Shown here piece by piece: positions 1 through 64,000 of a DNA stretch of 64,000 nucleotides. The notes below the pieces were generated by a model. It had not been told where the DNA came from, made no database searches, and saw nothing but the letters and a program-made list of their open reading frames with translations. The stretch is taken from sequence record PQ464595.1. One strand, given 5' to 3'. Position numbers and translations under genes: made by a program. The first letter of the stretch is position 1; each line of letters opens with the position of its first letter.

Positions 1-1849
1 CGAAGTAAGATGTATTAGGGGAATAATATAACGCAATAGTACTTGATGATGGGGATAATCCTTGATTTGCCAATATACTATTTTTCAAATTAGTTAGTAC
101 TGTATTTGAAATAGATATTGTTTTATCGTACAATAGAGTTGTTGGATTTAACAAATAACCAGCAGTTAACACATTATTCTCTACAAAAACTGTTCCATAA
201 AATGTCACATTTCCTGAAGCATCACAATAAGATATTCCACCATATGTTGAATTTTCAGTAATAGTTGGTAATGGTAAACGAGTTGCTTGCGGAGCATAAC
301 CAGTACTTGTTCCAGTTGAAAATGAATTGTATGTATAGGTTCTTGTGGTTCCAATATCTGAAATACCTTTTGTATATTTTAAATATTTTGTTCCATTATA
401 TGTTCCAGTACCACTAAACATCATTCTACTAGAACTAATTGGAATTCCACCCATAAGCTGATCACCAACCCTTGAAGCATAATCAGCATATACATCATAT
501 TGAACAACACTATTAAATGTTCTTCCTCTGATATTATAAGCATTTACTTTATTAGTAAAGCTGTTTATTTTTCCTGAATATACTGGATAATAATCACTAA
601 GAATATATTTTTCACGAATATAATATTGTGTTCCATTTTCTGTAATATACCATGTTCCATTCAAGCTATCAGAAACTGATGAACCAACACCGAACATATT
701 AGTTGTTGTTATAGCATAGGGGTTATTCCATGTAATAGTACCAGAACTGCCACCAGTAGCAACTACTGGAGCACCAGTGGTTAAATCTGTCGTAAATGCT
801 TTTGTATTCACATTATAGAACACTCTAAAAGAAGGTCTTGTATCTACACGTGCTGTTATATTTCTAACGAACGAATTATTATTCATTGAAATAACTAAAT
901 TTGTTCCATCAAAAATACATTTTAAAATCCCATACATTGAATATGTATAACCAAAACATTGTGACAACGCAGCACTATATCGCAACCATGATTTAGAACC
1001 ACTTTCAATAGTACTTTGCCAAAGGTCAGCAATTCTAATATATCCTTGAGAACCTTGAGAATCTCCATATAGAGTATTACCTGTAATTCCTGTAATTTGT
1101 TCAACAGTACTTACAGTACCTGCTTGAATTTGAGAAACTGGAATTCTATATAATATGAATTGGAATGGATCATTTCCATTATAATATACACCAGTAGGAT
1201 TATTAATATCATATACTGATGAATACAATGAAACAATATACATATATGATCCAACAACAGTTGAATTCATAATATAATACGGAATTAAGTTACGATTAAT
1301 CGTTGCTGTTTGGTGATTAGCTTTTGCCATAGTTCCATTAGTTAGTACTAAATGAAGTATGTTATTACCAACTTCTTCATATGTTAGGCATGATTTGGCA
1401 TCACTATCATGAAATAAAATTTTCTTCCATGAACCTGTATAATACGAGTTTATAGTCGTAAATGGTTGCATTGAAGCACTTGGGTTATTGATATAAGTAT
1501 AGTAATAATTAATAGAACTACCATTCGTTCCTGGGCGAAGATATACTAATGACCCATCATCTTCAAGAAGTACGGGCATAGCTGAGTAATATGACAGTGT
1601 ACTACCGCCATCGAATGTTCCTGCTACACCAGGGGCGTTATTGTTTAACGCCCCATATTGTGAAAGAGGAAGTTGTTTTAAAATGTAATCCACATCGGAT
1701 TTGGACGGTAAAGGTAAATCTACGTGTCCAGTAGTATCAGCCAAGTAAACAGTACTATTACCTGTTGTTGTTATACTAGTACCGACATTTTTACTTTGTA
1801 CTGTTATATTTCCGGTGACATTCACATCACCTTTAATGACATATGCCAT
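1..1849 (-). CDS. Tail-fibre-like virion protein, partial (runs off the left edge); paralog of 1862..4555
   Basis: Not in the ORF track because it has no stop in the window. Hand translation from ATG at 1849 (SD AGGA): MAYVIKGDVNVTGNITVQSKNVG...LPLSQYG...EDDGSLVYLRPGTNGS, matching LPLSHYG...EDDGTLMILRPGTNGA of the neighbour. The frame is open at both ends checked. Confidence 0.8.
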   Translation of the reverse strand, partial: MAYVIKGDVNVTGNITVQSKNVGTSITTTGNSTVYLADTTGHVDLPLPSKSDVDYILKQLPLSQYGALNNNAPGVAGTFDGGSTLSYYSAMPVLLEDDGSLVYLRPGTNGSSINYYYTYINNPSASMQPFTTINSYYTGSWKKILFHDSDAKSCLTYEEVGNNILHLVLTNGTMAKANHQTATINRNLIPYYIMNSTVVGSYMYIVSLYSSVYDINNPTGVYYNGNDPFQFILYRIPVSQIQAGTVSTVEQITGITGNTLYGDSQGSQGYIRIADLWQSTIESGSKSWLRYSAALSQCFGYTYSMYGILKCIFDGTNLVISMNNNSFVRNITARVDTRPSFRVFYNVNTKAFTTDLTTGAPVVATGGSSGTITWNNPYAITTTNMFGVGSSVSDSLNGTWYITENGTQYYIREKYILSDYYPVYSGKINSFTNKVNAYNIRGRTFNSVVQYDVYADYASRVGDQLMGGIPISSSRMMFSGTGTYNGTKYLKYTKGISDIGTTRTYTYNSFSTGTSTGYAPQATRLPLPTITENSTYGGISYCDASGNVTFYGTVFVENNVLTAGYLLNPTTLLYDKTISISNTVLTNLKNSILANQGLSPSSSTIALYYSPNTSYF

Positions 1850-1861
1850 ATGTAAATCCTT

Positions 1862-4555
1862 TTACCAGTTGATTGTTCCTGAATCAGTAGGTAGACCATA
1901 ACTCACAGGGATTGAAGAACCCGCAGCTTCTAGTGAAGTGCCAAACACATCTAAACGACTGCGTTTAAAAATGTTAATTGTTTCAATTTGTAGAGCATTG
2001 GTTGTTACTGTACCAATCCAGAATGTGTTATATGCGGTTGTTCCTGATTCAGCAATTACCGTTTCCGTTGCAATATATTTTGCTAATCCTTCTTGCATTA
2101 CTGCGTATATGTAAAAAGTACTATTAGCTGGGTTGGCTTTCACTGTTGACAGATCAATATTTTGTACTGGCAATGTGAACGATTTACCACTGAGTAGTAA
2201 CGATGTTGGTTCTGTAAAGTAAATTATAAACCCTTGAGCAACATCCTGTGATGCTAATAGAATTGGAGAACCTACATCAGTCCACGCATTATATTGTGCT
2301 AGAGTAGTACCACATGAACGGAATATTAATCTAACAGCATCGTCAGCCCATGAAGCAACATAATCAATATATCCAAAACCAATTCCTGGAGCGGCGAACG
2401 GCATTGAACCAACATTAGGAACATGGTTCTGATAGGTACTAGTCGGAATGAAACTATCCATTTGACCAGTACTTTTTGTTACTTTAGCTCTGAAAGTAAT
2501 AGCATTACTATCACCAGTAGTTTTATAAATGTATGGATCAGCACCACCAATGAAGTAGAATGTTCCTGCATCATAAATTGTCAATCCAGTGCTTGCTTGA
2601 GATACACCATAGGTTGCCGGTTGAGCAATTGAATCAAATTGACCAGAATCTTCATAAACAAGTCTCTTTAACGTTAATGATGTAATAGCTCCAGTTCTTG
2701 TATTAACATTCACTTCCACCACTTTAACATAACTTGTTTGTGTTGTGGTAACTGCTGTAATTAGAGCAAATGCTGGACAATCAGTTTGTTGTGGAACATA
2801 CAGAGTAATATTACTTACATTTGATGAATCCAAAGTAATTGTACTAGATGCTAATTGTGAATTTTTAAATGATGTTAAAAGCGAATTAGCAATACTCATT
2901 GAGCCAGTACTATTCATATCACCATCATATGTTACACCAGATGAAATTTTATTATTCTCAATGAACATACCACCATTTGTTGTAACTGTACTTCCATTAA
3001 TAGTACTAATGAAGAAACGATGATCATTATCGTATGTAGTTCTGTAACGATTAACTGTTGGTTGATAACCTTGAATTGTTCCAAATGATACTGAATCAAA
3101 AGTATATGTAGCACCTGGAACATATTGGTTAACTGAGTTAACCCATGAGCCGATCTGAGAATTTACTCTATATCTATTATTAGGCAACCACTCCATGCTC
3201 ATTAAATTAGAACCAACTGGTGAACCATATTGATAGTTCATATTTGATTGAGTATAATTTATGCTTGTTGGATAGCTACGAACCTGTAAAGTATCATATA
3301 CTGATGTTGCATTTGGATAATTACCACGACTTATTAACGTGTTACCTTGGTTTGGAGAAGCGATAGCTATTGTTGTACCATTATCAAAATAATAATATCC
3401 CATTACATAGTTTGAACGTTGGGTATTAATAGTTGGAATTGGATCAGTAGAATAAGTTGAACCAGATACATTAAGTACTGTCCCACTACCTGGATCTGTA
3501 ATTGTCAATGGAGCAATATTGCCAGCTTCAAGAGTCGCAGTCTTAGTTGTCATATTCAATAAGAAACTAAATGTATGTTTAGGACGTGCATTTCTAAGTG
3601 CTGTTGTACACCAAGCATCACCAACAACTCTAAGTCTAATTGTTCCAGCACTATTTTGAGCAGCGTATATATCAACACCTGTCATAAACAAACCTGCACC
3701 GGTCGTAGCTGCTGGAATTAACATATAAGGATTAGCAGCAGCACTAGTACTTTGAAGTAATGGTATAATTGTTAATTCAGTACTATTAGTAACTGTACCA
3801 TAAAAGCCTGTAGTACTCCAAGTAGCATAATTCGTAATAGTATATGAACCACCTGCTTGTACTTGAGAAATAGGAATTGACCTAATTTCAAATGATAAAT
3901 TAGAACCAGTACTGACTTCTGTAAAGAAGTAAATGTTGGTATTACCAGTCATCACAAAACGCACTGTACCACTCGGCACAATTGTTGCTAGTGGGATTAG
4001 AATACCAGTATGTTGTGTATCATTTAATGTACCATTCATCCATGATACAAATACATATGGATCATTGGATGTATTAAATGCCACACCAGAAGTCACTCTG
4101 TTGTCTGTAGCATACAAATACTTTGCTGTATAAGTTGATCCGAAATAACCTGGTTTGTATTCTTTATTTGTATTAATTGATGTTGATAATGTTGTAGTAC
4201 TTAAAATGTTATTCAAATATGAATAGTAAACACCACGTTTAGCACCATTTGTGCCCGGACGTAGAATCATTAATGTTCCATCATCTTCGACGAATAGTTT
4301 ACGGTATCTGTAGCTTATTACATCACTCGCACCTTCATAAGAACCGTAAACTCCAGCAGGAATGTAGTTAAAGGAACCATAGTGAGATAGTGGTAATACA
4401 CTAACTATTTTGTTGAATTCATCTTGGGTGTAAGAATCGATCTCTAGACTTCCTGAAGTACTAAAGTTTGCTCCCTCAACTGAACGTGTTAAGTTTCTTC
4501 CTTGAGAAGAAGCATATCTTCCAACCTGTAAATTTCCTAGAATTTTTTTAGCCAT
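1862..4555 (-). CDS. Large S/T/N/G-rich beta-strand virion protein (tail fibre/appendage-like), 897 aa
   Basis: ORF track; composition typical of fibres; late-promoter motif upstream. Confidence 0.65.
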   Translation of the reverse strand: MAKKILGNLQVGRYASSQGRNLTRSVEGANFSTSGSLEIDSYTQDEFNKIVSVLPLSHYGSFNYIPAGVYGSYEGASDVISYRYRKLFVEDDGTLMILRPGTNGAKRGVYYSYLNNILSTTTLSTSINTNKEYKPGYFGSTYTAKYLYATDNRVTSGVAFNTSNDPYVFVSWMNGTLNDTQHTGILIPLATIVPSGTVRFVMTGNTNIYFFTEVSTGSNLSFEIRSIPISQVQAGGSYTITNYATWSTTGFYGTVTNSTELTIIPLLQSTSAAANPYMLIPAATTGAGLFMTGVDIYAAQNSAGTIRLRVVGDAWCTTALRNARPKHTFSFLLNMTTKTATLEAGNIAPLTITDPGSGTVLNVSGSTYSTDPIPTINTQRSNYVMGYYYFDNGTTIAIASPNQGNTLISRGNYPNATSVYDTLQVRSYPTSINYTQSNMNYQYGSPVGSNLMSMEWLPNNRYRVNSQIGSWVNSVNQYVPGATYTFDSVSFGTIQGYQPTVNRYRTTYDNDHRFFISTINGSTVTTNGGMFIENNKISSGVTYDGDMNSTGSMSIANSLLTSFKNSQLASSTITLDSSNVSNITLYVPQQTDCPAFALITAVTTTQTSYVKVVEVNVNTRTGAITSLTLKRLVYEDSGQFDSIAQPATYGVSQASTGLTIYDAGTFYFIGGADPYIYKTTGDSNAITFRAKVTKSTGQMDSFIPTSTYQNHVPNVGSMPFAAPGIGFGYIDYVASWADDAVRLIFRSCGTTLAQYNAWTDVGSPILLASQDVAQGFIIYFTEPTSLLLSGKSFTLPVQNIDLSTVKANPANSTFYIYAVMQEGLAKYIATETVIAESGTTAYNTFWIGTVTTNALQIETINIFKRSRLDVFGTSLEAAGSSIPVSYGLPTDSGTINW

Positions 4556-4588
4556 ATATATCCCTATAGTTTAAGATATTCATTGTTG

Positions 4589-4596
4589 TATTTATG
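4589..4596 (-). promoter_or_regulatory. T4-like late promoter CATAAATA
   Basis: Reverse complement of tatttatg, about 35 nt upstream of the 897-aa gene and just downstream of a terminator. Confidence 0.6.
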
Positions 4597-4608
4597 CAGG
4601 GTACAAAC

Positions 4609-4630
4609 AAAAAAAGCACCCATTGGGTGC
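4609..4630 (-). terminator. Rho-independent terminator
   Basis: GCACCC-AAT-GGGTGC followed by a U-tract. Confidence 0.8.
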
Positions 4631-4804
4631 TTATTCTTCATCAGGATCATAGTCTGGTGGTGTGTATGTTACCGTAACAGTGAATGTACCGTGAGCATCA
4701 CCAAACGCATCAGTAACAACATCATCATTGTCTAAGAAATCAATTGGATCAATAGACTCAACCGAATTACCTTGAAATGTTTTGTCGTATATAACTTTAC
4801 TCAT
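4631..4804 (-). CDS. Small acidic hypothetical protein (57 aa, MSKVIYDKTF...PDEE)
   Basis: Hand translation; SD AAGGA; fills the gap between nrdG and the terminator. Confidence 0.65.
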   Translation of the reverse strand: MSKVIYDKTFQGNSVESIDPIDFLDNDDVVTDAFGDAHGTFTVTVTYTPPDYDPDEE

Positions 4805-5270
4805 AATCTTTTCCTTTTATCAGTACTCTCTGATTTTCAGAACCTCTAAATGGAAGTTGTAGGTTTTTAAGTTCTTCAACAAATTTCCCATCAACTAACA
4901 CATCAACATAATTAAGAATATCATGAGCATGATTTTGTAGCACTTCTTCTAGTGTATAACCAGTCCAGCACCATATATTTTTTGTAGGAAACTCGTCTTT
5001 TACTACTTTACACAACTCAAGAACAGTACTGATATTTTTAGGCATCAGAGCATCACCACCAAGTAGAGTTAATCCTTCTACATAAGGTTTAGATAATTCT
5101 TCTCTTATTGTATTAATTTGTTCTTCCCCAAATGGTGTTCCAGATCGGTAATCCCAAGCTGATTCATTGAAACAGCCAGGACAGCCGTGACTACAACCTG
5201 ATACATATAAACTTACACGAACACCAGTGCCGTTTATTAGGTCATCTTTTACTATTGTTTGATAGTTCAT
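4797..5270 (-). CDS. nrdG: Anaerobic ribonucleotide reductase activating protein (radical SAM)
   Basis: DDLINGTGVRVSLYVSGCSHGCPGCFN (CxxxCxxC), LVDGKF, FRGSENQR. Confidence 0.95.
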   Translation of the reverse strand: MNYQTIVKDDLINGTGVRVSLYVSGCSHGCPGCFNESAWDYRSGTPFGEEQINTIREELSKPYVEGLTLLGGDALMPKNISTVLELCKVVKDEFPTKNIWCWTGYTLEEVLQNHAHDILNYVDVLVDGKFVEELKNLQLPFRGSENQRVLIKGKDYE

Positions 5271-5719
5271 TAGTAGTTACTCATTAGAAATTCGTGAGTA
5301 TCATAAATTTCATCAAAATACGTGATACCTTCTAAAAACTCAATAGCATGTTCACGATCTTTGAACCGCATAATTTTGTCACCATCATCACAACCAACAA
5401 AAATAACAACATATTTGTTATCATTGAAATTTTGAATATAGTCATCGCGATAGATTTCATGCCGTAATACATCTACTTCTCGTGATTTTGGTGACAATGA
5501 TTCACGCATAAAGAAATCTTCTTCAGCAGTTGTCCATTCATCACTAACTTGGTACTGGTAGCATGGAACAACTCGGCGATGTTCTGCTTCAGGGTGCAGG
5601 TTCTCACACGAATAGTAACTGATAGCATTAAAATCTTCATCAAAAACTGGCAGGTATCCTAGAAGTTCAGAATCATTAAATCGTAAACCCCATATTGTAT
5701 TAACTTTTTCATGTATCAT
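5270..5719 (-). CDS. Hypothetical protein
   Basis: ORF track; stop/start overlaps with neighbours. Confidence 0.7.
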   Translation of the reverse strand: MIHEKVNTIWGLRFNDSELLGYLPVFDEDFNAISYYSCENLHPEAEHRRVVPCYQYQVSDEWTTAEEDFFMRESLSPKSREVDVLRHEIYRDDYIQNFNDNKYVVIFVGCDDGDKIMRFKDREHAIEFLEGITYFDEIYDTHEFLMSNY

Positions 5720-6234
5720 AACTTATCCTTAGAGAATATAGGAATGTAATTATTGATTTTAGTACTGAATATTAGAGCATCACGAGTACTTCCACTAAAA
5801 TTACTATCATCAATGATAATAGAATTTTGCTTCACTACAGTCCTTGTAAAAAGATGCTCTATATATTTTGTTCGTTGGGTTGCTTTAAGCATATTGATCT
5901 TAAAGGTATCCCCCATTTCTTCCATACGTTCTAAATGACTACGTAATTCAGCCTTTTGAAGACCAAGCGTAGGAGATAAGTCTTTAAAGTACTGAATATT
6001 ATTTTTCTTCGCAATACGAATATCTTTTCCTAAGTTCTTCACAACTTTAAAAATAAAATCAGAAGAACTTTCAGGAATAATAATAGTACTTCTCGTCTTG
6101 ACATATGGCTCAAGAGCACAACTTATTGTATGAATCATTATATTACGATTATCACCCAAGGTGTAACCATGTTTCTCTTTAAGAGCAAAATACAGAAGCA
6201 TGTTTTCGCGTTTTGTCAAGTCGAGTGGAATCAT
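5716..6234 (-). CDS. Phosphoribosyltransferase-fold-like protein (degenerate)
   Basis: IIIDDSNFSGST resembles the PRPP-binding loop; earlier IIIPESS strand. Confidence 0.45.
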   Translation of the reverse strand: MIPLDLTKRENMLLYFALKEKHGYTLGDNRNIMIHTISCALEPYVKTRSTIIIPESSSDFIFKVVKNLGKDIRIAKKNNIQYFKDLSPTLGLQKAELRSHLERMEEMGDTFKINMLKATQRTKYIEHLFTRTVVKQNSIIIDDSNFSGSTRDALIFSTKINNYIPIFSKDKL

Positions 6235-6235
6235 A

Positions 6236-6865
6236 TTAAGTATTCATTATGTTAAAGATAACGCCATTACCTGCGTAGAATGGCTTAATTTTTCCAGCAA
6301 TATCATCTAAAGCATAGAAAACAGGATAATTATCACCGTTGATGATAACAAAGTAGTTACCAAATGACAAATCATGAACATGATTCAGAGTTGTTACCTG
6401 ATCTACATCGTGTGAGCACTTTGTAAAGACAAATTCATCATCACCCATATAGGAAGTGAATTCGTCGATATTTCCTTTACGAACTGGCTTAGACGCAATG
6501 TACAGGATTTTATCTCCAGCGTGGTCTTTAGTTACAATCTTCGGTTTAATCTGAGTAAACTTACTAACCACCAACTCGATATGATCACCAGTGTGGTTAT
6601 AAGTATAATCAGAAACATGTTCCATGTAATAATCTAGTAATTCATATAAACCATTCTTAGCTTCTAACAAAAGGTTAATCTGAGATACAGATTCCCTTGC
6701 TTTTTCTAAGAAGTATGAACCATCTTCAATTTTATCAAATGTTGCCAGAATGTCTGGAATATCACCACGAATACTGGCTACAGTAATCTTACCTTCACCT
6801 AGACCCGTAATTAATTTTGATAATACATCTACTACTTTCTGTTTACTTTGAGATAAATCTTCCAT
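6236..6865 (-). CDS. Hypothetical protein (likely start MEDLSQ at 6865)
   Basis: ORF track 6236..7018 trimmed to the ATG just after the nrdD stop. Confidence 0.7.
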   Translation of the reverse strand: MEDLSQSKQKVVDVLSKLITGLGEGKITVASIRGDIPDILATFDKIEDGSYFLEKARESVSQINLLLEAKNGLYELLDYYMEHVSDYTYNHTGDHIELVVSKFTQIKPKIVTKDHAGDKILYIASKPVRKGNIDEFTSYMGDDEFVFTKCSHDVDQVTTLNHVHDLSFGNYFVIINGDNYPVFYALDDIAGKIKPFYAGNGVIFNIMNT

Positions 6866-6866
6866 T

Positions 6867-8672
6867 TTAGCTTCCGTGTTTGATTCTTTGTATAACTTCT
6901 TGTTGTTTACCAGTATTGAAAGGTCTACTATTCGGAGCACTAAGATAACCAGATACTCTACGAATAACTGACATAGTACCTTCTTCTCGGTTATCACATT
7001 GTGGACAATGGAAACCAACTTTATCTACCGAAAATTCACCTTCAAATTCACACTTATAACACTTATCGACTGGTTGGTTAATTCCAAAATATGGAATACG
7101 CTCATACGCATAATCGATCAGTACTTCTAAGGCTTTTAAATTGTTAGAAAGATTCGGAGTCTCAACATAACTGATGTTTCCACCATTGCTCAAGTACGCA
7201 AAACTTTCTTCATAATCAAACTTCCTGAAAGGAGATGATTCAATCCATACTGGTTGGTGGAATGAATTTGTTATGAAATCTCTTTTTAGTACATTTGGAT
7301 ATTTTTCTTCTATTGCTTTCGCAAATTTATAACATAAGCTCTCTGCTGGTGTACCATATAAACTAAATGCGATAGTACTTTCATCTTTGAACTGTTCACA
7401 TTTGTATTTCATATAGTGCAAGATGGATTTACAATAATCCTTACTTAACTGTTGTAGCATAATTTCAGAACATTCAGCTAGTCCAACATATCCAATACTG
7501 ATACTCGCATATCCATCATAGAATAACTGGTCAATTGTATCATCAGCATTTAAACGAGCAATAGCACCTTCCATAAACATAGTAGGGTTCTGTCGAGCTT
7601 TCATTGTTTTCAATCGTTCTACACGATTCATTTGTGCTCGATAAGCCATTGTCATGTGATAATCCAATTTACCGAAGAATTCACCATCGGATTTAGATTC
7701 AAGAGCAAGTAATGGAAGATTAATAGACACTACGCCTAAGTTAAATCTACCATCATATTGTTCAGTACCGTTATGTTCCCATTTACCAAGGAATGAACGA
7801 CAACCCATAGGCGATACAGCCATAGAAGTACTGCCAGTTACTTTCTTATTCAATGGTACTGATACGAAGTCTGGATAAATGCGTTTAGCACTGGTTTTCA
7901 TCGCTTGCTGTTTAAGGTCATAATTAGGATCAGACTCTTTCATATTCACCCCATCTTCTAGGAAGAAGACAACTTTAGGAAATACTGGAGTACTGCCATC
8001 TACACCTAAACCTTTCTCATGTACTTTTAAGTACGAATCGGTAATCATCTTACCGAATTTAGAGGTGTTTAGACCCATTGTAATCGTAACAAAGGGGGTT
8101 TGACCGTTACTGCTTGTGATGGTATTAACCTGGTACAGAAGTGCTTGCATAGCGTCGTACACCTCTTTCTGGAGTGTCTTCTGTACGTATTCATCCGGTA
8201 GACCGAATTCTTTTTGTTGCTCTAGGAGCTTGTTATAGGACTTCTGAACGTATGGTTCTAGACCGAAGTCAATATGTGCTAGTGTTTGACCACCGTATTG
8301 ACTTGCTGAAACTGCTAGTACTATTTGTGTCAGTACTGTACTTGCTACCCCAATACTATTAGGTGTACCAACTTGTGCGTTTCCAATCTTGAAACCGTTC
8401 TCCAACATGTCTCTGTAATTAACTAAACAACAGTTAGTCAAAGGGCTTATGAAGTAATCAAGATCATGTATATGTCCATATCCGTTCTTGTGCCAAAGCA
8501 TAAGTTCTTCTGAGATTTCATCCTCAGCGAAATGCTTAGATAAAATACCTGCTAGTAAGTCACGATGCGTGTTTACAATCTTCGCATCCTTATTAGCATT
8601 CTCATTCATTATATCTTTATTACTTTGGTTTATTAGTGCGGATACATCATTATACAGTCTGTCGTTATTCAT
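6867..8672 (-). CDS. nrdD: Anaerobic (class III) ribonucleoside-triphosphate reductase, no ATP cone
   Basis: HIHDLDY, LTNCC, SPMGCRSFL, RFNLGVVSINLP, YGTPAESLC, Zn CxxC..CxxC, RRVSGYL glycyl-radical motif. Confidence 0.97.
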   Translation of the reverse strand: MNNDRLYNDVSALINQSNKDIMNENANKDAKIVNTHRDLLAGILSKHFAEDEISEELMLWHKNGYGHIHDLDYFISPLTNCCLVNYRDMLENGFKIGNAQVGTPNSIGVASTVLTQIVLAVSASQYGGQTLAHIDFGLEPYVQKSYNKLLEQQKEFGLPDEYVQKTLQKEVYDAMQALLYQVNTITSSNGQTPFVTITMGLNTSKFGKMITDSYLKVHEKGLGVDGSTPVFPKVVFFLEDGVNMKESDPNYDLKQQAMKTSAKRIYPDFVSVPLNKKVTGSTSMAVSPMGCRSFLGKWEHNGTEQYDGRFNLGVVSINLPLLALESKSDGEFFGKLDYHMTMAYRAQMNRVERLKTMKARQNPTMFMEGAIARLNADDTIDQLFYDGYASISIGYVGLAECSEIMLQQLSKDYCKSILHYMKYKCEQFKDESTIAFSLYGTPAESLCYKFAKAIEEKYPNVLKRDFITNSFHQPVWIESSPFRKFDYEESFAYLSNGGNISYVETPNLSNNLKALEVLIDYAYERIPYFGINQPVDKCYKCEFEGEFSVDKVGFHCPQCDNREEGTMSVIRRVSGYLSAPNSRPFNTGKQQEVIQRIKHGS

Positions 8673-8717
8673 TAGACACTCCTTGTCAAATTGTTAGGTA
8701 GTTTATTTAAACCACTT

Positions 8718-8750
8718 AAAAATAAAATACCCCATACTAAGGGGTATTTT
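8718..8750 (-). terminator. Rho-independent terminator
   Basis: AAAATACCCC/GGGGTATTTT stem with U-tract. Confidence 0.75.
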
Positions 8751-8901
8751 CTTTGATCTAGATCAATGTTTTAGCACTTTGGTTAACGTTTGTTCAGGAA
8801 GCTACAGAAGTCCAAAATAACAAATATTACTAAAGCTCCAATGGAACTTAAGGCAATAACATAGAACCAAAACATAATCATTAAGAAAGTATAAAGCATT
8901 T

Positions 8902-9459
8902 TTAGACCCCTTTAGCCTCGAAGCCGTACTTTTCGCTCAGTACTTCAAGGATACGAATTGGCATTTCTTCATGAGTATATTCACGCATGTCAATGAATGG
9001 AATATTCATTTCTTCCAAATTGCGAACAAAGATAGCATCAATTTCTTTTGCCTGTTCCAGAGTCTGTGTGCGACCGTACTGATCATATTCTGGTTTACGT
9101 GGGAGCAGGAATACAACATTCTCATATTGATTATATAGCTCTAACGCAATTTCAGAACTTATATTATCAACATCATCATAGAATTCATTGTACATGATAC
9201 CATTCAGTAGTGAAGCATCAGATACGACAAAATCCACCTTTCCGTTTAAACGGAATAGGCGGTGATTTTGTTGAGCAGTAATTAGAACCTGGTCTTGCAT
9301 TGCCATTTTGTTTTCATCATAAACATAGTCTTTGATTACTTCAGTGACAATCTCAACTTTCTGTTTTGACTTTAGTTTTAGTGCTGCGAATAGACCAGCA
9401 GCAGTTGTTGATTTACCGCAGCACGGTCCACCAACAAGATTAATAACAACAGTATTCAT
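8902..9459 (-). CDS. P-loop kinase/ATPase of AAA_28 (NadR-like) type
   Basis: VINLVGGPCCGKST Walker A, VVSDASLL, YDQYGRTQTLEQA; start trimmed to MNTVVIN. Confidence 0.75.
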   Translation of the reverse strand: MNTVVINLVGGPCCGKSTTAAGLFAALKLKSKQKVEIVTEVIKDYVYDENKMAMQDQVLITAQQNHRLFRLNGKVDFVVSDASLLNGIMYNEFYDDVDNISSEIALELYNQYENVVFLLPRKPEYDQYGRTQTLEQAKEIDAIFVRNLEEMNIPFIDMREYTHEEMPIRILEVLSEKYGFEAKGV

Positions 9460-9716
9460 TCTAAGCCTCCATGTAACCCAATGAATCTTCTGTACCACGA
9501 TAGTAGTGGCCCATTAAAGTCTGCCTGATAGTGACCACGCAGACGTATGTGAATTTGAATAGCACTCTCGAAATGTTTCTTCATATCGTAAGTACCTGCT
9601 TCTTTTTCTTCACATATAGTTTTGAAGAGGAATTCAACAGTACTGATATACATGTCAGATTCCTCTCCCTTTTTGAATATATCAACAATTACGTTTAGTG
9701 ATTCTGGATATTCCAT
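9456..9716 (-). CDS. Hypothetical protein
   Basis: ORF track trimmed to MEYPES. Confidence 0.6.
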   Translation of the reverse strand: MEYPESLNVIVDIFKKGEESDMYISTVEFLFKTICEEKEAGTYDMKKHFESAIQIHIRLRGHYQADFNGPLLSWYRRFIGLHGGLE

Positions 9717-9717
9717 G

Positions 9718-9912
9718 TTACTTACGCCAATCGTTTTTAGATTCTTCGTAATTTTTAGACCATTCTGATAATGAATCAAGATATGGAAGTACATTTTCTT
9801 CAATATCTTTAGTTAGTTTCTTAGCTTCCGCAGTACGGATACGAGAAAGACAAGCATTGATCAGTTCATCAGTAGTTTCTTTGTCAAGTACAGTAAGTTT
9901 AGGTGTGCTCAA
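9718..9912 (-). CDS. Hypothetical protein
   Basis: ORF track; fits the gene-dense layout. Confidence 0.6.
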   Translation of the reverse strand: MSTPKLTVLDKETTDELINACLSRIRTAEAKKLTKDIEENVLPYLDSLSEWSKNYEESKNDWRK

Positions 9913-10264
9913 TTTCTTTTACTCCAAAAGCCTCTATTGCTTTCTGGCATATAGGGCATGGTTTAGCTGATAGTGGATTGCCATTTCGATCTATTCTGGC
10001 AATGAGAAGTTTATGAACTTCTTTCTTCGCAGCGATTAATGCTGCTATTTCGGCGTGGAGGAATATTGCTTCAGGTTTACCGACTAGTACTGCGAAGTGT
10101 TTTTGAAGAGGATGGGAGCACTCGTAATCGTTTGTTCTAATTGCCAGTACTCTACCTTTCTTGTCAAGAGCACACGCAATAACTTTATATCTCTTACGTG
10201 TGTTCTTGACTTGTTTCGGATGTGGCATATCGTTAAGTATACGAATCAGTTTCGTGATTTTCAT
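9899..10264 (-). CDS. Zn-dependent cytidine/CMP deaminase-fold protein
   Basis: HAEIAAL ... KPCPIC (HxE/PCxxC). Confidence 0.8.
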   Translation of the reverse strand: MKITKLIRILNDMPHPKQVKNTRKRYKVIACALDKKGRVLAIRTNDYECSHPLQKHFAVLVGKPEAIFLHAEIAALIAAKKEVHKLLIARIDRNGNPLSAKPCPICQKAIEAFGVKEIEHT

Positions 10265-10907
10265 CCCTGAAGCCATACCTTTCAACATCATATCCATGTC
10301 GTAATTGTAATTCGTACATATGAATATCGTGGTTGATTGCCACCATTTCATCTTCGAACAACAAATATTGTTCAAATGTAACACCACTATCAGTCATCCG
10401 AAGTTGCATTACTTCTTTTACTTTTTTAAGTTCATCCAGAGATTCCTGGCGGTCTTCCAGTTCTTCTGGAGTCAACATACGACGATTTTTGTAATCGCTT
10501 TTCATTTTAGCTTTCAGTTCCTCTAAGCTGAAACTATGAAAGTTACTTGGGTTAATACCCATTTTTACCAAGTACTGATTACGCTTGATGCGTTCATCTT
10601 CTTCGGTGTAGTCGCCGTGTTTTGCCAGAACGGTTAAGTACATAGCTTCAACTGCTGCTTCCCATGTATCACCGCCGCAATCCAGTTCGTAATCATGTGA
10701 GTACTGAACTGAGTTACTTTCTTCGTCATCGAAGGGTTCACCGATTTCTACCCAAAACTGTAACTTCGTGTTCAGGATGTGGTATTTCTCAACACGATCT
10801 GTTTCTGGACAAACCATGTGTGGTGTAATTTCGATCATAGCATCACACATATTTTGTGATAACTTTGGATGGTTCATTACCCAATAATACTTTTCAGCAA
10901 TATTCAT
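10233..10907 (-). CDS. Hypothetical protein
   Basis: ORF track; SD GAGGA. Confidence 0.7.
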   Translation of the reverse strand: MNIAEKYYWVMNHPKLSQNMCDAMIEITPHMVCPETDRVEKYHILNTKLQFWVEIGEPFDDEESNSVQYSHDYELDCGGDTWEAAVEAMYLTVLAKHGDYTEEDERIKRNQYLVKMGINPSNFHSFSLEELKAKMKSDYKNRRMLTPEELEDRQESLDELKKVKEVMQLRMTDSGVTFEQYLLFEDEMVAINHDIHMYELQLRHGYDVERYGFRDENHETDSYT

Positions 10908-10927
10908 TTTTTATCATCCTCTAAATT

Positions 10928-10952
10928 AAAAAAGCACCGTACTAGACGGTGC
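10928..10952 (-). terminator. Rho-independent terminator
   Basis: GCACCGT/ACGGTGC stem + U6. Confidence 0.8.
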
Positions 10953-10959
10953 TTACTTG

Positions 10960-11667
10960 TTAGCCATTGATGTACTTGGTAACAGATGCTTCGTGCTGAT
11001 CCGCCCAATTTTTCGGGAACCAGTCATCAGCTTTGAAGTACTTGTCATAACACCAGCGTTCGTTTGGTGCATTCGTTGCTTTAACGATACGGTCAACCAT
11101 TTCACCAGCTTCACGCCACTGGACAATGTTTTCAGATGTTACCATATCTGAACCCATGAACAGACGCATTACGCGGTCTTTCGGATCATCTGATTTACGC
11201 ATACAGATGTATGGGGTATTCAGACGGAAGATACCACTATTCATTTTCGGAATAGCTTCTTTTGCGGTTTTGATTTCCAGTGGATAACCAACGTTATCTT
11301 TGATAACCAAAATGTCCGGCCAGGATTGTGAACCATTCGGGTTGTGAACGATACAATCTGGAATTTCTTCACGCGAGTTGAACGCCAGAACATCTGGAGT
11401 GGTTTCTTCGTTCAATGCTGCGTACTTACCGCTTTCAGCCCAATGCTCTTTGTAGTTCTCTTTGAACTCCGCTGAGTACATGATTGGGAGATCCATGTTT
11501 GCTGCCATGTGTGCCATGAACAGTACTTCAATTTTGTTTACGTCTGTGCCGCCACGGACAACATAACGAACATCGAATACCTGATCTTTGTCAGCGGTTT
11601 TGAACATGAACAATGCGTCATTGATACTTTTTGCGATCTGAGTTTTTACGATGGTTGACATATACAC
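10960..11667 (-). CDS. Putative PD-(D/E)xK restriction-endonuclease-like protein
   Basis: NPNGSQSWPDILVIKDNVGYPLEIKT (PD..ExK); 6 nt downstream of a methyltransferase. Confidence 0.55.
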   Translation of the reverse strand: MYMSTIVKTQIAKSINDALFMFKTADKDQVFDVRYVVRGGTDVNKIEVLFMAHMAANMDLPIMYSAEFKENYKEHWAESGKYAALNEETTPDVLAFNSREEIPDCIVHNPNGSQSWPDILVIKDNVGYPLEIKTAKEAIPKMNSGIFRLNTPYICMRKSDDPKDRVMRLFMGSDMVTSENIVQWREAGEMVDRIVKATNAPNERWCYDKYFKADDWFPKNWADQHEASVTKYING

Positions 11668-11673
11668 TCCAGT

Positions 11674-12582
11674 TTATGAATATTTTCTAAGATATTCCTC
11701 AACAACATCTGCCTTTCCGAAGCCAGGTATCCCCGCATTCTTCTTAGACAATTGAACGAAGTCAAGGTTCAACAAATTTTCCAGTACTTCAGCATTATGT
11801 GCTTTAAAGAATATGTACTGACGTTTCGGGTTCAACTCGTCTTTACTTCGCACGATTTCAGAAAAATCATAGTACCCTTGACGGTGAACAGCAAAATCCC
11901 AATCGTAATCGAAATATTTCATTGCTGCTTCTGTTCTATTGTACTGGTACATTTCGAACATGTCAAGTTTAGTTTTAGGCTTTTCTACGATTCTTAGGTT
12001 TTCTTCTTCAAATTCACCGATTCCCCAAATTTGGAATGATGACCGAATACCATAAGATTCACCGACTATATTAAACGAGTCTTCTTCTAAGTCAATATCA
12101 TACAACAGTCTAGCTCGGCTGTCAAGCTGTTTTTGAGCAGAATATTTTCTGAACTGTACAGGGAGGATGAACCCCACGATAGTACTGTATTCAAAACACT
12201 TATTGATGAATTGAATAGCTAAATCTCCTTTCTTACCGAAAGGTGGATTTCCCAAAAACACCACGTCATTTTGTGGTAGATATTCTTCAATGTCGCCGTT
12301 GATGAAGTCCATTTGGATAATATTATCAGATTCAGGGAGAATGTCAAACCCTATTTTGTCTTCCTGAATAATATTAAGAAACGCTCCACCGCCAGCACTC
12401 GGCTCAATGATTGTGTACGGTTCTGACTTATACTTAGTACAGAACTTGACGAACTCTTGATAGCAGAATTCTGCTACTGAATCATTAGTGTAATATTTGT
12501 CAAGTTCTTTAGCTTCTTTTTTGTTCATTCCATCGTCCTTGTTGATTGCAAAAAGATATTTATAATCAACAATAAAGTCCAT
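11674..12582 (-). CDS. DNA adenine (N6) methyltransferase, gamma-type motif order
   Basis: DKYYT; IIEPSAGGGAF (motif I); FLGNPPFG (motif IV). Confidence 0.9.
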   Translation of the reverse strand: MDFIVDYKYLFAINKDDGMNKKEAKELDKYYTNDSVAEFCYQEFVKFCTKYKSEPYTIIEPSAGGGAFLNIIQEDKIGFDILPESDNIIQMDFINGDIEEYLPQNDVVFLGNPPFGKKGDLAIQFINKCFEYSTIVGFILPVQFRKYSAQKQLDSRARLLYDIDLEEDSFNIVGESYGIRSSFQIWGIGEFEEENLRIVEKPKTKLDMFEMYQYNRTEAAMKYFDYDWDFAVHRQGYYDFSEIVRSKDELNPKRQYIFFKAHNAEVLENLLNLDFVQLSKKNAGIPGFGKADVVEEYLRKYS

Positions 12583-12596
12583 TTTTCTTACTTAAA

Positions 12597-12715
12597 AGAA
12601 ATACATCGCCCTGGAAGCTGGTAGTTCTAACGAGTAGGGATCTTCCAGTACTAGCATCGAAGCGTAAACGGTCTTACATCTGGATTTTGCCAGAAAGCAC
12701 GGCTTATGTATTTCT
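12597..12715 (-). ncRNA. Candidate multi-stem structured RNA upstream of the methyltransferase
   Basis: AGAAATACAT/ATGTATTTCT closing stem; internal CTGGAAG/CTTCCAG and TCTGG/CCAGA stems; GC-richer than flanks. Confidence 0.4.
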
Positions 12716-12721
12716 CAATTC

Positions 12722-12973
12722 TTACTTACGCCAGTAACCCACTAGGTCAATAAGCATCAATGCCAGAAATGCGATGTTTAAAAATGGCACAAAGCCAGTT
12801 ATCATCAGAATTTTCCAACGTTTATCAGAACGGAAGCTGAACATAGGAATATGTTCATAACCATCCGTTTTGGGGTTATATACTTTCACATATTGTTCTT
12901 TCTTATCCAAGAAGTACAGAAAAATATTGAAAGCGATACCAATCAGTACTGAGAATATCAGAAAGGTGGTCAT
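12722..12973 (-). CDS. Small membrane protein
   Basis: Two hydrophobic segments. Confidence 0.7.
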   Translation of the reverse strand: MTTFLIFSVLIGIAFNIFLYFLDKKEQYVKVYNPKTDGYEHIPMFSFRSDKRWKILMITGFVPFLNIAFLALMLIDLVGYWRK

Positions 12974-12976
12974 ATT

Positions 12977-14245
12977 TTAACGCCTTAAGTTTTTCACTAC
13001 GACGAAAGCATTACGACCACGCTGAAGGACAAAATGTTTTGAATCAATCATGTCCACATCTTCAGTGAAGACGTTCTCTTTAGTATCGTAGAATTCGTTT
13101 ACCTTGCGACCATTAATCTTGATCGCACCATTATTGATGAACTCACGTGCCATCTTACGAGAATCAGCTAAACCTGAATCTACCAGGATTGCTACTAAAT
13201 CGAGTGTAGTAGTTTGTTCCTGTACTTTGAATCCACTGCTGATCATCATATCAACTGCTTCATCGTTTAGTTCGACATTCTTACCAAAGAAGAAGTCCGA
13301 CAAAGCACGAGCAGTATCAGCCGCTGCTGAACCATGAACAAGTAAGGTCATAGCATATGCGAACTGTAACTTAACGAGATTTGGTTCACCGTTAGTCATT
13401 TCATTCACAATGTTTTCTACACTAAATGTAAATGGTTTGAAGTACTGGTACAGTTTAGGTACTTCAGTATCTTCAATGTTACGCCAGAACTGGAAGAAAT
13501 GGTACGGCGTAGTACGCTGACCCGTCATCCAGATAGTACCAGATTCTGATTTACCGAACTTAGTACCATCAGCTTTAGTAACCAGCGGAAGGGTGATAAC
13601 ACCACATTCAGCATCATTACCATGAAGCTTATGGATTAAGTCAGTACCAGCAATCATATTACCCCACTGGTCTGAACCACCGATTTGAATCTTACAATTC
13701 ATTTCAGTGTACAGGAATTCGAAATCCATTCCCTGAAGAATTGGGTATGCGAATTCAGTAAAGGAAATACCTTGGTCTGGTCGTTCAATACGAGAACGTA
13801 CTGACTCTTTGTTGATCATGTTATTCACGGTGAATGCTTTACCGTAATCACGAAGGAACGTAAGCATATTAATGTCACGCATCCAATCGAAGTTATTCAC
13901 GATTTCAACATCATCACCGAGAATAGAAGTGATGACAGTACTAATACCAGCGACGTTACGACTGATTGTATCCCAATCCATCATAGAACGTTCTTCTGAT
14001 TTGAAACTCGGATCACCAATGGAACCCGTAGCACCGCCAACCAGGGCAATAACTTTTACGCCGTGTTTCTTGAACACTTTCATTACGGACAGTGGCAGTA
14101 AGCTACCGATGTGTAATGAATCAGCAGTTGGATCAAAGCCACAATACACTGCTGAACCTTCGTCAAGTAATTTTGACAGTACTGTAATATCAGTACTTTG
14201 ATTAATCAAACCGCGATCTTGTAACTCTACCAATGCCGAATGCAT
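12977..14245 (-). CDS. tyrS: Tyrosyl-tRNA synthetase
   Basis: YCGFDPTADSLHIGS, FAYPILQGMD, QIGGSDQWGN, KFGKS, C-terminal S4 domain; start trimmed to MHSALV (SD AAGGTG). Confidence 0.97.
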   Translation of the reverse strand: MHSALVELQDRGLINQSTDITVLSKLLDEGSAVYCGFDPTADSLHIGSLLPLSVMKVFKKHGVKVIALVGGATGSIGDPSFKSEERSMMDWDTISRNVAGISTVITSILGDDVEIVNNFDWMRDINMLTFLRDYGKAFTVNNMINKESVRSRIERPDQGISFTEFAYPILQGMDFEFLYTEMNCKIQIGGSDQWGNMIAGTDLIHKLHGNDAECGVITLPLVTKADGTKFGKSESGTIWMTGQRTTPYHFFQFWRNIEDTEVPKLYQYFKPFTFSVENIVNEMTNGEPNLVKLQFAYAMTLLVHGSAAADTARALSDFFFGKNVELNDEAVDMMISSGFKVQEQTTTLDLVAILVDSGLADSRKMAREFINNGAIKINGRKVNEFYDTKENVFTEDVDMIDSKHFVLQRGRNAFVVVKNLRR

Positions 14246-14246
14246 G

Positions 14247-14531
14247 TTATTCACCTTTATCTTGTTCAATTACACCTAGAATACAATCTTCTGGCATAAT
14301 AAGAATATCTTCATTATCAATCTTTTCAGAATGAACTCGTTTATCACCTTCTACGTAAGTAACAATGTCACCCACGTTTAGTTCAGAGAGGAAACCTGGT
14401 CCAATTAGCAGTACTTCAGCGTGAGTACTTTCGTCTTCACCTGAAGCTGTAAGCAGAATACCGCCAGCACTCTTTGCTTCTTTCACCACTTTCTTAGCGA
14501 TAATATGATTATGAACTGGACGAAGTTTCAT
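14247..14531 (-). CDS. groES: Co-chaperonin GroES
   Basis: MKLRPVHNHII...SAGGILLT...EVLLIGPG...VGDIV...EDCILGVI. Confidence 0.92.
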   Translation of the reverse strand: MKLRPVHNHIIAKKVVKEAKSAGGILLTASGEDESTHAEVLLIGPGFLSELNVGDIVTYVEGDKRVHSEKIDNEDILIMPEDCILGVIEQDKGE

Positions 14532-14799
14532 CTTTTACCTCAGCTTGTAGTCTATCATACTGTTCAATGAATTGCAAGGCCACTGCCGCAACTTGTACCA
14601 ATTCATCTCGTGCTGTACCCGCATGGGAACCGCCAAATTCGTCATGAAGAATAGCTTGACATACTTCGCCAAATTCTTCACCTAAAATCACTTGCCATAA
14701 GAAAGGATGTTGATTACGATCCGCACCCCATTTAGCATCTTGATTATTCATTTCCGCAAGAACGTCCGATAACGCTTTTGTTTTTGCGTGGTCTGTCAT
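14509..14799 (-). CDS. MazG-like nucleotide pyrophosphohydrolase
   Basis: KWG...ILGEEFGEVCQA...RDELVQVAAVA. Confidence 0.8.
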   Translation of the reverse strand: MTDHAKTKALSDVLAEMNNQDAKWGADRNQHPFLWQVILGEEFGEVCQAILHDEFGGSHAGTARDELVQVAAVALQFIEQYDRLQAEVKDETSSSS

Positions 14800-14819
14800 T
14801 TTAAATCCTTATCCGACCA

Positions 14820-15653
14820 TTATTGGTCTAGTGTTTCTTTCCATTTGTTCAGTTTCTTACCCATGTAATCAAGGAATAAGTACTGAATTTCTTCTGCTGT
14901 ATTATCTGGATGTTGTAATGCGAACATATCCATAGCACAAATTGCTAGGTCAACAGCTTCACCAGCAACGCCATCTGAACCAGCATCTTTATAAGACAAA
15001 CCATTTGCGATATTGTCTTCCAGTGCCATTTCACCTAATTCTTCCATGCATTTCTTGAATACATAGTTATTGGTACGAGTATCATCAGTACCTTTAGAAC
15101 CCAATTCTACTGAAAGCTGGAACATTTCAGTAAGGCCAGTATCCATTACCTGATTCCGGTGAGCTACGAAGTCATTCACTTCAATCTCAGGAATTGGTTT
15201 AGGTTGACCCCGACCCTGAAGTGCTTTCATAGCTGCGATGCGGTAATAGTGATTATACGCATCCTGTTCTTCACGAGTAAGCAAAGATACCATTGGCTCT
15301 ATCTCGGATTCATTGAACATATCAAGAGCCATGTAGATAGAGCGACCAGTTTTCAGGAAATGTTCTTCACCAGTAACACCAGCATCATAGAATTCAGCAA
15401 GGTTTGCGAATTCAGCAACTTGTTCACCGAGAATTGATACCTTAAAGATTTCAACTGAAGACTGTTCCGAGATTGAGATAACATCAGCCAGTACTAACAG
15501 TTTAGAATTAGTTAGCCACTCAATTACTTCAGCAGGATATTTGTCATATCCAGCACGAACATTGTATTCGTGATTGAATTGAGTACTGATTACTTCTCCT
15601 GGTTCTACATGCATCAGAAGATCACGAGCCAGAAATAAATTATCCGAATTCAT
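14820..15653 (-). CDS. Protein with C-terminal MazG-like domain
   Basis: KCMEELGEMA...GEAVDLAICAMD; start trimmed to MNSDNL (SD AGGA). Confidence 0.7.
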   Translation of the reverse strand: MNSDNLFLARDLLMHVEPGEVISTQFNHEYNVRAGYDKYPAEVIEWLTNSKLLVLADVISISEQSSVEIFKVSILGEQVAEFANLAEFYDAGVTGEEHFLKTGRSIYMALDMFNESEIEPMVSLLTREEQDAYNHYYRIAAMKALQGRGQPKPIPEIEVNDFVAHRNQVMDTGLTEMFQLSVELGSKGTDDTRTNNYVFKKCMEELGEMALEDNIANGLSYKDAGSDGVAGEAVDLAICAMDMFALQHPDNTAEEIQYLFLDYMGKKLNKWKETLDQ

Positions 15654-15681
15654 TGTGTTATTCCTAAAAGAAAAGGGAGCA

Positions 15682-16197
15682 TTAGCTCCCTTTGTGTTGA
15701 CGTTTACGTTTAGTACAATCTTTCCAAGAAAGACTGCGACGTGCGTGAATATCATCCCAAGGATTCGGTAGATTCCTGCGACGACCACGAAATTCTGGTT
15801 CACCTTCTTCTTTGATAACTGCTGCTACAGCCCGACGCTCAGCCATAGTTTCCATCTTACGGTTGTAAGTGGTACTATGTCCGGTACGATAACGCCAGAA
15901 TGGACCACCGTAACGCCATGACTTCATAGCATGAGTGAAGTACTCTCCTTTGAACAAGTCTGGTGAAACCATCATGTTATTAGAAGTGTACAGATAGAAC
16001 TCTAAGTAGTCCAGATCATAACGACTGCTGTAAGAAAAGTAACCCCACTTTGGACGGTCATATTTGCATAACCATTTCATGCGGTAGTAAAATTTCTCAG
16101 CACCACCAGGATAAGTACGAAGCCACCCTAGCAAGTCATGTGTTTCTACAAAACGTCCATCATCGAAGTAGATTTTAAAGGTTTGATCAAAGAACAT
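15682..16197 (-). CDS. Hypothetical basic/aromatic protein
   Basis: ORF track; SD AGGAGG. Confidence 0.75.
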   Translation of the reverse strand: MFFDQTFKIYFDDGRFVETHDLLGWLRTYPGGAEKFYYRMKWLCKYDRPKWGYFSYSSRYDLDYLEFYLYTSNNMMVSPDLFKGEYFTHAMKSWRYGGPFWRYRTGHSTTYNRKMETMAERRAVAAVIKEEGEPEFRGRRRNLPNPWDDIHARRSLSWKDCTKRKRQHKGS

Positions 16198-16273
16198 ATG
16201 TCCTCCTTCGTTAAGTTAAAGTACCTTAACGGAATGACATACGACCTTTAGTAAATTGTTTCATTTGTGTTCC

Positions 16274-16411
16274 TTAGCTAATATAAGCCCAATACCCGAA
16301 GCCCACAATAGCTCCGAGCGTTAAAAGACAAAGCAGAATCCAACGACCTGCCGCACCCATACATAACAGTTCTACGATCATTTCAATCAAAGCGAATACT
16401 AACTCACCCAT
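16274..16411 (-). CDS. Small membrane protein (45 aa, MGELVFAL...GYWAYIS)
   Basis: Hand translation; hydrophobic; fills a gap. Confidence 0.55.
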   Translation of the reverse strand: MGELVFALIEMIVELLCMGAAGRWILLCLLTLGAIVGFGYWAYIS

Positions 16412-16641
16412 TTGATGATGCTCCAGATGACAGGGAATGCTCCACCGTAATACATCAGTACTAGACCAACGATTACACTAATAAATCCAATCGGCACTTC
16501 CACCATATGTTGAAAATGCGTTAACTTGTTCATGTCACGAAGACCGCAAATCACCAATGCTATTCCAATAATGGAAATAACAAAATGGAGAATAGTGGGT
16601 ACAACTGCCATTAAATCCGTAAACATTAGTTCAGGTGTCAT
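16399..16641 (-). CDS. Small membrane protein
   Basis: Two hydrophobic segments. Confidence 0.7.
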   Translation of the reverse strand: MTPELMFTDLMAVVPTILHFVISIIGIALVICGLRDMNKLTHFQHMVEVPIGFISVIVGLVLMYYGGAFPVIWSIIKWVS

Positions 16642-16847
16642 TATAACACCTGAATGTAGTTAATACAAGCCATCCAGACTGTAAACAATCCAAATACTAC
16701 CGAAGAACCGAAGATCAGTGCTGGAGTTAGTGTGTGCTTACCGTTTGCTGTCCATACGAACAGATACAACCCCATACCTACTAAGATAAACCCCACACCA
16801 ATTGTGAGGAATAGTAAGAACAGTACTGTTGCAAGAACGAACATCAT
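16641..16847 (-). CDS. Small membrane protein
   Basis: Two hydrophobic segments. Confidence 0.7.
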   Translation of the reverse strand: MMFVLATVLFLLFLTIGVGFILVGMGLYLFVWTANGKHTLTPALIFGSSVVFGLFTVWMACINYIQVL

Positions 16848-17542
16848 GAGTTCACCTCTTTAGGGAACAGGATACGGAATCCTGTCATTGTCGAATTATG
16901 CGTTGCTTTTGCGTAGTTTAACACAACCTGACAACGTTCGTCAAGGGTTCCAGTACTGTTTTGATACAATTCGTACACTGTACGATGAATCTCATTCAAA
17001 TACACAATATCTTGCTCTTTAGTAGTTTCAGTACCAGGATGGTATTTCCACTTAGCATAATATGGGAACTTAAACGCATGGCAAATGTTTTTCAGTCCAA
17101 GTACTTCATCATAATCTTCTTCTATGGTGAGTTTCTTCTTACCTTTATCAAATGCTTTAGAAGCAATTGAACTGATACATGAACGCACTTCATGTGGTAA
17201 CTTAGAATCGAATGCCGAATCAATATCCTTCTGAATAGCTGGGTTACAGATACACATGAAGTATTTTGGTTGCATCGAACAAAGTTCACCTTCGAATGAT
17301 TTACGGTGCATAATTTCTACGTTAATTGGGAGATCGGTGAATCCCAAGTAGAATGTTTTGTGTCGTTTCTCTGGTGGTTCTTCATCAATCACCAGAGTAA
17401 CATCAATGTCGTTCGGTTGAACGTCGAAACCGTGGAACTGTTCAACATAGGAACCATAGATAATGATATTATGATAACCGAGTTCATTGAAATATTCGTG
17501 AATCTTATCCATTACTAATTGTTGTTCAGGTGTGATATTCAT
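16844..17542 (-). CDS. Pol-beta superfamily nucleotidyltransferase
   Basis: IIIYGSYV...NDIDVTLV (GS + DxD). Confidence 0.7.
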   Translation of the reverse strand: MNITPEQQLVMDKIHEYFNELGYHNIIIYGSYVEQFHGFDVQPNDIDVTLVIDEEPPEKRHKTFYLGFTDLPINVEIMHRKSFEGELCSMQPKYFMCICNPAIQKDIDSAFDSKLPHEVRSCISSIASKAFDKGKKKLTIEEDYDEVLGLKNICHAFKFPYYAKWKYHPGTETTKEQDIVYLNEIHRTVYELYQNSTGTLDERCQVVLNYAKATHNSTMTGFRILFPKEVNS

Positions 17543-17556
17543 TTTCGTTATCCAAT

Positions 17557-17580
17557 AAAAAAGGCCACATTGCGTGGCCT
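17557..17580 (-). terminator. Rho-independent terminator
   Basis: AGGCCAC/GTGGCCT stem + U6. Confidence 0.8.
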
Positions 17581-17693
17581 ATAAAGAATGTAATAAAACA
17601 ACATGGAGTCAAAATATTATTATTGTTATGTAACTATTTATGTTGTTTGTCATTCTACAGGCCAGAAATGGAGAGCCATTTTGCTGTTTAATA
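17557..17693 (-). ncRNA. Candidate small RNA (about 135 nt) between a promoter and a terminator
   Basis: Promoter 17699..17728; internal AAATGG/CCATTT hairpin; internal CATAAATA at 17635..17642; no SD-led ORF. Confidence 0.4.
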
Positions 17694-17698
17694 TCCAC

Positions 17699-17728
17699 AT
17701 TATAGCACAAAAAATCAGGGCGTTCCAA
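17699..17728 (-). promoter_or_regulatory. Early promoter TTGGAACG-N-TGCTATAAT
   Basis: Same motif and 18-bp spacing as 27385..27414. Confidence 0.7.
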
Positions 17729-17927
17729 CTATTTTTGCATAAAGATTTGAAAGTTTTGCGTTCAATTCATCATCAGTACTAGCAGTAATATTTGCTACAT
17801 CTTTAGTACTTGATAGTGTTCCAATACGTACATTGAAATTATAATTATCAAAACTATCAATAGCAACGAACGTGGTTCCCTCAAAGAATGAGGCAAAGTT
17901 TTCGGATACTTTCATATCAAAGATCAT
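17715..17927 (-). CDS. Hypothetical protein
   Basis: ORF track; SD GGAG. Confidence 0.6.
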   Translation of the reverse strand: MIFDMKVSENFASFFEGTTFVAIDSFDNYNFNVRIGTLSSTKDVANITASTDDELNAKLSNLYAKIVGTP

Positions 17928-17942
17928 AAGTCTTCTCCAATT

Positions 17943-17967
17943 AAAAAGGGGATACCAAGTATCCCCT
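17943..17967 (-). terminator. Rho-independent terminator after phoH
   Basis: GGGGATAC/GTATCCCC stem + U-tract. Confidence 0.8.
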
Positions 17968-17974
17968 AATGTTA

Positions 17975-19420
17975 TTATAGATTTTGTTCTGCGAATTCAG
18001 CAAGAACGGAACGTTGTACGCCCTCTAGCTCGATGATACGGCAACCTTCCCAATCTTTGAACTTCTCAGTTACATAAGTCAAACCTGAGTTGGTAGGACT
18101 GATGAACTTATTGTCAATCTGAGATAAGTTACCCATGATGATTACTTTACAGTTTTCACCAGCACGAGTTAGAATTGTTTTTGCCTGAGCAGGAGTAATG
18201 TTCTGGAATTCATCTACAATCAAGATTGTATTGATGAAACTACGACCACGAACAAAGTTCAATGCTTTGAATTGGAAGACATTACGTTTCATAATTTCTT
18301 CAATTGAACCTTGTGGGTTCGCATCATCTTTGTGTAGATACTCAAGGGCATCCACAGCAGCACCACAGAATGGCATTACTTTTTCTAGTTCTGAACCTGG
18401 CAAGAAGCCGATTTCTTCGAACTGAGAATCTTGAGTTTTAGAGAAAATAATACGGTCGTATTTCTTCTTCTCTAGTACTAATTCAAGAGCAGAAGCAACA
18501 GTGATCAACGTCTTACCAGTACCTGCTGGACCTAGTAGGATAGTTAGATGTACATCTTTATCCATGATAGAGTTGATAGCCATAGCTTGCTGAATGTTCT
18601 TGGCTTTAATTCCCCATACTTTACGAGATAGAGATTTATCAATACCTACGTCGCTGAAGCAAACCATATCACGATCATCATCGTGGTCAAGTACTGAAGC
18701 GAATCCTTCAAATACGAATAGACCATTAGTGTGATCATATACATAGTCACCGATACACAAATCAGCCGGAAGAATGTGTTTAACATTTTCTTCTGGAATC
18801 ATATGAATGAGTTTTGAGCCTTCCTGATTTGAATAAACTACATCACCAATCTCAGCCCAAAAATCTTCTACGTCCAATTCGTGATTGCCAGTATGGATTA
18901 GGTCTGAGTCCTCGATAGTTACATCGTGACGATAATCTTGTACTTCAACACCGTATGCCAGTGCTTTAATACGCATATTAATGTCGCGAGTTACGAGAAC
19001 CGCTTGTGAGAGTTTAGCAACGAGGATGATTTCATCATCTGGTACTGTACTTTTGAAAAGAGTTTCAAGCTTAGGATCGAAGCTATCAGATTCACCGATA
19101 TTTGGGTTCGCCAAATGCCAGATAGCTGTAAGTTCTTCGATGGTTAGTACGAATAGACGAGTATCTACGTTGATGTGGGGGTGGGTTTTAGAAATCTGAA
19201 CACCTTCAGTGCTGATTTCTTCGTGAGTTGCTGTTTCAAGGATAGTACTAATGTTGCGGATAGCAACACGAGCATCGCGTGAAATATCAACTTTACGACT
19301 CTTGATGGAATCTAATTCTTCCAGTACTTTGAACGGTAGAATTACATGTGAACCTTCGAACGCCAGGACTGCGTTAGGATCACCAAGAATCACGTTTGTG
19401 TCAAGAACATATTTTTTCAT
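17975..19420 (-). CDS. phoH: PIN domain + PhoH-like ATPase
   Basis: YVLDTNV (PIN), LVTRDINMRIKA, GPAGTGKT, RGRS, VDEFQN, TRAGENCK; start trimmed to MKKYVL. Confidence 0.93.
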   Translation of the reverse strand: MKKYVLDTNVILGDPNAVLAFEGSHVILPFKVLEELDSIKSRKVDISRDARVAIRNISTILETATHEEISTEGVQISKTHPHINVDTRLFVLTIEELTAIWHLANPNIGESDSFDPKLETLFKSTVPDDEIILVAKLSQAVLVTRDINMRIKALAYGVEVQDYRHDVTIEDSDLIHTGNHELDVEDFWAEIGDVVYSNQEGSKLIHMIPEENVKHILPADLCIGDYVYDHTNGLFVFEGFASVLDHDDDRDMVCFSDVGIDKSLSRKVWGIKAKNIQQAMAINSIMDKDVHLTILLGPAGTGKTLITVASALELVLEKKKYDRIIFSKTQDSQFEEIGFLPGSELEKVMPFCGAAVDALEYLHKDDANPQGSIEEIMKRNVFQFKALNFVRGRSFINTILIVDEFQNITPAQAKTILTRAGENCKVIIMGNLSQIDNKFISPTNSGLTYVTEKFKDWEGCRIIELEGVQRSVLAEFAEQNL

Positions 19421-19492
19421 AAACATCCTTTTTGTGTTTGTGTGTGGTAACACGTTTGTTTTCCTAACTGTATTTAATGCTCCAAAATACAG

Positions 19493-19795
19493 TTAGTTTT
19501 TGCTGGGTTCATAATCTACGTAGCAACGATTTCCTTTTGCTTCTTCGAACCAACATTCCTGATAAACCAGTTGTTCTAATGATACTGGTTTATCAGTTGT
19601 AGCATACTTTAATTCGCCATTTTTATCAGTGTATTGATAGGAACATGAACCGTCCTTACACTGGCCTAACGCAACAACTCGTCCGACGTTATAAGTAACG
19701 TTCTGGTGTTCAGTACTTTTTGTATTTTTGATAATGGAGACGAATCCCCATGTCAATATGGCAGAAAATATCAAACTCCAGATTAAACGTTTCAT
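19493..19795 (-). CDS. Membrane-anchored/exported Cys-containing protein
   Basis: N-terminal hydrophobic helix and four Cys. Confidence 0.65.
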   Translation of the reverse strand: MKRLIWSLIFSAILTWGFVSIIKNTKSTEHQNVTYNVGRVVALGQCKDGSCSYQYTDKNGELKYATTDKPVSLEQLVYQECWFEEAKGNRCYVDYEPSKN

Positions 19796-20700
19796 TATAG
19801 ACTCCGAATAAATTTAAATGCGTTATCCAAATAAGCAACGATATTCATCGCACCAATTGGATTAGCACTATGAACATGATATTCAAATGGTTTCCCAATC
19901 TGATTATCCATCATGTACTCGACTAAAAATTTGGCAAAGGTATAGCCAGTTTCTTCATCTTCATTTTCGGTATCACCTAAATCATGATCGAAAGAGATAA
20001 AGGACGGCAAACCATGTTCGTTGACGTAATAAACTGCTTCTTTATACGTTCGACAAACAACCATTTCTTCATTTGGATAGTACTTTTCAGCATCACGAAG
20101 ATCATCTAAGAACATCTTATATGAAGTTTCAGTTTTATCATCATCAACGTAGTCAATGAGAAGATTCTTTGAACGAACGAGCTTCATCAGTTCCATCTTA
20201 GCAGTACCAACAAAGTTTTGTTCTAAAAGAATGTTCCAACCACATTCAATCTTGTTACCCTTAAGGTAACGACACGTATGTAACAAGTTCACACCCGCAT
20301 TTTCAGCAGCGAAGTGTACACCATTATGTGCGTTATTACGAATGTCCAGAAGTTCTTCATAAGATACTTCTAAAGAAAACGCATGGTTGTGAGAACCGAT
20401 TACGGTATTTTTATAACTCACTAATGGCTGTAAACGATCCATCGGCAAATCATAATCAATTTCTTCTTTGGCTTCACGCATAACAGCGATTTCCAGACTC
20501 GGATCATCGTGTTCTACCATTCCACCTACTGCCCCCAGCAATCCATCGTAACGCAATTCTGACAGTACTAAACTCACGTTAGGAATGTCATTATACGGAT
20601 AGTTCGCATAAGGAGTACAGTTCTTCGCATAAATCCAGACGAACACACAATCATAACGTTCAGAACGTGTGCCGAATGGAATTTCTTGATACATAGCCAT
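19795..20700 (-). CDS. NUDT16-like Nudix hydrolase fused to a cyclic-phosphate-processing receiver-like domain
   Basis: LRYDGLLGAVGGMVE..SLEIAVMREAKEE Nudix box; C-terminal MFLDDLR...ISFDHDLG...TGY...HSANPIG. Confidence 0.8.
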   Translation of the reverse strand: MAMYQEIPFGTRSERYDCVFVWIYAKNCTPYANYPYNDIPNVSLVLSELRYDGLLGAVGGMVEHDDPSLEIAVMREAKEEIDYDLPMDRLQPLVSYKNTVIGSHNHAFSLEVSYEELLDIRNNAHNGVHFAAENAGVNLLHTCRYLKGNKIECGWNILLEQNFVGTAKMELMKLVRSKNLLIDYVDDDKTETSYKMFLDDLRDAEKYYPNEEMVVCRTYKEAVYYVNEHGLPSFISFDHDLGDTENEDEETGYTFAKFLVEYMMDNQIGKPFEYHVHSANPIGAMNIVAYLDNAFKFIRSL

Positions 20701-20702
20701 TT

Positions 20703-21494
20703 TTAGTAATCTTCTTCGTTATGTGACATGACTTCCATATGCTCATGGAGATACGCTTCAACCGTGTTGACTGCTTCGCTCATCGGCATATAAAGATTGT
20801 AATCAAACAGATCATCATTATCATGGGGTTCAGGATTCACGTTAATTACTAACGCAGGTGTTCCGATACCCATGTAAATGCTCCACGGAATAACTGTATC
20901 CGAAGAACCAATGACAACTACTACATCTTTAGACGTTAAGTTGTCGATGATTTCACCCATTTCACCATATACGGTTTTACGAACACCATCAGTGAAACGG
21001 AATACATCTCCGAACATTACGATGTTCGGTTTAGAAATAACCCCTGGTGTTGGAGTATGTTCAGTATAACCAATGTCACGAACTGAATAGTTCTGATCAT
21101 TAGTACTGTACGGTTCAACAACTTCAGTTAAGTAACCATGAACATGCATCGCTGTACCGCCAGCACGTTCAACAAGGTCATCAACATTCGCAGTGATGTG
21201 AATTACGTTTTCATCACCGTACATGCGTTCGATTTCGGCAATCATATGATGACCAATATTCGGTTCGTAGTTCTGTAAACCTACACGCATTTTGTTGAAG
21301 AAGTCGTGAATCATATGATAGTTCACGTTGAAGTTCGCAATATTACAAACCTGGTCAACATCTACCTGATCCCATAAGCCTTCTTCAGCGGCATCGCGGA
21401 ATGTATTAATACCAGACTCTTTAGATAGTCCAGCACCAGTACAGAAAACAATTCGTGGTGCACCTTTATTTTGGAGAAAGCGTTCGAGATTCAT
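20703..21494 (-). CDS. Sir2/sirtuin NAD-dependent deacylase
   Basis: GAGLSKESGINTFRD, ANVDDLVERAG, HVHG, KPNIVMFG, IGSS. Confidence 0.92.
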   Translation of the reverse strand: MNLERFLQNKGAPRIVFCTGAGLSKESGINTFRDAAEEGLWDQVDVDQVCNIANFNVNYHMIHDFFNKMRVGLQNYEPNIGHHMIAEIERMYGDENVIHITANVDDLVERAGGTAMHVHGYLTEVVEPYSTNDQNYSVRDIGYTEHTPTPGVISKPNIVMFGDVFRFTDGVRKTVYGEMGEIIDNLTSKDVVVVIGSSDTVIPWSIYMGIGTPALVINVNPEPHDNDDLFDYNLYMPMSEAVNTVEAYLHEHMEVMSHNEEDY

Positions 21495-21503
21495 TTATTG
21501 GCC

Positions 21504-21722
21504 TTATAAGTGAGAAAAATATAGTCGGCATCCACAGCTTGGACACTTCGGTTCTTTGATGTAATAGCCATCAGTCCCAGGAACTGTACGTGGAGCATCT
21601 TTGATTACATAAACATGGAAACAACGAGTACACGTAACTTTGTTATTCGCGGCTGGATGTTCATCAACCCATTTACCTGAGTACAGCTTTTTTAAGTGTG
21701 CTTCTAATTCTTCTTGAGTCAT
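21504..21722 (-). CDS. Small Zn-ribbon protein
   Basis: CTRC...CPSC. Confidence 0.7.
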   Translation of the reverse strand: MTQEELEAHLKKLYSGKWVDEHPAANNKVTCTRCFHVYVIKDAPRTVPGTDGYYIKEPKCPSCGCRLYFSHL

Positions 21723-21734
21723 GTTCGTTTTCCA

Positions 21735-22181
21735 TTAAACGGTGACTTTCAATTGCTCATTCCCAAAGGTTAATTCTTCGGGAAGAACCCCAAGATTAAA
21801 GACTAAATTGATCAAATCTTCATCTGTATCTTTTGGCTTATACACAATACTCATATGACATTTTAGATCATCGAATTTATGTTTAAACCCAGCATTGACT
21901 AATTCTTTATGGCGTTGTTGAATTTCGGGAGAATCTAGTAACAGTACTATAGCCTCCCATTCACCACCTGGCTTACCAAGTCGTTCAACACCAGTAATCT
22001 TTGCCGTATAAGTCTTATCATTCGAAAGTAAATCTATTTCAGGGTTACTTTCATCTTGCATCACTGTAACATGAAACTGCGAAGGTGTCAAGCAATCAAC
22101 ACCCGCTATTTTAAATAATTTTTGGATCTCTTTTGCCTGGTCAATATCCAGATCAAGACCCACGTATCCTTTTCCTGCCAT
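21735..22181 (-). CDS. acb1: 2H phosphoesterase, Acb1 / T4 gp57B-like anti-CBASS nuclease
   Basis: FHVTV and CHMSIVY 2H motifs; AIVLLLDSPEIQQRH..G.KHKFDD aligns with T4 gp57B from recall. Confidence 0.8.
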   Translation of the reverse strand: MAGKGYVGLDLDIDQAKEIQKLFKIAGVDCLTPSQFHVTVMQDESNPEIDLLSNDKTYTAKITGVERLGKPGGEWEAIVLLLDSPEIQQRHKELVNAGFKHKFDDLKCHMSIVYKPKDTDEDLINLVFNLGVLPEELTFGNEQLKVTV

Positions 22182-22190
22182 TATATATCC

Positions 22191-22388
22191 TTACATCGTT
22201 AAAATCAAGTATCCTAATACAAATAGGAACACACCTGCTATAACGAATAAGGCTACGCCAGAAAAGATATAAGCACCTTTCTTAAAGGTCATCGGAAGAC
22301 CCTTGAACTTCGATTTGTATTCCGAATAAGTTAGAAAACTAATAACGAAATACGCCAGTACTGATAGAAATAGCATGTATGTTAACAT
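22191..22388 (-). CDS. Small membrane protein
   Basis: Two hydrophobic segments. Confidence 0.65.
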   Translation of the reverse strand: MLTYMLFLSVLAYFVISFLTYSEYKSKFKGLPMTFKKGAYIFSGVALFVIAGVFLFVLGYLILTM

Positions 22389-22390
22389 AT

Positions 22391-23323
22391 TTAATATTCC
22401 CGTTCTTTGTCATCGCGGTACTTTTCAGCTAACTCAGCTACACTTTTATGAAAAGCAATGTGCGTATTGTAGTTAAATGATTGACCGCCAGTAATTGAAG
22501 GAACAACCTGAATATTCAATTGACGCAGATTAGTTTCAAATACCGACAACCCAATAATTTCTTCAGCATATACAAGGTAATCTTCGAGCTTCAACTCAAA
22601 TTTACGTTGTATGCCATGACGTTCAAGATGAACATCTTCATAAAATGGAAGTGGTGCTCGTCCAAATTCGATAACCATTTGAGCCATTGTTATTTCAGCC
22701 CAAATCTTTTCTTCCATTGTTTCTTCTTCTGGATTTTCAGCAATTACTTTTGCTTCATATTCAGCAATGAAAGTTTCATGATTAACAAAATAATCATAGT
22801 GTGGATGGTTACGAATTTCTTCAATCTGATCAGCAGTCTTTACAGTACCAGCATAATAAGTAAACTCTGAACTCAATGTTTCATAGATATGTTTATGTAC
22901 CGCATAAATGGTGACTGGTAATTGAATGAGATTTCCATCATAACCAGTGTAATTTACACTAATACCATCTTCCCAAATAATATCCTGAACATCGTCAAAT
23001 GTGAATGTCCAAGATTCAGGTTTATCCATATCTTCTTCCAGAAGAAAGTCTTCTTTATTAAGATTAGAACAAAGGAACTTGTTATACATTTCCCAAATTT
23101 CTTTGTTTCTTGTAGTTTCTTCTAACTTGTACTTACCATAATCATTATAGTAAGCAGCCATCGGAAGACCAACCAAATTATGGAAATGGTCGTTGTACAA
23201 GATTTTAGTACGGTTTATACCAGGAGATGCGATTGCTAACATTACAACAACTTCATCTTTTTCGCCGATAGGAAGTTGAGATACAGCACAAGATGTGTTA
23301 AAAGAACCCATTAATGTATCCAA
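22391..23323 (-). CDS. Hypothetical protein
   Basis: ORF track, 310 aa. Confidence 0.75.
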   Translation of the reverse strand: MDTLMGSFNTSCAVSQLPIGEKDEVVVMLAIASPGINRTKILYNDHFHNLVGLPMAAYYNDYGKYKLEETTRNKEIWEMYNKFLCSNLNKEDFLLEEDMDKPESWTFTFDDVQDIIWEDGISVNYTGYDGNLIQLPVTIYAVHKHIYETLSSEFTYYAGTVKTADQIEEIRNHPHYDYFVNHETFIAEYEAKVIAENPEEETMEEKIWAEITMAQMVIEFGRAPLPFYEDVHLERHGIQRKFELKLEDYLVYAEEIIGLSVFETNLRQLNIQVVPSITGGQSFNYNTHIAFHKSVAELAEKYRDDKEREY

Positions 23324-23547
23324 ATATAATAAATGGTTATAGCATAGTACGCACCGAAAGCAATAGTTGCCAGTACTGTTACTAAGTATAAACCGTATTG
23401 TGTTATTGTTTCTTTCCAGTTCCGAGGTCTAACGAATGCCATTAAACCACAACCAGCAAATAGATTCCAGAGTGCTGGAAATAGTACTGCTAAACCAAAT
23501 CCTACTGCCATAACTGTTAGGGCAACATCTTTGAGGAATTCTATCAT
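23311..23547 (-). CDS. Small membrane protein
   Basis: Two hydrophobic segments. Confidence 0.65.
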   Translation of the reverse strand: MIEFLKDVALTVMAVGFGLAVLFPALWNLFAGCGLMAFVRPRNWKETITQYGLYLVTVLATIAFGAYYAITIYYIWIH

Positions 23548-24044
23548 ACTAAAACCTCAATGTTATTATAATCGAATTTGATATATTTTGATTTTCCATT
23601 TTGAGAATATACCATATGTATATTATTTCCATCAGTATTAACTGATAGAACTCGGAAAGCACCAGATATTTTTTTACGAAGAGATTTAGATGGTTTAAAT
23701 TTCCAGGTTATACGCTGGGTATCACGATTAAATTCAATAACAGTACTGTACAAATTATTAGCTGCTAAGTTACCATGATTTTTACGTTCACTTTTTATAA
23801 AGCCAACAAAATCATGATATTCAAGATGTTGATTATGTAAAAACTCTTTTTTGAAGATTTTACTAGACCAGAATACACAATATGAAAGATGTGTATTACC
23901 AAAAATATCTTGGTATTTTTTCATCAATCCATCAACTTTTGGATTATCAAACCACATGTTTGCTAAAGCACAAGTGTTTCTTGAATAAAACTCTATAATA
24001 TTCATATGTGTTTCTCTCAATAAATTAAAAAGAAGGGAGAGCAA
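23544..24044 (-). CDS. Hypothetical protein (true start probably MNIIEF)
   Basis: ORF track. Confidence 0.65.
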   Translation of the reverse strand: MLSLLFNLLRETHMNIIEFYSRNTCALANMWFDNPKVDGLMKKYQDIFGNTHLSYCVFWSSKIFKKEFLHNQHLEYHDFVGFIKSERKNHGNLAANNLYSTVIEFNRDTQRITWKFKPSKSLRKKISGAFRVLSVNTDGNNIHMVYSQNGKSKYIKFDYNNIEVLV

Positions 24045-24055
24045 TTGCTCTCCCT
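24027..24055 (-). terminator. Terminator after NAMPT
   Basis: AGGGAGAGC/GCTCTCCCT stem + U-tract. Confidence 0.8.
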
Positions 24056-24060
24056 AAGTA

Positions 24061-25575
24061 TTACAAACCTTTGTTCGCACGTTCACGGACTTCATCGAAG
24101 TTACTGAGATTGAAAATCTCACCGTTAATGTACATATCAACCATCATATCTTTAAGGAAGTGGTTGATTTCCTGAAGCTCAATGCGTTCAGCAATGATCT
24201 TGTGGGAATTTGTACACTCATAAGTGGTCACACGACCGCGAAGTGAACGTTTACCCACATCAGTAATTGGGTCTTTGAACAGATCTTCCCAAGTACCATC
24301 AGCCAATTGCTGAGCAGAACCTTTCATTGCGAATGAATAGGTATCGCGACCTTTTTCTGGATGAACCAGTTTACCACCCATACCGAACACAAGGTTCTCA
24401 ATGGAGTAGTTCTTAGCTTCCAGGTTCGCAACGATTTGGCGAATGCTGTCTTCGTTGATACCATCACCCTGAATTACGCCGATGAAACTTGGAAGTACTT
24501 TAAAGCCATTAGCATTCACAGTAGTTCCGAATTTGTCTGCCAGAATATCCAGGATCTCAATTGGCATAGTAGTAGCATCACCACTATCTGGACGCATGAC
24601 GAGACGAGCACCAGGGCAACGTGCCGCGATTTCAAGGATCATCTCTTTCAGACGAGTGCCAATGAATTCACGAACGAAGCGGTAAGCATCATACGTATCA
24701 ATTACTACTGAAACGATTGGTGGAACACCAACTGAACCTTTAGCAAGGTACGCATTAACTTTTTTCTCCCACAGGCGAACCATTTTCAAAGCCATATTAA
24801 AATCGTCGCGTTTGTCTGCGTCAGAGTTAGAGCAAGTAGCACTATGCTCAGAAGCAGTTACGGAACTCAGATATGCTTTATCAGTGTGGAAGTACTTTTT
24901 AATGTAACGGTTCGCAGACAGACAATCAGAACCACTGAAGATCATTGCGTGAGACATACCCGCCAGAATCGCTGATTCATAGCTGGAAGCACCGCGATCA
25001 CCGAAGTTGTGAAGATGGTAGTCCACGAAGCGATGCCCCGCATGACGTTCCATAGTGTCTGCCAAAAACTCTTTAATGCTACGTGCATTACTTGCTACAG
25101 TAGTAGGGAACCACACAGCACGTTGTAACTGAGTCTCGATATAACTTGCGATAACGCAAACACGAGGATCAGTACTGAAAGAACGTACCAGAGGGCAACC
25201 AACCGGAACTACAGTACCTTCAGGAACAGCACGGATATGTACCGGAATTTTACCGCCGTGTACTTCCAGAATATGTTCCCAAAAACCGCGATCAAAATCA
25301 TCGCCACGTTGTTCGGTTTCAAGTTCTGCTTCATCAATATCTTCAATTGTGATAGTGATGTTCAAGTACTTCTGAATGTAGTATTGAAGACCAGCCATTA
25401 CAACATGCGTTGCGTATTTTGATGGTTTACGAGCGATGATGTTACTTTCAAGAGCTACTACGCCCTCTTTCATCATGAAGCCGTGACCAGTTTTATACGA
25501 GTCAACGTTGAGGATAAAGTTTACGTTATCAGAGAAATCAATAACGTCATTAAAAGTTTTGTTAGTAATAGTCAT
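24061..25575 (-). CDS. nadV: Nicotinamide phosphoribosyltransferase
   Basis: ILNVDSYKTGH, LHNFGDRG, ASEHS, VVIDTYD, MRPDSGD, IQGDGIN, VFGMGG, KDPITD. Confidence 0.95.
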   Translation of the reverse strand: MTITNKTFNDVIDFSDNVNFILNVDSYKTGHGFMMKEGVVALESNIIARKPSKYATHVVMAGLQYYIQKYLNITITIEDIDEAELETEQRGDDFDRGFWEHILEVHGGKIPVHIRAVPEGTVVPVGCPLVRSFSTDPRVCVIASYIETQLQRAVWFPTTVASNARSIKEFLADTMERHAGHRFVDYHLHNFGDRGASSYESAILAGMSHAMIFSGSDCLSANRYIKKYFHTDKAYLSSVTASEHSATCSNSDADKRDDFNMALKMVRLWEKKVNAYLAKGSVGVPPIVSVVIDTYDAYRFVREFIGTRLKEMILEIAARCPGARLVMRPDSGDATTMPIEILDILADKFGTTVNANGFKVLPSFIGVIQGDGINEDSIRQIVANLEAKNYSIENLVFGMGGKLVHPEKGRDTYSFAMKGSAQQLADGTWEDLFKDPITDVGKRSLRGRVTTYECTNSHKIIAERIELQEINHFLKDMMVDMYINGEIFNLSNFDEVRERANKGL

Positions 25576-25626
25576 ATCTAAGACTCCCTTAGTTATTAAG
25601 TTTAAGTGAAAGCTACAACGCTTTCA
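25576..25626 (-). promoter_or_regulatory. Conserved structured 5' leader, copy 1 (riboswitch-like), before NAMPT
   Basis: TGAAAGC-GTTGTA-GCTTTCA ... ATAACTAAGGGAGTCTTAGA-T-ATG. Confidence 0.65.
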
Positions 25627-25635
25627 TTATTTGGT

Positions 25636-26154
25636 TTATACCAAATGCTGTAGTAAATTTAATGGTATTTTAGCCATCAAATTATTGGGTTCAAACATAT
25701 TAGAATTCAACCTAATATACGAACGAATGTCATACGGATTGTTGTACAGGTTCAACGCAATTGCGTCAAGTGAAAACTCGTATTCATCACCATATTCATC
25801 AGATTCTCGGTAATGAATTGTACCATCATTCTGTACTATTATGTCCGATATGCCACGCGATACGAATAGATTTCCCCTATCTATCTGACCAAAGTACGTT
25901 TGTGCCATTCGATCACCCTTATGCGGCTCTAGGCCATTATTTGTGCCATAAGTTCGTAGTGCGAATACACGGTTCGTTTCTTCAGTTTCCGGTTCACTCA
26001 GAACCATCTTAATTAGATATTGAATAGGGTCAATATATTCAATCTTATCAGGTATTTGGTATTCTGTCAAGCAGATTTTTTTGATAAAACTTTCACGATT
26101 GTCAGAGATGTACTTCATCTCATTGTAAAAGCGTTCAGGTTGACAAAATAACAT
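25636..26154 (-). CDS. Hypothetical protein between the two NAD salvage genes
   Basis: ORF track; SD GAGG. Confidence 0.7.
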   Translation of the reverse strand: MLFCQPERFYNEMKYISDNRESFIKKICLTEYQIPDKIEYIDPIQYLIKMVLSEPETEETNRVFALRTYGTNNGLEPHKGDRMAQTYFGQIDRGNLFVSRGISDIIVQNDGTIHYRESDEYGDEYEFSLDAIALNLYNNPYDIRSYIRLNSNMFEPNNLMAKIPLNLLQHLV

Positions 26155-26169
26155 AACATCCTCTCAATT

Positions 26170-26194
26170 AAAATGGAGTACCTTTCAGTACTCC
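26170..26194 (-). terminator. Terminator after NadM-Nudix
   Basis: GGAGTAC/GTACTCC stem + U-tract. Confidence 0.7.
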
Positions 26195-26201
26195 AAAACT
26201 C

Positions 26202-27329
26202 TTACAAAATGCCAAGGAAAGTATCAATGATACTCAAATGGTCTTCAAAGAATTTATCACGGTTCTTGACCAACTCACCAAGCGGCATCCAGAATGCTTT
26301 TTCAGCATCATCAGAACCTTTTACTTTTGGTAAAGTATTGTCCTGAAGCTGGATATGAGCACAGCGAGTAATGATACGCCAACGAAGTGAACGGTTGAAA
26401 TCACCGAATTCCATACTTTCACGGATTGAACCTTCCAGTACTTTCATCGGAACATCAATCTTCGTTTCTTCTTTGAGTTCACGAAGTGCCGTTTGAACCT
26501 GATCTTTGTCTTGCCATGCGTCGAAGAACCCGCCAGGAAGTGCGTATAAACCTTTACCTGGGAAAGTACGACGCTTAACCAACAGTACGTGTCCAGCACA
26601 AATTACCAGAGCATCACCCGTCAGGAACGGAATGTTGTCATATGGCAGTTTTTCTTTCATCTCTGAACGATAACGTTGTACGAAGTTGAATTCGCCGATC
26701 AGGTTATCGAACACCATTGGTTTGGTCTTCATGAACTTCTCAAGAAACTCTTTAGTTTCTTCCGGCAATTCTTCTGGTACTTGTTTAGTACTGAAAAACT
26801 GCTGGCGAACAGCGGTACTGTTAAATGTTACTTTTACAGTAATATCGCGATGTTCAACATAATCTTTATGATTATAGTCATCTGACACAGTTTTGGTTAC
26901 AGTTTGTTCTGGAATAAAATCCTGATTCCACTGCGGGAAGAAGTTCAGGTAGAAAGTACTTGCGTCAGCTTCTTTCTGACAACCAGTAATGAAAATGTTT
27001 TCACTCTGAGTTACAGATTGAACTTGCTCGTGTACTTCCATCAGCCATTTGCTGTTGTTATATACGTAGTCGTGGATTGGAAGGATGTTAACCTTCACTG
27101 AACGCCCTTTAGCCCATTCTGCTTGTGCTAAACGACTAGACATAGCATCCAGTACTTGCTTGCGTTCATCGAACGTGAACGGATTCTTTGAATCACGTGC
27201 CATGTCGGAAGAACCAACCAGGATTACCAAACGGTCTGAATTTTCTAATGCGTGTTTAATGGTAGCTTCATGACCAGCATGTGCCATTTGGAAACGACCA
27301 ATATATACATAAACTTTTTCGTTTTTCAT
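26202..27329 (-). CDS. nadM: Bifunctional NMN adenylyltransferase / ADP-ribose Nudix hydrolase (NadM-Nudix, NatV-like)
   Basis: YIGRFQMAHAGH, KNPFTFDER, FNSTAVR, ALPGGF..ALRELKEET, GSDDAEKAFW; start trimmed to MKNEKV. Confidence 0.95.
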   Translation of the reverse strand: MKNEKVYVYIGRFQMAHAGHEATIKHALENSDRLVILVGSSDMARDSKNPFTFDERKQVLDAMSSRLAQAEWAKGRSVKVNILPIHDYVYNNSKWLMEVHEQVQSVTQSENIFITGCQKEADASTFYLNFFPQWNQDFIPEQTVTKTVSDDYNHKDYVEHRDITVKVTFNSTAVRQQFFSTKQVPEELPEETKEFLEKFMKTKPMVFDNLIGEFNFVQRYRSEMKEKLPYDNIPFLTGDALVICAGHVLLVKRRTFPGKGLYALPGGFFDAWQDKDQVQTALRELKEETKIDVPMKVLEGSIRESMEFGDFNRSLRWRIITRCAHIQLQDNTLPKVKGSDDAEKAFWMPLGELVKNRDKFFEDHLSIIDTFLGIL

Positions 27330-27376
27330 TTCTAAGACTCCCTTAGTCATTATTGAAACAAGGCTACAACGCCTTG
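27330..27376 (-). promoter_or_regulatory. Conserved structured 5' leader, copy 2, before NadM-Nudix
   Basis: CAAGGC-GTTGTA-GCCTTG ... ATGACTAAGGGAGTCTTAGA-A-ATG; begins at the predicted transcription start. Confidence 0.65.
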
Positions 27377-27384
27377 ATGTGTAC

Positions 27385-27414
27385 ATTATAGCATAAAAGT
27401 CAACGGCGTTCCAA
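27385..27414 (-). promoter_or_regulatory. Early promoter TTGGAACG-N-TGCTATAAT
   Basis: Motif shared with 17699..17728. Confidence 0.7.
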
Positions 27415-27449
27415 GTTTTTTTGGTTCGTTGAGTTGCTAGAACAGTGAA

Positions 27450-27478
27450 ATATTAGCAAATTGCGTCCTGGTCGTCAA
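27450..27478 (-). promoter_or_regulatory. Sigma70-like promoter TTGACG-17-TAATAT
   Basis: Reverse complement of atattagcaaattgcgtcctggtcgtcaa. Confidence 0.55.
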
Positions 27479-27580
27479 GCACTTTTTGTGGTTCAAAAGT
27501 AAATATTAATAGCAATAGCTAGTTTTCGGTATCTTAATAAATACTGAATATAATTATATAACTTTCTTAGGAGACTAAAA

Positions 27581-28486
27581 ATGGGAAAACCAATTGCTGG
27601 TCGTAATAAATCCCCATTCGGTGTTGACGGTATCAATGTAGATGCTGCTGTTCTATCCGATGGTACACAATTGACTAATGTTCGCATTAGCAAACAACGT
27701 TCCATCAACGTATTTGATCTAATCAGTGCTGATGGTGCGACACTTTATCCATTCGTAAAAATCACAGGTGTTGACGCAACTGGTGCAAACCTTTCTGTTG
27801 CTGATGATGCTGCTACCCTAGCTGGTAAACTAGCTAATGGTTCATTCTGTATCAGTATTGTTGATACCGCTGGTGATGTTGTTGGATTTGCTATCCGTCT
27901 ACTACTAAACAAAGTAGTTCTACAAGATGGTTCAGTACAATTCTTAACAGATTACACTGGTCAAGGTGAATTAACTGTAGCGGTAACAGGTGTTACTGTT
28001 GCTCCAAGTACTCTAGCAGTACTAGTTGGTGGTACTAGTACTCTAACCGCAACAATCGCTCCAGTTAACGCAACTAACAAAAATGTTACTTGGGTATCTG
28101 GTACTCCAGGTGTTGCTACTGTAAGTTCTGCTGGTCTAGTTACCGGTGTTGCTAATGGTACTTCAACTGTAGTTGCTACTTCTGTTGATGGTTCATTCAC
28201 ATCATCTTCCGTTGTAACTGTTACTACCGCCGTAACTGGTGTTACTCTTGCTCCAGCAACTGTAACTCTAAGCCTAGCTGGAACTACTACACAACAACTA
28301 ACACCAACTATCGCACCTGCTACCGCAAGTAACCAAGCTGTTACTTACATTTCAAGTGCTCCTGGTGTAGCAACTGTTAGTGCTTCAGGTCTAGTAACTG
28401 CTGTAGCTGTAGGTACTGCTACTATCACTGTAACAACAACTGATGGTTCACACACTGCGACTTCTGCTATCACAGTAAACGCATAA
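27581..28486 (+). CDS. Virion protein with two C-terminal Ig-like (Big_2) domains
   Basis: VTGVTVAPSTL...VTWVSGTPGVATVSSAGLVTGVANGT repeated twice; AATAAATA late-type motif and SD AGGAG upstream. Confidence 0.85.
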   Translation: MGKPIAGRNKSPFGVDGINVDAAVLSDGTQLTNVRISKQRSINVFDLISADGATLYPFVKITGVDATGANLSVADDAATLAGKLANGSFCISIVDTAGDVVGFAIRLLLNKVVLQDGSVQFLTDYTGQGELTVAVTGVTVAPSTLAVLVGGTSTLTATIAPVNATNKNVTWVSGTPGVATVSSAGLVTGVANGTSTVVATSVDGSFTSSSVVTVTTAVTGVTLAPATVTLSLAGTTTQQLTPTIAPATASNQAVTYISSAPGVATVSASGLVTAVAVGTATITVTTTDGSHTATSAITVNA

Positions 28487-28506
28487 TTCTTAATTAAAAA
28501 AGAAAC

Positions 28507-28537
28507 AAAAAAAGGACGCCGAAGCGTCCTTTTTTTT
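28507..28537. terminator. Bidirectional terminator
   Basis: A7-GGACGC-CGAA-GCGTCC-T8 between convergent genes. Confidence 0.9.
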
Positions 28538-28802
28538 ATGAATTCAGTTTTTGACATACAAAGTCGGCTTTCACCTTATCTTTGTACATTACACGGAACC
28601 CAAAAGAATTAGTAACTGGTTCATCATATGTGTCCATTTCGTTCACGATGAAGTACTTTTCTTGTGCTGCGTCGAAACGCACTTTATGATTCTGAGTGTT
28701 TTTCTTAGCAACTGGCTTTTTATCTTTAGCGACTGAGTACAGTACCGCTGCGACGAAAGCAATTGCGAGAAGAATCATTATTAAGATGATAATAGTTTTC
28801 AT
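28536..28802 (-). CDS. Membrane-anchored hypothetical protein
   Basis: N-terminal hydrophobic helix. Confidence 0.7.
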   Translation of the reverse strand: MKTIIILIMILLAIAFVAAVLYSVAKDKKPVAKKNTQNHKVRFDAAQEKYFIVNEMDTYDEPVTNSFGFRVMYKDKVKADFVCQKLNS

Positions 28803-29278
28803 TTTGTATCCTCTATGTCCGATAGTCTTTTTACAATTATACCAGCATTTCTGAGCACGTCAAGTGCTTGTTCGGGTGTCCGGTGATATTCTGTATCATA
28901 AATGACACGCTTTATCCCACTACCCGCAATTAGCAGAGAACAGACGTAGCACGGCTGTAGAGTACAGTACAGGGTCGCACCATCTCTGTCAACTGGATTC
29001 GCAAATAAAAGTGCATTATGTTCAGCATGAAGTTCATGTAATTGACTCCAATCATGGTGCTCATGTTTTGCTTCATCAGAAACCCAATTCTGAAATTCTC
29101 CGTTGTGTACTAAATGTGAATTAGCATCGCAACAATTCTCTTGTTTAGCTGGTGAGCCATTGTATCCAGTACTAACAATTCGGTCGTTCTTTACAATAAC
29201 AGCACCTACATGTTGTGAGATACACTTACTTTCATCAGCCACGATTTTCGCGATATTCATCCAAGTTGAATGCTTCAT
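28799..29278 (-). CDS. cd: dCMP deaminase
   Basis: SKCISQHVGAVIVK..IVSTGYNG, HAEHNAL, TLQPCYVC. Confidence 0.93.
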   Translation of the reverse strand: MKHSTWMNIAKIVADESKCISQHVGAVIVKNDRIVSTGYNGSPAKQENCCDANSHLVHNGEFQNWVSDEAKHEHHDWSQLHELHAEHNALLFANPVDRDGATLYCTLQPCYVCSLLIAGSGIKRVIYDTEYHRTPEQALDVLRNAGIIVKRLSDIEDTK

Positions 29279-29759
29279 AATCTAATCCAATTCCTTTTGC
29301 TACTTCAATTGTTTCATTGTGATATGCGACCAGTTCTTGATAGTAGATTACATCTTTTTCTTCTATCTTGAATGGGCGGTCTGCGTATTTACTCCAACGC
29401 TCAAATGTCTTTTCGAGGTCTTCTTTCTTTTCGTAAAAGTACTCGTCGGTATGGTCTTCTACAATACATTCAGCTTTAGTGTATGGAGTCATTAATTTCA
29501 ATACAAAGAATGAATTATAGCTTTCCCAAATCCTACCACCAATCAATTCACATTCTTCTTTGTAAAGAAGTTTACCTAAGAAGTTTGAACGATACTTCGC
29601 TTGATATTCGTTCAACATAATAATATGTCGATCTTTGGATTTTTCAACAAGTAATTCGTTTAAATCAATTACTTTTTTAAGGTTATTAATCCATACATGA
29701 GTATTTCGTTCAGTTAGTTCTTTATACAGCATTCTTAGCCTCGTAATATTCTTTAGCAC
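29235..29759 (-). CDS. Hypothetical protein, paralog of 29722..30300
   Basis: KYADRPFKIEEKDV. Confidence 0.7.
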   Translation of the reverse strand: MLKNITRLRMLYKELTERNTHVWINNLKKVIDLNELLVEKSKDRHIIMLNEYQAKYRSNFLGKLLYKEECELIGGRIWESYNSFFVLKLMTPYTKAECIVEDHTDEYFYEKKEDLEKTFERWSKYADRPFKIEEKDVIYYQELVAYHNETIEVAKGIGLDYEAFNLDEYRENRG

Positions 29760-30300
29760 TTTTAGTTTGACGTTCTAGAATTTCAAGAATTTCCACATCA
29801 TCTTTATCGAATTCAAATGGACGATGTGCGTATTTAACCAGAGTGGCATACCATTCACGGAATGTATAACGCTCAAAGAAATAATAAGTACTGCCAGCAG
29901 CACGATTCAGTACTTCAGTATCATATTGTGTCCAACCTTGAACACCGTACTTAATGAAATGATTATCATAATAACGAAGTTTAGGATCAAAACGACAGTA
30001 CGCAAAAGTTTCAGTGAAGTTTTCTTCAAAGAATATGTAAGAAGACAAATATGAATCTTTGGGGTCGTATACTGTAAATTTAGTACTTTCATTATAGAAG
30101 CATTTAGCAATGAACTTATCACGAGGTAATGGCTTACGTTTAAAGATTAAACCAGGCGTGAATGCTTCCAAGTACTCTTGATATTTTGCGTCAAAAAGAG
30201 TAATCGCATCTTTGTTAACATCGACAATGAAATTACAGATAAGTTTAATATTCTGTAGTAATTCGTCGGTTTCTTCTGCGGTATATACACGTAATTTCAT
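29722..30300 (-). CDS. Hypothetical protein, paralog of 29235..29759
   Basis: KYAHRPFEFDKDDV. Confidence 0.7.
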   Translation of the reverse strand: MKLRVYTAEETDELLQNIKLICNFIVDVNKDAITLFDAKYQEYLEAFTPGLIFKRKPLPRDKFIAKCFYNESTKFTVYDPKDSYLSSYIFFEENFTETFAYCRFDPKLRYYDNHFIKYGVQGWTQYDTEVLNRAAGSTYYFFERYTFREWYATLVKYAHRPFEFDKDDVEILEILERQTKSAKEYYEAKNAV

Positions 30301-30316
30301 TTCATTTCCTTAATAG

Positions 30317-30341
30317 AAAAAGGCCACCGAAGCAGCCTTTT
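30317..30341 (-). terminator. Rho-independent terminator
   Basis: AGGCTGCTTCGGTGGCCT + U-tract. Confidence 0.7.
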
Positions 30342-30344
30342 GAA

Positions 30345-30797
30345 TTATTTCGGTACGTAGTTGTACTTACTGAGATCATGTTCATCCAGGATACCGCTAT
30401 CATATCCGTACTGAAGAATAATATCAAATCCTTCGTCAACCATACGTACAACATCTGCGTAACGGCGAACTTTGTCTTTGTTCTTTTCTACAGCCTTGAT
30501 TAGCTCATTTAGTACTGGAGCCAGAGCAGGGATATTGTGTAGCTTATTGTAACGTGGGCGACGAGTTGCCGCTAGAATATCGTTCCAATCCGGTACAAAT
30601 ACTTCACCACGAGTCGGAATGTTAGAAAGAACAAATGGGAAGTTTTGATTACTCTTCTTCATTTGATCTTCCTGAGCAGTACGATAACCGCGACGGAAGA
30701 ATGGATGCATTTGTTTTAATGCTTCAGGAGTTAGAGGTTCATTTCTTTTGTCCTGAAAGAACGTATATCCTAGAGTGTATTGATCATTTGTAGCCAT
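30345..30797 (-). CDS. Hypothetical protein
   Basis: ORF track. Confidence 0.7.
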   Translation of the reverse strand: MATNDQYTLGYTFFQDKRNEPLTPEALKQMHPFFRRGYRTAQEDQMKKSNQNFPFVLSNIPTRGEVFVPDWNDILAATRRPRYNKLHNIPALAPVLNELIKAVEKNKDKVRRYADVVRMVDEGFDIILQYGYDSGILDEHDLSKYNYVPK

Positions 30798-30803
30798 AAA
30801 AAT

Positions 30804-31103
30804 TTAGTCCTTTGGTACTGCCACTTTCTTATCGAAAGTTCCTTTAGTATTACGTAATTCACTTGCGTGTTCAAACAGAAAATCTGGTTGAATATTTTTA
30901 GCTACGAGATATTGATGCATTAATTCAAGAATATCTGCCATAGCATCCAGTACTGGTTCAGCTTCAGTTGAACCTTTCACTGTTAATGCGGTACTCGCAA
31001 TTTGTTCAAGTGCCACATCCATAAATTCTGAGGTACTTAGTGTCTCAGAATTAGCGGGAACCTCGTTCCCGCGAACTAATTGTTTAGCCATGATTACACC
31101 CAA
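30804..31103 (-). CDS. MazG-superfamily house-cleaning NTP pyrophosphatase-like protein
   Basis: LVRGN...DAMADILELM...RNTKGTFDKKV. Confidence 0.6.
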   Translation of the reverse strand: MGVIMAKQLVRGNEVPANSETLSTSEFMDVALEQIASTALTVKGSTEAEPVLDAMADILELMHQYLVAKNIQPDFLFEHASELRNTKGTFDKKVAVPKD

Positions 31104-31777
31104 TCAAATGAGCCATCGCGACGTTTAACTTTATACTGGCCTTTAGCATTACGCTCACCAACCAGAATACCGTCAACGAAACCTTTAGTACCGTACTGAA
31201 GTGATTCTTCAGCATTCAGCCACAGGTCACGGTCACAGTCTTTCATGAACTGTTCATAGTCCTGACCTACTGCTTCGGCAATCTGAGTAGTCAGAAGGGT
31301 ATTCAGACGGTCAGAGTGTGCCAGAGCAATCTTCTGGTCAGTGATCAACCCCTGAGTACCAGATGATACCTGGTGTGCCATAATGAACGCATCAGCACCC
31401 ATCAGACGCATTCCAGGAGTACCAATGACCGATTGGGTATAGCAACCCATAGACGCCGCATAACCCATTACAATCGTTTTAATAGGGGAACGGCAGTTCT
31501 TAGCAACATCTTTGATACCCAGGCCGTCATGTACAGAACCACCCGGAGAAGTTACGAAGATCGTAATTGGCTGAGAACTACGAGAATCCAGATACATCAA
31601 CTGCATCTTGATAATGTGAGCCATGTGAGAGTTGAAATCGGTATCAATCATGATGATACGTTCTTGCATCATACGTGAAGCGAGGTCATACGAACGCTCA
31701 CCTTCAGCAGATTTTTCCAGTACGAATGGAATAGAGATAGAGCCAGTTGGTGCTACAATTTTGTTGGTATCGGTCAT
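31094..31777 (-). CDS. clpP: ClpP-like serine protease
   Basis: YDLASRMMQERII, FVTSPGGSV, AASMG, MAHQ, DRDLWLNAEE. Confidence 0.92.
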   Translation of the reverse strand: MTDTNKIVAPTGSISIPFVLEKSAEGERSYDLASRMMQERIIMIDTDFNSHMAHIIKMQLMYLDSRSSQPITIFVTSPGGSVHDGLGIKDVAKNCRSPIKTIVMGYAASMGCYTQSVIGTPGMRLMGADAFIMAHQVSSGTQGLITDQKIALAHSDRLNTLLTTQIAEAVGQDYEQFMKDCDRDLWLNAEESLQYGTKGFVDGILVGERNAKGQYKVKRRDGSFDWV

Positions 31778-31787
31778 AATTTTATCC

Positions 31788-32213
31788 TTAGTAAATATCG
31801 CCAGAAATGGTACTTACGTTACCATTAATATCATCACAGTTAACATCGCCAGAAATTGTATTAACATTCCCAGCAACATCATCACAATCTATGTCTCCAG
31901 ATGTAGTTGTAACGTTCCCTTGAACATTTTCACAAAATACATGTCCAGAGACAGTACTAATTCCATTGGTTACATTAGCACACTTAATTGTGCCTGAACC
32001 TAAAGTAATGGACTCAACATCACCATTTACTTCAATGTTTATTTCAACATCATCTCCAACAACTGGTATGCCATCAATCATAACGACAGTACCACCATCA
32101 GAAGTTTTCTTTACTACCATTTCGCTGAAAATAGTCGTTTGTCCATTAACAGTTACTTGAGTATTCTTAGCAACCATTTGCATAAGACGCATCAAAGAGT
32201 CATTACCCGCCAT
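31788..32213 (-). CDS. Beta-strand repeat protein (adhesin/DUF4097-like)
   Basis: Repeats GNVTTTSGDI, GNVNTISGDV, GNVSTISGDI. Confidence 0.7.
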   Translation of the reverse strand: MAGNDSLMRLMQMVAKNTQVTVNGQTTIFSEMVVKKTSDGGTVVMIDGIPVVGDDVEINIEVNGDVESITLGSGTIKCANVTNGISTVSGHVFCENVQGNVTTTSGDIDCDDVAGNVNTISGDVNCDDINGNVSTISGDIY

Positions 32214-32215
32214 GA

Positions 32216-33001
32216 TTATACCTCGAACGTTAAAGTACTGTTAAAGTTTGAATTTTCAGACGCACGTTGACCATAACCACGTGGATTACAGATTACGCGA
32301 GTATCGCCAATCATATAATCTGCGGATTGATGAATGTGACCATGTACCCAAACCAGCGGATTCAATTCACCGATGTAATAATCCATGAATGAACAGTAAC
32401 ATCCATTCAGTTTATCACCGATGTACATTTCAGGTACACTTTGGAAACTAGGAGAGTGGTGAGTCATCACCAGTACTTTAATAGTATCGCACGTTTCCCG
32501 AACTGTGTCAACCGCATTTTTGATATAAAGTTTAGATATGTGGTGAATTGCCTCAACGTCTTCTGGTTTCAGCTTACGTTGCCACGGCACACCAACTGGC
32601 CCGTGCCTGATATGTTTGTAATCGTTCATCTCAATGGATGCCAGATAACGAGTCAGTGGATTCTGACCATCAAAATCAGTCCACAGAGTACTTCCAATGA
32701 TCATTACATCATCAAATGTACGATAGTTATCTTGTAAGAAATGGAAGTTCTCAATCGAATCATCCAGTGCTTTCAAACGATCATGAGTTCGATGAATATT
32801 ACCTTTGTAGTATTCATGATTGCCTGGTACTAACAGTACTTCTTTGTACTTGTCAGCCAGAATTTGAACGTGTTCACCGTATGAAGAACGGCAAACTTCT
32901 CCCAAATCACCAGGCAACAGAAGAATAGTATCTTCTTGTTCTGGCAATTCGTGGATGAAATCTATATATCCGTGTAAATCGGACATAACTGCGAATTTCA
33001 T
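32216..33001 (-). CDS. Calcineurin-like metallophosphoesterase
   Basis: SDLH, PGD, GNHEYY, MTHHSP, HGHIH, NPRGY. Confidence 0.92.
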   Translation of the reverse strand: MKFAVMSDLHGYIDFIHELPEQEDTILLLPGDLGEVCRSSYGEHVQILADKYKEVLLVPGNHEYYKGNIHRTHDRLKALDDSIENFHFLQDNYRTFDDVMIIGSTLWTDFDGQNPLTRYLASIEMNDYKHIRHGPVGVPWQRKLKPEDVEAIHHISKLYIKNAVDTVRETCDTIKVLVMTHHSPSFQSVPEMYIGDKLNGCYCSFMDYYIGELNPLVWVHGHIHQSADYMIGDTRVICNPRGYGQRASENSNFNSTLTFEV

Positions 33002-33025
33002 GGTGAATCTCCTTTGTTGGAATAC

Positions 33026-33053
33026 ATTCTATCAGATCCTCGCAGCCTGTCAA
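33026..33053 (-). promoter_or_regulatory. Sigma70-like promoter TTGACA-16-TAGAAT
   Basis: Read directly from sequence; extended TG present. Confidence 0.7.
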
Positions 33054-33060
33054 GGACTTT

Positions 33061-34479
33061 TTACGATTCCAAGCGAGCTAATTTTTCGCGTAAAACATGT
33101 ACAGCACTTTCACGGATTTCTTGAATACGCTCGTAAGTATCGCAAGTGTCTTTGTCGAAGCGGAATTCTACCCAAACAGGTAAGAACAAACTTGGACGAC
33201 CAGTACGTTTGTCAATAGTAATAGCAGTACTTTCAACTGTACAAATACAGTCTTCGATTTCATCCCAACGATCCATCATCGTTTGGAATGTCCACTCAGC
33301 ACCTTTTTCTTTTATGCCAGTACCGCAACCAACTTCAAGAATACTATCTTCGGACTCCAAAATCAAGGAGCCAATCATACCTTTACGTTTCCCTTCGCCT
33401 GGATTGTAACCAATTACACGCAAATCAATTTGCATCTTCAGTTTCAATTTAAGCTGTTTAGGAGAAGTGTGAGACTTCCAAATACCACTTTCGCATTTTA
33501 GAATAACACCTTCTTCGCCATTCTCAATCGCTTGAGTATTATGGTCGAATGCTTCACCAATGTCAGAAACTTTACGGTACTCAACAAGACGTACAAATTC
33601 AGAATCAATAGTACTGATTGCTGCTTCAAGAAGTTCACGACGCTCTTTACGTTCAACATTCCATAAACCATTACGGAAACAATCAAACGGTATAACATCC
33701 CACAGGACGAATACTACACGCATAGCTTCTGAATCAGAAATACTATCTTTACCAGCTTTCTGAATGATACCATTACCTGTTTCACGTGGAAGAATATTCC
33801 CGTTATCATCAAGTACTAGACATTCGCCGTTAAAGACTACACCACTACTGAAACGGTCATCAATGTTCTGTACAGCAGTAGCCAGTTCAATCATGTCTTG
33901 GTCTTTATGTCCCAAGAAGTCATAGATTTTACCATTACGTGACGTACAAAGCAAGGTGTTATTTACGACAGCACTGTTCAGATATTGACCATCCATCTTA
34001 ATTTCAGAGACAGCATATCCATGAGTTTTGAAGGAAGTAATATTCGGAATAGTCTTTTCTGTTACTAATGAACAACGCATGTAAGGTTCATCTTTTATGA
34101 AGTCCTTACCGTATACATCATTCGCATTTTTTTCTTGAATACCACAATCCAGATTCTTCAGTACTACACGACGAATAACTTCTGCGTCGTCTTCATCTAA
34201 AGAACCTAATAGTTCACTTAGGAAGTGACGAGCAGCATTACCAGTCACTTCACGATTGTATAGATTGTCCAGTTGGTCAAGTGCTTCGCTTAGAGTCAGA
34301 GATTGTTCTGTCTCAAATGGTTCTGGAATCTTTTTAATCCCACTAACAATCGAAGGCTCAAGTGCCAAATGAATGGCACGTTTAAGATCTACGTTGTTGA
34401 TATTCTCACTGAGAATATCCTTCTTAGCATTAGTACTAGAAGTTTCTTTGATTTCTAAGATAATATCTAAAACAGACAT
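33061..34479 (-). CDS. lig: ATP-dependent DNA ligase (T4 gp30-like)
   Basis: EIKMDG adenylation motif, FNGEC, EGVILK, KLKLK, C-terminal OB fold. Confidence 0.95.
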   Translation of the reverse strand: MSVLDIILEIKETSSTNAKKDILSENINNVDLKRAIHLALEPSIVSGIKKIPEPFETEQSLTLSEALDQLDNLYNREVTGNAARHFLSELLGSLDEDDAEVIRRVVLKNLDCGIQEKNANDVYGKDFIKDEPYMRCSLVTEKTIPNITSFKTHGYAVSEIKMDGQYLNSAVVNNTLLCTSRNGKIYDFLGHKDQDMIELATAVQNIDDRFSSGVVFNGECLVLDDNGNILPRETGNGIIQKAGKDSISDSEAMRVVFVLWDVIPFDCFRNGLWNVERKERRELLEAAISTIDSEFVRLVEYRKVSDIGEAFDHNTQAIENGEEGVILKCESGIWKSHTSPKQLKLKLKMQIDLRVIGYNPGEGKRKGMIGSLILESEDSILEVGCGTGIKEKGAEWTFQTMMDRWDEIEDCICTVESTAITIDKRTGRPSLFLPVWVEFRFDKDTCDTYERIQEIRESAVHVLREKLARLES

Positions 34480-34488
34480 TCTATTTCC

Positions 34489-35715
34489 TTATAGAGTGTA
34501 ATAACCTACTTCAATAGTTTGAGGTAGACGGAAGTTCAGGTAATCGTCGCCACGATATGAAGAATAACGGTTGACAGCAACTCGTGGTGAGCCATTTTCA
34601 TTATATCCAGTAATACGAACACCCACAATACCAACTAACGTGTAATTGACATTACTATAAAAGTTGTAATACGTGGTTACTGGATCACGAGAACTGTAGT
34701 GAGAATAATCAGTACGTGGTCCACTGTATGTTTGCTGAGTGTATTCCTGACGGAATGAAGTCATTTTGGTATCAGGGTCAATACGATAAATCTTATTACT
34801 TTCTAAGTAATTGATAGTACTGAACGGTACTTCATGATATTCCACATGAGTATCTTCTAACTTATATGGCTTATCATTCAGGAACATGATAGACAACGCA
34901 TTTGGGATATAGTTAATCTGATAATATGCGTTTCCAGTATATTCGTGAGTATTACGAATCTGTTCATTCATTTCTGAAATAACAGTCGCACGATCAATCT
35001 CAACATTACTACCGATATTAAAGTCCGGTAATTTACTCAGAGCATAATAACGGTTATCGTCGGTATTCTTCACAACGAATTTCAGAGAACTTTTTGAAGT
35101 GAATTCAGAACTGTCATTCTTAGAAACATTGATAGCATGATACTTACCACAGTACACAACAGTTACTGATTCAGGGCTTTGCTGATGGCTAGTATTACCA
35201 GAAGTAGTTTGCTCAAGTGGGAAAGTAAGAATATCACCGACTTCAACTTCCTGAACATTCTTCTTCTGTTCTTTCTTATGTTCTTCACGAGCAATCAAAT
35301 CTGCGAACAGTTTTGTTTTCTCATTAACCAATTTCTTATTATGAGTGAAGAACAAAGGATCTTGGAATTCACCTTCAACAATGGTGTTAGTTTCCAGAAG
35401 GTCACACAAGTTATCAGAAGTAATCTCGAACTCGAAACCTTCTGGATGCATAATACGCCATACAACGTTAGAAGTACTGTAACGACTTACGTTAGTAACC
35501 ATACGGAAACCAGTACGTGGTTCATTATCAACATAAATTGGTTCCATAGCTTTCTGTTCAGAATGATGGTATGGAGTAGCCCAACGATCAGCACGTTCTT
35601 TAGTCTGCTTGAATTTTTTTGTTTCTTCGTTATCTGCTACTACCATCCAACCAAGCATTTCTTCTGCTGAACGATAAACACGTGTAACATAAAACTTCTC
35701 AGGAATAACAGCCAT
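34489..35715 (-). CDS. Hypothetical protein (408 aa)
   Basis: ORF track. Confidence 0.8.
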   Translation of the reverse strand: MAVIPEKFYVTRVYRSAEEMLGWMVVADNEETKKFKQTKERADRWATPYHHSEQKAMEPIYVDNEPRTGFRMVTNVSRYSTSNVVWRIMHPEGFEFEITSDNLCDLLETNTIVEGEFQDPLFFTHNKKLVNEKTKLFADLIAREEHKKEQKKNVQEVEVGDILTFPLEQTTSGNTSHQQSPESVTVVYCGKYHAINVSKNDSSEFTSKSSLKFVVKNTDDNRYYALSKLPDFNIGSNVEIDRATVISEMNEQIRNTHEYTGNAYYQINYIPNALSIMFLNDKPYKLEDTHVEYHEVPFSTINYLESNKIYRIDPDTKMTSFRQEYTQQTYSGPRTDYSHYSSRDPVTTYYNFYSNVNYTLVGIVGVRITGYNENGSPRVAVNRYSSYRGDDYLNFRLPQTIEVGYYTL

Positions 35716-35726
35716 TGTTTGTTCTC

Positions 35727-36197
35727 TTATTTTGCTAGTGGTAAAAATGCGATTGCTTCAAGTACTAGAATGCCATAACGACCGTATGAGTCATGCATTT
35801 CCAGATGTAATTGTTCGTAATCTTCAGTATCCGGTTTAGTACTACGAATACGTGCCATATAATCAACAGCTACTGCATCCATTACAACACTGATACTCGT
35901 TAGTGCGTTATTTACACCTGGTTCAAAAAATGGTGCGAACGGCATTACTTCTTGTGGGTCTTTACGTTCCCATTCTTCAAGAAGTTCCAGAAGACTACAC
36001 AGAGCATCATGCATACCACCATTCAGAACAACAGTAGTTTTAGCATACTTAGCCCAAGTGTATACAACACTTCCCAAATGAGAAGTTGCTGAATTAGTCA
36101 TTGGATATTTTACAAATAACTCAGCAGTACTATGCTGAGTCTGGATGCCAGCATGAATGCCAGCCATATACATATTTGTGATGCTATATAAACGCAT
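35727..36197 (-). CDS. Peptidyl-tRNA hydrolase (PTH2)-like protein
   Basis: AGIQTQH...WAKYAKTTVVLNGG...EPGVNNALTSI; TAATG-coupled start MRLYSIT. Confidence 0.6.
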   Translation of the reverse strand: MRLYSITNMYMAGIHAGIQTQHSTAELFVKYPMTNSATSHLGSVVYTWAKYAKTTVVLNGGMHDALCSLLELLEEWERKDPQEVMPFAPFFEPGVNNALTSISVVMDAVAVDYMARIRSTKPDTEDYEQLHLEMHDSYGRYGILVLEAIAFLPLAK

Positions 36198-36976
36198 TAG
36201 TATTCCTTTATTGTGAAACCTGCGTCTGGACCCCATTCATCAGGAATCACAGCGAAGAATTTCATTATCATTGTTTCTGTATCCATCTGACCAATGGTGA
36301 AAGAACCATTACGGAATTGTGTATCTAACCATACACGGTTCCCAAATACCAAAGGCTCAGGTACTCCAGTGTGACCATGAATTACATAATCAACACCTTC
36401 AACTACAGCTTCTAGCTTTTCTTTTGGCGGTACTTGATGATCATAAATTGCGTACTGAATCGCATCACGATCCCAAATCAACTGATAACGGTACTCAGGA
36501 TTATTTTCAGTATATTCCTTAATGAGATCCCATGTATTGATAGCTGGATAATGTGGAATGCCAGCATGTGATACACCAATTTTATAACCTCGATGATTTA
36601 CTTCAATCAAGTACGGTACTTCTTCAAGTAAAGTACAGAAATGATTAACACCTGGTAGACCAATTTCATCAAGGGTCTTCTGACCACCATTCTGTTTCCA
36701 GCACATATCCCATTCACGGCTGTTACGTGCGTCCATCATCATACGTTCATGATTTCCAAGAACCATATGACGGTTTTCTTTATTCAGAAATTCGAATAAA
36801 GTTTTGGCGTTGTATTGACCACGGTCAACTAAATCACCAACACTAATTAATACATCATCATCGGTTATACCCAATTCATGTAATGTACTTTGGAACAATT
36901 CGAAGTTCCCATGAATATCACCGATGAAATAGACATTTTTATCATCAGGAACGTCAATAACTTTTACAAAGCTCAT
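36197..36976 (-). CDS. Ser/Thr protein phosphatase (PphA/NinI-like)
   Basis: IGDIHG, VGDLVDRG, LGNHE, HGHT. Confidence 0.92.
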   Translation of the reverse strand: MSFVKVIDVPDDKNVYFIGDIHGNFELFQSTLHELGITDDDVLISVGDLVDRGQYNAKTLFEFLNKENRHMVLGNHERMMMDARNSREWDMCWKQNGGQKTLDEIGLPGVNHFCTLLEEVPYLIEVNHRGYKIGVSHAGIPHYPAINTWDLIKEYTENNPEYRYQLIWDRDAIQYAIYDHQVPPKEKLEAVVEGVDYVIHGHTGVPEPLVFGNRVWLDTQFRNGSFTIGQMDTETMIMKFFAVIPDEWGPDAGFTIKEY

Positions 36977-37215
36977 GTGGCTTTCCTCTTTTTAATAATA
37001 GGTTTAGACAACCATTTGTATAAAATTACGCCTATGCGTAAAATAATTTCTAACCACCACACACAAATACAAAGAAGAAATATTCCTAATAATTGTAATG
37101 TATTCATATTAACATCTCGGTCTTCTTGTTTATGTAAGAAGACCAAATATGAAATAAATGTAATGACAGCACCAAAACCATATAGGATCAGTACTAAATC
37201 CCAATTAATGCTCAT
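36973..37215 (-). CDS. Small membrane protein
   Basis: Two hydrophobic segments. Confidence 0.65.
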   Translation of the reverse strand: MSINWDLVLILYGFGAVITFISYLVFLHKQEDRDVNMNTLQLLGIFLLCICVWWLEIILRIGVILYKWLSKPIIKKRKAT

Positions 37216-37501
37216 TTTCTTTTTCCTTATTTTTCACAAGGTCAGTATCTTTATCACCAATAGGTAATAAATTTTTTGGCATATATAGACAACCATCGTC
37301 ACATAACCACCAATATTTTGAATCACTAAGATAGTTTTTCATATCTTCATTTAGATCTAGCATAAGTGATTCTAGACCGACACGAACTGAACCTGTTGAT
37401 GGATCTTGTATTTCAACTAATGTTACACATTTACCATTATTTTGAACATTTTTCAATAGTCCATAAACCATAGCAATTGTGCCGACTTTCAATTCACCCA
37501 T
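37205..37501 (-). CDS. Hypothetical protein
   Basis: ORF track. Confidence 0.65.
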   Translation of the reverse strand: MGELKVGTIAMVYGLLKNVQNNGKCVTLVEIQDPSTGSVRVGLESLMLDLNEDMKNYLSDSKYWWLCDDGCLYMPKNLLPIGDKDTDLVKNKEKENEH

Positions 37502-37502
37502 A

Positions 37503-38402
37503 TTATACCTCGTATGGTTTCAGTACTTCTTGGTTCTGGTGGAACCTATTTACGTAATCTTTTTCACCACTTTTACGATACATAGTAATAATAGTGTCAA
37601 AGTTTTCCCATGCATATTCCCTGAACCAGCCAGAAGTAATACTTGTACAAACCTTAATTAGAGCAGTTACAAATGAACTACGTGGATCTAATTCAAAGTT
37701 GTTAGGGATTTGTGAACGTTCCAGTGCGAGTACGCAAGTTTCCTCATATACACCCAGGAGTTTAATACGATCCGGTTGAGCAAAGAATTTCTCTTTACTT
37801 GTCATCACATCAGCACCATCAACGATATAATTCATGTAAGCAGGTTTATCATCAATCATGATTGCTTCATGAATGGTATCGTGGTCATAGATGTAGTTAA
37901 CACCATCACCACTGAAGAATGATGCTTTAGCCTGATCCAGTACTGGATGCTTGTAGTTATACGTTTCCTTCTCACGAAGTTTGAAGATTTCATACAATAC
38001 AGGGTCATCCATATTCGCACCCATTTTACGCATTAACATAATATCACGATGCGTTTTAATGAAGTGCGGAGAATTACGTAAGTAACGATGTGACATTTTA
38101 ATTGCGTACAGTACATCCAATGGTGCTGTAATTATATCATGTTCAGCGTGCCAGTACTTGATTAATTGTTCAGTACTGTTATTAGAATGTCCAATATAGA
38201 TTTCAACATCAATATAACCATACGCATTTTTAATATGCATATAATCATCTGTTACTTTTTCAATGGTCATATCTGTATAAAGCTTAGTCCATTCCAAAAC
38301 TACACGTTGACATTCATCAGACATCATCATAACATCAAGATCAGTTTCTTTATTTGCCGGACGAATAGCATCAGGAAAAGCAGTACTACCAATAATCAAC
38401 AT
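37503..38402 (-). CDS. Nucleotidyltransferase-like protein
   Basis: MLIIGSTA...ETDLDV (GS + DxD). Confidence 0.6.
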   Translation of the reverse strand: MLIIGSTAFPDAIRPANKETDLDVMMMSDECQRVVLEWTKLYTDMTIEKVTDDYMHIKNAYGYIDVEIYIGHSNNSTEQLIKYWHAEHDIITAPLDVLYAIKMSHRYLRNSPHFIKTHRDIMLMRKMGANMDDPVLYEIFKLREKETYNYKHPVLDQAKASFFSGDGVNYIYDHDTIHEAIMIDDKPAYMNYIVDGADVMTSKEKFFAQPDRIKLLGVYEETCVLALERSQIPNNFELDPRSSFVTALIKVCTSITSGWFREYAWENFDTIITMYRKSGEKDYVNRFHQNQEVLKPYEV

Positions 38403-38417
38403 AATAATCACCAAAGA

Positions 38418-39056
38418 TTAGGGCATATGATAGCCGTCAGTATCTGCTGGATCATCATAGGGATGATGTTCAGCTATATATTCAAGTGCTTCATTCAGCA
38501 GTTTAAATGCTTTCACTTCACGGCGACGATGCCAAGCAATAACAGATAACGCCCATTCTTCTTTATCTTTATCATAGATAAGACTATATGAACCAAACTC
38601 TGAACAGGTATATTCAAAAACTCGGAAGATGATTATTTCACCTCGTTCATATTCTGAACCATCAATAGGCAGCATATGAGGAAGTACTTTGTTAATACCT
38701 TCAACCGTACTGTCGATATTATCACCATTATTATCAATACGAAGTTGAAAACCTGCTTGATTGGTTGCGGGAAAATACCCACTAACATCAAGACCAAGCG
38801 ATTCAAAGAAACGTTTACGAGCATAATAATGATCCATACCATGAGATATACCATCATCTACTATATAGAACTTAATCATGTCGTCTTCAGTTTCAATTAC
38901 TTCTGACTGAAGTTTTAGTACTTGAGCCTGTAGTTCCTGAATTTCATCAGTTAACATGCTATTTTCTTTATACAATGGTTGCATAGCTTGTTTGTTAGAT
39001 TCACGTTTTTTAGTTAATTCTTCAATACGTGCTTCAATTGCTTCGATAACTGTCAT
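38418..39056 (-). CDS. Hypothetical protein with N-terminal coiled coil
   Basis: ORF track. Confidence 0.75.
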   Translation of the reverse strand: MTVIEAIEARIEELTKKRESNKQAMQPLYKENSMLTDEIQELQAQVLKLQSEVIETEDDMIKFYIVDDGISHGMDHYYARKRFFESLGLDVSGYFPATNQAGFQLRIDNNGDNIDSTVEGINKVLPHMLPIDGSEYERGEIIIFRVFEYTCSEFGSYSLIYDKDKEEWALSVIAWHRRREVKAFKLLNEALEYIAEHHPYDDPADTDGYHMP

Positions 39057-39104
39057 AATTATCTCCAGTTTAAATTAAAATGGGGAATAAACTTCCCCAA
39101 TAGA

Positions 39105-39347
39105 TTAGCAGAAATCAGAACTACCCATCCAACGACCAGTTTCGCCGTATTCTTCAGCGTACCAATCATCCAGATATTCATAGTTATCTGAATCTTCATC
39201 GCACATTTCTTTGATCTTGCTGCCTGGATAGAATGTTTCATCCATAACAGAGAATTGCTGACCAGTTTCGTTAGCCAGTTCTTCACCTTCGTTGATCAGT
39301 GCTTGAATTTCTTTCTCAATTTGAGATAAACGTTTTGCTTTGCTCAT
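39105..39347 (-). CDS. Small acidic protein ending WxxSSxxC
   Basis: ...GRWMGSSDFC; paralog of the next gene. Confidence 0.7.
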   Translation of the reverse strand: MSKAKRLSQIEKEIQALINEGEELANETGQQFSVMDETFYPGSKIKEMCDEDSDNYEYLDDWYAEEYGETGRWMGSSDFC

Positions 39348-39356
39348 TGTAGTGCC

Positions 39357-39599
39357 TTAGCAAGTTTGGCTGGATGCTACCCAACCACCTTGATCTGCGT
39401 CCATATAGTATTCATCTACAGCCCAAGATTCTTCACCTTGAAGAAGTACTGGTGGGTAATAAGTTCCACCCATACCATAAGAAATATCAAGATTAATAGT
39501 AAGTCCATGTTCATCAGCAATAGCCATTGCTTCTGCTAATGCTTCATCAACTTTCTTCATCGCAACTTGCAACTGTTGCTGTGGGGTTAAATCACTCAC
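39357..39599 (-). CDS. Small acidic protein ending WxxSSxxC
   Basis: ...GGWVASSQTC. Confidence 0.7.
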   Translation of the reverse strand: MSDLTPQQQLQVAMKKVDEALAEAMAIADEHGLTINLDISYGMGGTYYPPVLLQGEESWAVDEYYMDADQGGWVASSQTC

Positions 39600-39850
39600 T
39601 CGTCGTCTCCATCTTCACATTTCCATGAATCATCGACCCATTGTGAAATCATTTGTTTAACTTCTTTTTCTTCTGCATCAGTTGTTTCATCATCAAAAGC
39701 ATAATAATAGTCACCAACTGGTGCATACCATTCCATTCCATCGTACAATTCAGTTTTAATTTCTTCAACTGTTTTGTTTACGAACAACTCAGTATAGTGA
39801 TCTGCTGACTCACTAATAATATGTAAAGCTACAATCATCTTCCAATCCAT
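39596..39850 (-). CDS. Hypothetical protein
   Basis: ORF track. Confidence 0.65.
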   Translation of the reverse strand: MDWKMIVALHIISESADHYTELFVNKTVEEIKTELYDGMEWYAPVGDYYYAFDDETTDAEEKEVKQMISQWVDDSWKCEDGDDE

Positions 39851-40191
39851 TCAACATTAGCATCACTACTGCGATACTTGCTAGTACTTTGATCTTCATG
39901 CCACCGCTGTTCACAACATTTACACGTAATAACGTACCAGTATGAATCGTCGGACTTACACCAGTTTCCAGTATCGGATTCTGGTTTTACAGTGACATAT
40001 GGGTGTTCACAATTCGATTGGAACTCAAATAGGTCAGAGTTTGCTTTGCCAGCAATTTCACGTAAACGTAAGAACTCCATACGTTTTTCAGCAAAATCTT
40101 GGTCTTTAGCATCTTTAAGCTCCTGGTATTCCACGGCATCTTCTTTAGAAGTGAATTCAGTACCATCAGGAGTTACATAGATTTTAGTCAT
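39835..40191 (-). CDS. Hypothetical protein with Cys/His cluster
   Basis: CEHP...C...CKCC. Confidence 0.65.
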   Translation of the reverse strand: MTKIYVTPDGTEFTSKEDAVEYQELKDAKDQDFAEKRMEFLRLREIAGKANSDLFEFQSNCEHPYVTVKPESDTGNWCKSDDSYWYVITCKCCEQRWHEDQSTSKYRSSDANVEWIGR

Positions 40192-40421
40192 TAGGTTTTA
40201 TCCTTTTTAAAATATTCTTCAATCTTGAGATAGATTATCATAGGCCAGAAAACACCTGCGAATACCGCCATCAAGAAAGCGAATAAAGCAAAAATAATAC
40301 CTAGACTACTATCAACATCAATTTCGTGAGTAAGTTCCCCGAAATGATGAATAAATGATACGATAGCACCGATGATATAAATCACCAGTACTACACATAG
40401 TATCGAGAGGAATGTGGTCAT
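40191..40421 (-). CDS. Small membrane protein
   Basis: Two hydrophobic segments, FWP motif. Confidence 0.65.
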   Translation of the reverse strand: MTTFLSILCVVLVIYIIGAIVSFIHHFGELTHEIDVDSSLGIIFALFAFLMAVFAGVFWPMIIYLKIEEYFKKDKT

Positions 40422-40621
40422 TTACTTTTCCTGTCCTTATATTCTTCATAGATAATAGCAGGAACAAGAACAGGCCACAGTACTGCTACACCAGCGACAA
40501 TACAAAAACCAATTGGTTCATTCCAGCTTTTACCAATTGTATTACCAACAACGATTGTCAATGCTAATCCAATTAGATAAGCAATTCCCACCATAATAAG
40601 AATGTCAATCATTAATCCCAT
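40418..40621 (-). CDS. Small membrane protein
   Basis: Two hydrophobic segments, LWP motif. Confidence 0.65.
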   Translation of the reverse strand: MGLMIDILIMVGIAYLIGLALTIVVGNTIGKSWNEPIGFCIVAGVAVLWPVLVPAIIYEEYKDRKSK

Positions 40622-40965
40622 CCTAAACGATACCGCCAGCCATTACTACCGAACGCATCGTCTTGATCGCCAGCGTCAAGAATACTAATCATGAATTCGA
40701 TTTCATTAGAAACCATATCACCATCAACCGGAATTGATTTAGATATATTGTCTAGTACTTCTAAGGTTAAAGGGGTGTAGTTTTCAAATAAATCATCAGG
40801 ATCTACGTCTTCATCGTCGCCATAGTATTCACGGTCGAAATCTACAACTAGATTATACATAGTGCGGAGGTCACGAATAAAAGAATCACGGTCGGCATCA
40901 TTACGAAATGAACCGTTAATTTCTAATTCATTCTGAAGTTTTCCAAAGGTACGTTCGTCACTCAT
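40612..40965 (-). CDS. Hypothetical protein
   Basis: ORF track. Confidence 0.7.
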   Translation of the reverse strand: MSDERTFGKLQNELEINGSFRNDADRDSFIRDLRTMYNLVVDFDREYYGDDEDVDPDDLFENYTPLTLEVLDNISKSIPVDGDMVSNEIEFMISILDAGDQDDAFGSNGWRYRLGWD

Positions 40966-41237
40966 ATATAACGCTCCATAAAATAATCAAAAACATCCTT
41001 CAATGTTTTTCCAGTATACCAATCAACCATTTCTAAGCTGTCAAATGAATCACGATCATCTTCGTCCGCATGTTCGTAGATTTCAATCATCCATTCTTTT
41101 TTATAGTTAATATCAATTTTTAAGACCAATTCATGAAAAGTACTTTCTTCGATAGCATCCATCATATCTGAGATGTAATCAAATTGTACTTCTTCTGATT
41201 GGTCTTCGGGGAATACATATTGTACTTCGTTAGCCAT
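40962..41237 (-). CDS. Hypothetical protein (start MANEVQ)
   Basis: ORF track trimmed. Confidence 0.65.
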   Translation of the reverse strand: MANEVQYVFPEDQSEEVQFDYISDMMDAIEESTFHELVLKIDINYKKEWMIEIYEHADEDDRDSFDSLEMVDWYTGKTLKDVFDYFMERYI

Positions 41238-41394
41238 AACTTTTACCAAATAACCACAGGCCAATTAGTGCCAGTAGTGGGGAGAATACTAGTGCTACTA
41301 AACCCCAAATGAAAACATTGCGGTTCTGTTTGTTTGCGAAAACAATGACCAGAATGAATGCTGCGAACCAAATCAGGGTGAAAAGAATGCTCAT
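41230..41394 (-). CDS. Small membrane protein (54 aa, MSILFTLIW...NRNVFIWGLVALVFSPLL)
   Basis: Hand translation; SD AAGGA. Confidence 0.65.
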   Translation of the reverse strand: MSILFTLIWFAAFILVIVFANKQNRNVFIWGLVALVFSPLLALIGLWLFGKSYG

Positions 41395-41397
41395 GTT

Positions 41398-41514
41398 TTA
41401 TTCCTTAATGTGATTTTCTAATACGTAAGTTGAATCAGAACCTTTTTGTTTCCACTTAGGCCATGATTCAACAATTTTGCTTGCTTCTTCTAAGTACTTA
41501 AAGAAATCAGTCAT
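41398..41514 (-). CDS. Small protein (38 aa, MTDFFKYLEEASKIVESWPKWKQ...)
   Basis: Hand translation; fills a gap. Confidence 0.5.
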   Translation of the reverse strand: MTDFFKYLEEASKIVESWPKWKQKGSDSTYVLENHIKE

Positions 41515-41761
41515 ACATACCATCCATAATAATATCATAATAGTTATCAAGAAATTCGTCTTCATCGAAACCATAATGTTTAGTATGAATGGTTATATCA
41601 CAAATTTCGTAGTTTGGATTATTTCGGAAAACATCAATCTTAGTCTTAAGACTATTATGAATTTCTTCTGGAGATGCGTTAATAAACATATCACTCCATG
41701 AGTAGTTATTTTCGTCAAAGAATCCTAGTACTACACAGATAAAAACTACTTTATCACACAT
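41507..41761 (-). CDS. Hypothetical protein
   Basis: ORF track. Confidence 0.6.
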   Translation of the reverse strand: MCDKVVFICVVLGFFDENNYSWSDMFINASPEEIHNSLKTKIDVFRNNPNYEICDITIHTKHYGFDEDEFLDNYYDIIMDGMYD

Positions 41762-41960
41762 TTTGATTTCCAGGACTTGTCATTACATCAACAGAAATAT
41801 CATATTCTTCTTCTGAATAGATATTACGCAGAGAATTTATACGACCACCAACTCCTTGTGCACCACCAATTGCGTTGATATAAGTCTCAGTACTTTGTGA
41901 GATAATATCATAGATTTCTTTACTATCTTTTTTACGAATCGTATATACAACGTGAATCAT
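41754..41960 (-). CDS. Hypothetical protein
   Basis: ORF track; SD AAGGAG. Confidence 0.65.
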   Translation of the reverse strand: MIHVVYTIRKKDSKEIYDIISQSTETYINAIGGAQGVGGRINSLRNIYSEEEYDISVDVMTSPGNQNV

Positions 41961-41985
41961 GTTGTACTCCTTATATTGTTTAATT

Positions 41986-42011
41986 AAAAGAAAGGGATAC
42001 CGAAGTATCCC
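41986..42011 (-). terminator. Rho-independent terminator
   Basis: GGGATAC-TTCG-GTATCCC + U-rich tail. Confidence 0.75.
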
Positions 42012-42022
42012 ATGTTTTTTTA

Positions 42023-42229
42023 TTAAATGTCAACAGTATAATCGTCGTCAACATCTCTTTGATCTAAAAATCGTACTGTATGGTTAATACCGCCAAAGAA
42101 TATATCAGATTGTTCTTTGCTTGTAAAGATTCTTGTTACTTTACTGTATTCAACTTCAGGTTCACCACTTTTAGTTTCATGTGCTGCTTTAACAGCGGTT
42201 ATTTCAATGGTTTCTACCAAATATTTCAT
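42023..42229 (-). CDS. Hypothetical protein
   Basis: ORF track; own extended -10 TGTGGTATAAT at about 42243. Confidence 0.65.
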   Translation of the reverse strand: MKYLVETIEITAVKAAHETKSGEPEVEYSKVTRIFTSKEQSDIFFGGINHTVRFLDQRDVDDDYTVDI

Positions 42230-42299
42230 ATTAGTTCCTTCTATTATACCACATAATGACTACCTGATTCATAAATATTTTTACAACTAAGGAGCCTAT

Positions 42300-42965
42300 A
42301 TGGATTATCAAAAAATTTACAATAACTTAATGCTAAAACGTAAAACAGTACTGTTAGAAAATCAGTATACTGAAAGTCATCATATTGTACCTAAATGCTT
42401 AGGTGGTGGCAATGAAAAAGATAATCTGGTTAATTTAACACCAGAAGAACACTTTCTAGCACATCAGTTGTTGGTTAAGATTTATCCAGAACATAAAGGA
42501 TTAAAATATGCTTTATACCTAATGACTATATCACCATCAGGTAAAAGAAATAATAATAAACTCTATGGTTGGATTAAGCGAGACTATCAATCAAATAGAG
42601 CAACATCATCTGGATTTACGGGAAGAACACATAAACCGGAAACTATAGCTAAAATGAAAGAAGCTCGTGCTAAACAGGTGATCACTGAAGAAACTAAACA
42701 AAAAATTAGCAGTACTAAGACTGGTGTCAAATTAACACAAGAAGCTAAAGATTCATTAAATGAAAAACGTCGAAATCATCCAACTTGGTTAGAGTCACAT
42801 CGAAATAAATCAGTTTCTGAAGAAGCTAAAGCTAAGATTAGTGCGGCTAATAATGGTAGAATTTTTCCAGAAAAGACGTGTCCACATTGCTTAAAAAATG
42901 GAGCAGGTCCGAATATGACCCGCTACCATTTTGATAATTGTAAGTTTAAAAATCTCCAGGGTTAA
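42300..42965 (+). mobile_element. Free-standing HNH homing endonuclease with NUMOD3-like repeats
   Basis: ESHHIVPKCLGGGNEKDNLVNLTPEEHFLAH; HKPETIAKMK/TEETKQKIS repeats; C-terminal CPHC; opposite strand; CATAAATA at 42270. Confidence 0.9.
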
Positions 42966-43872
42966 CCTGATAAACTTTCAAACCCAGCAGCTTACGCCAC
43001 ATATCTACTACTTTCGTGCGGTCGTCGAAGACTTTCTTCACATCGAACTTGTCAAAGACATGGTTCATGTACAGTTCGTACTTCACAATGTCGTCCGAGC
43101 GGCTATCTTCAGCACCACGCATGAAGATATGATCGTATGGAATACCGTACTTCTGTAACCATGCTTCAGTATCTTCTTGACAGGTTTCGTGACGACCACT
43201 CATGATGATCACAGTACGACCAAGATAGTTCTTCTCTGCCAGTACTGACAGAATTACTTCTGCGTCTGGATCATCAACAGATACTTTCTTTTCTTCGTAT
43301 GGACCACGTTTGCCGTTCATGTGAGCCAAAGTACCGTCAATATCAACAACGATGGCTTCAGGAAGATCAGTATTCGTCGGTACTGGAGCCGTGAAAGCAC
43401 TGTAGAAGTACTTTTCTGCCATACCGTCGATCACTTCTTCCGGTACTGATTTTTCACGCAGCAGGTTACGTTCTTTACACAGTTTAACATACTCCTTAAC
43501 TGCGAAGAACTCATGTACGAAAGTTTTACCTTTCTTGAATTCTTCAAAGAAGTTTTGTTCTTTGTAAGTGTAACCGTGCTCTTTGGCGAACTCTTTCCAC
43601 TTCTCACGAACGGAAGGGTTCAGGCCAGTGTCGCCAACAATGATGTTCCACTTGTTAGCAGCCGCATGTACCGCAGCACTGTACTGAGCGTTTTGCACGT
43701 ACTGTTCGTTGTCTTTGCGGAACTTGTAGTTACTATGGGAACCAGCCATTGTCTGACGAATGTCATCAAGGTTTACAATAACAGTCTTTGACCGTGCTGA
43801 TTTCACTTGTTCATTCGCCCAGGTGGTCTTACCGCATCCCGGCAACCCGATTGTTACTGTTACTTGTGGCAT
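42946..43872 (-). CDS. pseT: Polynucleotide 5'-kinase / 3'-phosphatase
   Basis: TIGLPGCGKTT, NLDDIR, VDIDGTLA (HAD DxD), VFDDR. Confidence 0.95.
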   Translation of the reverse strand: MPQVTVTIGLPGCGKTTWANEQVKSARSKTVIVNLDDIRQTMAGSHSNYKFRKDNEQYVQNAQYSAAVHAAANKWNIIVGDTGLNPSVREKWKEFAKEHGYTYKEQNFFEEFKKGKTFVHEFFAVKEYVKLCKERNLLREKSVPEEVIDGMAEKYFYSAFTAPVPTNTDLPEAIVVDIDGTLAHMNGKRGPYEEKKVSVDDPDAEVILSVLAEKNYLGRTVIIMSGRHETCQEDTEAWLQKYGIPYDHIFMRGAEDSRSDDIVKYELYMNHVFDKFDVKKVFDDRTKVVDMWRKLLGLKVYQVNPGDF

Positions 43873-44086
43873 TTTCTTTTCCTATTCCAAATTTATCAGA
43901 GAATTTTTTCAGTACATTTTCGGACAAACGAATGCTCGCCGTATCCTCACGTGAACTGTATTTCAACGGTGTCCATTCTAATCCACTTGAATCGAGAAAG
44001 TCAAGCCCACGGAAGTAATCTTTTAACGAATTAAATTTGATTACGGTCATATCCTGGACGATGCTATGTTGCACTTGTACTTTCAT
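43829..44086 (-). CDS. Hypothetical protein
   Basis: ORF track; SD AGGAG. Confidence 0.65.
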   Translation of the reverse strand: MKVQVQHSIVQDMTVIKFNSLKDYFRGLDFLDSSGLEWTPLKYSSREDTASIRLSENVLKKFSDKFGIGKENATSNSNNRVAGMR

Positions 44087-44097
44087 GGGATTCTCCT

Positions 44098-44322
44098 TTA
44101 GATTATAATGTACTTGTCATGGTACTTCATCGTCAGATTGAAGAAAGCTCCCTCGTCGAAGTAGAACTCTCCATCGACAATAAAGGCCACGTCACCTATA
44201 TTTCTTACATATTCAAGCATCTGTCGCATAGTGTATGTCGGCAGTGCTGTATTTGGGATAACTGAAAATTCCTGATCTCGGTATACTACTTTAGACGTTT
44301 GTAATGTTACTTGATTACTCAC
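44098..44322 (-). CDS. Hypothetical protein
   Basis: ORF track. Confidence 0.6.
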   Translation of the reverse strand: MSNQVTLQTSKVVYRDQEFSVIPNTALPTYTMRQMLEYVRNIGDVAFIVDGEFYFDEGAFFNLTMKYHDKYIII

Positions 44323-44554
44323 GAGCGTATCTTCCTAAATCATAAATTTTTGGTTTTTTGTTTTTGGGCTTACGATCCTTCTTATACGCAGATGAACTAA
44401 CTCCAAAAGTATTTTTAAGACGCTTAGCAGATTTCTGAACCCCTTTCCTTGAGCGTTCAGACTGTACAGCGTCTATCTCTTGTAGTATTCTTCTATGTTC
44501 TTCAGGAGTTCGTACTTCGCCCTTTGTTGCTTTATACTTTGGTTTAGCCATCAC
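44315..44554 (-). CDS. Small basic hypothetical protein
   Basis: ORF track; SD AAGGAG. Confidence 0.65.
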   Translation of the reverse strand: MMAKPKYKATKGEVRTPEEHRRILQEIDAVQSERSRKGVQKSAKRLKNTFGVSSSAYKKDRKPKNKKPKIYDLGRYARE

Positions 44555-44586
44555 TACTCCTTGTGGTAGGCTATTTAGAAGTACTG

Positions 44587-45735
44587 TTAGACTACAAAAT
44601 CCTTCAGTACTTCTTTCATGTATTTCAGCATCACAACCTTGTAATCAACAGGACGTTGTTGATACAGGCTGAACGCAATACCTGGCTTACCGAGTTCGTT
44701 AGGCAGAACCTTCTGAACCTGTAATGCGTATTCCTTACGTTCAAGATGCTTGTTCTGATTGTAAAACGCTTCACTTTCAGTGACTAAAGCATTATAGCAC
44801 GAAAATACAAGCTGTTCCATTTTTTCAATCTTTTTCATTGCGTATACGTCAGTACTGAACATCTGTTTCAGGTCATCTGACGCACCCTGTACTACTGTTT
44901 CGTACAAGCGTGAATCGACGTTGATGCCGTCTTTGGTAAAGTGTAAAGCACAGTACCAGTCAGTTTTGATCTTACACATACGACCATCTTTCAGGATCAG
45001 TACGTAACCTTCAATGTCTTGCATTGAACGACACGCTTCGATACTTTCGAACAGTGTTTCTTTCATAGGGAATGTTGAATCAACTTCACCATACTTAGCA
45101 AACACGGAACGTTCATACAGCAATGGTGAAATCTGTTTCAGATCTTCACCGACAATAAGTTCACCTGAGTTGCGGTTACGCAGGTTCAGCACTGTTAAAC
45201 CGTCTTCTTGATACGGAAGAACAATACGGAATTCAGGTGAAGTATATTCGAGGTTCACAGTATAACCAGTAGCTTCTACGAAATGAATCTCGTTCAGAAG
45301 TTCTTTGTCTGCGTGAATCATAGCAGTACTGTTAATCGCATGGTCAGAATTCAAAGACGCATGAGACTTAGTACGGATCTGGAAATCCACATCCATAAAG
45401 GTACTGATGATAGAACCATCCAGTTTATCCATTACTACGGAGATTTCAGTACTTAAAGTACTACGATCAAACATAGTGAATGGGTTCTCGTATGCGTTGA
45501 AGAACTTTTGCGGTGTACGAGAGGCACACGCCAAATAGTTACCTTCTTCGTCAACACGGAACATTGAACCGCGACATTCCAGTGCGTTAGGCTCCAGAAA
45601 ATCAGAATAACTCGCCAGGCGATATGAGAAAATACGGAAGATACCACCACCAACAGAGGTGAAGTCTTTCCACATAAACGCTTCGTTCTTAGCGGTTAAA
45701 GCCATCAGATCGTTAAAAATAGTTTCAGTACTCAT
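44587..45735 (-). CDS. rnlA: RNA ligase 1 (T4 Rnl1-like)
   Basis: FSYRLASYSDF, ECRG, KFFN, DKLDGSII, NLEYTSP, IEGYV, KIKTDWY. Confidence 0.95.
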   Translation of the reverse strand: MSTETIFNDLMALTAKNEAFMWKDFTSVGGGIFRIFSYRLASYSDFLEPNALECRGSMFRVDEEGNYLACASRTPQKFFNAYENPFTMFDRSTLSTEISVVMDKLDGSIISTFMDVDFQIRTKSHASLNSDHAINSTAMIHADKELLNEIHFVEATGYTVNLEYTSPEFRIVLPYQEDGLTVLNLRNRNSGELIVGEDLKQISPLLYERSVFAKYGEVDSTFPMKETLFESIEACRSMQDIEGYVLILKDGRMCKIKTDWYCALHFTKDGINVDSRLYETVVQGASDDLKQMFSTDVYAMKKIEKMEQLVFSCYNALVTESEAFYNQNKHLERKEYALQVQKVLPNELGKPGIAFSLYQQRPVDYKVVMLKYMKEVLKDFVV

Positions 45736-45766
45736 TGGTAAATCCTCATTAATTAAGTAAGGGAAC

Positions 45767-45795
45767 AGTCTACACTAAAGCAGCCTGTCTGTCAA
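45767..45795 (-). promoter_or_regulatory. Sigma70-like promoter TTGACA-17-TAGACT
   Basis: Read directly from sequence, upstream of rnlA. Confidence 0.75.
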
Positions 45796-45796
45796 C

Positions 45797-46102
45797 TCAA
45801 TATTCGCAAGTGTCGTCAATATTTTTCTGAAGGTCATACTTGTACATGCGTACTTTAAGCATCAGATCAGCAGGATAATGATAACATATTCCGTTATCAT
45901 GCCGCAAGTAAACCATATCAGAATCACGACCGTAACGGTTATAATTTGTTCGTAGTAAATGTTGCTGAGGTTTTTCATGAGTAATTGTGTACAGTACTTC
46001 ACCGGATGGTTTCTGAACAACGGTTCCTTCTTCAATTCTTCCAGCCGGAACAAGTATTGTAACATAATCAATATTAGTTAAATCAATCATTTGTCGTCCC
46101 AC
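45797..46102 (-). CDS. Hypothetical protein, paralog of the next gene
   Basis: GTVVQKPSGEVLYTI. Confidence 0.65.
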   Translation of the reverse strand: MGRQMIDLTNIDYVTILVPAGRIEEGTVVQKPSGEVLYTITHEKPQQHLLRTNYNRYGRDSDMVYLRHDNGICYHYPADLMLKVRMYKYDLQKNIDDTCEY

Positions 46103-46386
46103 ATAACTACATCTTGTAAATCGTAATACAAATCACCAATATTCATATAAACCATTAATTCAGTACTATCAGCAATCATGTTGATATTTCCTTGTTCATC
46201 TACTAAGAACACATTATCAACATCACATGTAATTTCCTGTTGATTCTCTCCGTAGATTTTAATACTTCTACGTAATGTATATTTCTTTTGTCCAGTTGGT
46301 TTCGTTACTGTAGCACCATCATCTATGTATTTTGCTCTTAGAAGTAAACGAATATCTTCTGGCATGTATCTTACGCTTATAGTCAT
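46087..46386 (-). CDS. Hypothetical protein
   Basis: GATVTKPTGQKKYTL. Confidence 0.65.
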   Translation of the reverse strand: MTISVRYMPEDIRLLLRAKYIDDGATVTKPTGQKKYTLRRSIKIYGENQQEITCDVDNVFLVDEQGNINMIADSTELMVYMNIGDLYYDLQDVVMWDDK

Positions 46387-46397
46387 TTCTTTTCCTT

Positions 46398-46420
46398 AAA
46401 GAAAGCCCCAATTAAGGGGC
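46398..46420 (-). terminator. Rho-independent terminator
   Basis: GCCCC-TTAATT-GGGGC + U-rich tail. Confidence 0.65.
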
Positions 46421-46425
46421 AAACA

Positions 46426-47157
46426 TTAGAATAGTTGAACCATACCCATCAGTACTGAATCATCAGGACGTGAATATGATTGTTTAGCAATTTTGAAATA
46501 GAATGAATCTGCGTCTTCTAAACAGTATCGCTTCTTCAAACATCTCGTATAAGTTGAATTGTTTGGGTGAACCCATTCGTAAACCTGAATTCCTTCATCG
46601 TTATATCCAACTATACTTGTACGGTTTCCCTCATGTCTATTGAAGTTCTTACTACGTTCAGTGAAATACTTCACCTCAACCATAGTCGGTTCTTCATAGA
46701 CATAAGGCATTTCAGTTAGACGGAAGTAATAATGTGATTCATCCTCTGAATAACCCACTAAGATAGTCTCTGTTGTAGAAACTCCATAGTGTTCTAAACT
46801 TTTAGATTCATTATCCTTTACATCCTGAAGCACCTCTCTTAGTACTTCAACTGGATCACCATTTGGATTGGTTACTCCAGAAATCCTACGTTCAATAATA
46901 GGATCGGTATATCGTCTTTCTTCCTGAACTACACCGTTCATGAAATGACCAACAAAATCATCCTTATATGTTTTAACGGAATATTGAGTACTGTTTAAAG
47001 TACTGAATACATCTGCCAACATATTAGCTTGTCCACACTGTACACCATCTACACTTCCAGCAGTTGCGTATTCTGCCATAACGGAAGTCAATGTTTGAAA
47101 GTTCGACATATTGAGTTCATTAGCCATTTCTGTTGCAAATTTAATACGATCAATCAT
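46426..47157 (-). CDS. Hypothetical protein
   Basis: ORF track; SD AGGAG. Confidence 0.75.
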   Translation of the reverse strand: MIDRIKFATEMANELNMSNFQTLTSVMAEYATAGSVDGVQCGQANMLADVFSTLNSTQYSVKTYKDDFVGHFMNGVVQEERRYTDPIIERRISGVTNPNGDPVEVLREVLQDVKDNESKSLEHYGVSTTETILVGYSEDESHYYFRLTEMPYVYEEPTMVEVKYFTERSKNFNRHEGNRTSIVGYNDEGIQVYEWVHPNNSTYTRCLKKRYCLEDADSFYFKIAKQSYSRPDDSVLMGMVQLF

Positions 47158-47197
47158 CGCACCACACTCCTTGTGAATAAATCTGCTTGTTACTCCC

Positions 47198-48301
47198 TTA
47201 AGATTTTGTTCCTATCAATCGCATCTTACCTGTTGCGTGATAGTTAACTACGCTGCGTGTTACTTCAACATCAACGTATTGTATCAATCCATAAACATAC
47301 CCGTCATGGATCATCCACGAACGAACTTCAGATTCATCGTATATTGCGATTATCCCTCGGTTCTTATCAGTGGCTTTAATTTCTACTTCTTTACCATCAC
47401 TTGGGAAATTAGTTCCAGTTAATGGATCATGATAGAATGTCTTTCCATTTATATCTTGTTTCTTCAAACGATGGAAAATAAGAGTTCGTTTCTCATATGG
47501 ATTACCAGCAATCAAGAACATAATCTGGTCGAATGATGGAGCAATAATTTCACTCTCAGGTAATTCATATACCTTATCAAGCATATCTAATGCCGCTTCC
47601 ATAGTGAACGGTACTTCCTTGTTGAACAAGTCAGATACTTCTACACCATAGAAACCACTCAACTGATCAATAAGCTTTTCCCACGAATCCAGATTCAACA
47701 TACTACAAGTTAACCCAATCTTAAACATCTCTTTACGGTTAATGGTATAACCACGATCAATGTATTTCTGAACACGTAAAGTACTCATAATAGGATAACG
47801 AGTATGTTCATTGAAGGTCAAACGCCGAGCAGCAACACTTTCCAGGAAGTACGGATGGATAATGAAGTCTTCAGTACTGAAATCAAACGCAGCCATGTTA
47901 ATATGGAAGTCGTAGCTTTCAAAGATTTCTTCAGCATTCTGGAAGTACGCGAAGTGGATTAACTGGATAGTATTACTATTTTGAGTGAAAGTGATACTAC
48001 GGGCAGTCTGATTCTGGCATGTAATGTTAAATGCATTTTCGAATTTTACTTTTTGTTCATCGGTTAAGACGTACAGATCTTCTTCGTTTTCAGTACTGCC
48101 ATGCTTTTTATAAGCATTACGAATGAATACAATCATGTCTTCCTTTGAACGAAAATACACATCGAAATCATTGATCTCAGACTGACTAAACAAAGAAGTG
48201 ATGCTACCACCAGCGATGATAGCATTTGATTTTTTAAGAAGTGTAACCATATCTTCTCCGAGGATACGGAGAAGAATAGTCTTATAGCGTTCGTATTGCA
48301 T
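47198..48301 (-). CDS. Nucleotidyltransferase (CCA/poly(A)-polymerase-head-like)
   Basis: IIAGGSITSLF...INDFDVYF; YDFHIN; RVQKYIDRGY. Confidence 0.75.
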   Translation of the reverse strand: MQYERYKTILLRILGEDMVTLLKKSNAIIAGGSITSLFSQSEINDFDVYFRSKEDMIVFIRNAYKKHGSTENEEDLYVLTDEQKVKFENAFNITCQNQTARSITFTQNSNTIQLIHFAYFQNAEEIFESYDFHINMAAFDFSTEDFIIHPYFLESVAARRLTFNEHTRYPIMSTLRVQKYIDRGYTINRKEMFKIGLTCSMLNLDSWEKLIDQLSGFYGVEVSDLFNKEVPFTMEAALDMLDKVYELPESEIIAPSFDQIMFLIAGNPYEKRTLIFHRLKKQDINGKTFYHDPLTGTNFPSDGKEVEIKATDKNRGIIAIYDESEVRSWMIHDGYVYGLIQYVDVEVTRSVVNYHATGKMRLIGTKS

Positions 48302-48996
48302 TAAATCCCTTTGAGGCGGTTTACCAATTGTTCTGCGGTATAAGTTTTCTTACGTTCAGCTTCCTGATCACCAATGATAGTCAGGAACTTGCGAATAGTA
48401 CGAACTTCAGTCATCAACATGAATTTCAGTACTTCATATACTTCACGTTGATTGAAGTTGCTTTTCGCTTTATGCATCATATCCAGGAAGTATTTTTCTA
48501 CTTCGTTACAGTACTCGGCAAGTTTCTCATTGCTGAAAACACCTACGGCAGTACTTAGATTATGAATGCGGTCGATCAGTTTAACCACTGAGCATACTTC
48601 ACATTCAGATACACGGTTGAAATAACCATAGTACAGATCTTCGTCATGAGAGAAGTCTTTGAACTTCGCAAGACGATGACTGAATTGAACAGCATCAGGG
48701 AACATCTCTTGTAGTACTGGTTGAGTTTCAGGATAGTCTTCAATGGTATCATGTACAATGATAGCCATATAAACGGAATACGGATCAATCAGTGAGTTAT
48801 GTAAACTCAAACCGAGTGAAAGCATTTCCAACTGATGTGAAAACTCTGGAGTACCATCACGGCGTTGATTACTATGTACACCTTCAGCGTACACAATAGC
48901 ACGACGAACGTTAAAGTAACGTGCGTCAGAAAGAGTCAACCCTTCAATGATGCCGAGGATTTTAGTACGAAGTTTGGTATATTCAGTCTTTTCCAT
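48301..48996 (-). CDS. HD-domain hydrolase, SpoT/Mesh1-like
   Basis: HSNQRRDGTPEFSHQL...IVHDTIED...VKLIDRIHNL. Confidence 0.8.
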   Translation of the reverse strand: MEKTEYTKLRTKILGIIEGLTLSDARYFNVRRAIVYAEGVHSNQRRDGTPEFSHQLEMLSLGLSLHNSLIDPYSVYMAIIVHDTIEDYPETQPVLQEMFPDAVQFSHRLAKFKDFSHDEDLYYGYFNRVSECEVCSVVKLIDRIHNLSTAVGVFSNEKLAEYCNEVEKYFLDMMHKAKSNFNQREVYEVLKFMLMTEVRTIRKFLTIIGDQEAERKKTYTAEQLVNRLKGI

Positions 48997-49381
48997 TGTT
49001 CTTATCCTTATATAAGGCAGAGTTGTTTTGCTCTTTAAGTTTATGTTCTTTTAATAACATCTTACGAATAGACTTGATCTGTTTAGCAGAAATATGTGGA
49101 GAAGTACCCCATTCTACTTTACGATTATCTTCAGCTTCATCGGTTCCAGCTTGTTCTTTCATTTCTTGCATTAAACGTTGAATGTTTTCATTACGTTCTC
49201 TGCATTCTTTTTCTTCAATAGCAACTGGTGAAGAAATAGTTAAAGTACTACCATTCGAATCAGATATAATTACTGAACCACCCTGACACAATTGTTCAAA
49301 CTGAGCAGGGGTGATAATGATATTACTTTGAATACTTCCTGAAGTTATTTCTTGACCATTTTCGTCTTCACGATAGATCAT
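48983..49381 (-). CDS. Hypothetical protein
   Basis: ORF track. Confidence 0.65.
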   Translation of the reverse strand: MIYREDENGQEITSGSIQSNIIITPAQFEQLCQGGSVIISDSNGSTLTISSPVAIEEKECRERNENIQRLMQEMKEQAGTDEAEDNRKVEWGTSPHISAKQIKSIRKMLLKEHKLKEQNNSALYKDKNNGKD

Positions 49382-49593
49382 TTTTTATCAGCCTTGTTCA
49401 GAATATCTTTAATTAATGATTTCAGTTTTGCTGCTTCAGTTGTTAAAATCTCAAGAAGTTCATCAACGGATTTGTCCTTAAATTGATTTAAGTAATCCCG
49501 ATCTTCTTTCTTATGGTCACGCATTTGTTTCTCCAATGAAAAAGAGCGAGATATTCTCGCTCTAATTTTACTTATGTCCACCTTCAGTGTCAT
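49378..49593 (-). CDS. Hypothetical protein (true start probably downstream)
   Basis: ORF track. Confidence 0.5.
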   Translation of the reverse strand: MTLKVDISKIRARISRSFSLEKQMRDHKKEDRDYLNQFKDKSVDELLEILTTEAAKLKSLIKDILNKADKK

Positions 49594-50134
49594 CGAGATT
49601 CAATACATCCACTTTAGGATGACTGAAGTCTTCGAAGATGAAGTTATTTCCTTGTCCAGTTACCATCAGGACAAAGTTCTCTGCTGGGGTGAACTCTGGT
49701 TCTTCGCCAGTTTGTGCTCCAATCAGTTTCTTCAAACGTGATACCGCTTCTTCAAACGCAGCAGGATCAATGAAGTCCATCATGAAGTGAGCAAACTCAC
49801 CTTCGCGATCACCAAAAGTACAATTCAGTTGCTGACCACAACCTACACGTACCCATACATCTGAACCGATTTTGGATTTGGCCTCTGCGTAGATCGCAGC
49901 AATCACTTCATGATGACGATCAATCATCAATTCACGTGCTTCCAGGCATTCCAGAATGTACGATACATCTGCGTCGATTTCATAGTCGCCCATGTCATCT
50001 ATAGTGTATTGTACATTATCATGGTACAGGCTGTACATGTAGTCACCATCTTTCCAGTTACCCCTTACGGTGCGTGGAATGATACCCATACGCAAGTACT
50101 TCGCGAACGTTTTAGTCATACGACTTTGCGGCAT
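49568..50134 (-). CDS. Hypothetical protein
   Basis: ORF track. Confidence 0.75.
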   Translation of the reverse strand: MPQSRMTKTFAKYLRMGIIPRTVRGNWKDGDYMYSLYHDNVQYTIDDMGDYEIDADVSYILECLEARELMIDRHHEVIAAIYAEAKSKIGSDVWVRVGCGQQLNCTFGDREGEFAHFMMDFIDPAAFEEAVSRLKKLIGAQTGEEPEFTPAENFVLMVTGQGNNFIFEDFSHPKVDVLNLDDTEGGHK

Positions 50135-50167
50135 AGTTAATTTCCTTTTAGGTGTGAAAATTTAATC

Positions 50168-50458
50168 CTACACATTTCCTTCTATGCTGTCAAGGAAATT
50201 TTGCATTTCATCAACAGTTAAAGAATCAGTGCATAAAAAATCCATCAGCCCTGGCAGTACTGCGAACATGTCAGAGAACGTCTGTACCTCGTCCTGCTTG
50301 AATGAAAAGCCCATCGGTACTACTTGGGTCATCCACTCTCCGCTAATCTTGTGAGCCGTTACAGCCATTAATACTCGGTCATTATGCTCTACTGAGATAT
50401 GTCGGTATCCAGTACTTTCATTTTCATCCCAAAACATACGTTTAGTCTTGAAGATCAT
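50168..50458 (-). CDS. Hypothetical protein
   Basis: ORF track. Confidence 0.65.
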   Translation of the reverse strand: MIFKTKRMFWDENESTGYRHISVEHNDRVLMAVTAHKISGEWMTQVVPMGFSFKQDEVQTFSDMFAVLPGLMDFLCTDSLTVDEMQNFLDSIEGNV

Positions 50459-50991
50459 TTTACACCCATTAGTTTACTTATTTCGTCGAAGTACTTTTTG
50501 TTCCTACCAAATGAACCATAGGGCATAAGGGAACAGAACTCACCAAAGTCTTTGTCCAATATAGACTTGCGAACATTAGTACTGCTAAATTTATTGTCAT
50601 CCCTCTGACCAGCACATACAGAAGTAATGCTATCAAAGTTATACAGTAATCCGTTGTACTTGTCAAGGAGCTTTTGAAATTCAAATGACCTGTCAGAACC
50701 ACCAACAATGATTATATCACTATAGGATTCATCAAGTTCTTCTAGTATTCCAAACAAAGTACTACTATGTTCTTCCTGAATGTATTGTGCCGTCCAAGGA
50801 TAATAATCTTTCATCATATCTAATTTGAACTGATACGGAAGAACATTAGTGTCATTCTCTGTAGTACTAGAATATATTTTAAGTTCAGAATACGGATTGT
50901 TCTTATGAATAGTTAATGCTGTATTCAGAAGTTTACCGTGCCCTTGATGGACGGGGTTGAACCGTCCAAATGTCATTACGCAAGTCTTCAT
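50455..50991 (-). CDS. Cytidylyltransferase-like (HxGH) nucleotidyltransferase
   Basis: TFGRFNPVHQGH, VGGSDR, SSTNVR. Confidence 0.85.
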   Translation of the reverse strand: MKTCVMTFGRFNPVHQGHGKLLNTALTIHKNNPYSELKIYSSTTENDTNVLPYQFKLDMMKDYYPWTAQYIQEEHSSTLFGILEELDESYSDIIIVGGSDRSFEFQKLLDKYNGLLYNFDSITSVCAGQRDDNKFSSTNVRKSILDKDFGEFCSLMPYGSFGRNKKYFDEISKLMGVK

Positions 50992-50994
50992 ATT

Positions 50995-51540
50995 TTACTC
51001 AGTGTATGGTTGAACTACAAACCCAAGACTTTTCAGTACTTCAATCTTTTCTTCAGTAAGATTGTTATCATAGATAACTAGCATACTTGGGAATGGAGCA
51101 CCGGATTTTTTATGTGAACCATCTTCTGTCCACGAAGGTAAGCTCCGGTTATCGAATTTTAAACGACCTTTCACAAAACAAATTGCGGTTGCTGCTGTTG
51201 CTACGAACTTGTGGAAGTAAGTAGTATCAGTACGTGCTGGTGGTAGAGCTACGATAGTAGTACCGTTCTCTGTAAATTCCTCATGCATCTTTTTGAACCA
51301 TTTACTGATTTCTCGACCGTAAGGAGGATTACACCAAACAGTTTCGCCTTCCCATGAATGTGCTAGGCCGTCTGTTTCAGGTGTGTAGTACTTCTCACAT
51401 TTTGCTGTATCATCCATAGCAGCAGGATCTAGTGTGAAGTTCCATACAGCATTTAGTTTCTCATAAAAATCATCTGGAGTATCCCAGGTATTTGATGCTG
51501 AACTAAAGTGCACAGATTGTGTATTCTTTTCTTCTTCCAT
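50995..51540 (-). CDS. Phage DNA N6-adenine methyltransferase (lambdoid Dam-like)
   Basis: WDTPDDFY, FTLDPAA, VWCNPPYG, PARTDT, GRLKF. Confidence 0.9.
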   Translation of the reverse strand: MEEEKNTQSVHFSSASNTWDTPDDFYEKLNAVWNFTLDPAAMDDTAKCEKYYTPETDGLAHSWEGETVWCNPPYGREISKWFKKMHEEFTENGTTIVALPPARTDTTYFHKFVATAATAICFVKGRLKFDNRSLPSWTEDGSHKKSGAPFPSMLVIYDNNLTEEKIEVLKSLGFVVQPYTE

Positions 51541-51555
51541 GAAGATTTCCTTATG

Positions 51556-52083
51556 TTATAAACTACTATAACAGTACTGAGTAATATAATCGAAGTCAGT
51601 ACTCTTTCGTCCTGATTCATCTACGAACCTAAAATAATGACCGTACTTAGCCATTATGTTAAACATCTCGTCCTCACGAAATTCGTAGTACTTGAAATTA
51701 GAAACATCATCCGTATATCCAATGAACCTGATTATGTCATTAGTTACGTCAATTCCATTGACAAAATATTTCCTGTCAAGTAAATCTCCTTGAGCAGAAT
51801 ACTTCTGGTATTCACCATAAAGTTTCCCATCAAAGCGGTATGAAAGATTACTTACGCGATTATTATTGTACCGTTCTTCTATGTGTCCATTGTATTCAAC
51901 CATATGAATAATTGGCGTTAGCGTGGGTCGGTAATCTATCTTTGCTAGTACTTCATTGTACCGCATTTCAGTTACCTTACTAATCTTATTGTGGTCTATC
52001 TGAATACGATAGCCATCAAAATTATTCAAATCTACGGAGTCCATTACGTCTCCAGTTGTCTTGCACTTGTATACAATTTTCAT
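51556..52083 (-). CDS. Hypothetical protein with MORN-like repeat
   Basis: DGKLYGEYQKYSAQGDLLDRKYFVNG. Confidence 0.65.
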   Translation of the reverse strand: MKIVYKCKTTGDVMDSVDLNNFDGYRIQIDHNKISKVTEMRYNEVLAKIDYRPTLTPIIHMVEYNGHIEERYNNNRVSNLSYRFDGKLYGEYQKYSAQGDLLDRKYFVNGIDVTNDIIRFIGYTDDVSNFKYYEFREDEMFNIMAKYGHYFRFVDESGRKSTDFDYITQYCYSSL

Positions 52084-52121
52084 TTACATCTCACATTCTG
52101 AATCAGTACTTAGCTGATTCA

Positions 52122-52705
52122 CATTATACAAGGAACTACCTTCGGTAGCTCCAGTAAATCTCTTCTGAACTTCACTTACGTTACGTTCTTTTGAGATTTA
52201 CGCTCTCTTACTTAATATACGTTCAGTACTATTACTGACGAGATTTGTTGACGCATTTTCATCCCCCCGAAAGAGGAACGAATTAATCTGACGATGATAG
52301 TCATAGCAATTTCATGTCACGAATTTCTTATTAGAGCGGAAGCGGGTTGTCCTGTTTCTCCCTATCGCGGTTCTTTACAACGGTCGTAGTCTTACTACAC
52401 TTAATACAATAGCCACATGAACAGCATTGTACTTGTCAAAATTTGGACGGATTTATATTGTATAAATCAATCGCCAATTTTAACTCCCTTATACATTAGG
52501 TAGGTGCGATCCTATATGTCTATCTAGGCATGAACTTATGTAGTACTGTCATGCTTTATACAGCCGCATTGCCGTGAGTGGTACAAACTATGCCAACATC
52601 TAACGGGTTTCTTTTGCTGTTCGTACTGAATGAACTACTCAACTGATATTCTACTTTTCGATTATCAGGGTCAAAACTATCCTTGTTCTCAAGGTCATTC
52701 AGAGT
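52122..52705 (-). ncRNA. Candidate large structured non-coding RNA (about 580 nt)
   Basis: ORF-free on the gene strand; about ten predicted stems; G-U wobbles and a UUCG loop favour the minus strand; early promoter upstream. Confidence 0.5.
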
Positions 52706-52749
52706 TTTTCTCAATTAAAAAAGGACGGTGCTCTCGCATCGTCCTATAC

Positions 52750-52779
52750 ATTATAGCACAAAATTTTAAAACGTTTCAC
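52750..52779 (-). promoter_or_regulatory. Early promoter GTGAAACG-N-TGCTATAAT
   Basis: Same class and spacing as 17699, 27385 and 55491. Confidence 0.7.
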
Positions 52780-53560
52780 CGGAAATCTGCATCATTTGCC
52801 AACACAAAGCACCCATTAGCTTTAAACCAGAAGTGTGATTTTCTTTGTTTTCCATAATGTCTTTATCATCATTCATAAAGAAGTCAAAGGTTTTCATCAC
52901 GGCGGAGTACTGTAAAGAAGTACCAGTGTATTGAATCTTGTCCGTGTCCTTTTCTATCATCCCATTAAAGAGCAAATCTATGAAATTAGTTTCACGTTCA
53001 AGAATGTCAGTAATTTCTTTGAACAAATAATTCTTTTCATACGAAATGTACTGACGTAATTCATCCAGTACTTGAGAATAGAAATTATCAGGGCAGGTAT
53101 AAGTGAAAGGTTCGTCTTTTTTAACACGTTCTGGATAGTAATTGAAGAAGTGTTCAGACTCATTACCATTTATGAATCCACTAGAACCCCTTGCACGATG
53201 TTTAGTATCACCAGACCAGGTTGCCATGTAAGCATTGTACTGAGTATTACCGAAACCAATCTTAAGTGTTTCTAAGTTATAGGTACAGTACGAGTACTCT
53301 GCTACGCATAATGCTTCAAGCTGAAACATTGCTGCGTCTTCTACGTTAATGAGAATTTCACGTGTGAAGTACGAATTTTGTGTGTACTGAGATTCACGAT
53401 TAAGTTTTCTGGCAAGTCCAGTTTTTAAACGGTCAAATGAAACAATCTCAGGTACTTTATAGTTGTTATGTGATGAACCTGTTTGACGCTGGGAACCTGA
53501 ACTCCCAGCAACACGAAAGTCTCCATCATCATTGTAGGAAAGGAAAAACCTTAAAAACAT
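52766..53560 (-). CDS. Hypothetical protein
   Basis: ORF track; TAATG coupling. Confidence 0.75.
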   Translation of the reverse strand: MFLRFFLSYNDDGDFRVAGSSGSQRQTGSSHNNYKVPEIVSFDRLKTGLARKLNRESQYTQNSYFTREILINVEDAAMFQLEALCVAEYSYCTYNLETLKIGFGNTQYNAYMATWSGDTKHRARGSSGFINGNESEHFFNYYPERVKKDEPFTYTCPDNFYSQVLDELRQYISYEKNYLFKEITDILERETNFIDLLFNGMIEKDTDKIQYTGTSLQYSAVMKTFDFFMNDDKDIMENKENHTSGLKLMGALCWQMMQISGETF

Positions 53561-54315
53561 TAATCAATCTCTTGTAAAGTTACATTACCTTCTTGGTCAA
53601 TAGTACTGGTATACATGCTGCCAGTACATTCATCATCCATAAGCTTCTGTAAAATCAAATGACGGCGTACCGCTTCTTCGTACTTACCAGTTACTTGACG
53701 ATCTTCTGAAGGTGATAGTTGTGGGATGTGAATATCATAATCGAACTTAGTATTACGTAGTTGAACAGCACGTTCAAGTTTACCTAAATTGGTTTCACCA
53801 AAACTACGACTAAAGTTCTTACGATTTTCATCAATAAAATTAAGTACACCACCATACGCAATGATATTAACAGTCTCATTGTTTCCAGTTAATGTATAAG
53901 AATTACGATTCCAATAAGGACGTATTTGGTAACGGTATTCAAGAGAACGTATTCCCTCAACAACACCTTCCAAGTCCACGCATGGAATGTAGTCAGATGG
54001 TACACGACAATCGAAGGTCGTGGTTTCTTCACCAGTACTAGTACGATAACCAGTACATGGTAGTACTAATGACGCTTCATTAATTGTATTACATAAAACA
54101 TTATGAAGATACATAGCACGTTTATTGTGGAATTCATTAATTTTTGGTTGAATAAGTTCTTCGAACCATACTTGGTACTGCTGATTCCTGTACTTATCAT
54201 TGAACAAATCTTCATAATTTAAGATCCCAAGTAACTTGGGATCAATATTATTTCCAATGTTCATGATTTCAGTGTACGTGGAATGTTGATAATCTATGAA
54301 CTCTTTAATCTTCAT
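53560..54315 (-). CDS. Hypothetical protein
   Basis: ORF track. Confidence 0.75.
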   Translation of the reverse strand: MKIKEFIDYQHSTYTEIMNIGNNIDPKLLGILNYEDLFNDKYRNQQYQVWFEELIQPKINEFHNKRAMYLHNVLCNTINEASLVLPCTGYRTSTGEETTTFDCRVPSDYIPCVDLEGVVEGIRSLEYRYQIRPYWNRNSYTLTGNNETVNIIAYGGVLNFIDENRKNFSRSFGETNLGKLERAVQLRNTKFDYDIHIPQLSPSEDRQVTGKYEEAVRRHLILQKLMDDECTGSMYTSTIDQEGNVTLQEID

Positions 54316-54662
54316 TATTCGTTCTCAATACGTTCACGTGCCTTTTTGATACTACTACCAAGTAGTAAAAAGATACCAAAAGGCCATAGGAAAAATCCAA
54401 CAAGAGTATAAGCCAGAGCGGGTAGTGTAGTCATGACTATTACTTCAATCCACGAATCACTATCCGAGTTAGGCCATTGCCAGTACTGTACGCCGAAATA
54501 TGTTTGAATTTTTGATGGACGTACATACTTAGAAGTATATAACTGGCGAATGTATTCAAAACACGCACGTAGGTGTGATACAAACACGTATACTGAAAAC
54601 AATGTTCCTATGGAAAAATAAGCAATAGCAAAGTACAACATAAGATAGTTCCTTATACGCAA
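54315..54662 (-). CDS. Membrane protein
   Basis: Two hydrophobic segments, FLWPF. Confidence 0.65.
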   Translation of the reverse strand: MRIRNYLMLYFAIAYFSIGTLFSVYVFVSHLRACFEYIRQLYTSKYVRPSKIQTYFGVQYWQWPNSDSDSWIEVIVMTTLPALAYTLVGFFLWPFGIFLLLGSSIKKARERIENE

Positions 54663-54682
54663 AAAGGGGCATTATGCCCCTT
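54661..54682 (-). terminator. Rho-independent terminator
   Basis: AGGGGCA-TAA-TGCCCCT + U-tract. Confidence 0.7.
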
Positions 54683-54685
54683 CTA

Positions 54686-55045
54686 TTAATGGTTAGTACT
54701 GTAAGCGTAAGCTGGACGTAAAAGTTCTTGTGGGTTGATTTCAGGTTTCAGTACTGTAACTTTAACTTGATAATCTTCACCAGTAACAGGATGCTTATGC
54801 GTCTCGAAGTAAACACCTTCAATGAATGTTTCGTATTCTTCTTGAGAACGAGAAACTACTGAAGATGCGAACTTTTTACGACTTTCAGTTTTCATAGTGA
54901 TGCTGACAATTTCTACAATTTCTTCAGCATCACTGTATTCGTTATCAACATTATCTGAAACATCAGCGTCATCGTGAAGCACTTTACGTACTTTTGGTTC
55001 TTCAAAGTTTTCGAACATGTTGAATTTGTCATTTCCGTTTGACAT
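54686..55045 (-). CDS. Acidic hypothetical protein
   Basis: ORF track; SD AAGGA. Confidence 0.7.
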   Translation of the reverse strand: MSNGNDKFNMFENFEEPKVRKVLHDDADVSDNVDNEYSDAEEIVEIVSITMKTESRKKFASSVVSRSQEEYETFIEGVYFETHKHPVTGEDYQVKVTVLKPEINPQELLRPAYAYSTNH

Positions 55046-55068
55046 AATAATCTTCCTTGAGTTTTTGT

Positions 55069-55461
55069 TTATTCTGCGGTGTATTCGGTAATTGCTTCTT
55101 TCAGCATTTGAATACGTTTCTCAACGTCTGCTTTAGCAACAATCTCCGGTACTTCTTCGTTCAACTGCTTACATGCTTCCACCAGGAATTCGTAATCAGT
55201 ATCACAGTTTTCATGAGCTTGCGACAGGGCTTTCCAGTCGTTCGAGATGTTCTCATTTTCATCTTTGTAATGAGGCCACAACTTCCCGTACTGATCAACT
55301 GACTTCCCGTATAGTACACGTACTGCGTTGAAAATCTGACCAATAGTGAAGTGCTTAGTACGGGTGAGGTCTTCTACGCAACAAAGCATATCAGTACCAT
55401 CTTTCCTGATTAGTACTACACCAGTAATTGCCTTTAAGTAACCCGAATGTGATGTGTTCAT
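55069..55461 (-). CDS. Hypothetical protein
   Basis: ORF track; own early promoter. Confidence 0.7.
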   Translation of the reverse strand: MNTSHSGYLKAITGVVLIRKDGTDMLCCVEDLTRTKHFTIGQIFNAVRVLYGKSVDQYGKLWPHYKDENENISNDWKALSQAHENCDTDYEFLVEACKQLNEEVPEIVAKADVEKRIQMLKEAITEYTAE

Positions 55462-55490
55462 TTTATAACCCTCTCGTTTTAGGTGTGTAC

Positions 55491-55520
55491 ATTATACCAC
55501 AATAATTTATTCCGTTTCAT
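55491..55520 (-). promoter_or_regulatory. Early promoter ATGAAACG-N-TGGTATAAT
   Basis: Same class and 18-bp spacing. Confidence 0.65.
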
Positions 55521-55836
55521 CTTTTGTGTCGGAATAATCTGTACTTAACATTTTATGCCATTCGCGAAAGTCTGTCAATAGCAGATAGAAATTATCTTCA
55601 TCTTCTTCATCCATCACGTGTGCCAGGGCGAACATATACTTAGCCGCATTCGTTTCATCCATCTGAATTGATGAATTAAAAATACGTTCCATAGCAGCCT
55701 TGTAGTTCGGTGCTTCAGAGATGTATATAGTACTGCCATCGTGGAACTGAACTTCTTCAGCTATACGAGGTTTCCCACGCTTACCTAACCAGATATACTT
55801 AGGAGCATCGTCAATGAACTTCAATTTACGCTTCAT
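55507..55836 (-). CDS. Hypothetical protein
   Basis: ORF track. Confidence 0.65.
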   Translation of the reverse strand: MKRKLKFIDDAPKYIWLGKRGKPRIAEEVQFHDGSTIYISEAPNYKAAMERIFNSSIQMDETNAAKYMFALAHVMDEEDEDNFYLLLTDFREWHKMLSTDYSDTKDETE

Positions 55837-56719
55837 ATTTTATTGTGTTCTCGTTAATTTGTGCTAACATGTTCCGAAATAAGTCTTTCTCATAAGGAGC
55901 AGTCTCAGACCTTTGCTGTACTAAAGTACGCAACTCTTCTAAACCATATTGGTAAGCAGTATATAACCCAGCATCTGGAATCATCAAGTCAATGAAGAAA
56001 CAGTTGTGGTCATTGTACAGATTAACAATACTCGCATCTTTCAGTTCTGGTAATTTAATGTTCTTCAACATATAACCGGATTTAGAATCTCCTTGACATA
56101 AGAACTCAACAGCACCATTAGTTAAGTGAAGTTGAATAGAACCATGACCAGATTCATATGGAAAATGAAATAGGCTTTTGGTACATACTCCCTTACTGTT
56201 ATAAGTCTCATACAACTCACAGCCAGTATAAGGGAAGATAATAGAATGGTCAGTTATCCCATTCTTCAGTATACGACGAGTGTAAGTATGAGAACCAAAA
56301 CAAATAGACTTATAAGTTCTGTCCTCATAGTTAACTTCTACATTTCGTTCACCGAAATGATACGATTTAGAATGAACTCTAGTTTCACCTTTCTTGTTTA
56401 TTTTAATCTTAGAATAAACATTCTTGAAACTGATTATCTCTTTAAAAGTACTTAAATGGTAGTACATACGATTTCCGAGAATATTAAATTCTCTCAATGT
56501 TGGCTGTACTAAACTACGGGCTTTGACAAAATGGTTTCCCTCGTATGGAATACTTTGGGCGAAGTTATATGTACCAGTTTGTGTCCTTGAACCACTCTGT
56601 CCTAACATAAGTGGTGAATCAATTGGACCATTGAAAATATGGTCTAAATGTTCTTTTAGTGAATGTGCTTTAAAGTCCAACAAAGTATTAACCCTTAGAA
56701 ACGTCAAAGGACGCATCAT
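55826..56719 (-). CDS. Hypothetical protein (likely start MMRPL)
   Basis: ORF track trimmed to the ATG with SD AAGGA inside a hairpin. Confidence 0.65.
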   Translation of the reverse strand: MMRPLTFLRVNTLLDFKAHSLKEHLDHIFNGPIDSPLMLGQSGSRTQTGTYNFAQSIPYEGNHFVKARSLVQPTLREFNILGNRMYYHLSTFKEIISFKNVYSKIKINKKGETRVHSKSYHFGERNVEVNYEDRTYKSICFGSHTYTRRILKNGITDHSIIFPYTGCELYETYNSKGVCTKSLFHFPYESGHGSIQLHLTNGAVEFLCQGDSKSGYMLKNIKLPELKDASIVNLYNDHNCFFIDLMIPDAGLYTAYQYGLEELRTLVQQRSETAPYEKDLFRNMLAQINENTIKYEA

Positions 56720-56867
56720 AGCGTCCTTTGTGTTTAGTTTTTCCATTCTTCGAATCTTTTTTACGATCAACATGCGTTGCTGCTTTGTTGAAAGTGTTCA
56801 TGTGCTTCGCAACGAAGTTCTGAACGTCAGGTACTTCAGAAGTACTTTTCTTCTTGGACTTAGCCAT
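56688..56867 (-). CDS. Small basic protein (59 aa, MAKSKKK...NFVAKHMNTFNKAATHVDRKK...KHKG)
   Basis: Hand translation; SD GGAG; the motif resembles small basic proteins of T4-like phages. Confidence 0.7.
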   Translation of the reverse strand: MAKSKKKSTSEVPDVQNFVAKHMNTFNKAATHVDRKKDSKNGKTKHKGRYDASFDVSKG

Positions 56868-56873
56868 TTGTAA

Positions 56874-57386
56874 TTACTCCACGTATGGGTTCTTTAGTGT
56901 TAAACTTTCTATGTCTTCAGCAGTAATCATAACATGTGGCTCTCCCTCTGTAAAGAGGAAATCGTGATAACTTTCACGTACCGTGAAATTATCCATGACA
57001 TAGCCTTTAGATAAGAACATCAAAATGTGCTTCTCGTCAGGTTTAGTATAGGTGTTTCTAAGTTTCTCCACTTCAGATTGTGGAGTCTTATCTTTGTTGT
57101 TACGCATCACGCATTCATTGAATTCTGTATTCATTGTCATGGGTGTTGCCATAATCCATTTATCAGTACTGTTAATCGTAACAGCAAAGCAATTACACAT
57201 TGGATTATTGAAAAATTCGTACATTGTCGAACTACATAGGAAAAGGCATTGTACAATGTCCTTTATATTAAACATAATCCCATGTACTTCAAAGGCTTCT
57301 TTAGTGATCACATCATCAATCGGCCCATTCTCTTTGTGAATAATATTCATGTGTTCACTCCCTTGAACTCTTTTAATGCACCGCAT
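56874..57386 (-). CDS. Hypothetical protein, late-promoter driven
   Basis: ORF track; TATAAATA at 57401..57408. Confidence 0.7.
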   Translation of the reverse strand: MRCIKRVQGSEHMNIIHKENGPIDDVITKEAFEVHGIMFNIKDIVQCLFLCSSTMYEFFNNPMCNCFAVTINSTDKWIMATPMTMNTEFNECVMRNNKDKTPQSEVEKLRNTYTKPDEKHILMFLSKGYVMDNFTVRESYHDFLFTEGEPHVMITAEDIESLTLKNPYVE

Positions 57387-57400
57387 CGGTGCTCTAAAAG

Positions 57401-57408
57401 TATTTATA
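57401..57408 (-). promoter_or_regulatory. T4-like late promoter TATAAATA
   Basis: Exact consensus, followed by a GCACCG/CGGTGC hairpin. Confidence 0.65.
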
Positions 57409-57430
57409 CTCGTCCTTGAGTACTGTTTTG

Positions 57431-57874
57431 TTATGATGTGGTTAATTTCCGCAAGAATTCCTCATGGACTCTACGGCACATCGTAATCGTTTCTTGCATT
57501 GTATCATAATCGAACTGAACTGGCAAGCCAAAAACAGAACCATTATTTGTAAACGCAGTTGGGAGTTCTTCTAAACTAAAGGAACCTTCAAAGAGATTAG
57601 TACTCAATTCGGTTCCCGCCTGAACGAAGAAAAATTCAGGACTATAACGTATTACAAGTTTCTTCTTGTCAATACCAATATTACACAAATCTTGTAAGTT
57701 CTGTGTGCGTACTTTTAACTTGTACACATTCTTACGAACTTCCTGAACATCCAAAGAGTATCCTTCACCTATGTAAAAGTTGTTCTTAGGAGCGAGTTCT
57801 AAACCATTGATGTTACTTAAAACATCCTGGATAATGAAATTGATTGGGTCGATATTCTCAATTATGTTCAGCAT
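57431..57874 (-). CDS. Orphan, divergent member of the FQxLT family
   Basis: SPEFFFVQAGT. Confidence 0.6.
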   Translation of the reverse strand: MLNIIENIDPINFIIQDVLSNINGLELAPKNNFYIGEGYSLDVQEVRKNVYKLKVRTQNLQDLCNIGIDKKKLVIRYSPEFFFVQAGTELSTNLFEGSFSLEELPTAFTNNGSVFGLPVQFDYDTMQETITMCRRVHEEFLRKLTTS

Positions 57875-58562
57875 TCTGTTCTTCCAATTTATGTACTAAT
57901 TTTCTATATTCTTCAATATGACGTTCATTAAAAATCCTGTCCATATTGATAGTCAAAGAGACATAATTACCAATCCAAAGATTTTCTAAAGTTCTTTGGA
58001 CTTCAATGAAGTATTCTTCTTCTGGTAAATCTACTTGAGTTAGTTTTTGGAAGTACCAAGCTTCATCATGTTCCAAATTATCATTTAATCTGTATTCAGT
58101 ACAGTCAAGTACGTTCATACCTCGATTCATTGGTGAATAAGAAAACTTATCCTGATTAACATGATTACCATCGTTAATATCACTGAAATGAATTAACGCA
58201 GCATCATGCCATGATTCGTGATTGTTCACTACGTACTTCATATAGAAGTGTACGCAATTATCCTGTACATATTGAATACGAAACATGCCACAATCAGAAT
58301 CAATCTCTTTGAACTCTGGATTTGAAATACAGTAGTTCTCAGCAATTTCCAGTAGTGGTAACATCTGTTCAACAAGAATTAATTCTTTAAGGAACGGATC
58401 ATCGCATTCATCATAACTGAATCGTGCCATGTGTTTCAAAATATCCATATCGACTGCTGCTGTTACTTCAGCATCAATCTCTGCTTGTAGCATTGCCATG
58501 AAGTCATCTTCATCTGGACTAGTAATAATGTCCCTGATAGCCTTCGAAAGTGAATTTTCCAT
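57858..58562 (-). CDS. Orphan, FQxLT family
   Basis: DEAWYFQKLTQVDLPEE. Confidence 0.75.
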   Translation of the reverse strand: MENSLSKAIRDIITSPDEDDFMAMLQAEIDAEVTAAVDMDILKHMARFSYDECDDPFLKELILVEQMLPLLEIAENYCISNPEFKEIDSDCGMFRIQYVQDNCVHFYMKYVVNNHESWHDAALIHFSDINDGNHVNQDKFSYSPMNRGMNVLDCTEYRLNDNLEHDEAWYFQKLTQVDLPEEEYFIEVQRTLENLWIGNYVSLTINMDRIFNERHIEEYRKLVHKLEEQNAEHN

Positions 58563-58953
58563 TTAGTATATCTTCCGCAATATCCATATGCATTGTGCTA
58601 TGGTCTAAAATTTTAATATTTGTTGTGTCAAAAAGACAGAATGATGGCATAATATCTGGTTCATATTCGTTGATATATTTAATAGAATCGAAATCGACAT
58701 TATCGCGTAAAAGTATATTGTGTAATTTACGCCAACCATCATCTGAACCTTCATCAAAGGATTCATACGGGTTAGTACTGATAAGCTCACACTGATGTAT
58801 GTGAATACTGTCAATGTAATGGCCTTTTCCACGCCCTTCATATAACTTACGCAGAGCACATTCAATAGCACTCTGGTATCCACCTACATGTAAACCACCA
58901 TAAGGAATATAGAATTCCTCAATCTTTACAGTACTAGCATGAAATACAATCAT
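58519..58953 (-). CDS. Putative ADP-ribosyltransferase-fold (ART-PolyVal-like) protein
   Basis: VFHAST...GLHVG...FDSIKYINEYE...SFCLFDTTNIKI. Confidence 0.45.
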   Translation of the reverse strand: MIVFHASTVKIEEFYIPYGGLHVGGYQSAIECALRKLYEGRGKGHYIDSIHIHQCELISTNPYESFDEGSDDGWRKLHNILLRDNVDFDSIKYINEYEPDIMPSFCLFDTTNIKILDHSTMHMDIAEDILNGKFTFEGYQGHYY

Positions 58954-59546
58954 ATTACCCTGAACCCTTCTAGTGTTTTTAAATTGAATAATTCCATATT
59001 GGAAATATTAATCATAATATCTTCTCGTAATAAATTAGGAAGAACTAGATTATAGTACCAGTTAACTTCTTGCTGGAATAATTCGTATGGAATAATGTTC
59101 TGTACTGTTAGCTGTTGGAAGAAATATTCTTCACCATATTCATCAAAGACTTCATTCGCATCAGAACTACTATTCAGTCCAATGTAACGCTTCTCCCAAT
59201 TCTTTGAATGATCTCCAACAACAATACATAAACTATCATTGTATCTACCATTGTACCACTGAAACTCACTGTCTGACAAGGAAAATTCAGCCCAAACCGC
59301 GTGTTCTCGTTTAATACTTTCTATATGAAATACTGGATATTCTGTATCCGTTTCATCATACACAGCAAAGTAATTAGGTCGCATTACAACATTCTGACCT
59401 GTTCTTCTGAAGTTAATGAATTCGAAATTGTAACTTTCTTCAGTATCTACCAAATGTGAATACTTTTCTTCCATCTGGAGATACAACTGATATACATAAC
59501 GAATCATGTAAAACGTTTCAGAAGTACTGAAATCTTCACGCTTCAT
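58950..59546 (-). CDS. Orphan, FQxLT family
   Basis: GEEYFFQQLTVQNIIP. Confidence 0.75.
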   Translation of the reverse strand: MKREDFSTSETFYMIRYVYQLYLQMEEKYSHLVDTEESYNFEFINFRRTGQNVVMRPNYFAVYDETDTEYPVFHIESIKREHAVWAEFSLSDSEFQWYNGRYNDSLCIVVGDHSKNWEKRYIGLNSSSDANEVFDEYGEEYFFQQLTVQNIIPYELFQQEVNWYYNLVLPNLLREDIMINISNMELFNLKTLEGFRVI

Positions 59547-60117
59547 CTAAGTACCTTTTTATTTGTTCTAAGAACGTACTCCAGTACTGTTCAGTGTAGG
59601 TAAAATTGAAACTCATTTTAAATGGAAGTTCTCTGATAGTATTGTGAATATCATCATATTCTTCCATGTCTTCAAAGTATGGAATATCGTGTAAAGTTAA
59701 TAACTGGAACATCCATTCCTCAGTAATCTGTTCTGGTAATATAGCAACTACATTACCTCCAGTACTCATAAAGTACGCATTACTCTCAGGAATGTTATTC
59801 ATAGAAATTTGATTATGTATCTTGGATATATTATTGAAAAACCAGGCCACATCATAGACAACACTTAATGAACATAGTGTTTGTACTGAGGCGGCAACAT
59901 GACAAATAGAACTTCTATTTAATGTGAAATTTATTTGCTTTTGATGGTGGGCTGGATTGTCAGATTCCTTAACACTAAAAGAATGTTGTATCTGATAGCC
60001 AGTACTCATATAATCATGATCAATATTAGTATCACTCGTTTTAAGAACGAATGGTTTATCTCTGAGCTTAGGTAGCTCCTTTACGATTTCATGTAATGAT
60101 TTTAGTACTTCTAACAT
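59536..60117 (-). CDS. Orphan, FQxLT family
   Basis: TEEWMFQLLTLHDIP. Confidence 0.75.
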   Translation of the reverse strand: MLEVLKSLHEIVKELPKLRDKPFVLKTSDTNIDHDYMSTGYQIQHSFSVKESDNPAHHQKQINFTLNRSSICHVAASVQTLCSLSVVYDVAWFFNNISKIHNQISMNNIPESNAYFMSTGGNVVAILPEQITEEWMFQLLTLHDIPYFEDMEEYDDIHNTIRELPFKMSFNFTYTEQYWSTFLEQIKRYLDEA

Positions 60118-60120
60118 AAA

Positions 60121-60729
60121 TCATAATCCCGCTGTTCTTCTTATTGCGTATTCTACTATCTTCAAAGAATCCTTTACCTTTTTCATCGAAGTACTATCAT
60201 TCAGCACAGTACTGAATTGATTAATACCATCTGACCCAGGTTCAGTAATTAATTGTAGAACACATTGATGGTCTTTCTTAATGTCCACGAAGTACTGATA
60301 TAATTCTTCTGAACTTAAATCTAACAAGGTTAAATTCTGGAAGTACTGTTCTTCTGGAATAGGATGATGAAGTACTTTAAGACGTTCACGGTCTTGTACC
60401 CATATCTTATTAGTATCTTGTACTTTACCAAAATTGATTCCAGTACCTTCTGATGAACCAAAGAATTGACAACAATCCCAACTATCATGCTCGAAGTCCA
60501 TGCTGTATTCGAACACGAAGTCCTTTCCGATCATCTTTAACTGTATCCAATATGAAGTACAAATTAATCTATAGGATAAGTCACCATGACTGCCACCCAT
60601 ATCAGTAGTACTGTAAGAACCTTTCTTTACTGTATCAAGTACTAAATTGTCTACAAGCTGAATTAAAACATTCTGTTCTTCATAAAACTGCTTCAATAAC
60701 TCACAATTTCTCACACGCTTCCCTCGCAC
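60121..60729 (-). CDS. Orphan, FQxLT family
   Basis: PEEQYFQNLTLLDLS. Confidence 0.75.
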   Translation of the reverse strand: MRGKRVRNCELLKQFYEEQNVLIQLVDNLVLDTVKKGSYSTTDMGGSHGDLSYRLICTSYWIQLKMIGKDFVFEYSMDFEHDSWDCCQFFGSSEGTGINFGKVQDTNKIWVQDRERLKVLHHPIPEEQYFQNLTLLDLSSEELYQYFVDIKKDHQCVLQLITEPGSDGINQFSTVLNDSTSMKKVKDSLKIVEYAIRRTAGL

Positions 60730-60820
60730 CGTTCCCGCCGCCCACTATACCTTGATCATAATAATGAGAAGCGGAAATTTTTTTAGGTTATTTTTTGAAC
60801 AGCTTTTTTAAGGTGAAGAC

Positions 60821-61519
60821 TTATTTATCTCCGTGAAAATCATCAAAATGTTCACGTTCTACCTTTGCCGCCCATTCTTCATCACGAGCATCAATCCGGT
60901 CTTTCTCAACCTGTATCAATCCATCCAAAACTTCCTGTACTGATTGTACCATACTTTCTTTGTTCGTTTCATCTATTTGATTCTCCGCAATCCATCCTGC
61001 GTTGAACGAATAAGCAATAAATTCTGAATTACCTTCCATTACATATTGTCCTGTACGCATGAACAAATCCATATTAATCTCTAACGGTACTGGAAACCTC
61101 GTTAACTCCTGAAACACTTGTTCCTCTTGTAATGGGTACTGTAACGAACATTGTTCAGATTTTTGTAAACCAATTGTGTGACTTATTAACAATGCGGTAC
61201 TATCTTTCCGGTACGTACTGAATCCTATGTTCTCACAATTCGAATCTAACCGGAAATGTGATGAACGCAAATTCTGTACTACTGTACCTGTATCGTAAAA
61301 ACCCGTACAATGAATTATCTCATAATCCGTGTCTTCACCTAACGCATAAGCATTAAATGTCATCCTGTCATCACGCACTCGCACTAAACGACAACGAACA
61401 CTACTGTTCGTGAATGCAATATCATTCATTACACCCGGCTCAAATGATTGAAGCATTTTTTTCAATACATCTTTGAACGCATCTTGTACGTAAAGGTTCT
61501 TAAACGTTGTCTGTACCAT
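60821..61519 (-). CDS. Orphan, FQxLT family (start MVQTTF)
   Basis: QEEQVFQELTRFPVP; SD AGGAG. Confidence 0.75.
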   Translation of the reverse strand: MVQTTFKNLYVQDAFKDVLKKMLQSFEPGVMNDIAFTNSSVRCRLVRVRDDRMTFNAYALGEDTDYEIIHCTGFYDTGTVVQNLRSSHFRLDSNCENIGFSTYRKDSTALLISHTIGLQKSEQCSLQYPLQEEQVFQELTRFPVPLEINMDLFMRTGQYVMEGNSEFIAYSFNAGWIAENQIDETNKESMVQSVQEVLDGLIQVEKDRIDARDEEWAAKVEREHFDDFHGDK

Positions 61520-62141
61520 TTCGCCGCTCCTGTATCTCTGCCTCAATAACTTCTATTAACTCTAATATCTCTTCTTCAGATAAAATATCCAGTACTCGAT
61601 AATCTAACTTCATCGTACAAAAGAAACCTTTTTGATCCCTCTCGTACTCAGTCATGTTGTGTGGATATACCTGTAAAGCAATTAACTGCGTCAGGACTTC
61701 ATTCATTGTATAACGTGTGAGGTTCTGAAAGATTATCGGATCAATTATATCTGATTCAAGACTTGTACCAGCCTGAAGTACTGGATATGTCTGAGCCATC
61801 TTATCTAATCTAGATAAACTTGCACGACGTATTCCACGACTCTGCCACCAAGTATAAGGCCATCGTGTAGGAAATATCGCTCTTACATCATCCCATATCT
61901 CAGGTTGGTATGGTTCGGTATTCGCATCGAAGTATAAAAATTCCGTACAACCCTCAAATGCTTTATCAAGCATCTCTATGTATGCTATGCTTGAATTGAC
62001 TGATGTACGATAATTTTTACCTGTACTTAACTGCTTAACCAGAAATGTAAATCCTAATCCTTCATCTAACCTGTACATACAATACAGGTCATCCAGTACT
62101 TTCATTAGTCGTACAATTTCATCAAACTTTGGAGGCTTCAT
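61500..62141 (-). CDS. Orphan, FQxLT family
   Basis: IDPIIFQNLTRYTM. Confidence 0.75.
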   Translation of the reverse strand: MKPPKFDEIVRLMKVLDDLYCMYRLDEGLGFTFLVKQLSTGKNYRTSVNSSIAYIEMLDKAFEGCTEFLYFDANTEPYQPEIWDDVRAIFPTRWPYTWWQSRGIRRASLSRLDKMAQTYPVLQAGTSLESDIIDPIIFQNLTRYTMNEVLTQLIALQVYPHNMTEYERDQKGFFCTMKLDYRVLDILSEEEILELIEVIEAEIQERRNGTDNV

Positions 62142-62754
62142 GTTCTAATCCTATTACAGTACTGTAATACAAATCTTTTAACGCAGCTTCACGTTCTTCA
62201 CCTAATCCAACATATGGTGCTAAGTTCACCACGTACTTCTGAATACCAACATCTTCATTGATAAGAACCTGATTCAGTAGTATAGCAGTTAAATCTACCA
62301 TACCATACTTAGTCATAAGCATGAATTCCATAACTTCTAATTCTTCTGGATCATTTTCATGAAGCATCTCAAATACCTTAGTAGGATGATTACCCTTCAT
62401 GAAGTAATAAGGGTTTTCTGCTTTTGGTAGAGTGTTAAGACGACGACCATCATAATTACTGATATATTGTGGCTGCTGTTCATGAGTAGTCATCGAAAAC
62501 ATTTGCTCACGATTGCTTTTATAAAGCCGAACACTATGAAAACTCAAATGAGCATTATCATAAGAAACATGGATATTACATAGTACCGTAGCACCAAACG
62601 CTTCGTAGTACTTAGATGTTGTATATTCAAAAGTACTTCCATATCCAGCTACCTTCATAGCCTCAATACGAGGAAACATTTTTAAGTACAGTTCACGTAA
62701 ATGAACAATCAGTGGATAGTGAAAATTAAGCGTCTGTAACATCATATTCTCCAT
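62122..62754 (-). CDS. Orphan, divergent FQxLT family member
   Basis: EELEVMEFMLMTKYG. Confidence 0.7.
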   Translation of the reverse strand: MENMMLQTLNFHYPLIVHLRELYLKMFPRIEAMKVAGYGSTFEYTTSKYYEAFGATVLCNIHVSYDNAHLSFHSVRLYKSNREQMFSMTTHEQQPQYISNYDGRRLNTLPKAENPYYFMKGNHPTKVFEMLHENDPEELEVMEFMLMTKYGMVDLTAILLNQVLINEDVGIQKYVVNLAPYVGLGEEREAALKDLYYSTVIGLEHEASKV

Positions 62755-63328
62755 TTAAGTACGGAACTAGTAAATCCAGTACTTGCTGTACATCTAAACT
62801 GTAATCTTTCAGTACCATCCCAATCGTTACTGCTGGGTGATCATTCTTACTGAGTACATTAATCATCTTCTCACACTGTTCATCCCATAGTGCGTAATCT
62901 TCTTCAGGTAACGTTTCCTGTACTGTCATACGCTGGAAGAAATATTCTTCAGGAAAAGGAAAAGAGATGAAAGTATGCTGCTGACCATTCCTACCATTCG
63001 TAGGATCGTACAGTGCGTAGTACCTTGGATGTGATTCTTTCCAGAACGCAATACGTATTCCATCAGTATTAAGGTCAAAAGTACTTAAGTATTGAGTACT
63101 CGTGTTAAAGGATATGCTGAATATAATGTCCTCTTGCCAACGACCACCGTTACCAAATAACTTTAAGATGTGCTGGTACTCAGTACCATCACTCCACCGT
63201 GCTACTGAAGCACTGAATTCATCAGTTAACTGAACAAAGGCTTTATCTTGAAAAGGTATCTTAGGTACAAGGTGTTCCCACGTTCCAAGAAACATTTCTT
63301 TTAGTTTTTCGTATTTGTCGTAGTCCAT
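62726..63328 (-). CDS. Orphan, FQxLT family
   Basis: PEEYFFQRMTVQETLPEEDY. Confidence 0.75.
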   Translation of the reverse strand: MDYDKYEKLKEMFLGTWEHLVPKIPFQDKAFVQLTDEFSASVARWSDGTEYQHILKLFGNGGRWQEDIIFSISFNTSTQYLSTFDLNTDGIRIAFWKESHPRYYALYDPTNGRNGQQHTFISFPFPEEYFFQRMTVQETLPEEDYALWDEQCEKMINVLSKNDHPAVTIGMVLKDYSLDVQQVLDLLVPYLNGEYDVTDA

Positions 63329-63329
63329 A

Positions 63330-63935
63330 TTAGATGTATCCTAACTCCGATGCTTTTTGAATAATCTGTTCTACAACACCTTTATATGACTCTAAATCAA
63401 TAGGTGCTTCAACATGCTTCCCGTAAATCATGAAAGTACGGTACTTCTCATTCTGTAAGTACTGAATGCTTTCTTTTAACGTTTCGAACATGCCGAGGCC
63501 GTTAGGTGAGTAGTACCCTGTATCAGAACCCTGGAGTACCACCATTCCCTGACCGACGAATGAATAACCTTCCAGTACTTCGTAATCGTATTCAGTGCGA
63601 AGCATACCAATACGAACGTGTGGATCAAAGAAGTCGCCGATTGTGATTGCGGAAGAATTGGCCTGAACAGTATATGTCACGGTAAGACCTATAGTACCGC
63701 CAAGTTCTAAAAGAGTATGTTCGACCTGATCGCTAAGAATGCTAGTACGACCACCCTGAAGTTTATCTTCGATTTGTAGAAGTAACTGAATCAGTGTTTC
63801 AGAGATTTTTAGGAATCGTGTGTAATAATCTTCGCCGAGGTTAATGAGGGATAAACCGTTATGAGCATTTTGTTTAATACGATTCAGGCGAGAATTCCAT
63901 TCACGATTAGCTAAGCCGCAAGCAGTGCTTTCCAT
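63330..63935 (-). CDS. Hypothetical protein
   Basis: ORF track; SD AAGGA. Confidence 0.7.
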   Translation of the reverse strand: MESTACGLANREWNSRLNRIKQNAHNGLSLINLGEDYYTRFLKISETLIQLLLQIEDKLQGGRTSILSDQVEHTLLELGGTIGLTVTYTVQANSSAITIGDFFDPHVRIGMLRTEYDYEVLEGYSFVGQGMVVLQGSDTGYYSPNGLGMFETLKESIQYLQNEKYRTFMIYGKHVEAPIDLESYKGVVEQIIQKASELGYI

Positions 63936-64000
63936 GTTATTTCCTTAATGTGGGATTAATTGTATAGGGTAATACTTATACCCCGTTTATAAGGGTGCTA

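Follow-up and report, generated by a model that had tools for sequence, protein, structure and literature searches.

The stretch analysed here (the window), 64,000 nucleotides of record PQ464595.1, is the right end of the genome of Erwinia phage Kaldavass. Positions 52084-52765 of the window (682 nt) form a gap without open reading frames, with a minus-strand gene on either side. On the gene strand of this gap no ORF is longer than 52 aa, and for the neighbouring genes in the window no known function was found. The initial annotation had singled out the gap as the largest in the window, which holds for internal stretches at an 80-aa threshold, but had put its length at about 580 nt. The gap is kept in 62-70 Rak2-like jumbo phage records and is better conserved than the genes that flank it: between genera the core is 74-86% identical, and the flanking genes there have no match at the DNA level. 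Neither blastn nor a pattern search found a second copy within the 64-kb window; the paralogues described below lie outside it.

The promoter that had been placed at 52750 (Table 1) withstands comparison. Its extended -10 element, TGnTATAAT (52758-52750), is unchanged in 15 orthologues and invariant in every copy of the element, and all paralogues are preceded by TGAAAC, TGGAAC or TGAGACA, a spacing of about 17 nt and TGnTATAAT. The promoter matches the 'divergent RpoD-like' TGAAACG class described in phage CBB, where promoters of this class also precede DNA-synthesis genes (PMC5259590). Transcription is predicted to start at about 52744 on the minus strand. The hairpin with a U6 tract that had been noticed directly after the promoter is present (T0) and covaries among orthologues, for example as GACAGC/GCUGUC and GGUGACAG/CUGUCACC; it belongs to this orthologous locus only, was not found at the other paralogous loci and lies outside the family core. 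T0 has the look of a terminator for the gene upstream, and it would also make a 5'-terminal stem-loop of the RNA. Of the other copies, about half have a terminator-like hairpin with U6-7 within the conserved region, just upstream of P14. The 3' end of the RNA is likely the T1 hairpin, a putative terminator with a weak U tract, whose tail overlaps a -10-like TATAAT (52128-52123) of the downstream gene. The conserved core covers about 490 nt (52702-52213), and a transcript spanning the predicted start and the hairpin at 52132 would be about 620 nt long.

Table 1. Features predicted in the gap, with positions in the window; "with" joins the two strands of a pairing.
Feature	Position	Strand	Description
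Promoter	52750-52779	minus	-35-like GTGAAAC 52779-52773; extended -10 TGcTATAAT 52758-52750; from promoter scan
T0	52717-52744	minus	hairpin GGACGAUGC/GCACCGUCC and U6; begins 5-6 nt past the -10; locus-specific
PK1, 5' strand	52695-52702	minus	CUGAAUGA; pairs with UCAUUCAG, 52633-52626, in P2 loop
P0	52681-52694	minus	variable hairpin CCUUG/CAAGG; several pair types at each position
P1	52643-52668	minus	hairpin; outer CUG/CAG; inner 52662-52660 with 52650-52648; conserved loop GAAAA(N)GUA
P2	52623-52638	minus	hairpin GUA/UAC between conserved UGA and G(A)A; loop holds PK1 3' strand
P3	52560-52620	minus	ACAGC/GCUGU enclosing P4 and P4a; 3 of 5 P3 pairs changed on both sides
P4	52606-52603 with 52575-52572	minus	CCGU/ACGG; 100% paired
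PK5	52569-52567 with 52518-52516	minus	AUG/CAU; 5' strand in J4/3 joining strand; CAU within invariant GAUAGACAUAUA
P5	52528-52554	minus	hairpin GCAUGA/UCAUGC; 3-5 pair types per position; among top MI pairs
PK4	52542-52538 with 52496-52492	minus	UACAU/AUGUA; 5' strand in P5 loop; 3' strand directly before invariant UAAGGGAG
P6	52501-52514	minus	hairpin UAGG/CCUA; paired in 39-41 of 41 at each of four positions
P7	52435-52484	minus	peripheral domain; AAAAUUGG/CCAAAUUUU and GAUUUAUA/UAUAAAUC; contains conserved UCCGUCCAAAAUUUGA
P8	52404-52432	minus	hairpin; lower stem GUACAAU/AUUGUAU; upper GCU/GGC; loop UCAUGU is PK2 5' strand
PK2	52420-52415 with 52317-52312	minus	UCAUGU/ACAUGA; 100% paired; 5 of 6 pairs changed on both sides
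P9	52385-52399	minus	hairpin UGUAG/CUACG; conserved loop UAAGA(C); 3 of 5 pairs changed on both sides
PK3	52381-52377 with 52350-52346	minus	GUUGU/ACAAC; 5' strand in invariant GACCGUUG; 3' strand in P11 loop
P10	52318-52369	minus	CGCGA/UCGUG enclosing P11 and P12; 98.7% paired; 3 pairs changed on both sides
P11	52362-52358 with 52342-52338	minus	GGGAG/CUUCC; 100% paired; 2 pairs changed on both sides
P12	52335-52326	minus	mini-hairpin; 95.7% paired; 3 pairs changed on both sides
P13	52289-52303	minus	hairpin (U)GAC/GUC(A); GACGA/UCGUC in most copies; loop C-N-A-Y-C-A
P14	52262-52277	minus	hairpin UCCUCU-UUCG-GGGGGA; 5 of 6 positions paired in 40-41 of 41 sequences
P16	52263-52259 with 52241-52237 (element 52235-52263)	minus	GAUGA/UCGUC; 3' half AUCUCGUCAG is second direct repeat
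P15	52154-52201	minus	long 3' hairpin GUAAAUCUC/GAGAUUUAC; inner GAAC/GUUC
T1	52132-52152	minus	hairpin GGAGCUACC-GAA-GGUAGUUCC, then UUGUAU; covaries among orthologues (GGAACAUC/GAUGUUCC)

Our alignments establish a predicted minus-strand RNA behind an extended -10 promoter of the sigma-70 type, in which at least 12 helices are joined by three well-supported pseudoknots (PK1-PK3, proven by covariation). Two further tertiary Watson-Crick contacts (PK4 and PK5) are indicated, and long invariant single strands remain. The covariation alignments comprised 31-75 distinct sequences. Pairing in the 3' half reaches 98.1% of cells, against 82.8% in shuffles (0/500) and 38-46% in slid controls, and 20 of the 32 pairs have changed on both sides; in the 5' domain the corresponding values are 93.2% and 78.5% (0/500), with changes on both sides in 15 of 23 pairs. 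The MI analysis of 75 sequences recovered the helices and added PK4, PK5 and P16. The 68 core pairs contain 185 G-U cells and 33 A-C cells, which indicates that the RNA is read from the minus strand, as the initial annotation had argued from the G-U pairs of one sequence. The core pairs are also better satisfied on the minus strand (96.7% paired) than on the plus strand (91.2%), and the MFE z-scores are -6.35 and -3.95, respectively.

Covariation, one of the kinds of evidence by which the initial annotation had proposed to judge the RNA, is thus heavy and extends to the pseudoknots, and nearly all of the stems listed there are real. P0, P3, P5 and the UUCG-capped P14 are each borne out; the stem CUGAAUGA/UCAUUCAG also covaries and is in fact the PK1 pseudoknot with the P2 hairpin loop, and the P15 and T1 stems covary among orthologues. 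Other proposals survive in part. For CTGATA/TATCAG (P1), covariation upholds the outer CUG/CAG, but the inner pairs adopt a different register; the GAUUUAUA/UAUAAAUC and TACAAT/ATTGTA stems hold among orthologues only, with weaker support in a region that is hard to align. The fold holds far more long-range pairings than these local stems.

Within the 5' half, PK1 has changed on both sides in 7 of its 8 pairs and exists in more than 8 versions, among them CUGCUUGG/UUCAAGCAG, GUGUGG/CCACAC and ACAACGG/CCGUUGU. The inner pairs of P1 swap between AU (43) and CG (21) and between CG (51) and UA (13), while the cells of P2 are 100% paired with pair types UA/AU/CG and AU/UA. P3 cells are 98.8-100% paired, and the P4a hairpin that P3 encloses has a conserved 11-nt loop and occurs in short and long versions. 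A hammerhead reading of GAUGAG...CGAA in this region was rejected on topology: only 4 nt (A/U-UGA) separate P1 from P2, the CAG before them is taken up by P1 pairing, the A6 position is U in the window (GUUGAG), and the strand past CGAA enters P3 and not a stem III hairpin. The three pairs of PK5 are canonical in 75 of 75 sequences, with swaps at 52567-52518 (GC:60/AU:15) and 52568-52517 (UA:73/CG:2). The central pairs of PK4 swap as UA:30/GC:27 and AU:33/CG:30, and its flanking pairs are weaker. P6 shows pair types AU/GC and GC/AU/UA. The closing pair of P7, 52484-52435, is GC in 49 and AU in 17 sequences; P7 is an optional module, which some paralogues bear at a second site after P11.

Within the 3' half, the upper stem of P8 is 98.9% paired (UA/AU/GC), and its lower stem shows compensatory changes among orthologues. 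PK2 occurs in versions that include AUUGUAU/AUACAAU, UUCGCAU/AUGCGAA and GUCGAAU/AUUCGAC, and PK3 is 100% paired, with pair types CG:19/UA:9/AU:3 and GC:29/AU:2. The 3' strand of PK3 is carried by a P11 loop that reads as an invariant AGAAAC-N-G-NN-CAACCCGCUU. In P14, 26 of 41 sequences have U-A at the outer pair 52277-52262 and the remainder C.A, and the changes at the five paired positions are solely C-to-U, which keeps G-U pairing. P13 contributes, with its 3' half AUCAUCGUCAG, the first of two direct repeats that co-evolve and share the pattern AYC(N)NCGUCAR. The pairs of P16 are G-C in 75 of 75, A-U in 74 of 75 and U.G in 74 of 75 sequences, with AU:49/GC:11 at the last pair, and its repeat covaries in identity with that of P13 (UU:50/CC:25 and GG:36/AA:35). 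P15 has compensatory changes among orthologues (GUAAAUCAC/GUGAUUUAC, GUAAAUUCA/UGAAUUUAC) and weaker support across the family; most paralogues have, beyond their 3' end, a hairpin whose GAACG..AGUGA loop resembles that of P15. A UUCG/UGAA pairing at the base of P14 was unsupported and was replaced by P16, and a long-range GAG/CUC pair from RNAalifold was discarded because its variable middle base is uncompensated. We also rejected a conserved small ORF from GGAUGAAA, as the reading frame is not kept between copies, which differ in the frame that runs through the conserved 3' block.

Every Rak2-like jumbo phage carries 3-5 diverged paralogous copies in its genome, co-oriented and syntenically conserved. 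Each copy occupies a separate ORF-free gap and is preceded by an extended -10 promoter. In genomes of about 360 kb, the copies lie at 30, 174.5 and 259 kb in BF and at 35, 177.5, 261.5 and 341 kb in GAP32, and the downstream genes are unrelated from locus to locus. The BF copy at 174.5 kb has opposite-strand genes on both sides, its own promoter and a bidirectional terminator at its end, which argues for a stand-alone RNA gene and not a leader; the GAP32 copy at about 175 kb likewise has opposite-strand genes and a strong bidirectional terminator downstream. Motif scans of genomes and metagenomes returned mostly chance matches, as did a loose gapped motif on viral contigs, from which matches were kept only after nhmmer filtering. 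The RNA-seq-defined ncRNA001 and ncRNA002 of the distant relative PA5oct bore no likeness to the family by eye, and nhmmer found no match in the 17 kb of PA5oct that contain only these two RNAs.

Bacterial copies are single and reside in enterobacterial genomic islands and prophages, on chromosomes of Serratia, Citrobacter, Enterobacter, Silvania and E. coli. An integrase, serine or tyrosine, always adjoins, and CI-like repressors are also among the neighbours. Beyond the convergent cI, the cro-like and membrane-protein genes of the islands lie on the strand of the RNA, and one E. coli island with a copy carries candidate defence genes. The genes that flank the island copies (cI-like, cro-like, a 286-aa membrane protein and LprI) had no homologue in the jumbo-phage loci examined, and a protein partner common to the phage and island contexts was not found.

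Searches against known RNA classes were negative throughout. With Rfam 15, cmscan gave no match in the whole window at the gathering threshold, and in the gap region at E<=10 it gave chance matches alone, at or below 20.6 bits; the paralogues (E<=1) and the bacterial copies had no Rfam match either, and ARAGORN found no tRNA or tmRNA in the 64-kb window. ROOL, GOLLD, OLE and tmRNA, the families the initial annotation had named for comparison, are thus without a match here, in agreement with its own failure to recognise a tRNA, tmRNA, RNase P or group I core. Its proposal of an ornate phage ncRNA of an undescribed class is sustained by the covariation with its pseudoknots, the G-U asymmetry and the empty Rfam 15 result. 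In the literature searched on these phages, on jumbo-phage ncRNAs and in recent surveys of intergenic RNAs no account of the family was found, nor was an RNA-seq study of Rak2-like phages that bear it. Its three to five copies in Rak2-like jumbo phages and its place beside integrases in enterobacterial islands make this RNA, not found in Rfam or the searchable literature, a strong candidate for a large functional RNA of a new kind.

ROOL (RF03087) and GOLLD (RF01998) offer the nearest comparison in kind, being stand-alone ncRNAs, rich in helices and pseudoknots and about 0.5-0.8 kb long, that are found in phages and prophages and have no obligatory protein partner and no known function. By cryo-EM they are reported to form RNA-only homo-oligomeric cages (PMC12286853). 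Our family has no sequence or structure match to either, occurs in Enterobacterales and their jumbo phages and has several diverged copies per genome. Those RNAs are also often near tRNA genes, of which the window has none.

We lean towards the view that the gap is the gene for a stand-alone, highly structured ncRNA of roughly 0.5-0.6 kb that acts in trans. Host RNA polymerase would make this RNA in early or middle infection, and in lysogens. The folded RNA may then act as a ribozyme-like catalyst, or as a scaffold or decoy for a conserved factor of host or phage, and could serve host take-over or conflict between phage and host or between phages; it would be neither the leader of a downstream gene nor a DNA-level element. 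Dense invariant unpaired nucleotides and pseudoknots are typical of ribozymes and RNP cores, and by this analogy the RNA may be ribozyme-like or RNP-core-like. RNase P RNA and the group I and II introns resemble it in size, in having several pseudoknots and in the long invariant joining strands around covarying helices; in contrast to these large ribozymes, it has no covariance-model match, does not lie inside a gene and shows no known catalytic core motif that we recognised. More tentatively, the family could represent large natural ribozymes, or RNA-only machines, of a class not seen before. The pseudoknotted core would catalyse a reaction or assemble into a higher-order complex, needed by jumbo phages in several specialised versions and captured by small integrative islands for use against or by them. 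Three observations count against the RNA gene that we favour. No protein partner common to phages and islands was found, dispersed, position-conserved and co-oriented copies are more simply explained by a role in cis at each place, and terminator-like hairpins stand in the way of a full-length RNA, with U6 between promoter and RNA at this locus and inside the conserved region in about half of the other copies.

The main rival, which we consider possible but rather unlikely, is that the jumbo phage begins RNA-primed replication of its genome at each copy, with the promoter-driven structured transcript as pre-primer; island copies would then let an infecting jumbo phage replicate the island. The spread of 3-5 copies round the genome in one orientation and at conserved positions would fit, as would the two co-evolving direct repeats that flank a G6/C4 hairpin and the phage-specific TGAAACG promoter class, which in CBB also precedes DNA-synthesis genes (PMC5259590). 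T4 similarly has at least five dispersed origins, and at oriF and oriG a phage-type promoter with a sigma-70 -10 drives a non-coding transcript that primes synthesis (PMC3016281); here, a TGAAAC-type -35 and TGnTATAAT precede every copy and may be recognised by a phage factor. However, the T4 origins have neither a sequence motif nor an RNA fold in common and depend on an A+T-rich element for unwinding (PMC3016281), whereas here about 500 nt are constrained as a folded RNA with five long-range pairings, the fold is under selection, and the region is not A+T-rich, with a G+C content of 0.37-0.41 over the element and 0.34-0.37 in the flanks. Cumulative GC skew has no inflection at the locus, and an island copy found no match among 72,556 plasmids (blastn, E<=1e-3), so that the element is not a self-sufficient replicon. 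RNA II of ColE1, a structured pre-primer about 550 nt long that is made from a sigma-70 promoter and whose fold matters for function, is alike in size and promoter type, but it has no counterpart of the pseudoknot-rich core, these plasmids hold no homologue of the element, and no antisense regulator was identified here. Compared with an RNA gene, the origin is weakened by these points.

Still less probable is a cis-acting transcription element, either a long leader that modifies its polymerase, as in the processive antitermination by put of HK022, or a ligand- or protein-sensing control of read-through into downstream genes. The RNA does lie directly behind its promoter, with terminator-like hairpins and U tracts ahead of it at this locus and within it at other loci and in islands, and conserved RNA continuing past them; downstream genes share its strand in the window and at 259 kb in BF, as do the cro-like and membrane-protein genes of the islands. 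T0, however, lies upstream of the RNA, which therefore cannot suppress it, and no covarying alternative (anti-terminator) pairing was seen. A cis leader would always be upstream of and co-oriented with its gene, whereas at about 175 kb in BF and GAP32 a strong bidirectional terminator and genes on the opposite strand come after the copy, and what lies downstream is unrelated between loci. Known put elements measure about 70 nt, and the size and complexity here are far greater. It is highly improbable that the element is a degenerate or domesticated self-splicing intron, another mobile ribozyme or a known large RNA class diverged past recognition: phage genomes do carry group I introns, and the element is pseudoknotted, intron-sized and multi-copy, but it has no Rfam match (group I, group II, RNase P, tmRNA, ROOL, GOLLD, OLE, HEARO), each copy has its own promoter and sits between unrelated genes and not within one, and positions syntenic across genera give no sign of recent mobility.

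To our knowledge, RNAs from bacteria and phages that exceed 400 nt and fold intricately make up very few known classes, all of which have so far proved to be ribozymes, RNP cores or, in the latest case, RNA cages that self-assemble. The trans-acting RNA that we favour belongs to a family that is part of the core genome of a jumbo-phage clade infecting E. coli, Salmonella, Klebsiella, Serratia, Yersinia, Erwinia and Cronobacter. The family also shows that, in present-day phage annotation, gaps of this kind are filled with small ORFs that are spurious. With its rich covariation, a core gene across the clade, several diverged copies and integrase-linked islands in the same hosts, the family is well suited to experiment and can be tested in laboratory strains, for example with PBECO4 or 121Q on E. 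coli. Work on it may bring to light a new step that depends on RNA, whether in jumbo-phage infection, in the initiation of replication or in the conflict between phages and islands.

The gap between the two flanking genes, 52084-52765, spans 682 nt, against the ~580 nt given in the initial annotation, and is indeed the longest internal ORF-free stretch in the window; all of its gene-strand ORFs are 52 aa or shorter. The window itself is the final 64 kb of record PQ464595.1, as given by match coordinates at 100% identity, and its source, Erwinia phage Kaldavass, belongs among the Rak2-like ('group 2.2') jumbo myoviruses (PMC11780129). We are highly confident that the gap holds a structured-RNA gene whose family is new both to Rfam and to the searchable literature. 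An Infernal search matched no family in Rfam 15, and no description of this RNA was found in the searchable literature. The deposited annotation places three 'hypothetical proteins' of 30-52 aa inside the RNA gene (CDS0607-0609, window 52212-52714), two of which run opposite to the gene strand and one along it. Across the aligned orthologues and paralogues no conservation of these frames, or of any ORF within the element, was found, and the annotated CDSs are very likely spurious. The same very probably holds for the short 'hypothetical protein' CDSs that deposited annotations put, in one orientation or the other, into the homologous gaps of 7t3, Hallingskeid and fHe-Yen9-04.

The fold was derived from alignments of 41-75 distinct sequences and then checked by counting pairs against shuffles and slid controls. 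Within the 3′ half (helices P8b, P9, P10, P11 and P12 with long-range pairings PK2 and PK3), 98.1% of cells are standard pairs versus 82.8% when shuffled, and both sides change in 20 of 32 pairs (slid controls 38-46%). The 5′ domain (PK1, P1, P2, P3 and P4) has 93.2% paired cells versus 78.5%, with both-side changes in 15 of 23 pairs (slid controls 28-45%). Shuffling reached the observed pairing in neither region (0/500 each); the collected homologues do show covariation. PK1, PK2 and PK3 are each individually established as pseudoknots, the first being a stem already drawn in the initial annotation and now recognized as a pairing with the P2 loop. Long joining strands are invariant in all paralogues, for example CACGGCAAUG-GGC, GAUAGACAUAUA, UAAGGGAG, GACCGUUG, AGAAAC..CAACCCGCUU and GGGGGGAUGA, and the single-sequence fold is unusually stable (z = -6.35). 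The pairs include 185 G-U against 33 A-C, and the minus strand pairs better; selection has thus acted on an RNA with the orientation of the adjacent genes, in keeping with the earlier argument that the G-U pairs work on the minus strand only. Together with the covariation and the lack of an Rfam match, this supports and extends the original proposal of an ornate phage ncRNA of an undescribed class. Two direct repeats flanking hairpin P14 co-vary by identity and not by complementarity (UU/CC, GG/AA and CC/GG/AA at matching positions), which suggests that they may have a shared partner, form a pseudo-symmetric fold or bind a dimeric protein.

Features of the RNA, its copies and its surroundings (window positions unless a phage or a fetched sequence, L-number, is named)
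Feature	Position	Strand	Remark
Upstream flanking gene	52766-53560	minus	no known function
Downstream flanking gene	51556-52083	minus	no known function
PK1	52702-52695 (5′ strand) x 52633-52626 (P2 loop)	minus	
PK2	52420-52415 (P8 loop) x 52317-52312	minus	100% paired; 5/6 pairs compensated
PK3	GUUGU 52381-52377 x ACAAC in P11 loop	minus	
PK4	P5 loop x strand preceding UAAGGGAG		mutual information
PK5	AUG of J4/3 (strand joining P4 and P3) x CAU within GAUAGACAUAUA		mutual information; canonical 75/75
P16			hairpin added by mutual information
Direct repeats AUC(A)UCGUCAG	52235-52244; 52288-52298		flank P14
Intrinsic terminators, scan-positive (hairpin + U6-7)	L166 5521-5546; L167 5488-5512; L226 4035-4060		inside conserved RNA
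Serratia phage BF copies	30.3, 174.5, 258.8 kb		
GAP32 copies	~35, 177.5, 261.5, 341 kb		
50-nt direct repeats	17688-17737; 27374-27423; 55480-55529		reverse complement TGGAACG, ~11 nt, TGTGCTATAATGT
Dam methylase + cytidylyltransferase-like (NMNAT-fold family) gene	50455-51540		downstream of RNA
ADP-ribosylglycohydrolase + nicotinamide-nucleotide adenylyltransferase	BF 259 kb (L167 5683-6612, 10399-10651)		downstream of RNA

The region was matched in 62 phage records, every one a Rak2-like jumbo phage, from Escherichia, Salmonella, Klebsiella, Erwinia, Yersinia, Serratia, Cronobacter, Pectobacterium and 'Xanthomonas' hosts. The kept gene order is two hypothetical genes, the gap, a hypothetical gene, the Dam methylase and the cytidylyltransferase-like gene. 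In Asteriusvirus and relatives the DNA match is limited to the non-coding core (query 182-620, 74-77% identity) and the flanking genes gave no DNA-level match, so constraint is stronger on the non-coding DNA than on the genes beside it. Escherichia phage UE-S1 (L011 ~1600-1655) has an internal tandem duplication of ~55 nt over P4/P4a and J4/3 (alignment columns 204-258), which may be genuine or may stem from misassembly.

Searching IMG/VR with an invariant 17-base core motif gave several sites per genome, and blastn and nhmmer then identified these as full-length, diverged paralogues (65-76% identity). At least three copies are present in 121Q and in CBB and four in a 366-kb metagenomic relative; no second copy was found in the 64-kb window. 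Every copy sits in a separate ORF-free gap, 600-700 nt long, and in BF and in GAP32 all copies share one strand. Each is preceded by a promoter (TGAAAC, TGGAAC or TGAGACA, ~17 nt, TGnTATAAT) of the 'divergent RpoD-like' class, which has been described in CBB and GAP32 and whose -35 is TGAAACG (PMC5259590). Read on the minus strand, the 50-nt repeats of the window amount to three further promoters of the TGAAACG/extended -10 class that stands before the RNA. Three tandem 48-nt repeats (31790-31933, 65-79% identity) presumably lie in a coding region.

Peripheral modules are swappable within the family: P4a has a short or a long form, the UCCGUCCAAAAUUUGA domain follows either UAAGGGAG or P11, and about half of the copies have a hairpin with U6-7 between P13 and P14. 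The mosaic distribution of these modules over loci and genera suggests that paralogues have exchanged them. The hairpin with U6 that the initial annotation placed after the early promoter is present, yet it is restricted to the window's orthologous locus, where the upstream gene ends within the promoter; at other loci, such as BF 259 kb, an upstream terminator precedes the promoter. Outside the window's locus, most copies have a scan-positive intrinsic terminator of this internal hairpin + U6-7 kind, upstream of still-conserved P14/P16. Such terminators inside conserved RNA point to two possible isoforms or to regulated read-through.

Chromosomal members, taken from pattern matches in genomes and metagenomes filtered by nhmmer, are full-length in Serratia fonticola, Serratia sp., Citrobacter amalonaticus, Enterobacter chinensis, Silvania hatchlandensis, a Buttiauxella MAG and Enterobacteriaceae RIT714, and 2 of 5,426 complete E. 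coli genomes carry one. All lie directly downstream of an integrase (large serine recombinase or tyrosine integrase); beyond the RNA there is usually a convergent CI-like repressor, then a cro-like gene and a 286-aa membrane protein. In E. coli LR-29-1 (L389, NZ_AP027515.1 3469971-3488553) the RNA is on a ~10-kb island inserted at ffs, with an IS3-disrupted integrase, the candidate defence system PDC-M45 (PDC-M45A/C: dual-OB, DUF488) and DUF4326. Two promoters of the TGAAAC/TGnTATAAT type stand in tandem before the Citrobacter copy, and some island copies begin at P1, without the 5′ strand of PK1. On a S. fonticola chromosome (L247 61-5490) the RNA comes after a serine recombinase and a tandem pair of ParB/RepB-like genes, and ahead of a tandem pair of Rof (Rho modulator) genes adjoining tilS. 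The family was absent from all temperate-phage records of the phage collection.

The main rival, an RNA-primed origin with the transcript as primer, would fit copies that are dispersed and position-conserved and promoters of phage type (cf. PMC3016281). We nevertheless consider it unlikely, given that the region is not A+T-rich, that T4 origins require no RNA fold (PMC3016281) and that a plasmid search found no family member. The BF 174.5-kb copy decides against a leader: it is a plus-strand copy with minus-strand neighbours on both sides (EndoVII, baseplate hub), with its own promoter and a bidirectional terminator ~150 nt further on. A put-like or riboswitch-like cis-acting transcription element agrees with the internal terminators but is at odds with this stand-alone copy, and is more doubtful still. 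Downstream genes differ from locus to locus; at two of the loci, genes with a possible link to NAD or nucleotide metabolism come after the RNA.

Nearest in kind are ROOL and GOLLD, large, ornate, phage- or prophage-borne RNAs of unknown function. They assemble into RNA-only cages. The present RNA has no homology to them, and differs in its hosts, its several copies per genome and the lack of nearby tRNAs. On balance we lean towards the family encoding a trans-acting RNA, which may be ribozyme-like or serve as a scaffold.
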